Shown: one piece after another, positions 1 through 64,000 of the stretch | Layout of the letters: the number at the start of each line of letters is the position of its first letter | Position numbering within the stretch: the first letter of the stretch is position 1 | Translations under genes and position numbers: made by a program | Notes under the pieces: generated by a model | Seen by the model: the letters and a program-made list of their open reading frames with translations, nothing else | Database searches by the model: none | What the model was told of the DNA's origin: nothing | Assembly: GCA_046563655.1 (NCBI GenBank) | Contig: CM102287.1 | Location: 10,292,001-10,356,000, forward strand | Direction of reading: 5' to 3' | From: Yuukianura sp. NJ FZ-2021 | Taxonomy: Eukaryota | Length of the DNA: 64,000 bases

Positions 1-616
1 ACCTTTGACCTACGAAATAATTTCGTTGACCTTATAGGTGCTCGGGTCGCTCCAAGACTGGATCTCCAAGTTGAATTTTTCATGTTCGTTCGTATTTCAA
101 ACGAAGGAGTGGACAAAGAGACACTTTGTATCCACGAACGCCAAATTGTACGTTTTCAAGTTTAGAATTTTACAATTTAGGATGGGAATTTTTTTTTGAA
201 AGTTTTGAAAATTTTAAATTCTGGTATGAGGTGATTATGCTGTACGGATTCACACCAAGTCCAGAAATCCAGATTGTGTTGACGCTGATTGGTTGCTTCC
301 TTCTGCTGACTGTGATGTACATCTTCTACGTGTGTTGTCGTCGTCATCGCAAAGTGTGGAGAGCAAATAAACTTAGAATCCTGGGACTGGTTGCAGATCA
401 TTGTCGACACTTTCCCAAGGTCAATCAAGGAGGGCAAGGACTCTGTCGAAGCTCATCGTCGAAGGGACTCCATCATCCTGTCCCTTCAAGGGCACCTCAA
501 AATCAACAGAAATCGTGTCCAAAATACCCGAGTCTCAGCCGGAACAAGAAGAAGATGAGTCGATCGGAAGTTCGGGAGACAAGTCGAGCCTATCCGGAGA
601 ATCGGAAGGATCCGAC
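1..616 (+). pseudogene. Degenerate duplicate of the 3' exons of the CATSPERG-like gene; starts before the window
   Basis: Direct repeat of about 17175-17794, including the TM exon (MLYGFTPSPEIQIVLTLIGCFLLL). It carries two +1 indels versus the intact copy (ctgggactggttg vs ctgggatggtgg; aatcaacagaaatc vs aatccctgaaatt) that break the frame. Confidence 0.75.
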
Positions 617-1394
617 AGTCAAAGGTCACTCAGAGGTACGCCATTTTGGATCCTCCGTTGGAGGCTCAACGTCGTTGGCTGGAGTGCTCCCTTTTCCTGT
701 ATCTAATTGGCTTGTAAAACCTAAGGTTAGGTTAGCCTAACTCGAATTAGGTTAGCCAGTTCTCCTCTTCGTAAATAGGTCAAAGGTCAACAGAAATTGT
801 TAGGTTATTTCTTACTTGATATGGATTGGTGACAGTCGGTGCCTGCCCAGTCATGAAGAAATTCGTTAGTGGAGATGAAGCCTGACCTTGGCTTTGACTA
901 CTGTGACCTTTGTTTGGGTCACCTGGAGTTCCCTTGTTCGCTGTAGTAGGATCCATTCCAAGAATTTAATTTAATAGATTGTCTCAACCTTAACCACACT
1001 CTGTCTTCTTCACAAATGCGTCTTTTTCTGGAAGGTGACTTCCAGACGAAGGGAATTTGTGAAGGGGGAGAAAAAGTAGGAGACTTTTGCTCCTAATCAG
1101 AGATTGCTAATTTGCAGATCTCTGATTCGCAAATTTTCATTCATTTGTTCATTTAGCTCACCTGCAGTAAAGTTGCAACTTGCAAAAAGGAATTCTTTGG
1201 AGTTGCCTTACGAGTCCGTTGACAAGACCGACCGTGACAAATTACAAACTGAAACTGACGCTTATTAACATGGAATTTTTCAGTTTCCTTTTGAGAAAAG
1301 AAGAGTAAAAATAAGTCCAGCATTTTGAGGCAGGTCGTTGACTTGAGTCTCAAAATAAATCGTTTTTAAAAATAGGTTTTGAAGAAGCCTTTGT

Positions 1395-3327
1395 TTAGAA
1401 ACGGTGGAAGGAACTGTTGAGTCCAACCGTTGGAGAGGCGGCGTTTGTGACTCCTCCCAAATGCTTCATGACCTCTGCCTTCCCAAGACTTTTGGCACAA
1501 ATCGTAACGTGGTGGTTGACAAGGGCGTTGGCCAAGTGGATCTTCTGGGGAAGGAGGATGTCAAGGGCGTAGTTTCCGGAGGGCGTCGCTTTGTACAACG
1601 GCTCTGGTCGGAAAGAGTGGCGACAAGGTCGTCCAGCCTCCACTTCCCACTCTTCTGGTTCTGGAAGTGACCTAGCGGTGACCTCTTCTTGGGGTGACCT
1701 CAATGACGGGGCTGGAGTGACCGGTCTCTCTTCAAATTCAAATTCCCCCGCCATTTCTCCACCCTCTTCTGCTGCATAGTTGGCATGGAAGGTGGGTCCA
1801 CTCATCCTGGCATGGGCAATCCAAGCCTCAATGTCGCCAGTCTCCCCGTCTTCTCCTTCAAACAGCTTCAGAGTTGGCACAATTCCTTCTCCGTCTTCTT
1901 CCACAAGGCGTTCGGGGGGACACCATACAAAGGGAGGAGGTGAGTCGCATTCTGTCGTGGACAGGTCAACGGATGACCAGTCGCTGTCCAGGTCACCAGC
2001 GATCGAATCGCTCCGAGCTACGCACTCCACTTGGGCACAACTGAGTCGACGCAGATCCTCTTCTGTCACGGTGATCATCTCATGGACAGAACGAACTTCT
2101 CGGAGATGGAAAACAGATCGGAAGGACTCGGTGGGAATGTGGGCATTCAGAGGAGTGATTCTGCCAGGTAGAATGTCAGAGTCATCAATATCTTCCAACT
2201 GGGCCATTTCTGCCTGCAAGATAGAAAGAAAAGGTCATTGACCTTTCACCTTTGACCTTTCATTTTGTGTCACTTACTGCAGTTGACTTCTTTCTGTTGG
2301 ACGTTCCAGGGCAACTGTGTCCCATGCTGCGCAGAAATTCAGCGTAGAACAGCATCTTGCAGCGGCGATTTCTGATTTGCAGTTTTCCGATAAACGGAAA
2401 CGGAAACTCAATCGGCTTTCCACAGACCAAAGCGCGAGCAAACGTCTAAATATAAAAAATAAATATAAATTAATAACAATTATTTATTATTAATTAATTA
2501 AAATAATTAACTTTTCACTCACTTGAAGCACTTCAGTCACAATCCCATCCACAACGACCCTTGACACCTTCGCTCTCACTCCCACTTCACTCAGATTCAG
2601 CAGTGATGCTGGAACCTACAATTTTTCAAACTCCAAACTTAAAATTCCAAATTCAAAAATTCAAAATTCAAAATTCAAAAATTTTCTTACTATTTTGAGA
2701 AGATTAATTTGAAAATTCTAAGAAACTCACTCTGAAGCCGCAAATTTGATCCGAGGGATCAATAATCTTGTACCGCTCCACGAGTGTTTTGGACAGCACA
2801 AAGATCGGAAGACGCTGAAGAGCGAAGCGATTGGGATCAGCCTTCAGCGTCAGCTTGGAAACTACTGTAGTGAGCGTGCCGAGTCCAGGAATGTCCACGC
2901 CCGACCCCTGCCGCATCCTGCTCTTGATGTAGTGACTGATTTGGTTCCAGACACGAATGACATCGGATGAATACGACGCTTTCTCATACAGCGATTGGTC
3001 CCTCTGCTGCGTCACTTCGTAGAAGGACAGTCGCAGTTTCCCTGCGCCTGCGTCTTCTTCATCCACTTCATACACGACGCTGTCTCGCAAATGCGCTTCC
3101 GGAGCAGCGTCTCCTCTCCATTCAGCGACGCCGCTGCGCTGTGGATGACGCTCTTGCTCCTTTTCATCAGCGATCAGCTGCTCTGCAGTGTCAGTACTCT
3201 CTTTCTTCGCTTTTGCTTCGGAGGAATTCCGATTCTGAAGAATTGTTTGGGATTGGCGAGGACCCAAGTTCAAAATGGATTCAGCGTCTCCAGCAGCCGA
3301 ACCTTTGTCAATTTCAACTTTTTCCAT
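1395..3327 (-). CDS. CCDC81-like protein (two HU/IHF-like domains plus acidic low-complexity tail), 4 exons; 3' end uncertain
   Basis: Spliced product contains VIRVWNQISHYIKSRMRQGSGVDIPGLGTLT ... VPASLLNLSEV ... FARALVCGKPIEFPFPFIGKLQIRNRRCKMLFYAEF, matching CCDC81 N-terminal HU domains. GT-AG introns at about 2730-2618, 2522-2447 and 2276-2214. Confidence 0.7.
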
Positions 3328-3628
3328 GATTCCAGGGAAAAATCCAGTGCTCCAAATCCTAAAAAAATGAAAAAGTTAAAAAAAGCTGTTCGAATTTCGA
3401 AAATTTGGAAATTGTGTTGTTGTACTTACTTACTTGATCAATATGAAACGACTTCTATGGAAACTAATCATACTTAGCACGTTTTTAGAAATTCAGTATT
3501 TTGAAGAAAACGCTTCTTCTTTATTTTTCAATTTACTTTCACGCTCTCAGTGTGAATACAACAATGTTTAGATATTTTTTGAAAAAATGTTTAAAAATTG
3601 AAAGTTTTTGAAATTGGAAAAGTTGGTT

Positions 3629-4362
3629 TCATGGAAGTTTTGGACAAGTCTTGTCCTTGACGATTTCTTGTCCAAAGAAATTGTTGGTGATGAAAGAAGA
3701 GCAGAAGAATGGCTCCACCTCTCCGCATTTGATCACCAGTCGACCAATCCCAGGAAAGTGGAACTCCACATGTGTGTCTGTCACCAATGCACGTTTGAAG
3801 GCCTGTTCAAACAAACATGTTTTAAAAAACAAACTCAAAAAATGAAATTTTGAAACGGAAATTTTTAGAACTGACCTGGATGACCTCATCAATAGAAGCC
3901 TCGACACAGGCTCTTGGTATTCCAGTGTCGCACGTGATCTGGGATAAATTGAGAGCGGTGTCTGGAACCTAGAAGGTGACAATTAATATGTTATGTTATT
4001 AAATATTTTTTATTATTTTATTATTATTATTATATTATATTTGAACTTACGTCAAAGTTGAATGGTGGTCGCCGGGCCTTGAGATCGTACATTTTGACCA
4101 ACTCTTCGCTGATGAGCATGTAGGGCACGCGTTCCACGACGACCTTCTTCTGGTTGACTTGTCTCGTAAACACTTTGTAAGTGAAGGTCACGAACCCTGG
4201 AATCCGAACTGCCCGACCAGCTCCGAGTTGAGTTTCGATAAACTCGGAAACTTTGACCCACACTTTCTCAACATACGCAGCACAAATGACCTTGCCCACT
4301 TTGGGGTAAGCGTTCTTCTGAGCCTCCTCCACTCGACCACAACAGTCGAAAATGATCGGCAT
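3629..4362 (-). CDS. Short CCDC81-like protein (HU-like domains only), 3 exons
   Basis: VEKVWVKVSEFIETQLGAGRAVRIPGFVTFT ... VPDTALNLSQI ... AFKRALVTDTHVEFHFPGIGRLVIKCGEVEPFF. Its introns fall at the same protein positions as in the neighbouring paralog. Confidence 0.7.
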
Positions 4363-4531
4363 CCTGCCACAATCCACAAATTGAACAGTCTTGTGATTAG
4401 TTTGATTAATCAACAGTTGAATTCACGATTGATTTGCTCCGGATGAAAAGAAAATGACGGATGCGAATGATGGAGGAAGATGACAACTCCAGTCAAAGTT
4501 TGTTGACAGTTCAGTTATTGACAAAACTTGG

Positions 4532-4545
4532 GTCGTCATGGTAAC
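4532..4545 (-). promoter_or_regulatory. RFX X-box upstream of the short CCDC81-like gene
   Basis: Minus strand reads GTTACCATGACGAC, fitting the X-box consensus; about 170 bp upstream of the ATG. Confidence 0.6.
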
Positions 4546-4570
4546 GACAATTTGAAGAAACTTTTATTTT

Positions 4571-5842
4571 TTAGATTTTGGGCTCCGTTAGAGCAAAGGA
4601 AGTGCCACCTCCACATGCGATGGTCACTGCTCGTGTTGATGTCGACAGAGGAACGATTGTTGGCCTTTCAATGACAGCGACGTTGTTTCCAGGAATACCA
4701 CAGTTGTCATGTTCATTCCATCCCCAGGAATAAACTGATCCAGATTCTCCAATGACCAGGTTATGCTCAGATCCACAAGCAATGAACAAAATACGTTCTG
4801 GAAGACCTTGGACAAAACCGGGAACTGCGTCGTAGTCTAAAGAAGGATTGCTGCAAGGTCTTCCCAACTGACAAAAGTTGTTTCGGCCCCAAGACATGAC
4901 GAGACCATTCTGAAGAAGCACTAGAACATGATTCCAGCCACACTGAAAGTCCTGCACGACGATATTTCTCGAATGATCTTCAATTTGGAACAATTTGATA
5001 AAATTTGGAATCAAATTTCCTTTGACTTGAGCCGATTGGTCCCCCAGCATTCCAAACTTGTTCCAGCCACAACCGTAGAAACATCCATCTTGGCCTAGCA
5101 CAATCGTAGAGCTTTTGCCACATCGGACTTTGATTGGTTTGAAACTAATGTTAATGTGGTCGTTTTGAGTTGGTTCAGCAATGAGCTTGAAATCCAGATT
5201 TAACCCGGTTTGACCTTTGGAATTGTCACCCCAAGATATTAGATTTGAGTCGCCAGTTATCGCTGCAGCGTGTCTCATTCCTGCAGCAATTTGAACAATC
5301 GACTCAATTGGAATTTTGTTCCAGGAAGGCGAGAATTTGGCCACTGACGATTCAGAAGTATTTCGTCCCAGTTGGCAGTACGTGTTGTCACCAACGGAGT
5401 ACAAAGTTCCAGCAGAATCCAGGAAAAGGCTGAAATCCCAACCGGAAACAAGCGATTCGTGAACGTCATAATCCGAATGCTGGCGTTTTGAAGTTACTTT
5501 AGGCAGTACTTGTTCCTTTGGACATTCCAGTTTCGTAGAAATGAGACCAAGGTGATGAAAGACGTAAGCTCCAGCACCAGATCTGTCAAGAACTACCGTA
5601 TGCGACCCCCCGCCGCTAATTAGTGGAAGGGAATTCCTGTGATCGGTGTGTTGGACATGAAGGTCTAAAGTGTTTATGACAGTAGGAAGTGACACTTGCT
5701 CTGAACTGAACCCATGACCTAGCTGACCTAAAAAACAATTTTACAATCAGTTTCAGTTGTTTTTTATAGACATTTTGACAGGGAAATAACATTCGTTTGG
5801 TAACTAACCTGTAGTATTTGCACCCCAGGAGTACAGTCTCAT
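4571..5842 (-). CDS. SERGEF: RCC1-repeat protein, secretion-regulating guanine nucleotide exchange factor-like, 2 exons
   Basis: Exon 1 MRLYSWGANTT, intron 5808-5728, then GQLGHG... Several RCC1 repeats (VSGWDFS..GDNTYCQLG, AAGMRH..WGDNSKGQTG, CGWNH..WGRNNFCQLG, ACGSEHNL..WGWNEH). Confidence 0.75.
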
Positions 5843-6356
5843 CTCTCATACCCTGGACACGTTAACTTCAGCTGATTAAAACAAATTAATCAATTAATTT
5901 AATCCATTAATTTACTAAATAATCTTAATGTCTTACTAAATTTAACTTTTTTTATTTGATTTTTATTCTTGTGTCTTGATTTCATTTTCACATTTGAATT
6001 TTTCAACAGATTTCCCGCCTTTTCGTCTCAAGGGAAAGTACAACAGTGATGTCTAATTCTCAGATAACTAAATTAACAGTTTCGCACTTTTCGGAGGATT
6101 AGAAGCAAGCTGGATATGAACATGAGACAAAAGGGCGGGAACAAATTTTGAAAATTCCGGCAAAACAAGAAGTAAACAAAACAAAAAAGATAAAAACTGT
6201 AAAATTGAAAATCGAATTTATTTTAGTAAAAGTTCTACTAATTAAATTAAATTGATTAATTAATTGAATCAGTCAATTTTGCGTCGATTATCTCACTTTA
6301 CGATAAAGGATTGAATTCAGCTATCATTTTTAAGGCCATCAACTGAGAAGACGACA

Positions 6357-8954
6357 ATGAAATTCGTAAGTCAAAACAATGACATTGTTGGCCTTAATAG
6401 TTGATTTTAACTAATTAGTAATTGGTTGTTGTTTCTAAGTTCAACCTGGGATCATGTTCTCGTCCCTGTGGAATCCTCAAATGGCGAGGGCTGACTATCA
6501 TGATGGATTGCTCTCTCGACCTTTCCCCAATTCTGAACTTCGTCCCGCTTCCGCTAACCGGCAACTCCAAGTTCCACAATGTTCCGCAGTACCAAAATTA
6601 TCAAAATGTTTACGAAGAGGTTAGTCACTAATCAATGTCAATCACAATCACCGTTCACTTTTGATTAACTTGGAGTTTTTAGGAGCTATCGGAGCTAAAT
6701 GGGCACGTTCTGATCAACGGTACACCGCTCTTTGGAGTCCCAACAGAAACGTCCATTGACATTTCAGAGCTAGACGTTATTCTCATTTCCAATTCAGCAT
6801 CCATCCTCGCTCTGCCCTTCTTCACAGAAAATCCCAACTTTACCGGAACAGTTTATGCCACTGAACCTACTCTCAACATTGGGAAGTTCTTTATGGATGA
6901 ATTGGTTGACTTTGTCCAGAATGTCCCTCGGAGTCGAACTGGATTAGGTGCTGGTGCTACCGGTGGAGGTTCGTCAATGGAAGTCGACGGTGACAATTCA
7001 GAAGACGAATATAGTTCGACAAAACCTTTGTCTGTCTTCCATCTCTTGAATTCCGGACTCAATTTTCCGGTGAAGTTGAATAACAATTGTTTCAACAAAG
7101 AGCTCCATGAAATCTATACAAAGAAGAGCATCAGTGAGGCACTGCTCAAAGTCCGGATTGTTGGCTACAATGAACATACAGTAAGCATCTCACATCTAAT
7201 TAACTCAAAATTAGTTAATTAATCAATTAATTAGTCTAATTTTAATCAGTTTTAATATATTTTAGGACATTTTTGGAAAACTTCTTGTAACTGCAGTCAG
7301 TTCGGGCTTTTCTTTGGGCAGTTGCAACTGGATCCTGAAAGCAGAAACGAAAAAAATTGGCTACATTTCTTCATCTTCTACACTCACGACTCATCCAAGG
7401 TTCAGAATTTTGAATTCTAATTTCAAAATCATGAAATTTTGAAAACAATGAAATTTTGACTTTTGTCAAAATTTTAGTCAAATGGAGCAGGGACCGTTGA
7501 AGGACTGTGACATGTTTCTGCTGACTGGACTAAACAAAGCTCCTACGAATGTCGCTGATCAGTCGCTGGGTGAAATTTGCCTTACTGCCGTAACGACTTT
7601 AACTGGAGGAGGAAACGTCATTTTCCCATGCTATCCTTCTGGAATCGTGTACGATCTGTTTGAATGCTTGGCAGCACATCTGAGTGCCAATCGCTGTGCA
7701 CAGTATCCCTTCTACTTCATCGCTCCACAATCAGAAACTTCTCTTGCCTACTCTAACATTTTGTCTGAATGGTAAAACTCAAACTCGTCTTTCAAAATTC
7801 AAAACCAAAAACGATTTTTTTTTGAAATTTTAGGTTATCAGTCGGAAAACAAAGGAAAGTTTACATTCCAGAAGATCCATTTCCGCATACAGAGTTGGTG
7901 AAAACGAACAAGTTGCGACATTTCAAAGCACTTCATGAAATTACCGATTTACGACAACCCTGCATCCTCTTCTGTGGACATCCAAGTCTCCGTTTTGGCG
8001 ACATCGTCCACATTGTCGAATCTTGGGGCACAAACAGTGCCAACACCATCATTTTTACAGGCAACCTTAAAATTTTCAAAAAAAATTTTTTTTTCAAAAT
8101 TTCTGAAAAAAGCGAATGCTTTTTTTAAAGTTTTTTGAATTGACAGATGCTGATTTGCCTTACATGGAGTGTCTACTACCCTTCCAGCCGCTGGCAATGA
8201 AAGCCATCTACTGCCCAATCGACCCGTCGCTCAACTTTTACCAAGCGAACAAATTAATCAAAGACTTGAAGCCACGCATGCTCGTCACTCACGAAGAGTA
8301 CTTAAGTCCCCCCAAGAACTTTCCGTCCAGAACTGACCTGGTCATTGACTATCCCGTTGTGCACAAGTTGTCACCCGGATCCGTTCTGTCACTTAAACTC
8401 AAGCGGAAGGGAGTAAAAACTTTGATGGATCCAAAAATGGCCAAAGATGTCGATCCGAGCTACAGAAATTCCAAAGGCGACACTTTTGCATCCACTATCA
8501 CAACGTCACTTCAAAACAAAGACAACAAAAACAGACTGGTCAAGGTAATTAAACTAAATCAAAATTTTAAGTTTTTCAAATTTTGAAAAAAAAAGTTTGA
8601 TTTTGAAATCAGCCACTGCTGGACTTGTGTGACCCCATGAAAGTCCCACCACTGAAGTACACTTGGGGAGCCCTTGACGCAAGCCTTCTCATGGAAAAGT
8701 TGAGTTCGGAAGGAATGAATCCTACCGTCCAACAAACACCGACTGGATGTATCATCAACATGGTAAGTATTTTTTGAAATTTGGAATTTTGGAAATTTTG
8801 AATTTTGGAAATTTTGAAAATTTGGAAGGTGCAAGAGCGGGCTACGATTCAGATTGATGGAAATTCAACTGAGGTGATTTGCAAGAAAAATGACCTTGGA
8901 GCGACCCGAGGAAAACTTCGACGTCTCCTTCTGTCCTCCCTCACTGAATTCTAA
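6357..8954 (+). CDS. INTS9: Integrator complex subunit 9 (MBL/beta-CASP fold)
   Basis: Motifs [79 protein letters not shown]. Exons join in frame; one intron has a GC donor (8061). Confidence 0.93.
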
Positions 8955-9093
8955 CTCGTGATTATTCATTATTTATTCCACATTTATTATTATATTTATT
9001 ATGTTAATCATGATTTGTACTAAGAGTTGAACTAAAGTTGTCTTTTTCTCTCTTTTTGAGTTTATCTTCCAGATTTTTTTTAATACCTCGAAT

Positions 9094-9107
9094 GTTTCTA
9101 TGGCAAC
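9094..9107 (+). promoter_or_regulatory. RFX X-box upstream of the CATSPERG-like gene
   Basis: GTTTCTATGGCAAC, a close match to the X-box consensus, about 140 bp upstream of ATG 9245. Confidence 0.7.
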
Positions 9108-9244
9108 CTGAACCTGGCGACCTTATCATTTCTAACAACAACAATATTTTGGTGGTTCACAAGATGACAACTTTTCAACTGACAAGTTTTTGGCAGTTTC
9201 AGTCTTGAAGACTTGGACTGGAAAGATCACTTGACCGCTTCAAG

Positions 9245-12200
9245 ATGACAGCGCTTCTCTATCTTGTCTGTTTTCTTCTGAAGTTGTCCCTCACCTTTGG
9301 AAAGTTGGAACCAGAACATCGGTTTTGTTGCGACGCCTTGAAAATTGTCCAGTTTGGTCATCGACCACAAGAGTGTCTGACAGTGACAGAATGCGATGAA
9401 CGGGAAGAGCGCAGCAAGGAAATCGTTCGTCTCTACGGCTGCACCGATCCAACGAAAGAGGCTCAGTCTATCAAGTTCCCATTTGCTACGATCCGGACAG
9501 ACCGATCCGACGGTTGGTTCGCCATGGGCGACCCGAGTCGTAATGGGCAGAAGTGGGAATGGGACACAGCGAAGGACAGACCAGTCATTTCCAAACCCAG
9601 TGGTGGGTTGATTCTGAATGATTCTTTCAGTAAGGAGGACGACTCCTTTCATGACGGTGACCAAGTCGGTCCGATCTTTGAGTTGCTTGGATCCGAACCG
9701 TACGAAGTGCCTACGTATGTCAACCTCTATGCCGAAACATGTCGAGACTACGATCAGCAAGCGGTTGGCTACCAAAATATCCCTGGAAACCAAATCTACG
9801 TTGCCATGGACCTGTCGCAGTATACCGAATGCGAGTACGTCGTCCACTTCAGTTTTGCAAGGGACCCTTACAAGGTACTTACGTTCTACAAACGTTTTAC
9901 GTTTTAGAAACGTTTTAAAACGTTTTACGAACGTTTTACGTTATACAAACGTATTAGTTCTTCAAGCTTTTTACGTTTTACAAACGTTTTTTTTTAAGTT
10001 TTTTTTTTTTGAAAAATCGTCTTTGGTTTTCTCTTTTTAGGTGACGTTGCCGTACTTTAACGAACGTGATGAGCAAGAATCCAAGGATCAGCTGGAAGAT
10101 CCTACGTCAACGTCATTTTTTGACGAAGTGACGACGCAGGGCTCTGCTCGTGGGTACTTTGCCTTTCCCTACTTCCTCATTGTGCGTATGGTTTGCCAAG
10201 ATGAGGGTTACTACGGAGAAGAATTCTACAACGTTGCTGTGTCAGCTCAAAATCCGCCAGTGGATTTGCTCTACATTCCAGCAACGTCAAGAGCTCATTT
10301 TGAAAATCCCATTTTTCTGAGTATGACCTCCGTCCTCATTAATCTGGAGCAAGATGAAGAGAAAGTGATGGTTCCAGATCCAGATCCCGACTTTGACTCG
10401 GTTCTGCGCAACCGCAACTACGTTTCTCTGACGAACAAGGACAAGAAGATTTGCTACCTCAATTTGTGTCAACCAGCATACGCCATTCCACAACCTTTTC
10501 TCCAAATTCCTATTCTCCAGGTACCACTTTTTCAAAAATCTTTCGTAATTTTGAAAACTATAATTTTGAAAACTTTGAAATTCCGTCCAGGTGACAATTG
10601 CTGATGATCGGAACGTAGCCAAGTACGAGAGAAACATTTACGTGAATCCGTTCCATGCCAGAACTACTTCTGGAATTGGGGAAGTTTATGTCGGGAGGCA
10701 GTTTGAGACGATGGGCGTGTCTGGTCCTGGAGTGAACGTCACTTCGGTCCACCCTCGCTACTTTTTCCCAAAGGTCAGAGTGACTGACCTTGACCTGGAC
10801 TTGGAACAGGAGAATCTCCATATCTGTACGGTCTCGGAAGCAGCCAAACTGAACTACGAAGTGGACATTCCAGCTAGTTTCTACTTGGAAGGAAGAGAGG
10901 ACATGCTGGACTGGGTCGTCAAGGAAATGGAAACTATGAAAAAATCTCTCCCGCTCACCAGAGATGGTAACCTTTGACCTTTAAGTTGACCTTTAGATTG
11001 ACCTTCCTTGACCCTAAAACGATTTGTGGTTGTTTTAGATTTCTTTTTGCCGCAGTACACTTGGGGAACTGCTCCGGTTGTAGCAATTGCTGGCTTCTAC
11101 CAACCAAATCTAGTTTTACTCGGTAAGACCAATCTTTATTTTTGAAATTCCGGTTTATTTCAATTAGTTTTTCGACCTTCGACCATCATTTTTCTCGTTC
11201 TGCCTCATTTTTTCAATTTCTTTCAAAAGAATCAGCTAGTTCTAGTAAGCCTTCCACCACTTTTTGAAATTCGGTAGCATCCAGGGTACGACGTGCTTCT
11301 TCCAGGATTGTCCAGATTTCTCGTAAAGCGGAGTTGACCCGTGATTCCGTTCCACTCTCCTAAAATTATTCAAAAACTACATTTTAGTGATCAGTTTTTT
11401 TGAAACTACTGGAATTTCTAAAAAGTACTAACCTCAATTTTTTGACGAACGTTAGCTGGTGGTTTGATTGTAACCATTTCGATGAACTTTCTAGGCTCAA
11501 ATTGACTCTGAAATGAACGTTTTTCTAATCTTTCAAAAATTTTCCAAATCCGACAAGGTTGCCTTTTCCTTTTTAGAAATTTTTTTTTAGAAATGGAAGT
11601 TCGACTTTTGTCGCTCTGCGGGAGACCATCGCCTTTTCTGTTTCGAAAAGTGGATTCTTTTTTTAAAAATCCACTTTTCAAAAGACTTTTTTTTTGGAAT
11701 GATGGATTTAGATTTGACCCTTGGGGTCATTGACCTTCTTACTTGTTAGCTTAATCCGAAGTTAGGTTAATCTCATGGCCTGGAACTATTCAAAATGTGA
11801 AAATAATTTGTGTTTATTCCAGGAGATCCAGAGATGAGTACGATCAACTTGATTGAATGGGGGTTCAATCCTAGGACAGACGTAGACGCCAGGATCTTCG
11901 ATGCTAAGGGCCCCTGTCTCTCGAGTGAGCCCTTCATCAAGGTCAACTCCAAGGCCACCACGCCCCCAACTGTCCAGAAACCAATGTATGCTCAGAGACA
12001 GAAGGACGAGTTGAGGAGATACTTCCCTGGACGAAGGGCCTACCTCCCCACCAACTATGATGTATGAACTAAACTAAATATTAATATGTTAAATATTAAT
12101 ATAATAAATATTAACTATTTAACAATTTGTTTAATTTAGATCAACTCTCGACGTGCCATCTTTGAAATCATTTCGCTGGAGGACCGACTTTTACTCAAGA

Positions 12201-15200
12201 CGACTGGTGGAATCATCCCACTCTATGGAAATTCAAATGCAACCAAAGGAGTTGACAAAGTAAAGTCTAAAATTTTGGAGAAAGTTTAAAAAGTTAAAAC
12301 TGTTTTGATTTGTTGCAGATTTTGAAAGCTCCGGAGGATGAGAAAGTGCGAAGATGCTTTAAGATCTGGAAGGGACTGAACATGGCTCTGGCTGACTACG
12401 ATCCTTTCCTGGGCGTAACCTATGACTACGAGAGTAATGACCAAAATACGTCTGTTTCCACGCAACACTTCCAGGAAATCTGGTACGGAAAGTACACAGA
12501 GGCAGGGAGTCCCATTGAGTGGATCGAACTGGGGTCAAAGGAATATCAAGACAGCCTCACTCCACCAGGTCACTCTTACATTATTTTACATTATTACATT
12601 ACATTATTACATAATTTACATTATTATATTACTATTACATTATTTACATTACATTTATTCCAAATTTTAATTATTTTAGTTTTCTGGGAGAGACTATTAA
12701 TACGACTTTGTCCGTCTGTCCGTCTGTCTGTCCACACTTTTTAATTTTCTTTTTAATTTTTAGTACACATTGACCCTGGAATCACGAGTGCCGAAACATC
12801 CAGAAATATCTCCGAAGCAGCCAAGATCTGCAGAGCAGTATACTCCCAGCACATACTGCCGATGTTTCCAAATGAGCAGAATCGAACTGCTTTTCGATGG
12901 ACGCAGGAACCAGATCATCACAACTGCATCATCATCGACGGAACGCCCAAACCAACTGCTCCTAATGTCGTCCAACTTCTGATCGAAATGACTTTTAGTA
13001 AGGTTTGACAATCTATTTTATATATTTTATTATATATAATATATTTAAATATTTAATTTAAGTATCAAATACTTGCTTAACTCCTTTTAGCTTTCTACAA
13101 GGAGCTAGACTGTAATCCCGATAGCCCCAACTTCCGAGGGCAATGTGAACCATTCCAGAAGGTAAATCTTTGTTGCTTTTTATTTTCAATTCAAAATTTT
13201 ATGAGACTTTTTTCAAAATATGAAACTTTTTCAGAATATGGTCTCTTTTTTTTTTTGAAATTTTGTAGGCGAAATGTTTGAGATATCACTACTGTATGGA
13301 TTTAGTAGGGAAAGCTAATAAATCTGGCTCCACCAAACCTCCGCCACGACCAGACCCTCCGAAATGTGAAGTCATTCCGAAGATCGACTGTCCGCAAATT
13401 CCGTGCTACACTCCGCCTTCCCTCACTTGCTCTACGGCCTGCGACTGTCCAAAGTGCCCCACCATCACTGCCTGTCCACCCGACCATTGTCATCCACCGT
13501 GCTCAGTCTGTCCAGAGATCCATTTGTTCCGTAAGGTCACTTCAATTTGATTTTCAATGTCAAAGGTCACGAGGTCACTTTGTTTGTAGCTCGTCGCTGT
13601 GATTGTCCGGATACTGGCGAGGGACCCTGCGATGCAGCCCAGATTAAGGCCCAATGTAGCCCTTGTCCCAACAGCACAACGGATTGCATCAAGTCTCCCT
13701 TTGGACCATGCAAACCCGGATCAACACTCTTCTGTCCGGAAGCCATTCTCCAAAACAGAAAAGGTTTCAACTTTTTTAGAAAATTTGAAAAAGAGTTTCA
13801 AAGTTCAATTTTTAATTTGAATTCTAAATTTTGGTAGGTCCGTATTGTCCCAAATGCATGCAGGATTTCAATGCTGCTCTGGAGGGAGACTACGACTATC
13901 CAGTGAAAGCTAGAATTTCAAATGCAGTGAATGGGTCAAATGGGTCACTTCCGAGTGACCTTGACCTTTGTAAGCAAATGATCACTGGCAAGAAGGTGGA
14001 GGACTACTGCAAGTTCTCGGTTCAGGACATCCGACTTTTTGTCATTGCACAACATGAAGGTAAACATTCAATTTTGATTCTGATTTCAAAAAAAGTTTCT
14101 TAGCATTTTTTAAAAAATTCAACCTTTGAATTTCAGTTTTCAAACCGGTGCTGGACGGAAATTCTTGGGAAATTGTGTCAATTTTTCCAAAACAACCTTG
14201 CACAGATTCACATTTTGAGGTGTGTTGGGGTCATCTAAAGGTCATTTGAGGTCAGGAATGATTTTGGTTTTGTTTTTTTCAGAGAATTTACAATGTTCAT
14301 AGTTTGGATGAATCGTACTTTGGTGACGTGAGGTTGCCAGTTGAGGAGAGGAAGAGTTGTTTTGAGCGATTCGTGACGCGACCGAGGGATGAACTCGTGA
14401 TGGTTCGGCTGACGTACACGCGCAAGACGAACAATCATCTCTTCATCTACGGCCCCAAACTCCTTCACAGGTAACAACTCCAAAATCAAATTCAAAAACT
14501 GAAATTTTGAACTTTTTTGAAAGTTGATTTTGATTTTGTAGTATGGACGGGGGTGCGACGCTTGTTTTGATGCGTGACTTCCCTCAAGTCCCTTCGCTTC
14601 TGAATGAGCTGGACTATGACATGGTGAAGTTGCTGAACGAGCATGTGATCATGGTGATGGCTTTTAGCAACGGCGCTCTTTACGCTTTCCTCACGAGCAA
14701 AAGAGAACTGTGGCTCGGAACTACCGGAAGCATTCGTCAAGCTCGGTGACACTTTTTCAGATACTTTTTCAAAGGTCAAAGGTCAACCGATCATCTACAA
14801 CTCTTTTTTCAGACTTCGACCGAACTACGGATGGTCAATGATGCACTTGCGTCTGTACAAGAATATGATTGGAGTCGAAGAAGCCATTCCCTTCGCCCTC
14901 CTCTTTGACTCTTTTGACAAACTCTTTGAACTCGTAGCACTCAGAGATCCAGAAGGTAACGCTAAAAGTGAAACTGAAAGTTAAAAGTTAAGAAAAAAGT
15001 TGAAAGTTAAGTTAAAAGTGGAACTAAACATGTCTTTTCTTTTATTTTGAGGCCACATTGACCGAATCCTGAAGCGCCCAGTGGACATTCAGCTCATTCT
15101 GAGTCACAACTACTTTGTGCAAGACCTCCAGCATCACGTCAACCGGGAACTGCTGCTCCAGTACAAATCCAATGCCAATGAGGACTTTATCAATGCGACA

Positions 15201-18102
15201 GTCACTAAGCCTCTCCAAATGAGGTCTACACTCTACGTTCACTACGATGTCAAGGACCTGTCTCTCTACTGCCCCTTCAGCCAAATGAAAATCTACCAAA
15301 ACTACTCAAAAACACTCAACAGACGCCAAAGATTCCACTTCAACCCACCAGTAACTCTACATTTTTAACATTTTGCATTTTAACATTTTAACATTCTTTG
15401 CAGTTTTAACATTTTAACATTTTTTGCAGTTTTTAAGTTTTTGCATTTTGTCGTTTGCAGCGACAGCATCTCCTCCTCGGAATTGACCATAAACCGTCAA
15501 GTCTCATTGCATACTCTGTTTCAACGTAAGTTAAAACAAAAGTTAAAACGTAGTTGAAACATAAGTTAAAACATATAAATGTAATATGTTTGTGTTTTTC
15601 TTCACTTATTTTTAGTTTTGGAATGGTATACGAAGCTTTCTTGCGGAAAGACTCTGATGAAATCTACTCCAATGTGAGACGAGATCCAATCGAGAAGTGG
15701 CGAATTGCCAAAACGGAAGAAGCCTACATTGGCTACATTCGCTACCTCAAGAAGGTGTGAAAAATTAATTGATTTACATGAATTAACTAATTAATTGAAA
15801 CTAATTAATTGGTTACTAAAAAGGATCCAAGGAGAAGTGGGATTTTAGTGGATCCGAGAGAAGCAGCTACTCGACTTGTGGATGCTGCCAATGCCTCTAA
15901 TATTGGAAACAACTGGATTGAAAAGTACTGGATCAACTACAACCAAATCATTCGACTCGAAATCCAATTTTTCATCAAGAATGCCCAGTTTTTGACCAAA
16001 ACGGACTTCCTCGTTCAAAAACTGTCTGAAATCCAAATCAATGTGGACAATGGAAACGGAGAAATTGTGCGTCTGGACACGGAGAGACAAGTCATTCCAA
16101 AATCTGCCTCCGTCAAGTTCATTGCTCACATTAGTCTCTTTGAAAATAACAAATTGAAGCCATCTTATCCTGGATTTGGTGACACATTTCACACCTTTAG
16201 TTAATTAATCAAAGGTTAATTAACTTTGTCTTTTCGTAGGATTGGTTCCTGTGCCACTGTCGTTTCACCTCATTGGTGGATTTGGACGCTGTTTCAAAAT
16301 GGAGCACTGGGGAATGGTTGGAGAGTCTTTGAGTACAACAGTTGTTGCCGGGTTGGATTCTCAAATTTTGATTTTCCAAATTTGAAATTTTAATTTCGTG
16401 AATTTTAATTTAAGAAATTTTGAAATTTTAAAGGTGTCCACCAGCCACTGATCTTCTGTTTGACTGGAACGCAACACTCCATTCACTTCAATTCAGGTAA
16501 AGTTAAAAAACAGTTTTAACTTTCAGGTTAAAATTGTTAAGTTTTAATTACGTTAGCTTGGTTAGGTTAGGTTTAATTAGTGATTTTGTTCAACAGGAGC
16601 CTCACAGACAAATATGGAGACGCAAGTTACTGTGGGCATGGCGAAATTGTAAAAAAGAAATTTTTTTTTTTTTAAATTTGGGTAGTTTTTAAAAAATGTT
16701 TGCAAATCCTGAATTGAGTTGTTCACAGGTCTGTTTCTCAAGCAAGGAAGCAATTACGTTCAACTTTGACGTTTTGGACTTGTCTAATCAGCGCTACATT
16801 CCATTCGACGGAAAGTTTAAACTCCAGGTACTTTGCAATAAAGTTAAAATCAACTTTAATTAACGGTTTTAACTGTTAAATGTTAAAAATGTTTTCACTT
16901 TGAGATAATCGGAGGTGGTAAAACTCGTAACACAATCAAGCGCTACAACCAAGACCAAATCGGTGCTTTCAACATTCCTGGAAAATCGGATATTTCTCTC
17001 ATCTGGACAATCGTTGTTCCAGACTCAGAGAAGGACAAAGTATTGGAGAAGGATCCAGAAACACAGGAAAACGTACTCACAGCAGGAGTCACGCAGATCA
17101 AGTTTACTTGCAACACACTCAGTCCTTGTAAGGAACAATTCCGTGACCTTTGACCTCAACGACAGAATTCTGTTGACCTTTGACCTCAATGAAAAACGTT
17201 TGTTGACCTTTAGGTGCTCGGGTTGCTCCAAGACTGGATCTCCAAGTCGAATTTTTCATGTTGGTTCGTATTTCAAACAAAGGAGTTGACAAAGAGACGC
17301 TGTGTATCCACGAACGTGAATTTGTAAGTTTTCAAGTTGAGAATTTTGAAATTTTCTGGGATTGAATTTTTTTTTTTTGGAAGTTTTAAAAATTTTGAAT
17401 TTTTGTTTTAGGTGATAATGTTGTATGGATTCACACCAAGTCCCGAAATCCAGATCGTGTTGACGCTGATTGGTTGCTTCCTTCTGCTGACTGTGATGTA
17501 CATCTTCTACGTGTGTTGTCGTCGTCATCGCAAAGTGTGGAGAGCAAATAAACTTAGAATCCTGGGATGGTGGCAGATCATCGTCGACACTTTCCCAAGG
17601 TCAATCAAGGAGGGCAAGGACTCTGTCGAAGCTCATCGTCGAAGGGACTCCATCATCCTGTCCCTTCAAGGGCACCTCAAAATCCCTGAAATTGTGTCCA
17701 AAATACCCGAGTCTCAGCCGGAACAAGACGAAGATGAGTCGATGGGAAGTTCGGGAGACAAGTCGAGCCAATCCGGAGAATCGGAAGGATCCGACTCCTC
17801 CGTGCCTCGAGTCAGAGCTAGGAGGAAGGGAGCTACTTGGACGGACATGGTAAGAACTTAGCCTAATCACCTAATCTTAGCCTAATTTGTTAGCCTAATC
17901 TTAACCTAATGTTCTTCATTAGGTTTATGAGCAAATCATCAGCCAGCGCCTGTTGGCAATTGTGAATCGGAATCGACGCATGCGTGACTATGTTCTCAAT
18001 ACTGCTCCTCCTCTCGTCGAAGACTTTGATAGTCTGCTTCCTGGAAACGAAGAAAGTTCGCCGTCCGTTCCAACGCGGCCAGAGGGCAAGAAAACCGTGT
18101 AA
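9245..18102 (+). CDS. CATSPERG: CatSper auxiliary subunit gamma-like single-pass membrane protein, more than 20 exons, with a Cys/Pro-rich insert
   Basis: N-terminal signal peptide. Spliced segments recall CATSPERG: LFIYGPKLLHSMDGG..LMRDFP, RLRPNYGW, YCPFSQMKI, RRDPIEKWR, AGCPPATDLLFD, FDGKFKLQIIGGG, VRISNKGVDKETLC..FVIMLYG followed by one TM helix. Frame traced through most junctions. Confidence 0.75.
9880..9990. repeat. Degenerate intronic tandem repeat of AAACGTTTTAC-like units
   Basis: Repeated acgtttt units fill intron 1 of the CATSPERG-like gene. Confidence 0.7.
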
Positions 18103-18978
18103 TCACGTGTACGTGTGAACGTGTAACCGTGTAATTAGTGTGAAGTGATGCTTTGTGAATTAATTGTATTTAGCTAACTTACTTGTCTTTTACGTAAAAT
18201 GTTTAGTTTTAGTAGCTGTTAGGGTTATGCTGAAATCCTATTTTTTCCGTTTTTTCATCACTTTTGTTACATACATACTCTTTTTTGGTTAAGTAAATGT
18301 ACGAGTGAAGGAAACGGTTTGTTTTTCATTATTTTCAATTACATTTTGCAATTTTAGTTTGTATAATTACACTATTACGTCACGTCTCAAAATTTTAGAG
18401 GAAATTGAAAAAATTCCAGCATGTTAAAATTACGACAAACTTTGACGCCATATAATAATTTCTGAATTTCAGACATTGTAATAACGCGCGAAATACTCAG
18501 AGTGAATTATTTTAAATTTTAAGTGACGTCGAATCTAACAAAAAACTTTTCTTATTTTCTTCCGCTGAAATTTCAAAATTTTGACTTTGCAGCGATTTCT
18601 AGGCAAGGCTCAAGCTCTCTTCAACGCTCAGAACATTTCAAAAAACTTTTGCACCCAGTCAAGTAAATTTTGAAAAAAAAACGTAGAAAGTGTCTTAGTG
18701 TTCATAAAGGTGGAATGAATTTAAAATGTTTGTTTAAAAAAAAGAGGATATTTAAGAAATGAAATAGGTTTTGAATTTGTTAATTTTTAATTGTCTTTGG
18801 TCCACTCTAGAGAATTAAGCTGGAAAAGTGAAAAGTCACGCAGAGGGACGCCATTTTGGTTCCTCCAACTTTGTAGCAGTCAAGATCCAAATGTGGAAAG
18901 CACAACCTAACATCAAAACTAGCCTAATCTAATTGAGTTGTTAAGTTAAAGTTAGGCTAAGCTAACTAAAAGTCCAAC

Positions 18979-20337
18979 ATGGAGGAGCACGAGAGCTATG
19001 AGAAACTGGTCCGATATTCTGGAGAGCCAGTTCCTCTCTTCGTCCAGATACGATGCCCCACAATCAACAAGGTTTTCAGCTAACTTTTTTGAATTTTCAA
19101 AAAAATTGTTCAAAATTTCGAAACTTGTTTCTTTGAAAGGCTTACATTGCGGAGAAATTGAAACTGCCTGAACAGTTCTTGGGAGCAATGACACTCAAGG
19201 AAGGAACTTTCGTCACCATCGTTTGGCTTCAAGTTAGATTTTTTTCAAAAGTTTTGAAAAAAAAAAACTAAAAATTTCGAAATGTTTTGAACTCAAAAAT
19301 ATTCAGCGTTTCAAATGCTTTTAGTGTGCTGCAGTGGCCTTCACTGCCTACTTGTGGTACGTTAAAAATCTAAAATTCAAACTTTTGACACGTCAATTTT
19401 GAAATTTTAATTTCGTTTTCCTAAAAGTTCATTTTTTAAAACTAGTGTCTACATAACACTTTGGAAGGAGTACGGTGACTTTGTGTGGCGAACTAAATTT
19501 GAGGTCAGGGTTTTCTAATTTTTCAAAATTTCGGAATTTTTTGAAGTTTTTTGAGTTGAATTTGAAAAAAATTTAGGCTGATTTTGACCCCTACTACCGG
19601 GACGAAGAAATGGACAAAATCAATTACTTTGCACCGCGTAAGAAGGTCAAAAGGTCAACCAAAAAATGAGAAAGATGAAACTGTTTTCTTATTTTCAGTG
19701 TGGGATGACATGGCGTTGGCCATGGCAATTACACACGCTGTGTACTTTGTGACTGGACTCGGAGTGTGCTATGGCCTCTGCTACAACCATGTCAGTTCCT
19801 CGACACAAAAATCTAGTTCAACTTTGATTTCCAAAGTAATTAGTTAACTAATTAATGTGAGTTTCAGTGTCACCCGTGTGTGTACCTCCCATGGCTCCTC
19901 ATGACCGGGTTCCTCGTGGCCACGACGTACCTCACGAGCTTCTTTATGTTCATCGGCCTCTTCTTCATCCGCCGACCATTGTCTGTCACTTGGGATTTCG
20001 TTCCCATGGTAACCCTTTCAAATTTCCATCTACAGATCAACTTTTAAGTTCCCTAACCTTCAAAAATGTCAATTTCATGTCCTAGATCTGCGTTTTTCTA
20101 TATGCGTTGGTGTGGTCTTATGGATTCTTCATCGTCATCGCTCACTACAAGGTCAGTCAAGGTCATCTCATGGAGTAGGAGACTAACGTCCTATTTTAAT
20201 TCATTTTCTAGTTAATACAGTTAATAGTATACATTTGAAATATTTAGGGTGAAGTTGATGATTTAATTTTACAGCGTCGCTGTATCGTTCGGTTCTGGCG
20301 GAAGAATAAGCAGAAGGAGTTCTTCGGTGGGCAGTGA
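18979..20337 (+). CDS. Uncharacterised four-transmembrane protein, 9 small exons
   Basis: Not captured as one ORF in the track. Exons join in frame: MEEHESYEK.. FLGAMTLKEGTFVTIVWLQCAAVAFTAYLC.. LAMAITHAVYFVTGLGVCYGL.. VYLPWLLMTGFL.. ICVFLYALVWSYGFFIVIAHYK.. The layout resembles LAPTM/DUF4728-type tetraspan proteins. Confidence 0.7.
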
Positions 20338-20338
20338 T

Positions 20339-20924
20339 TCAAATGAGTCTATTCATCATGAGGGCTTGTTGCTGTTGCTTCGCCACTTCTTGTAAAGCTT
20401 GTCTCCCCGTTATCTTCGTGGGCAGAATTTCTGAAACACAACAAAAGTCAAAAGTCACAACCACATCTTTCCGTATCTCATGAATCCAAAACGCACCTCT
20501 CAAAAATTCTAGATTCTTTTCCCGTTTGACAGCTTCTGAGAGATTACTGTACTCGTATGACATTTGACCCCTTGGATTTGACACAGCTGTTCTCGTCATA
20601 TGATCCACAAAAAGTTCCTAAAATTTCACAAAATCCACAACTTTAGAATAATAAACGTTCCCGACACTCACTGCGCAGTAAAGATGAAACATGAAAAGTT
20701 TTTGGGATTGATTTGCTTACTGCTGCTTTGGTGACCATGAAGAGTGCGTCATTGCCGACATGGTCCACTCCTGGAGAAGACTTCATGATGGCCCTCACTT
20801 TGTTCTGAGACAGAATAACGTCTGGTCGTGTTCTGGTGGACGATGTCCAGGAGTTGGTGGTAGGCGAATTGACGGAACGAGCCGAGGAGCTTCCCTTGGG
20901 AGATTTATGCCCACTGCTCTGCAT
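20339..20924 (-). CDS. CHRAC1: Chromatin accessibility complex protein 1-like (histone fold), 3 coding exons
   Basis: LSQNKVRAIMKSSPGV..ALFMVTKAA|ELFVDHM..MSYEYSNLSEAVKREKNLEFLR|EILPTKIT. Confidence 0.8.
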
Positions 20925-23900
20925 TTCTTATCTTGTGCCTTGACCTACGCAGATTTTCAAGACAAGCGTTAATTAAGTTGATTTAGAAAGAATAGACATT
21001 TTTTTAACTTACGAGATGCAGATGGCCTTTGAACTCGTGTTGGCAAATTGGACGTGTAATGTGTAAATGTAAATGTATTTTTCCTAGGATAAAGTTCTTA
21101 ATAATAAATAATTATAATTCATAAAAAACTAACATGAAATAACGATTAACGATTAACGATTTGCTAAATAAACAACGAACGTTAATTTTTGAGTTTGACA
21201 TTTGAGTGAATTTTCATTTTTATTTTTCATTTTTGTTTTATTTTGAAAAAATTGAATCCCGGTCGCGCCCTTTTCCTATTTACATTTTGACAAAATGAGA
21301 CACGTGAAGCGGGGATTTTTTTTCGTTACAATAAGTTATTGTTCCAAGATTTTAATCCAGTTCCAAAAAATAAATATTGAATGGATCTTACAGGAGTGAT
21401 TCTTTTATGTTGTTAATTTACATGCCGGTATTTGGATTTAATCTTGAGACGCTAATTATAATTACAATATTTATGATTATAGTTATAACTAATTGTAATT
21501 AATATTTATTTTCACCGTATGAGTCTCATGTTTTAGTTGGGTGTGAAAGTTTTAGATTAATTGGCCTAACCTAGTAGAGTGAAAGTGTTTGTGGATTGTC
21601 CAGTGACGATGACTGAGAACTGAATAATTGACTCCCCTTGAGATTCCGCACTGTTTGAAGCGAATGGCTTCATAAACCTTCCAGTGCCCGATTCCAGCCT
21701 CCGTCCAGCAGCTCCTGAATAAATAAACAGTTTCCAGCGTCAGGAACAACTTCCAAGGCGCCTGGAGAGGCACAAACTATTTGTGTCCATGAATCAAACC
21801 GTCCCACTGGACACTCTGACCAACTCTCATGTCAACTACAATGGAACCTATCCATAATTGAACAACTACCTTCATAACACTGCAGTGGAGTCAAGAGGTC
21901 AAAGGTCACTACGATACATGAAGTTTTCATTAATTTCCTCTTATTGACTTTCACTTTTAGGAACTCAAAATGAGAAAAACTTTGTGGAAAGCATCTCTTC
22001 TCTTTATAAACGATCATTGATCAGAGCATCTTGTTCCTAAAGGCATTGACCTCTGTGACCTCTACTCCTTATGTTGTGTTTCATGTGAGATTAGACTACG
22101 TCAGGTAAGGTATCTGTGTGGCTTATGTAATTTAGGAGTCATTTCTTATTCATGTGCTCCAAATTCCATCCACAACCTCCTCTTTCCCTCGAATGTGCCA
22201 AAGTTTCAATTTCCCACTGGGAAATGAACACTCTGGCATCACCTTTTCCCGCTCTCCATTTCCTCAACCCTATTTCTCCACCATTTCCTCAGTGTTTCCG
22301 AGGAAATGGTTTCCTCAGTGGACTGAGAGAGAGGATGTGGAGTTGATTTAATTAGAGGAGAGGGAGTAACTCAATTGCGTCTTAAGCTTCTCTCAGCCTC
22401 AACTTCAATTTGTGGACAGAGTGTTGGGTGGATTAAGGGTCCCTGTCAAGGGACTTGGACACTTGAACACAGTGTTCAGTGTCCAAAGGTCACTCAGAGT
22501 CTGGACACGGTGGGATTACATTGGCGCATGACTTACTTTCTCTTTCTCCAGTTCCACAAACAGTGAAACCCGGGTTTCTTCTCACGATCAGTTCCTTTCG
22601 GTTCCTCACCTCAAGCAGTGCAATCAAAACTTTCTCCAGCCACCATGGAGTTCTCCAGCGTCTTTCCAGCGATCACAGTTTTCCAGCGTCGAGTGGAAAA
22701 AGACAAGGTGTCCAGTGATTTGTTTTTGTGAAGGTGTAAATGAAGTGTGACTGATTTGAGAGTGGAAGCCTCTGAAGCTGTCAGATAAGAAACAAAGTGA
22801 AAGCAAAAAGCCTGTCTTCGCCACTTTCTTTTTTTCTCCACACTTAATCCACCCTCATCTTCTCTTTTCAGTTTGTGAAAACCTGTTTTTCAACTCCAAG
22901 TCACATCCAATTGTCCACAAAACTTGGACAATTTCATCTTAAGTTAAGAATCACGCTCAACTCAATTTCCGTCATCCGGAAATCCGGAAAAGTCTTTGCC
23001 CTCAGGCGCTGTCGCAAATCATGCCAAAAAGTTCTGAAGTTCAAAAAATTTAAAATCTTCAAAGCTTTCAACTCCAATACAAAACTGTCTTTTTACTGAA
23101 AGTAGCCGATTTTTTGAATTTTTGAGGAAACGCGGATTTGGAACGTGAAAAAACGGATTTGGCGTCCCGTTTCGTGAATTTCGGCAGTAAAGGAGCTAAA
23201 GACAGGAGAAATGAGAAGATTTGGATTTGACCTTTGACATGACTAGGTGAGTGGAGCGGATGACCCACTTTTTGGTTTTTGAGTCCATGGAGAGTGTGTG
23301 TGACTGGACCTTTAAACTGTTTTGATGCAAAAGTGAGGTGGTTTTGGCGGTGTTTTGAAGGATCAATAAATTTGAGAGTTTTTGGAACTAGAAAGTGGGG
23401 CTGGAATGAAAATATGGGAAATTGGAACGACCAGTTCTAGACCCATCATTAAACACGCCAAAGTCCCACCCACGGCCCCACGCAGCCCCACCTTCCTCCT
23501 CATTATTCATTCCCCACCACAAATCCACACTAAACAACAAAAGTCTCAACTTTCTTTTCTCTTTTGAGACAAAAAGTTGGTGAAAGTCTGGAGAAAGCAA
23601 CAGCTCCATTCCCCAACACTACAAATGTCAACGGTATTGTCTATCAAACGCATCTTTGACACACAAAAATAATTGGCAAAAAAAAATTTCTGAAATTTTA
23701 ATAATTTCATAATTTGAAACCACAACAAACTCAAAAAAAAGTCTCCCGAAACATCAGAATTTCGAAGAAAAAGAAGAAAGTAAAAAACTTTCCACTTTTG
23801 TCAAAAGTTTAAAAAAAGTGAAATGAAAATTGGTGTACAAGCAATTTCTCCCCACTTTACTTTTCTGAAAATATGTTTGTTTTAGAAAATGAAAAACGCT

Positions 23901-24550
23901 TTGTTCCAAAATTGAAGTTTTTTTTTTGGAAATGAAGGTTTTTTGTTAAACCTTGAAAACAATGTGAAAGTTTGAGGGAGTAGAGATCAAACAAGAGAAA
24001 ATGAAATTTTGTTAGGCATGAGAAAATGCCATTGACCAACTTCCATATCATTTCTTCGCTTTCTTTTTGCTTTCACCTGGATGAAATCCAAGGGAAAAAG
24101 AAACACAAAAGTGATTGCGAAGTGCTTGGAAATGTCAACCGTGGTTAAAGGTCAAGTCAAAACATATACAAAAATTGGCAGCTCTCCAAAAAACCTTGGG
24201 ATGAAACACTTTGTATATTTTTTTTTGCAAAAATAACGAAAAGTGAAAGCGAGCTTTCCTTTTACCCCACTTTCCAAAAATTTGCAACTCTGCTACTATT
24301 TTTAGACACGCTTTTCACGGCTAATTTTTTGGAACACTTTTTTTTCTTATTTAGGCTAAGGTAAGATTAGCTTAGCGTGTTAGGTTACACGAAAAAAAGT
24401 AAGAACTTCAATTTTTTAGAAAATTGAAATTCGATCTTCTAGAAAATCGTTGTACTTTATATCTTGTTTGATATTTTTTTAACTTTTTGACCTTTAGATT
24501 TTGGGAGGTCGTGACCTTTGACCTTTGTGGTGGAATGTTAGGTTAACCTA

Positions 24551-27500
24551 ATGTCTCTGGAGGTCAACCTGAGTAGGAAATTAGTTTTGGACAGCAACGA
24601 CGCCGCCTCGTCTTCTTCGTCCACACAAAGTGAAAGTGCACTCGTGGGACCACCGCCTTCCGGAAGTGCCACCGGAATACTCAAGGCAAACTCAACTGCA
24701 AGGAAACAGTCCCCCCAAAGGACCCCTTCCTTGGCCACCGACAAGGGCCCCCCTCCCTACACCTCATCAAACTCAGCCCCACTTCTCTCTTCCGCAGCCC
24801 CCAAGCCCCACCGAAGTGTGAGTCTCTCTGTCTCCGGTGGAGCCACACCCACCACTGCCCCACCACTCTCTGCCCCACCAGATCGTGTTCACTCGGTCAG
24901 ACTCACGCGCAAAATATTCAACAACTGGAGATCCGCCTGTGGAAAAACAAAAGACAAAACGAAGGACTTCATCAGACGCTGGAAAACGCTGCCTGAGAAC
25001 CACCCGGACTTTGATGAGTTGGCGGGGCTCAGTGGCCCCACCACGATGACGTCCACCGCTGACCCACCAATGACCTCCACTTTTGCTAGGGTCAAAGGTC
25101 TTGGAAAGAAGCAACAAAGTGAGTGTCTGGAAGAACAGAGTCACACGGACGATGTGGGTGGGACGATGAGTGCTGCTGCTGCCAGTTCTAAACCTTCCGC
25201 CGGTTGGTCAGTCCATATTTGGGGTAAAAACCAAACTTTTTCAATCAAAATTTCACTGTTTTAATAAAAAATTTTACTTTTTCAAAAAAAAAAAGGCAAA
25301 AAAAAAGTTTAGAAGCGTTTAGAAAGAAATTAATTTCAACTCCATTTAAAGAAAAAAATAAGCTGGCTATGCTAAAAAATCCAATTTTTCTATTAAAAAT
25401 TTTGCAAGCGGCGTTTAGCCTAAAAATATTTTTTTTGTGTTTCGTCACTTTTTAAATCAGAATTTTTTCGTTGTTTCATAAGTTTTAAGCTGAAATTGTT
25501 TATTTTACTGTGTTTAGCTACGTGGGTGCAGCGTGGGACGGGAGAAGATGACCTTGACGGAGCGGAGCCCCCGAAAGGTCGTGACCTTTTGTCTGACTTC
25601 CAGAAAGTGAAGTTGACGTACTTCTTTCGTCATGTGCTGGACATGAACCATGACGATGTCATCTCAGCAGACGACTTTGTCGCTCTCAACCAGGTAACAC
25701 TTTCCTTTCAAATTCCGTGTATGAGATGACGTTTTTAGCGTTTGAGAGACGTTTTTGACGTGTGAGATGACGTTTTTTGATGGAAAGTGAGCAGTGAAGT
25801 CCCAGCACAACCCTTGACTTTTTAAACTTACAAGAATTGCGTTTGGACAATCAAGGCTTTCACTCATCAAAACTCACACTTTCTTCGAAATCCTGAAATT
25901 CAAAAAAACAGATTCAAAATCTTAGATTCAAATGAAAAATGAAAAAGTGGTTTGAAATGAGAATGAAATTCTGAAAAGGAGAAAGAGAAAGTGGTTTCAC
26001 TTTCTGTAAAACAAATTGCGGGAAATGAATTTTAATGGCCCAAAACTTTCGTGAACTTTGTCTTTTTGGAGCACTGAAATGTTAGGCTAACTTCGTAGAC
26101 TGAGTTTTGCGGTTGAACTGAAAGTGAGGGGGCCCTTGGCGTCTTCTTTTAAAGGGTCCCCTCAAGGGATCGCGCTGTAAGCGTGCCAGGGAAGGAATAA
26201 AGGAGTGTCCAGGTGGACTTGTGCCCGGTGGTTTTTGGAGTTTCCGCGGGATCGAATGAAGGTCCAGGTGCAGAGATGAACAATGGACTTAAGGGGTGGG
26301 GCATTGGATCTCTAAGTACCCCCCCCCCCCTTAGAGGGGTACTTAGAAGCAGGGAGGCCCTTAAGTACCCCTGAGGAGTAGCAAACGGACAAAATCCATC
26401 TTCCATCCGCTCGTAAGTCGTCTGCTGCCTGCGTCCTGCCATCTGCTTCCCACTTGGAGTCTCTTTAATTTTTAAAACGACAAAGTACTCTTCTCCTTCT
26501 GCTTTCCAAAGTCATCAATCCAACTTACAACCAATGAAAAACACGGAAGAGCAACCTAACTTTTACCTCATTAGGCTAACTTTGGATGAAACCTAACGCA
26601 GTTAGCCTAATTTCCAATCCTAACTAACCTAATCCTGAAAACTTTCACCCGAAATGTAAAAAGAAAGTTGTTGATGGTCAGTTTGAAGGAAGGAAGGCAG
26701 AGTTAGCCTAACATTAGGTTAGTGAGGAAACCTGAAATTAGGTTAGTTTTTTTTGTTAGGTTAATGCTTGAGTGACTTGAGTTTTTGGTTGGTGGAAGTG
26801 GATGATCCGTTGGGAAGGAAGATGCAGTAGGCAGATGTTTCCAGAGTAGCTTCTTCTGTTCTATTTTTACACAAATCCCCTCCCCCCAAATCCCCACTCT
26901 TCTTCCGCACTTTCCCATTCTATAAATTATTTATTACATTTTATTATTCATTTATATTCGTTCATTTATGTATTCATTAATTCATTTATGTATTCATTAA
27001 TTTCTTGTTTGTTTCAGAGAATCCGACACTACATCGAATGGTCATCCGAGTGCATGGAATTCCACATTCTCAAGGAAGGTAAAAACAAAACTTTCTTCCT
27101 TTAGTGCTTTCTCCTGACTCCAGCAGCGCATTTTCAGCGATTCAGCCCCGGGCGCTGAATCGCTGCAAAAGCCAACAGGAGACTGAGATTTTTGTGTGTG
27201 TTGCAGTGCACTCTGGATTCCTGGAATTCTTCCTCAACCAGCCCCTGGACGAATGTTCTCACATGTTCTACTCGGATCCAGACAGAGGCAAGGCTTCTCA
27301 GAATTCTTTTAGAATTCCTGGAGGAATTCTAGAATTCCTTGCAGAATTTGAAATGGTCCATGGAAATTAATTCCTTCCGATCCAGAGATCAATCCTCTTT
27401 CAAAAGAACACACAGATCCATGCCTTATGAAATCCATTTAATACGCTCTCCTCTCCCTTTCAAAAAGTTAACCAAAAGAACCACCAACATACTCTTTCAT

Positions 27501-29192
27501 CTCCACACAAAAAGGAAAACGGTAGCATTTTTCTATCAACTTTTAGTTTTTAGGATTTTTAGAATTTGAAAAGGAGAAAGTTCAAGAAAGTTTTTCATTT
27601 TGATAAGAGTACGGAGACGCCTTCTTTGAATCTCCCGCTTTTTTGTTGTTGTTTTTCAAAAAAAAGTTTAAAAGTGCGCCAAAAACAAAGTTGGCGTCAG
27701 TGGCTCTCTTATGACCACGAAATTTTTCAAACAAATCAAAATATTTTCTTGGTCCACTTCGACGTCAAATAAATTTTGTTATTTTTCAACTTTAGTCTCT
27801 CTGTTATTCTAACCCCCAAAAAATTAATTTTTTCAAATGACATTTCCGTTTTTAAAAAAAATTTTGAGTTTTTAATTAAAATGGAGGTTTTAGTTTTTGA
27901 AAATTTTGATTTTTATGATTCAGAGACGCGAGAGAACGTGAATCGCGATGAGTGGCTGGACGTGTGGGGTGTGTTGCTGGACAAAGCTAGAAGTCTGGCG
28001 TCTCTGCCGCTCTGGCTCCAGTACTTTCCCAAAATCCTCTTCCAAGTCATCAATAAATCAGGCAAGGAAACACAAATACTTCCACACTACTTTATACTTC
28101 CAAAGCATCAAAAATGACTCCGGAATTGGAATCTAAAATATTAAGGAATTACAACGTCTCAATCCAATTCCAACTTCACATGTGGAAAAAAAATCAATCC
28201 TTTTCAAAAAACCACATTTCCAGTAACGACCAATTCTCATTCACCAACTCAACGTATAATCTATAGCCTATTAAAAATTTCATGAAAAAGGGAAAGCGAG
28301 AGAGAAAATTTGATTTTGAATTTTGAAAGTGTAGGTTCCGGTATAATTTCCAAAGAGGAACTTCGAGCCTTCTACACAATGTTCCTGGGCATTGACTTTC
28401 GAATTGTGAATGAAACACTGGACGACATCTACAACGCCATGACAGACGTAAAACTTTTCACTTTTTCTATCAAATTTTCACTTTTTCCATCAAATTTTCA
28501 CTTTTTCCATCAAATTTTCACTTTTTTGGAGAAGATTTTCCTGTTCCGGCGCCAAAGTTTGAGTTAATACGCTTTCAGCATGATTAAAAGTTAATGATTT
28601 AGACGAGAGTTGCTCATTTCTTCACCTGCCAAAATTGGAGCTCAAGAGAACGTGACTTGGAGAAAGTTTTTCTTTTTGGCGGGAGTAACTACAGGATTTT
28701 GTGCTTGATTGAGCAGCCCACTTTCACTTTAATTAAACACCAATGACCCTTTCACTCCAACCACTCACTTTTACTTTACTCTCACTAAACAAACACATTT
28801 CACTAGGATCAAAAAAGTTCAAAAAAAACTTTTATCCAAAAAAAACTTTCTCCAGAAAACTTTTTATCAAAGTTGATCCAATTTGGATTCTTTTTGAAAG
28901 GAAACAGTTTGTTTGTTTATACATTTATTGAAGTTGTTCTCTTTTTTGTTTGTAGGAAGGTGAATGGAAGATTAACTTTGGTTTGTTTAAACTCTGTTTC
29001 ACTAACTTCCTCCTTGGGAAGTACCCGCATGGACCTGGGCAGTATCTGTTCGGAATCTGTGCTCCTGCCACCGTCGCATCTACTTTCCCCATTGACTACT
29101 CTGCTCTCAACACTCCTTCTGATCTACTCGAACCTTATGACCCCACCAAGGAAAAACAAAATCAAACCAACAGAAGATCAGTCATCGTCTGA
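24551..29192 (+). CDS. EF-hand sarcoplasmic calcium-binding protein/calexcitin-like with a long N-terminal extension, 7 exons
   Basis: LSDFQKVKLTYFFRHVLDMNHDDVISADDF (EF-hand), VNRDEWLDVWG, LPLWLQYF..LFQVINKSGSGIISKEELRAFY, FTNFLLGKYPHGPGQYLFG. Two GC-AG introns (27288, 28062). Confidence 0.8.
28455..28527. repeat. Tandem repeat, 20-bp unit TTTTCACTTTTTCCATCAAA, about 3.5 copies
   Basis: Directly visible in the last intron of the SCP-like gene. Confidence 0.85.
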
Positions 29193-29976
29193 ACATCATC
29201 TTCATCAGTTAACCCACAATTAATCCACAGTTAGCCTAATCAAGGTTAATCGAACAAAGAACCATCTCTGCCTTTTGAGCACTTTTTGATCACGATTTCA
29301 CTCGCACTCCAAAGCCTAACGCTTACCTGACTCCGGAGTCATAGACAGTCCAAGCTGCTTTTCCAATTAAACAATTTAAATTATTATATTAATTAAGTAA
29401 TTAAATTATGTAAATGACACTGAATTTGTGTGTGTTTGGCGGAGGGAATAAATTTGAATTGGCTGGAGTGAGGGGGTGATGGATCGTTTGTCTTTGGTTA
29501 TTGAAACTCCTGTTGTGGTTGAGCATGTAATTGTGTTTTGTAACAAAGAAGAGATGTGTAGGAGGGCAGACATTAGGAAATGAGGAAATAGTTACTTCCG
29601 CCAAACTCAAAACAATTTGTGAAGTGAAGGGAGAAAGTAGGCATTACCAGAACATAATCCCATTACTACTCAAATTTCACTTAACTTCCACTCCGTGTGA
29701 TTGCGATTCTCAATTTCCCAATCGTGAACTGAATTTTCAAACACCAAAAAACTCTTCACTTCTTTTTTTTTCAAAAAACGGAGAAAAATCAATCGAAAAA
29801 TTCCAGTTTCTGAGGAAACTGGAAACAGTTTCAAGCACACAAAAAAGTCCAAGCCGTAAAATACAAAAACTTAGAAACTGAGATAAAGCTGAGACAAGAA
29901 CTAAGTCAGGCTTTTCAATTTCTGTTCGTTTTTGGACCTCTTGCCCTGATTTTGATTAACTAAAAGTTCAAAGGTC

Positions 29977-32900
29977 ATGCGTAAATTCGGAGATGGTTCG
30001 GGGATTCTGAGGGAGGCGAGTGCCTCATTTCTGCACCGTCCTGGCTCTGTTCCTAATTCGCCAGCAGAAGATGGGAAAGGTCAGCGGTTGTCTGGAGAAG
30101 AAGAGGTCAAAGGTCAACCGGTCAAGGTGAGCATTGGCCCAGAGGCTCCTGCCTTAGTTGTTCGGAAGGAGTCTGATGCCCGGGTGATCGTGACTGTTTC
30201 GGACACGGGAGAATACGAAGCCAAACCGTGGGAGGAACCGCCTTTGCCGAAGCCACAAAGCGACAGGAAGACTTCCTATGTCAGACTCCCGGGCAAAGTT
30301 TTGACGAATGAGGAAGAAGAAGATCTGCAGGTCGAGAAGGAACATCGGGCAAAGGAACTCGTCAACTACATCCAGGACAAATGGAGTGTCCAGGTCATGT
30401 CACAAAACTAAAATTAACCTAACTTTATGAAATTAGCCTAACTTTGTCAAATTAGCCTAACTTGTTAGCCTAACTAACCTAACAGATCGAGCACAAACCT
30501 TCTTTGGTGGAAGTGAACTACCGAACAGTGGAGATGCTCATGCACAAACAACCGCCAAATCACTGGCTACTCAAGAGAGCACGCGAAAAGATTGCAGAAA
30601 ACACTGGATTCTTCTCAAATGTGGCCAAACCTTATGAATTTCTGGGTAAATTTGACTTTTGACCTTTGACATTTTTGACCTTTGACATTTTTGACCTTTG
30701 ACCTTGAATTTTGTTGACGCGTTGACAGGAGTTCCGGAAATGGACAACGACATGGTTGTGTTAAAGAATTTACCAGATTCGCTAAAAATCAGTGTAAGTT
30801 CGACGCTGGTAAAATAATTAATAGAATCAACACAGGAAAGATAGCAGCTTTTTCTCTTTTGAAAGAATTTTTTCTGTATATTTTTCCTATCTCGGTCCCT
30901 ATCTCTCGTAATGTTAAAAAATTGAACGGCGTTTATTTTTGTCGTACTTTTTTTTATGCAAGACAAAAAATAATTTTTATTTGGCGTTTTAGCCTGACGA
31001 GTGGATTGAAGTTCAACTGCGACGTGAGAAGGAAAAGGAGGTCAGAAATTGTTAAAATAAGTATATAATTAAATAATTTTAATAAATAATTGTTTAATTT
31101 ATATAAAATAACAATTAGAGACAAAAAGCAAGACTTCCGCGTCTGAAGCACTTGAAATCCAAGAAGACTGTTTATACTCGAGGAAGAATCAAGCGTGGAG
31201 CTGGTGGAATTTCTTATGCTGAACGCCTCATAGCCAACGGAGAGCGGATTCAAAGAGGCAAAATTTTGGAAATTCCGTGATTTCAATCACTTCAAAATTT
31301 GCAAACTTTTTTTTTGTTCTTTAGAAATCCGCGGTACGACCACTTTGACTAAACTTTTGGAGAAGTGGACAGACACAATGGAGGATGAGACTGCGAACAG
31401 AGGTGGGACAGCGTTTGGGCAAGTGAAGCGATCGAAGACCATGAAGCAAGTGGCAGTCATGCCGGACTTGACGGGGGCTGGTGGCGCTGGATTCGAGAAG
31501 GACGACCTTGGCAGAGTCGTCGTCCAAGTAGACGAAAAGTTAGACCTTTGACCTTTCAAATTTCAAAATTACAAAGTTTCAAAATCCCAAGTTTCAAAGT
31601 TTCAAAATTTCAAAATTCGAACTTTCAAAGTTTTGACTTTTGAAGGTTATAGAACTTTGTCCTTGTTTTCAGAGCGTACAATGAGTTTTTGGCAATGGAG
31701 AAAATGATCACAGCGATCTACTACTTGATCAAGTCCATGATCAACGTCAGAATGAGTCAGCTCAAAAGTCAAGTAAGTTTTCATCAAAAGTGAAAAGTTG
31801 AAGGTCAAAGGTCAAGTTTTTTTTGTTTTAATTTTTGTAGAACCGAATTCCGTTGAGTGCCGTGCTGGAACTGAGGTCACGCAGTCCCACTGCCAGGAAA
31901 AAGAGAAAGTCAGTTCCACTGGATCTGCTGGACAAGTTTAGCAAAAACAGTGGATTTTATTCTGCTTTGTCACGCGGGTTCACTGGTGAATCCAAAAAGA
32001 AAGGATCAAGTGACCTCAACGAAAAAGAGTAAGTTGACCTTTGACCTTTGAGGAAATTGACCTGACCTTTGACCTTTCACAGCAAACAAACTGCAGAGTT
32101 TGAACGAAAACTGAAAAATCTTGGGGCGACGACGCTGCAATTTCAAGGAAGCAGACGAAATGTTCCTCCGCAGCCGTTTAACCCGGTGCCAATTGAAGAA
32201 ATTTATCCTGTCAGTGAAACGGGGTAAATAATATAATAAAATATATAAAATAATATTAATATATTAATATATAAAAATGTTATGCTTAGGTCTGCTGAAG
32301 ATGTGAAGACTGCTGTTGAGCGTGTTAAGCAAATTACAGACAGCGAATGTTACTTGGACGACCGACCTTTTGAACTGCGCAGTGCAAATTTGCGGAAAGA
32401 AAGACCGATGGCCCAAGCCGAACGGATTCGGCGTCATGCCGAACGCTTCCGAGCAATGTTTCTGCATCGGCTCAAACCAGCCGAACGGATTTGGTGGGAC
32501 GTTCGTGTTCGGGACTATTCCAAACGATTCGAAGCAGAACTTGGCGCGTTAGAATTCAAAACGAAAAGTTTTAAATTCAACGTTTTTAAACGTTTCAAAT
32601 TGAAAATTTGTCGAAATTCGAACGTTTTTGACTGTTTGTTGTCAGAAACGATCCGGAACCGCTGCATCCTCTGAAGTCAGTTGAATCTATGAAGTCGACC
32701 ACTTCCATTCCGCACAGTGACAAGTTCCCCGATCCGGATGACGTTCCGACTCCGAAACTTCCGGGTCCGCCGAGCCTAGAGCAACTCAGTTCCGAAGAAC
32801 AGTCACGACTCAACCTTTTAACAATTGTACCGGAAGCGGCGTATGCCGAACCACCCCGATCCGCTGTTCGGAAATTGTACGAATGCGCAGGCGTGAAGAC

Positions 32901-33590
32901 TTTGGACAAAGATTTGTTCGACATCATGATGAGCATCAAGCGCCCTTTTCGAAATTTGGAAAAATCCCTCCGAGTCAGCGTCACAACCAAACTGGAGAAA
33001 TTTGAATGGGACATGTCAAAAAGATACAAAGCAAAAATACAAGGTCAAAAATTGTAAAGTTTCAAAAAATGGAGAACATTTTTTTTTGAAAGTTTGGATG
33101 TTTTTTAGCGGACTGTTCGAGTCCAATTTATGAAAAAGCGATTGGGAATATGCGACTTTTGTCCAAAATGGCTGCCAGAAAGGAAATGGAAGAGATGGAG
33201 CTGAATATTGGCGAAGATGAAGACATGTCTCAGAAGCAACCCGCGCCTTGGTTCCGTGACCTCGTTGACCTCTGTGACGAAATCGGTGCACTGAGACATC
33301 ACGGCTGCTCAAGAATTGTCCACAAGTTGGTCCGATTTGCTGATGTCAACAGCAACTCAAAGCCTTTCATGCTCAAACGATTTTGTCTCCTCGTCGTTTC
33401 TCTACCGGCAAATGAAATTGCAGCTCCACATTTTCAAAAAGCCATTTCGGTAAGCCTAAACCCAAAAACTTAACTTTTTGAAATTCCAATTTGGAATTTT
33501 TTAAAGTTCCTGTTAGAAAAACTGTTTGGTGCTCCGCCAGAACTTATGGTGGATTGGCTTCTGTACCGTGGCTTCAGACCACTGTTTTAA
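29977..33590 (+). CDS. CCDC60-like protein, about 13 exons
   Basis: Exons join in frame. C-terminus PWFRDLVD..IVHKLVRF..KRFCLLVVSLPANEIAAPHFQKAISFLLEKLFGAPPELMVDWL resembles the conserved CCDC60 C-terminus. One GC donor (31258). Confidence 0.55.
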
Positions 33591-34278
33591 GCACAATTTT
33601 GAAACACTCCAATCATCAATTCATTCAATTCGCAAAACAATTAAAAGTTGTCTTATTTCAAAATTGGCCGAGATTTTCGTTTTTGAACTGTTTAAATTTT
33701 TGCAGAATTCTTTAGATTACTCTTGAGGAAGAGGTCAGATTTTCTTCTACAAAGCTCTTCTACATTCCTAAGACATGCATTTTCAAGACGTTTCTGAAAT
33801 TTTGAAAAAATTTCAAAACTTGGAAGATTTTGTTTTTGTTATTTTAAAGTGTTTTCGGCCTTGCCGGGGATTTTGGACTGTGGAGATCGGAAATTATGCG
33901 GAGCAAAAAGGTTCCCACTTTTTGTCATTTTTTTTTGATGACGCGGTTGGGGTAAGGTGAGACTACTTTGGAAAAGAGCGGCAAACTGATTCAAATCTTG
34001 TTTTGATTTGAAAAATATTTTATTTTTTTTGAAAAAGACAAGAGTGAAGTTTAATGCTAAAAAATCGTTGTTGTTAATTAATTAAGTTAATTAACGTATT
34101 TACTGCAGAATTGGTTTAGTTAGTTGACAGTGTTTCATCGACGCTAGCTCCTATAGCATAGCAGATCGTCAATAATTATTGCCCAAGAATTGAGGAGAAC
34201 GGATACTTTCAGAAGAAGAGGATCTGTACGAAAAGTAATTGACTAATTGATGACTGATTAATTGATGATCTTCACCAG

Positions 34279-34700
34279 ATGTCCACGGCGGATAGTCGGA
34301 AAGTGTTAGAGGAGATCCAGAAAGCGAAGACGACGTTACTCAAGCAGCAAGGAGCAGTGAGCAGTGGAGGAGGGGGCACTGGAGGACCACTCGGAGGACT
34401 CCAACTTCAACATCCAATTCTCACTCCATCAATCAACAACCACTTTCCAGTCGTAAGTCAGGCTCACTCTTCATTTGGATACTTATGGTTTCAAGTAATT
34501 GATCGAAAGTAATCGATTTGTCTACGTTTTTGTTGTAGACGAGTGTGAGTGAAGTCCACACTACGCCGGGACAGCGTCAAGCACTGCAAGCCCTTCAACA
34601 AGCAACTGCCACAAGTTTTGGTTCTTTCATCGCCTCAGATTCGCACTTTGGAAATGCAATTTTGCCTGTTCTGCCTCGACTTCAAGATCCAACCAAGTAG
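34279..34700 (+). CDS. INIP: SOSS complex subunit C, 2 coding exons
   Basis: SRKVLEEIQKAK at the N-terminus and ALQQATATSFGSFIASDSHFGNAILPVLPRL at the C-terminus. Confidence 0.85.
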
Positions 34701-34729
34701 ATCCATCAATTTTTAAATCAATTGTGAAG

Positions 34730-35533
34730 ATGGTAAGAATCAAGGAGTTGGAGGAATACCTCAGTCAGTGTGATACTTTCAATCGACCCAAAGTGGAACT
34801 GGAGCAGTATCAAACTTCTCCTCACATTGCCGCCAGGATGCTGTATTCTGCACAAGAAAACTTACAAGATTCCATCGTGTGTGATATGGGCAGTGGCTGC
34901 GGCATTCTCTCAATTGGGGTACCAGCTCATTTACATAACTTGCTAAAAATTAGATTAAGACTCTAAACTGTGATTAATAATCTAAATTCTAAACATTTTA
35001 GGCTGTGATGTGTGGAGCCAGTTTCGTTTGGGGGATGGACATTGACAGAGATGCAATTGACATTGCAGTGACCAATCGCGATGAAGTTCTGGACCAAGAC
35101 AAGTCAAGGCTCGAATTTATTCAAACTGATGTGGAACAATTTGCAAGGAATTGTCGCTTCCATGACCTTTTTGACGTGGTAAGAAGAAAAGTTAAGACTA
35201 AAACTAATTAGAACTAAGATTTATGTTAATTCAAATGTGAAAGTAATTAGATGTTGATTACAGGTAATTATGAATCCCCCTTTTGGTACAAAGACGACTG
35301 GAGCTGATTTTAACTTTGTGAAAATTGGTGCGAAACTGGTAAAAGCCGGAGGTCACATCTACAGTCTCCACAAAACGTCGACGCGGTCATTTTTCCAGAA
35401 GAAGGTCACGGAACTGGGAGTTGAAGGTCAGGTTTTAGCTGAGGTCAATTTCGATTTACCCAAAACGTACAAGTTCCACAAGGAAAAAACGAAAGACGTC
35501 CAAGTAGATTTCTGGCACTTTACAAAATTGTGA
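34730..35533 (+). CDS. METTL5: rRNA N6-adenosine methyltransferase METTL5, 3 exons
   Basis: PKVELEQYQTSPHIAA, CDMGSGCGILSIG (SAM motif), MNPPFGTK, IYSLHKTSTR, FDLPKTYKFHK. Confidence 0.92.
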
Positions 35534-35848
35534 ATTCATTTACATTTTATAGACATAAAAACAATTCATTTTAAATACTTTCGCAATTTAAACTTTATCA
35601 TTTCAATAACAATAATTTTTCTTGAAAAGTTGCAAAGTTTATTCAAAATTTTCACTTTTTCCACATTTTGTTTCTGGAGAAACCAATTGATTTGTTTGAT
35701 CAATTTCACGTTGATCAAACAATCAATTTTGCTTCCCTGCCTGCCATTTCTACTGCAGAAGTTTTTGTCCAAAGACACTCAAAACTTTGGATTTCGACCA
35801 CAACTTTTTTCTTTTCGCTCGTGGAGGTCATAAGGTCAACTTTTTAGA

Positions 35849-38800
35849 ATGAGTGTTGAACTAAAAATGGTTGAGGAAGAGGAAACAGAGGTGGAGGAGA
35901 TAGGGGAAGGTCATCAGGAGTTGACGTTGTACATTCCCCCGCTGCCTGCCAGCCTCACAATTCCTGATGCCAACATCAGCTCACTCGTCACCAATACAGC
36001 CTTGGTCCAAGACTGTGAAAAACTTTGTGTCGTCTGGGAGGAAACTGCGCTCAAAATAGTCGATGAACTTCCAACGGTATGATCAACAGTTCAATTTTTT
36101 TCAAAATTTTGTTTTTCAAAACATGTTTGAATCAATCTTTTTTTTATTTCAGAAACCGAGGACATTTACTCCTCTAGGTGAGCTGGAGATGTGGCGAGAG
36201 CGTAACAATCGCTTAGCCTTTACTTATGACCAACTCCAGTCCAAGGAAGTCCGCAAAGTTGTGCTTTTGCTCAACGAAGCTCGATCTCCACTTGGCCCAA
36301 GTTTCGAATTCACAAAACAGGATGTGTACTGGAAACTGCAGGAAGCTAGAGACGTCACTCGCTTTCTCGGAACCATCGAACGACACTTCAAGGTCACTAA
36401 AAACTCAAAAACTCAAAAACTTCAAAATTTCAAAAAAGTTTCAAAATTGTCAATTTTTTGTATCCTAGACGCTGACATATTCGAACAATCTAAAGGAGAT
36501 GACGGGGTCACTGGGTCACATCATGGAGGGACTCCAGATGATCTGGATGCTATCTCGTCACTACAACAAAGACGAAAGGATGGGCACTCTTTTGCAGATG
36601 ATTGGGAAATTATTGTACGACAGAGTCACTTTCATCATCCACCCAAATGCTCTTTTTCTCAAAGATCCTCTTCAGGCACTTGACCTCTCCGATTCAGCTA
36701 AAACTCTTTTCGTGACCTGGATGACCTCTTATATGGAAACGAGACACAGAATTGAGCAGTCGGGCAGAGGAGCTCGGTGGGAATTTGATCGCACAAAACT
36801 CTTTACGAAAACTGACTACGCTGCTGTGATTGCTCAGCATTTATCGGAAATCGCTGTCGTTTTGCTCGAATTTACTAATTTCTTTGGCCCTGAAATTAAA
36901 GAGGTAAGAACTAAAAAATTTCATTTTTTAAAAGTAATTTTGACTCAAAATTTTTGAGTTGATCTGACCTTGACCTTTGTAATTTTTCCTGTTTTAGGTC
37001 ATTGGAGACGCCAGAAAAGTGGACGATGCTTTGAAAAACGCTTTTATGCTGGTGATGCCTTTTGTTGAAGTTGGTTTTGACCCGTTCCTGGCAGCCAATG
37101 GGAAGCAGTGGACTGATTTGTTGGATCAACTGCGCAAGGACGTCAGGATTCTGGAAGCGGAAGCTGCAAGTTTCATTGACGAAGCTTTCACGATGGTCAG
37201 ATCAGCCGAGTCAGCATTTGCTATGCTCATGAAGGTCAGAACAAATAAAAGTTTCAAAATTTGGAAAATTATGAAATGTTGTTTATTTTTTGAAACGTAG
37301 TTCAAGCATATTGAAACGAGGGATGGAATTCACAACAAGCTGATGAAAAAGTTTGAAGATACGCTCATGATCTACATCCAGGAAGTTCGGAATGTCAAGG
37401 AATTCTATGAAGTAAGATTTCGAATTTCGTAATTTTGAAAATTAGCAATTTAATTTTGTTTTTCGTTTTTTCCAGGCAAACAAAGAGTACCCAACGCTGT
37501 ACAAATACAATCCGCCGATTGCAGGTCGAATGTGGTGGGTTCGTGGGCTGTTTTACCACATCAAGAAAACGATTCTGACGTTTCGGTCTCAAAATGACGT
37601 GATTAGTACAGAAGTGGGGCAGTTGGTAAGGAAAAACTAAAAGTTAAGGTCACAGAGGTCACGAGGTCATTTGATTTTGTAGGCATGTGAAGAGTACTTG
37701 GCCCTGGCTCACGCCATGAAGAAGTACGAAGACGGTCTCTACGACTCTTTCTGTGAAGCTGCGCTCAAAGCAATTCCAGCCATTCGAAACAACATTCTCT
37801 GCAAAGTCCCCACCGGAAAAGAACGTAAACACAAAATACTTCCATTTCTATAACTTTTTTAGTTCACTTTATTCAAATATATTTCATTAAAATGTGTTTA
37901 ATTTTATTCACAAGTGACCAAGGACTTGGACATCAGCAAAGCCAAAGAAGTCTTCAAAGTCAATCGTGAGATTTTCCAAAAACTCAAACTTTTTAAAATA
38001 GTTTTGATAATTTTTATATTTTTATATTTTATATATTTATATTAATATATTTTGTGTTTAGTTCCTGCTGAAGTGATGGAAATGGTCCAGGAGTCGCAGA
38101 ATCTTGAGCAAATGGGCTACCGGATTTCAGAGACTGTGCGGAACATTGCATTTCAACGGACGCAGTACATCCGGAACTGCAGAAGACTCGAAGGGATTGT
38201 CAAGTTTTACTACGCTGTGAGGCGAAATCTCAGACCAGCAGAGGTACATCTTCAAAAATTCTAAAAAATTTTAAATTTTAGTTTTGAATATGCTTTTCAA
38301 AATTTTGTAACTTGGAGACTCTGCTGATGGAGAAAACAATCCGTGAAATGGAGAAGAACTTTGAGCATGGCGTCGTAAGACTCAACTGGACTGCTCTTGG
38401 GATTCCTGAATTTGCAACTAAACTGGCTGATTCCACACAACGCTTCCAGGCCTTGACGCTGCTGGTATTTTAAACATCAATTAAGTCAAATGCTGTTTCA
38501 AAATTTCATTTCAGGTTCTATCTTTTACCAACGTGCTGCAAAGTTATGCAAAAAACTTTAAAAAAAACTTGTTTCAAAAACTGAAAACGATAATTTCCGT
38601 TTCGCTTAAAACACTCAACTTTCAAACATTAAGGGTGCTAGTAACTTAATTGTTAATTAAGTTTAATAGGCACCTAATTTAGGCAGGTCTCGTCTTCCTT
38701 CCGTACATGTCTTGAAAACAAAGCTCTCAAATATTTTATTTTCAAAAATTGGAATGAGTTTTTATCATGTTTTGAAATGAATTTTTTTTTAACTTTCTTT

Positions 38801-41135
38801 ATTTTTTTTTTGAAAAGGTGAACAAAGTGGCGAAGGACGTTCGTGTTCGATTGTGGCTCATCAAAAATTCGAAACTGTTTTTGGAACCACCGTACAAAGA
38901 AGAAGTTCATGGAAAACTCACGATTCCAATTCTCGAATGCTGGGCAAGTTTTACTAATTGTCAGACTCAAAATTTCAAAAAGTTCAATTACTAATGAAAT
39001 TTTGTTTAAAATTTAGGATTTTTTCAAGTACTGGGAACGTTATCGACTGCGTGTGTACGACCATTTGTTGCTTCAGTTCAAAGCCCTTCCTCCGCTGTTT
39101 CTCAAACTGGAGAATTTGATTTACGGAACTTCGCTGGGGAACAGGAAGCAGTTTAGACCGTACTTTAGTGGATGGGAGAAGAGAATCTTCCTCTTCATGT
39201 CCAAGTTACACTCAAAACTGCTTTTTTAAAACATGTTCAAATAGTTCTGTTCTAAACTTTGTTGTTTTTCAAGGTTTATCATCCGGACATTGTACGATTT
39301 TGAAAAAAGACTCCTCGTTTATGAACCGCTGTTTGACATCACGGCGAGTCTCCAAGCGCCTGACATCCACTTGACCCCAACGCCACACGAAATCTACAAC
39401 ATGGTCATGGCTGGCACACGCGAATGTGTTTATGGGTTTAAAATTTTCTAAACAATTTTTAAAAACAACTTTTTAAAAACTTTTCTAAAAATATTTCTTC
39501 AAAATTCATGTTCTGTTTGTGTTTAGGACCAAGAATTTCGTCCGGTGGCTCCGTGGAACTTGTACAGAAGCCCCACCAGTTTCTGTTGGTGGGTTTGACA
39601 ACAACGGTGGGTTCATCTACTCTTATTACTTGGATGTAGGAAGATTGCCACGCATTCTGCAACTCATGATCAAAACACAAGAAACTGTCCAGACTCTCCT
39701 TCTTCGCATTTGGAACCACCTCAAAAAGTAACTAAAATTTAAAAAGTTGAAAATGAATTTTAAAAAGTTCAAAATATTTTAGAAACAATTTTGGTTAGGT
39801 ACCGAAAGTTTAAGAACTTGTGGAGATACAACAAGGAGAAGACAGTGGGAGGATTTGCCCAGAAGAATCCTTCAGTAGAAGAGTACGATGCAAAAATGGG
39901 ATTTTATCTGGACATTTCCAGCAGAGTGGAGGAACTGCCGAGTCATCGGCTGGAAGGAGCCATTCGCGTTAACATGGAACCTCTCCAGTCAGCCATTTGC
40001 AGACACTCGGCAGAGTGGATTGCTAAACTCGGCTCTGCTTTGGCCGCAAGCACAAAGGATCTCAGCGCTGATTTCGACAGAATCGTTGCAGTAAGCATCT
40101 TTTCAGATGACCTTTGACTTTTTTGTTTGACCTTTGACCTTGCATTTCTGAAAAATCTGTGATTTTTTGAAGGAATTTGAGCGAGATGTGGCCATCACTC
40201 CGCGATCGATGGAAGATCTCAAGAAACTGCTGGAGACTCTCAAGGTTGTTCAAGACTCGACGATTGAGATGGAGGGGAAATACGTGGATCTGAGGAACAG
40301 ATACGCCACGCTCCAGAGATACCACGTCGAGGTAAGTTGAAATTTCAGAAATTTCATTTGACCTTTGACCTTGACCTGAACTTTTTAGTTTGAAGAAGCT
40401 GAGATTCGGATTCTGGACGATATCTGGAAAAGATGGCAGCTTCTGTGGCTCCAGGAGGCCAAACTGATTCAGAAGCAGTTGGAACCAATCAAAGCCAGAT
40501 TCTCAAGAGTCACGATTGAACAGAGATACAAACTGAAGAGCGACTTATCAGTTTTTATGAAACATTTCTACGCAATTGGTACAATTATTCAGCATTTTAT
40601 GAAAAAGGAAAAAGTTTTAATGATTTTTCAGCTTTAGATTTTTCTCGTTGCAGGGCCCTTGGAAGGAGACTTGGAAAAAAGTTTCGAAGCCCTTTCAGTA
40701 AGTTCATAGTAATCATAATTTTTTTCTCTAGAAAACAATTAAATCTAACCGTCCTAATTTGAAAATGTGTGTTTTGTAGGAATTGATTGGTGAGTTCAAG
40801 GAACTGGAGAAGGCCAAGGAGGAGGTCACGTCGGCCGAAAAGGTCCTTGGAATGCCGGTGACCCAGTTTCCAGAACTGGTGGAATTGACGAAAGATGTGG
40901 TTGCCATGGAAGAACTGCTGGGAGAAGAGGCACTCAAACTGGCCCTTAAGGGCCCACGAAAAAGGGCGGACAAAAGAAGCAGAACCTTCGAATCGCCATC
41001 GGAACAGTAACTTACAATGTACTTCTAAAATACTTCCAGTTTCTAAGTGAATTCCTTTTTAGATTGGGTGCAAAGGAGACGAAGCAGCGTCACAAAGGAA
41101 AGAAGGGCAAGAAGGCTCAAAAATCTGGAAACTAA
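35849..41135 (+). CDS. DNAH10-like axonemal dynein heavy chain, tail (DHC_N1 region) only, ending in a Lys-rich peptide
   Basis: PLGELEMWRER, LQMIWMLSRHYNKDERM, RWEFDRTKLF, PPIAGRMWWVRGL, RLNWTALGI, TKNFVRWLRGTC. Frame is open across all junctions traced; stop at 41135 (or 41010 if the last intron is retained). No AAA domains follow. Confidence 0.8.
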
Positions 41136-41533
41136 TCATGAGACACATCGAAGCTTAAAAACCGAAGTACAACTTCTAAGTCTTTGGATACACTGAATGT
41201 TGTACGTTTACTCTAATCAATGCATAAAATACAAACTGAACATGATTCTTAGTTGTAAACACTTAGTGACACATGTACTTTAGAATGTTAGGTTAATCAC
41301 ATCTTATGGTTAGTGATACTGTTAGTGTTACCACGGATACTGAACGTTGACGAGACGATTTTTAGCACACACGAGGTTAATACATGGAACAAGTTGAGGT
41401 AAGGGACTCGTGACGATTTGGCAACTAAGACTCTCCTTCGTTGACCTTATTTGTGATGATTTATGGCAATTAGTTGATGTAGTTCGTAGTTTTGTCGATT
41501 TATTTCGTAGTTGTGTCGTTTTGAACTTGGATT

Positions 41534-41865
41534 TCATGGAGTCCAGCCTCCCTTTGACCTCATCTGAGCCTGTAATTCCAGAATGGAGTCTTCTCCAGAG
41601 TCCACGTCCGATGACCCCAGATGGGCCATGTGTCTGAAACTACTTGGATCTGGTCCACTGATCATCGAAGCATCCAGCTTCTTCCGCACTCCATTTCTCT
41701 GCTTAAACAAATTCCAACATTAATCACAGTTAAGTTAATTATGTAATTTAGTTAAATAATTAGTTAGTAAGGCAGCTGTTGGCCACTGACCTGGAGATGG
41801 GTGGGGTTATCCGTGTTTCCTTTGAGGGCACAGCAACTGAACAGTTGAAAGATGTCTGATGTCAT
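41534..41865 (-). CDS. CDC42SE: CDC42 small effector protein (SPEC family, CRIB motif), 2 coding exons
   Basis: MTSDIFQLFSCC..HLQ | ..RKKLDASMISGPDPSSFRHMAHLGS..LQAQMRSKGG; N-terminal CC, CRIB motif and QMxSKGG end. Intron about 41790-41702. Confidence 0.85.
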
Positions 41866-42768
41866 GATTCCTGCAGAATTGTTGTCTCCAGCTGCTGGCG
41901 ACATGACCTTTGACCTCTCCTGTGTTTTGAAAGCTGCGTTTGTTCTTAGCCGACCGCTAAAAACTGATTCCAGTATTGTACAAGTAATCACAGACAAAAG
42001 AACATTTTTGAAACTAAACTCCCAGATTACTGCTTACTCATCTCAGGAACAAGTGAAACCTAATGTTAATTTGAAAGTTAATAACTGTTCAATTAAGATA
42101 ATTGAGATTAGCCTAATCAATCAATTTTCAACTCTTATCTAGTACAAACTTTACTCCTATGCCTTAAACTACAGTACCACCTAAATTTCAAAGTTTCACT
42201 TTTTCTTGCAAAATTTTAAACTTTTGACTGGAATGAATAATGCAAAAGTTTTATGAATCCAATCTGAAAATAGATTGAAAAGAGAGAAAGAAAAAGAGAG
42301 AAGATCCCGTTGTATTTCCCTTATTTTGTTTATCCTTCCTTGCGCACTTTGGCAAAAAAATCACACATTTTGGCACAGATAAGAACATCAGCTGAGTACA
42401 GGTTGACGTCATTATGCAAACTCACAAAAAATCGCAAAAATCATAAAGTTCATTCATAAAAATCATCAACAAAACGATTTTTGTACATTCGGATTGATTT
42501 GCGTTTAATTTAAACTAAAATTTAAAATTTGTTAATTTAACATGAAGATTTGAATGACTCGATAAATTTAAAACACCCCTCGATAGTTACTTTAAAACGC
42601 TTGAAATCCGTCGTTAAAATGATTATATTATAAAAATATATTAAAAAGTGGATCAGCTGCAATGCAATCAACTAGGGAAGACAAATGAATTAGCAATTAT
42701 TCATATTTGCTAACATAGGCCAGGCTACTGAAGCTTATCACTCAAACGTTCTTCCACTCGTAACAGTT

Positions 42769-45700
42769 TCAAGGAAGTTTCGGTTCGGAGAGAGAAATGA
42801 AGGGAACTTGTTTGGCATACGTTTTGAGCGCATCGAGGAACACGCCCTTTTCTCTTTCCGTTTCAAAAGTCAAGTCCCACTTGACCAAGATGCTGTCCAG
42901 TTGAAAGACGAGGCGGACAAAGGTCACATGTGCTTCCATGCACTCCTGAAACAAACACCACTTTAGTATCAACATGAATCAATCAATTTAGCATTTTCAT
43001 AAGAATCCACTCACAACTTGTCTCAATTTGACCAGTTCTCGAACGTGTTTGACACTGACAGACTCCGAAGATCGATTGACGAGGCATGACAGATCTGCGA
43101 CTAGAATCAACTCTTCATTCGTCAGCACCACAGCAGACAACGTGTACAACTTGTCTAAAAGTCAAGTAAAAAAGTGAGAAAATTAAACTTTTCAATATTT
43201 AGCAGCTAAAAGTTATAACTCTAATTTTTGTTCACAATTTTGAAAAGTTACCGTTCCCCTGAGTGTTTCGACAAGATGCTTTGCGAAGTATTCCAAAGTA
43301 GGCGATGGGATTGGTAGGACTCATGAGGGCCTTTTGCGTCTGACTAAAATCTTGAACCAACGGAGGAATCTCAAACTCTCCACAGATTTCATCTGGAATC
43401 AGACATCATAAAATCAAAGTAAAACACCAAGTAATTGATAAGTAATTGAGTAATTGAATTACTGAGGAAGCATTCAGTGAAAGACGAAGTTCGATCGGAG
43501 TCTCTGAAGATGAGTCCAAAGTAATTCCCTGAGAAATCCAGCCCCAGTCCATGTCGCCCAATCAGAACTTCCATCTTACTCAGCTTAGTCAACTCTAACT
43601 TCTTCCAAAACTGCAACCAACTCTCCACTTTGTCTCTGCAACAACACAATCAATCAATTAACTACTAAATTTACTAATTAATTAACTAAAGTAATTGATT
43701 GTTAGAAGTTCCTTACACTTCAGGTCCAATGATTTTGCAAAAGTAGACTTTCTTGTTTGAGAAAATGACGAGAGTCAAGTAGCTGCCCGTCAACCGCATA
43801 ACCGTCACCTTCAAAACACAAATCAAAACTTTAGTCAAAACTTGATTAAAACGTAATAGTAGATTAATCGATTACCGTAGACTACTAATTAGATTGTTAA
43901 TTACCTTGACCAGAGCAAGGAATCTCTCATCCTGATGCTTGAACAAGTTGAGGTCAAAGTGTAGCAGGAGTCGATGGTCCACTTGGTTGAATTTTTCGTA
44001 GTCATATTTGAATGGTTGCGACATTGGAGCAAAGGAAACTGAAGCTAAACTTGGATTGTTCTGTCCAGAAGATGCTGCCGTGATTGTCTTTTCATATTGC
44101 GTGCAGATACTGCCAGTACATGATCCTGAGGAAGTTGAATCTGTCATGGGAGGACCCAGAGTTTTAGTGGCAGCGTTGAAAGCGATTTCAGGTACATCCA
44201 GTTCCAGTGCTTCCTCTACCACAGCAACGTCACTCCCACTGCTACTCGTAGTCTTCGTAGGAAGTATTTCGATGCTGCTACTGTCATCGCAACTCAGCGT
44301 CTCAATGTCACTTTCCGACTTTGGGTCTTCTGAAATTACAAAAAATGATAAAAAGTTACAAAAACTGAAAATTTTGAAAAAGTACTTAAGTTTTGTTACT
44401 TTTTGCATTAGTTGAGTTAGAAGAGGGTTGAGAGGAGAGGGAGTTCGGAGGAACAGGAAGCAGATCCGAAAACTTGGATTCTGTTGGCAGCGATTTCCCA
44501 CCATAAAATACCCCAAACAAACCTTCAACACAAAATTAGTCAAAAAACCCAATTAGTAATTAAATTCAAACCGTTTAGCAATACACAAACAATTTCAAAA
44601 TTTTAAAAAATTTCAAAATTCCAGACGAAAATTATTACCTCCAACTGAAACTGGACTGGACGTTCTCTGTGGCATCCAACCTTTGATAGGAACTGTTACT
44701 GGTGGACTTCGAGCCATTTGAGGACCAGGAATGCTGGATGCTGGTCCAGCATCCATCGGGATCAGCAGTTCACTTTGACATGCTGGATTGGGACACATCG
44801 GCACTTCAATCACATTTTTCCCACCCCCAACTACTTTCTTGTTCGCCATGCCTCTAGAAAACGCCCAGTCACACTTCGCACATTGAAATCCCTCTCCAAA
44901 TTCCTGGAGAGTTCTCGCCTGGAGAAAAGTGTTGACCTTGTCCTGGAACCTCCTGAAATCCTGGAGTGGCATCACACAGTACTTCCGTTGAAGATGTTTC
45001 CTCCTTGTGTCAAACGTCATTTCAAACTGGACAGACTCTGTTTCTTCATATCTCTTCTCCTCTCGCAGCGATTCCAGCGATTTGAGATCCCATTTGTACA
45101 AAATGGAATTTGGACTTTCAGAGTCCAATTGGTAAAGGAAGTTGTCCAGAATTACCATGCAATAAGGTACGCCTTTCTCAAACGTTCTGAAACGTTCGCC
45201 CTTCCCTCCAGGATCCAAGAATTCTTCGAGCTGATTCAGCGATTCTGAGGGAGAAGAATCGAGTGAGTGTGAAATGGATTCACTTTGACAGGGGTAAAAC
45301 ACTGTCCCATCGCTGGACGAAGTTGTGAAGTCCTCTTCTAGGGGTTTGATAGACTCCTCGTCATCTGAAGGGGTCCTTGGAGGCGCTTCAAGAGTTGAAT
45401 TTGCATGTGGATTGCTCAGTTCATAAAATAGCTGGGTTTCGGATAGGGCTGAGTAGAAAGAGGCATCTTTCGTTGTAAGCGGCAGCGATTTGGATTGATT
45501 CAGCGATTGCTTCGTCAGCGATAAATCATGTTTGGATTCCAAATTTAACAAAGTCTGGACGTCGGCTCCACCTTAATAATCAAACAAGAACGTTTAAAAA
45601 CGTTTTTTTCTCGCTGATTTTTTAAAGAAAACGTTTTTTTTTGTCGTTTTTTTACGCTTTGTAGAATTACCTTGTCGAAATAACCAATACTCCTCTCCAT

Positions 45701-47189
45701 ATTTTTCACGAATGGACTGCAGCGCTTCACTTGTGGCCTTGATCAGTTCATCTGACACTGGAGTTGGCAGCGGCGCTTCTTCGATGGAGCTGGAAGAACT
45801 ATCGCTTGACCCAGCGCTGCTTTTAGGTCGTCCTGACCTTGACCTTACAGTTGTCGGTGTTTGACCTTTCCCAGTTGAGCAATCGTCTGAATCCAGGATC
45901 ACAAGTTCTCTTATCTTTGCTTTCTTGCGACAGGCACTTCGGACAGAAGACGAAGAAGAGTCAAATGATGTCGTGAGGCTGCGAAGGTCCGAAAGTCGGT
46001 CATTGTGATGCCCCACAGTGAGAGTAGTGCTGATTGACAGTGCCTGGCGACATAAAAACGGCATTGGAGTGGTCGCTGGCGACGGACGAACGACAGCCTC
46101 CAGTCCTCTCCGTACTTCCGAAGGAGACAACTTCTTTTGATCCAGTACAAAAAGTTTGTTCTTGAGAACTGGGCGGCTCAAGTGGGAAGACACAAGTTTA
46201 CGGTAATTAGGTGAGTAAGTAATTGGATTCCCAATGAAAGCAACACTTTTCAGAGCGACTAATCGTCTGATGGGTTCGATTTCCCGATCGTCTGAGATGA
46301 CATTTTGTGACACATCTAACATCTCCAAAGATTCTGGCAAAGGATGACGACAGAGCAACGTCGGGATGTAATTATTAGAAAGCAGGAGAATCTTGAGATT
46401 GGGCGGAGTAGGAGGAACTGTAGTGAGTTGATTAAAGTTTAGATTGAGTACGGTCAGTGTCTGGAGAATTCTGGACAAAGTGGAGTCTATTCCAGTGATT
46501 CTGTTTCGGCTTAAGTTGAGTAGTTCCAGTGCTGGTGTAAACTGGAGCATAGAAGTATCGACTTGACTGATTCTGTTGAAAGAACAATCAATTTCATGCA
46601 GTTCTGGCCAAACTACGGCGACTGGAGAAGGTGAATTGGAAGATGTCATAGGTTGATCTGAAGTACAAAGTTGAAAGACTTCATCAATTGATTCAACATT
46701 GCGAGAACACTTGAGCCGCCGCAGTTTGGATCTCCTACGAGAGTTTAATCCAGTTATACAGTGGGGACGAACTTTACGAAGTTCCAGGAATTCCAGTGAC
46801 CGAAATCCACTGAGGTTCAAACTTCCTGGAGACAGTGGACAAGATTCTGTGAGAACAATGACGAGAGATGGAGTTTGTTCAAAGAAGTCTGCAAGGAAGA
46901 GCAACTGATCTTCATAATCTTGTATCATCGTCGTATCAGCTTCATGTAATCGATTACTTTGCGTTGTCAATTGATTGATGGCTTCAGAGATACTCCATAG
47001 CAGAGCAGAATCGATTACAAATGGGACTGATCGATCCAGGATTTTGTCACAGTTGGATTTTAGTTGCTTAGCCAGTTGTAGGATACTTTTGAGATGGGAG
47101 TCTGACTGGAATGACCCGAGTCTCGGACTCATTATGTCTGCTCTTGAACCACGACGTGAACTGGACGGTAACTTAAGGAGATTAGCCAT
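42769..47189 (-). CDS. STK11IP: Serine/threonine-protein kinase 11-interacting protein-like (LRR repeats, Zn-ribbon, PH-like C-terminus)
   Basis: LNLSGFRSLEFLELRKV, WPELHEIDCSFNRI, LRRs, GNPITYSPNYR, IREKYGEEYWL, FQCAKCDWAFS..CPNPACQSELL, VDHRLLLHFDLNLF. Large first exon 47189-45671. Confidence 0.85.
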
Positions 47190-48325
47190 TTCTGGTATGT
47201 TTTGCTCAATCAGCTGATCCCGTGATGATCACAGCGTGATCTCTGGTAATCTTCTGTTACTGCTTCTTGCTTAAGGTGACCCCTGACACGATTGACGACA
47301 CTGAAACGAATTCAACAAATATTAACTTGATAACTTTTCCATTTTCGACAATGAATGATAAGCGCAGCGTTGAAGTTTCAAGCATGCTGCACTTGCAATA
47401 AAAGTGTAACTTAACTTACCTTTCAAGCCAGCTTAGTTGAAAGTTAAGTAACGACGGATTTAAATGTGGACTAAATCCCACTTTACATCTCAGCAAATTA
47501 GTGCGGATTTGAGTTATTTTGCGTCGCGTTCTCATCCAGATTGCTCAGTTAACGAGACTAAAATAGTAAAAAGACAGTTAGAAATTAGAGTTAAGGCTGG
47601 AATGAAGTTGAATGACATCTCTAAAGAACCTGGAATTCTGCACGTAGCTTATGGGGATTAAGACACTGAACTTTAGGGGCAGTGTAGTATTCCACTTCCA
47701 AATATTTCCAATTAATCTATGACTAATCTTACCCTCTCTTTTCTTACTGCATCTAAACATGTAGTAATTGTATTGTAAGTGACCTTCTTAATCTCCACTT
47801 GTCTCCTCCAAAATCAACAACAACAGCTGTGTTGTGAACATTCAAAGGGAAATTCCACATGGAAAGATGCAACAGGGAAAGTGGAAACATACTCTCACAT
47901 GACCGCATTCCCCATAGATCTCAAGGATAAAAGATACATTCTATACAGATTTAAAATTAACTAATTATTAATTGCAATTGACAATCATAAACTAACATAC
48001 ACCTAACTCCGAACTTGTTTACAAAATCTCACACTCGACTCCAAAGTTTTCCCGGAGTTTAAGTAAAAGAGTGCGGACGTAGTGGAGAACAGAAAAGCGG
48101 GGAAAAATAGCGGGAAAATATTTTTGAAAATAATTTTGTCGGTTGGTGTAGAAGGTACTTCTACTACACACCACACTACCCCCGGTGTTTTTTTTTTAAA
48201 ATCATCCAATCACATTCATTCCTTTCCTTTTGTTTATCACACCGTCAGACACCGATAAGTTCCTCTGTTTACGTAAACACCAGTGTCAATTACTTAATTA
48301 ATTAAAGTTTCAATCAATTCAAATC

Positions 48326-48339
48326 GTTGTCATGGATAC
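48326..48339 (+). promoter_or_regulatory. RFX X-box upstream of the axonemal dynein gene
   Basis: GTTGTCATGGATAC, about 230 bp upstream of ATG 48569. Confidence 0.65.
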
Positions 48340-48568
48340 TCCAACCGTAGCAACAGGTGATTTGTCTTGTTTGTTGGTGATATCGATACATCCGGGTCCG
48401 CTTCTCACCTTTCTTCCTAGTTCATCAAAGGATCATCTTCGCTCATCGTCATCATTCGAACAAATAACGTTGTTTGTAAGACAGGTAATTTGTGCCTTTC
48501 CTTTGGTTGGAAGAGTAATCGATTGATCTGTTAAAACTTAATGGTAATACAAACGTAACACTAACAGG

Positions 48569-64000
<15,432 letters not shown>

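Follow-up and report, generated by a model that had tools for sequence, protein, structure and literature searches.

The locus at 35849-41135 of the forward strand raises the question of whether the tail of a dynein heavy chain, encoded apart from its motor, is a working gene of its own, a remnant of a larger gene, one half of a split gene or a product of faulty assembly. To answer it, we followed the gene, its two ends, its neighbours and its conservation along the window, that is, the whole 64-kb stretch of DNA that was analysed.

Anatomy and class of the tail gene

An open multi-exon frame coding for a DNAH10-type tail had been claimed in an earlier note on this DNA, and such a frame is indeed present, with 19 exons at 35849-41010 (+) that join into 3510 nt or 1169 codons, a figure that rises to 1192 codons if a possible 20th exon, whose end lies at 41135, is included. 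The 3510 coding bases and 18 introns showed neither a stop nor a frameshift nor any broken splice site. Seventeen of these introns measure 57-96 nt and the other one 353 nt; the donor is GT in 17/18 and GC in 1/18, and the acceptor is AG in 18/18. The predicted product has a mass of ~136-139 kDa.

All the exons lie on the plus strand. Exon 1 (35849-36076) opens with the ATG at 35849 and encodes an acidic N-terminus whose first ~20-40 residues have no DNAH10 counterpart, the homology to DNAH10 relatives starting at residue 22-40 of the model. The Pfam family DHC_N1 was matched at E <= 0.01 by 5/16 submitted exon translations, those of exon 2 (36153-36392, E 1e-15), exon 3 (36469-36903, E 6.7e-27), which is the longest with 145 codons, exon 4 (36998-37234, E 1.7e-05), exon 6 (37476-37625, E 5.6e-06) and exon 9 (38062-38243, E 3.1e-07), and a weak match to DYH2-5-8_CC, under the curated cut-off, was detected in exon 16 (40173-40331, E 0.0016). 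The gene model and the alignment to DNAH10 together define exons 5 (37301-37411), 7 (37683-37824), 8 (37915-37965, of 51 nt), 10 (38318-38464, followed by the sole long intron), 12 (39017-39198), 13 (39274-39435), 14 (39527-39727), 15 (39799-40090), 17 (40389-40578) and 18 (40654-40697). Exon 11 (38818-38943) comes from the gene model and is followed by the sole GC-AG intron, with donor GCAAGT at 38944. Finally, exon 19 (40780-41010) keeps DNAH10 homology up to ~40917 (human DNAH10 1345-1385) and continues into a basic tail that ends at a stop codon in 41008-41010.

A further intron of 56 nt is possible at 41007-41062 (+), with a donor GTAACT that overlaps this stop codon and an acceptor ttttag, and would lead to an exon 20 at 41063-41135 (+) encoding a Lys-rich C-terminus with its stop at 41133-41135; both features are predicted from the nucleotide sequence only. 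The end at 41135 proposed earlier fits this plausible exon, and so does the Lys/Arg-rich character ascribed to the C-terminus, as Lys and Arg account for 17 of the 52 residues at its end in the 20-exon model. No Pfam family matched the possible exon 20, and the new N- and C-terminal peptides of the protein match no family. A CATAAA is found at 41223, past the end of the gene.

Regarding its class, residues 40-1136 of the model form a single collinear alignment with residues 299-1396 of the mammalian DNAH10 P0009 (4540 aa), with 352/1108 identical positions (32%), 2% gaps and 628 bits. When exon 3 was compared with solved structures at E <= 0.001, 6/6 matches were I1/f alpha chains, with human DNAH10 at the top (8j07_k8, residues 418-554, E 3.7e-30), and no DNAH2 or outer-arm chain was found at this threshold. 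In the tree, the tail is joined first by the scorpion DNAH10 (support 0.76), next with the mammalian (0.975) and next with the choanoflagellate protein (0.997). Judged on these comparisons, the tail gene is nearer to the I1/f alpha chain (DNAH10 / DHC5) than to other heavy-chain classes.

The collinear tail, the structure matches of exon 3 and the tree placement are thus shared with DNAH10 and with Chlamydomonas DHC1, the 1-alpha chain (one of the two heavy chains) of the flagellar inner-arm dynein I1/f, which are assigned to class DHC5 by Kollmar 2016 (PMC5100056). Unlike them, the tail gene lacks the linker, the AAA1-6 ring, the stalk, the microtubule-binding domain and the C-terminal domain, and its protein has 1169-1192 aa versus the about 4500-4600 aa of DNAH10. 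The protein also differs from DNAH10 at the other end, where ~260-340 N-terminal residues are absent, a point missed by the earlier note, and it bears the new acidic N-terminal and basic C-terminal peptides.

The two cuts and the surrounding genes

Homology to DNAH10 had been said to stop just after the VTQFPEL motif; the position is right, but the homology runs ~13 residues further, to residue 1385 of human DNAH10 and 1396 of P0009. The alignment stops ahead of the first conserved linker motif, and the cut lies just before the linker (DHC_N2), in agreement with its earlier placement near the start of that region. No linker or motor remnant was detected in any frame of 41010-48500, which indicates that the gene ends here by a structural cut rather than by a premature stop. 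An origin of the C-terminal peptide by frameshift was ruled out, since the other frames hold no DNAH10 homology. At the N-terminal cut, P0009 starts to align at residue 299 and P0276 at residue 380, the range over all the homologues being 124-384. No match to the missing N-terminal part was found upstream, this being a poorly conserved region in which a diverged exon could escape detection. Neither repeats marking the ends of the gene nor, in the 64-kb window, any Rfam family were found, and the window contains no N and no break in composition.

The tail gene is closely flanked on both sides by unrelated genes. Upstream, the last coding exon of a METTL5 homologue (35258-35533, +; human METTL5 123-207, E 3.7e-21) ends 315 nt ahead of the ATG. 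Downstream there is a convergent small gene (41537-41719, minus strand), whose strand carries an AATAAA at 41504. An opposite-strand gene at this place had been announced as CDC42SE, and the ORF is there; its identity as a CDC42 small effector is probable, and comes from the Atlas feature search, whose top three clusters (scores 0.84-0.86) provide a lead only, whereas Pfam and NCBIfam gave no match. Further on, three large ORFs make up a leucine-rich repeat gene (43875-47228, minus strand), with LRR_8 matched at E 2.1e-10 on 45597-47228. The nearest Atlas cluster of an LRR ORF is mostly arthropod, and a SERGEF-like ORF has its best named matches in molluscs, at 32-34%. With the tail placed next to a scorpion protein in the tree, this DNA may plausibly come from an arthropod.

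The description of the locus as motor-less stands in that it encodes only a tail, but it had overlooked the dynein motor exons that tblastn locates at 52.1-64.0 kb, on the same strand and the only ones in the window. These exons belong to a separate gene of the DNAH12 type, a single-headed inner-arm dynein (48548-64000, +), which looks complete, with an N-terminus, a tail, a linker and a motor of its own, and extends past the end of the window. Its matches correspond to DNAH12 residues 13-119 (its own N-terminus, at 48.5 kb), 594-681, 2193-2308 and 3229-3401; the DHC_N2 matches of the window fall within it, and its motor exons score higher with DNAH12 than with DNAH10 (189.9 vs 112.6 bits and 132.9 vs 84.3 bits). 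This gene starts 7.4 kb downstream of the tail gene (48548 vs 41135), with two opposite-strand genes between them. The motor found 11.6 kb downstream was accordingly rejected as a part of the tail gene, its exons being of the DNAH12 type and having their own N-terminus.

Conservation and rival origins

The tail keeps 142/198 of the family-conserved columns (72%), versus 146/194 (75%) in the full-length scorpion DNAH10, and matches 206/846 of the variable columns (24%), versus 218/855 in the scorpion protein, although the contrast between 72% and 24% reflects the whole history of the gene rather than the period after the cut. All the exons from 2 to 19 show conservation. The branch of the tail is the longest of the tree (1.49, versus 1.30 for the scorpion and 0.66 for the mammal), and may reflect some relaxation. 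Together with the clean frame and splice sites, the closeness of these values to those of the scorpion orthologue fits the view that this does not look like a decayed pseudogene.

A relative with the same cut was searched for among representative proteins. The tail retrieved 593 of them at E <= 0.001, the closest being short fragments, with 86% of the residues identical over 58 aa in one case and about 59% over stretches of about 170 aa. None of the 64 aligned matches of 400-1099 aa, in which such a relative was looked for, exceeded 38% identity, so there is no close relative among them to show if the cut is shared. Word-index searches gave nothing, either for exon 3 in proteins of 255-2000 aa or for exon 19 in those of 41-133 aa, and in metagenome contigs exon 19 produced 588 pattern matches and no relative.

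These data bear on several origins other than a genuine tail-only gene. The locus could be a recent non-functional remnant or a partial duplicate, with or without a full-length DNAH10 elsewhere; an inner portion of DNAH10 would have been left or copied between METTL5 and the CDC42SE-like gene, and its frame would be open for lack of time. We consider this unlikely, yet with points in its favour: both ends are cut relative to DNAH10, as in a segmental copy, the terminal branch is the longest one, and the new peptides at the two ends fit no family. It has against it the intact coding bases and introns, conserved columns that are retained evenly along the gene and to the same extent as in a full-length arthropod orthologue, and the rarity reported for duplicates of the DNAH10 class (PMC5100056). 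Less probable still, to the point of being quite improbable, is a split gene whose linker and motor sit at another locus or beyond the DNAH12-type gene, being joined by distant cis- or trans-splicing or working as a second polypeptide. The cut falls exactly at the tail-linker boundary and a GTAACT donor overlaps the stop codon, as such a gene would have it; however, this donor has a matching acceptor 56 nt on that leads to a stop codon, the next 23 kb hold no DNAH10-type linker or motor, the motor exons found there favouring DNAH12 and having their own N-terminus, and a cis-splice would have to cross more than 23 kb and three genes when the other introns of the tail gene have 56-353 nt.

A misjoin near 41.0-41.5 kb that parted the tail from its motor is, in our judgement, very unlikely. 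The sequence shows neither N nor a change in composition, and parts of 35800-41400 occur in 5 DNA runs from two studies, with word shares of 0.28-0.82. Moreover, the tail gene has a defined stop, a possible terminal intron and the CATAAA at 41223, its neighbour has its own AATAAA at 41504, and the N-terminal cut would require a second misjoin. The remaining explanation, that the DNAH10 tail serves as an alternative 5' module of the DNAH12-type motor, spliced from after the FPEL codons to the exon following 51607, is based on the fact that both tails stop at one and the same structural position, an FPEL motif (~40880 and ~51590), and that a phase-0 GT comes directly after the PEL codons in exon 19. 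Nevertheless, that donor (GTGGAA) is weak, the DNAH10 homology runs ~13 residues beyond it, and the splice would span 10.6 kb and two opposite-strand genes, so that we give this explanation hardly any credit.

A possible motor-less scaffold of dynein I1/f

With its tail-only anatomy, its DNAH10 class, no remnants of the missing parts and an ortholog-like pattern of conservation, the locus has, in our opinion, about an even chance of being a real tail-only gene whose product acts as a motor-less scaffold of dynein I1/f. Such a product would still bind the intermediate and light chains of I1/f and the tail of the beta heavy chain, and would be located where I1/f sits in the 96-nm repeat of the axoneme, serving as a passive scaffold or as a regulatory hub that produces no force. 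Several points speak against this reading. A remnant of very recent origin should have an open frame too, the branch of the tail is the longest of the tree, the searches gave no close relative sharing the cut, and the N-terminal ~260-340 residues are missing, whereas those Chlamydomonas fragments that do assemble have kept this end. In other dyneins, heavy chains pair through their extreme N-terminus.

The closest parallel is offered by truncated Chlamydomonas 1-alpha chains, which are reported to assemble without their motor in the right place, together with 1-beta and other I1 subunits, and to be partly functional (PMC2156140, PMC3031465). None of the assembling fragments described in these two reports is smaller than about 143 kD. 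The engineered truncations of the pf9 rescue strains (Myster et al. 1999, PMC2156140; Toba et al. 2011, PMC3031465) are, like the product predicted here, motor-less tails with a comparable mass (at least about 143 kD, versus 136-139 kDa). As described there, they are laboratory-made, with the native N-terminus and a full-length 1-beta partner, whereas the tail gene is natural and trimmed at the N-terminus too.

Animals, mostly arthropods, provide a second parallel, as the I1/f chains DHC5 and DHC6 are reported to be absent in Branchiopoda and Nematocera (PMC5100056), and Drosophila chordotonal cilia are described as devoid of the I1/f motor and yet as retaining regulators linked to I1/f (PMC6367277). 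According to these reports, the I1/f motor is dispensed with there, while other dyneins and I1-linked regulators stay; the reported losses concern whole heavy chains, absent or unexpressed, whereas here the tail is retained (PMC5100056, PMC6367277). A tail-only product could represent a retained stage of the loss of the I1/f motor reported in some arthropod lineages. DNAHX / DNHD1, described in a preprint (Chai et al. 2025, PMC11785096), is likewise a member of the heavy-chain family thought to have a non-motor role inside a dynein complex, but it is reported to have a full, inactivated motor ring, whereas the tail gene has no motor at all. More tentatively, and with some doubt on our side, both DNAH10 and DNAH2 may have been reduced to tails that are kept by selection, forming a natural "headless" I1/f, a motor-less scaffold that would carry the IC138/IC140 regulatory hub at the I1/f position.

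No other inner-arm dynein is as conserved as I1/f, and it is on I1/f that the central-pair, radial-spoke and kinase signals shaping the flagellar waveform mainly act. The debate on whether it contributes chiefly force or regulation has drawn on Chlamydomonas strains in which motors were deleted by engineering. Should the locus be only a young remnant, it would record how a motor gene of 4500 residues gets dismantled. If the scaffold is real, a natural, selected tail-only chain would be the evolutionary version of the Chlamydomonas motor-deletion experiment, the more so if its partner is tail-only, and would suggest that tails which were kept may escape the surveys based on motor domains, in which I1/f is scored as absent from some arthropods. 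If a headless I1/f does exist, the scaffold and signalling role of this dynein would be able to outlive its role as a motor.

Gene model and identity of the tail gene

The gene was assembled by coordinates after reading the interval 35700-41800. It consists of 19 exons on the forward strand, opens with an ATG at 35849 and closes with a TAA at 41008-41010, for a total of 3510 coding bases (1169 codons). Of its 18 introns, 17 measure 57-96 nt and one, intron 10 (38465-38817), 353 nt; the donors are GT in 17 cases and GC in intron 11 (GCAAGT at 38944), and every acceptor is AG with a T-rich tract ahead. A second reading of the 3' end is possible, in which a GTAACT donor overlapping the stop codon is paired with a ttttag acceptor 56 nt on. 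This leads into a possible exon 20 of 73 nt (41063-41135, +), in which the frame ends after 1192 codons; the stop there is the gene end proposed by the earlier note. The predicted product has 136-139 kDa under either reading, and in the 20-exon model 17 Lys/Arg are found among the last 52 residues, after the end of homology, matching the short basic C-terminal end described previously. No stops, frameshifts or damaged splice sites were found in the model, as the earlier note had held; the window has no N, and its composition shows no break at 41 kb.

Pfam DHC_N1 was matched by 5 of the 16 submitted exon translations (E <= 0.01), and exon 16 gave a sub-threshold match to DYH2-5-8_CC. When exon 3 was compared with sequences of solved structures, just six were found at E <= 0.001, all of them alpha heavy chains of the inner-arm dynein I1/f: human DNAH10 as the best match (8j07_k8, residues 418-554, E 3.7e-30), two 9fqr chains, Chlamydomonas 8glv_Cn, 9e5c ("IDAf-alpha") and 9y6s_7G. 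A full-library HMMER search with the same exon retrieved 593 proteins at E <= 0.001, including P0009, a 4540-aa DNAH10 of Heterocephalus. The closest relatives of exon 3 were short fragments, with identities of 86% across 58 aa and about 59% across about 170 aa. No close relatives of the last exon (19) appeared in the protein word-index search or the metagenome-contig scan.

Residues 40-1136 of the model align in a single piece with 299-1396 of P0009 (352/1108 identical, 21 gap positions, 628 bits), and the model is validated because this alignment fits through every exon junction, which bears out the open multi-exon DNAH10-type tail frame claimed before. A FastTree tree of 13 tails places the model beside the full-length scorpion DNAH10 P0276 (support 0.76), joined next by the mammal (0.975) and then by Monosiga (0.997). 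The P0028 cluster, on contigs of 4.4-10.6 kb, comprises seven near-identical proteins (1297-1310 aa) that resemble the DNAH10 tail and match the model to their own final residue; they could represent a further truncated form, or ORFs limited to an exon.

Ends of the gene and its neighbours

DNAH10 homology was said to stop just after VTQFPEL. The stop does lie near this motif, but homology continues around 13 residues past it, to human residue 1385 (P0009 residue 1396), and in a five-sequence alignment ends directly ahead of the first conserved block of the linker. When about the first 500 residues of the linker from three DNAH10 relatives were used as queries (word size 2, E up to 20), no linker remnant was detected in any frame of 41010-48500, and therefore the end is a structural cut and not a nonsense mutation in a continuing gene. 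On the N-terminal side, the alignment starts at residues 124-384 of full-length relatives versus 22-40 of the tail protein, which lacks about 260-340 residues, and no upstream exon was detected, in a region so poorly conserved that a diverged exon could escape notice. Relative to full-length DNAH10, the gene is thus shortened on both sides, by the cut at the C-terminus and by the absent N-terminal region.

Only 315 nt separate the ATG from the end of an upstream METTL5 homologue in the same orientation, whose last exon matches human METTL5 123-207 (E 3.7e-21). Within 35825-35848, a pair of AGGTCA half-sites with a 2-nt spacer precedes the ATG by 11 nt, and the bases directly before the start codon form a ttttag acceptor-like site. 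This arrangement could point to a 5'-UTR intron, to trans-splicing or to co-transcription.

A tblastn search with full-length DNAH10 relatives detected collinear motor exons that share the strand of the tail gene and run from 52.1 kb until the window ends. They were rejected as the missing DNAH10 motor, since their matches are of DNAH12 type and they have their own N-terminus: ORF 48548-49072 matches DNAH12 residues 13-119, exon 51326-51607 matches residues 594-681 (E 3.2e-10) with no DNAH10 at E <= 1, and for two of the motor exons the DNAH12 scores are 132.9 and 189.9 bits, versus 84.3 and 112.6 with the best DNAH10. The region 48548-64000 (+) is an independent single-headed inner-arm dynein gene of DNAH12 type with its own N-terminus, tail, linker (DHC_N2) and motor; it looks complete, starts 7.4 kb downstream of 41135 on the strand of the tail gene, and exits the window at about DNAH12 residue 3400. 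The claim that the locus is motor-less stands in that no DNAH10 linker is found up to 48500, but it had missed these same-strand motor exons, DNAH12-type though they are.

Two opposite-strand genes separate the two dynein genes. One is a small ORF (41537-41719, -; AATAAA at 41504), for which the previously named CDC42SE identity keeps a lead in the three nearest Atlas clusters, CDC42 small effector-like (scores 0.84-0.86), but Pfam and NCBIfam gave no match; the other is a leucine-rich-repeat gene (43875-47228, -).

Elsewhere in the window, the perfect direct repeat AGGTCAAAGGTCA, which we take to be a DR1-type nuclear-receptor element, has 15 copies in 64 kb versus 0 in 100 shuffles (for example 32035-32075, 40128-40140, 40359-40371 and 41904-41916), mainly intronic or intergenic, and the tail gene carries two of them, in its introns 15 and 16; its half-site occurs 151 times versus about 28 expected from composition. 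ORFs 75-737 and 17412-17858 (+), about 17 kb apart, code for near-identical stretches of a small protein that has a hydrophobic segment, and their sequences suggest a local gene duplication.

Constraint and a possible scaffold role

Conserved columns were defined by at least 80% agreement among the 12 other tails. The model holds the consensus in 142 of 198 conserved columns (72%) versus 206 of 846 variable ones (24%), and the full-length scorpion DNAH10 in 146/194 (75%) and 218/855 (25%). Such a pattern sums up all of the gene's past and gives no date for the cut; a very recent truncation would appear identical. The remaining eleven tails keep 81-97% of conserved columns. Retention is distributed across exons 2-19, and the terminal branch of the model is the longest of the tree (1.49, versus 1.30 for the scorpion, 1.42 for the tail P0141 and 0.66 for the mammal); the model is 32% identical to the mammal over the tail, and the scorpion 36%. 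With scorpion-like retention and a long branch, the model has so evolved in the manner of a fast-evolving but constrained arthropod orthologue.

An open, undamaged, tail-only gene is what stands of the earlier reading, and the scaffold role attached to it has about an even chance. The main internal argument against this role is the lack of the N-terminal 260-340 residues; in other dyneins it is through the extreme N-terminus that heavy chains pair.

In Chlamydomonas, motor-less truncated 1-alpha chains assemble at their proper site with the 1-beta chain and the other I1 subunits, giving complexes with partial function; none of the fragments that assemble is below about 143 kD (PMC2156140; PMC3031465). 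Drosophila chordotonal cilia, where I1/f heavy and intermediate chains are absent, retain I1/f-linked regulators, including a chordotonal-specific IC138 paralogue (PMC6367277). According to the Kollmar survey, Branchiopoda and Nematocera have neither DHC5 (the class of DNAH10) nor DHC6, and duplicates of DHC5 are rare; truncated or tail-only forms were not found mentioned in it (PMC5100056). On these grounds, the most likely reading would be that the gene encodes a subunit without a motor that serves as a scaffold at the I1/f site.
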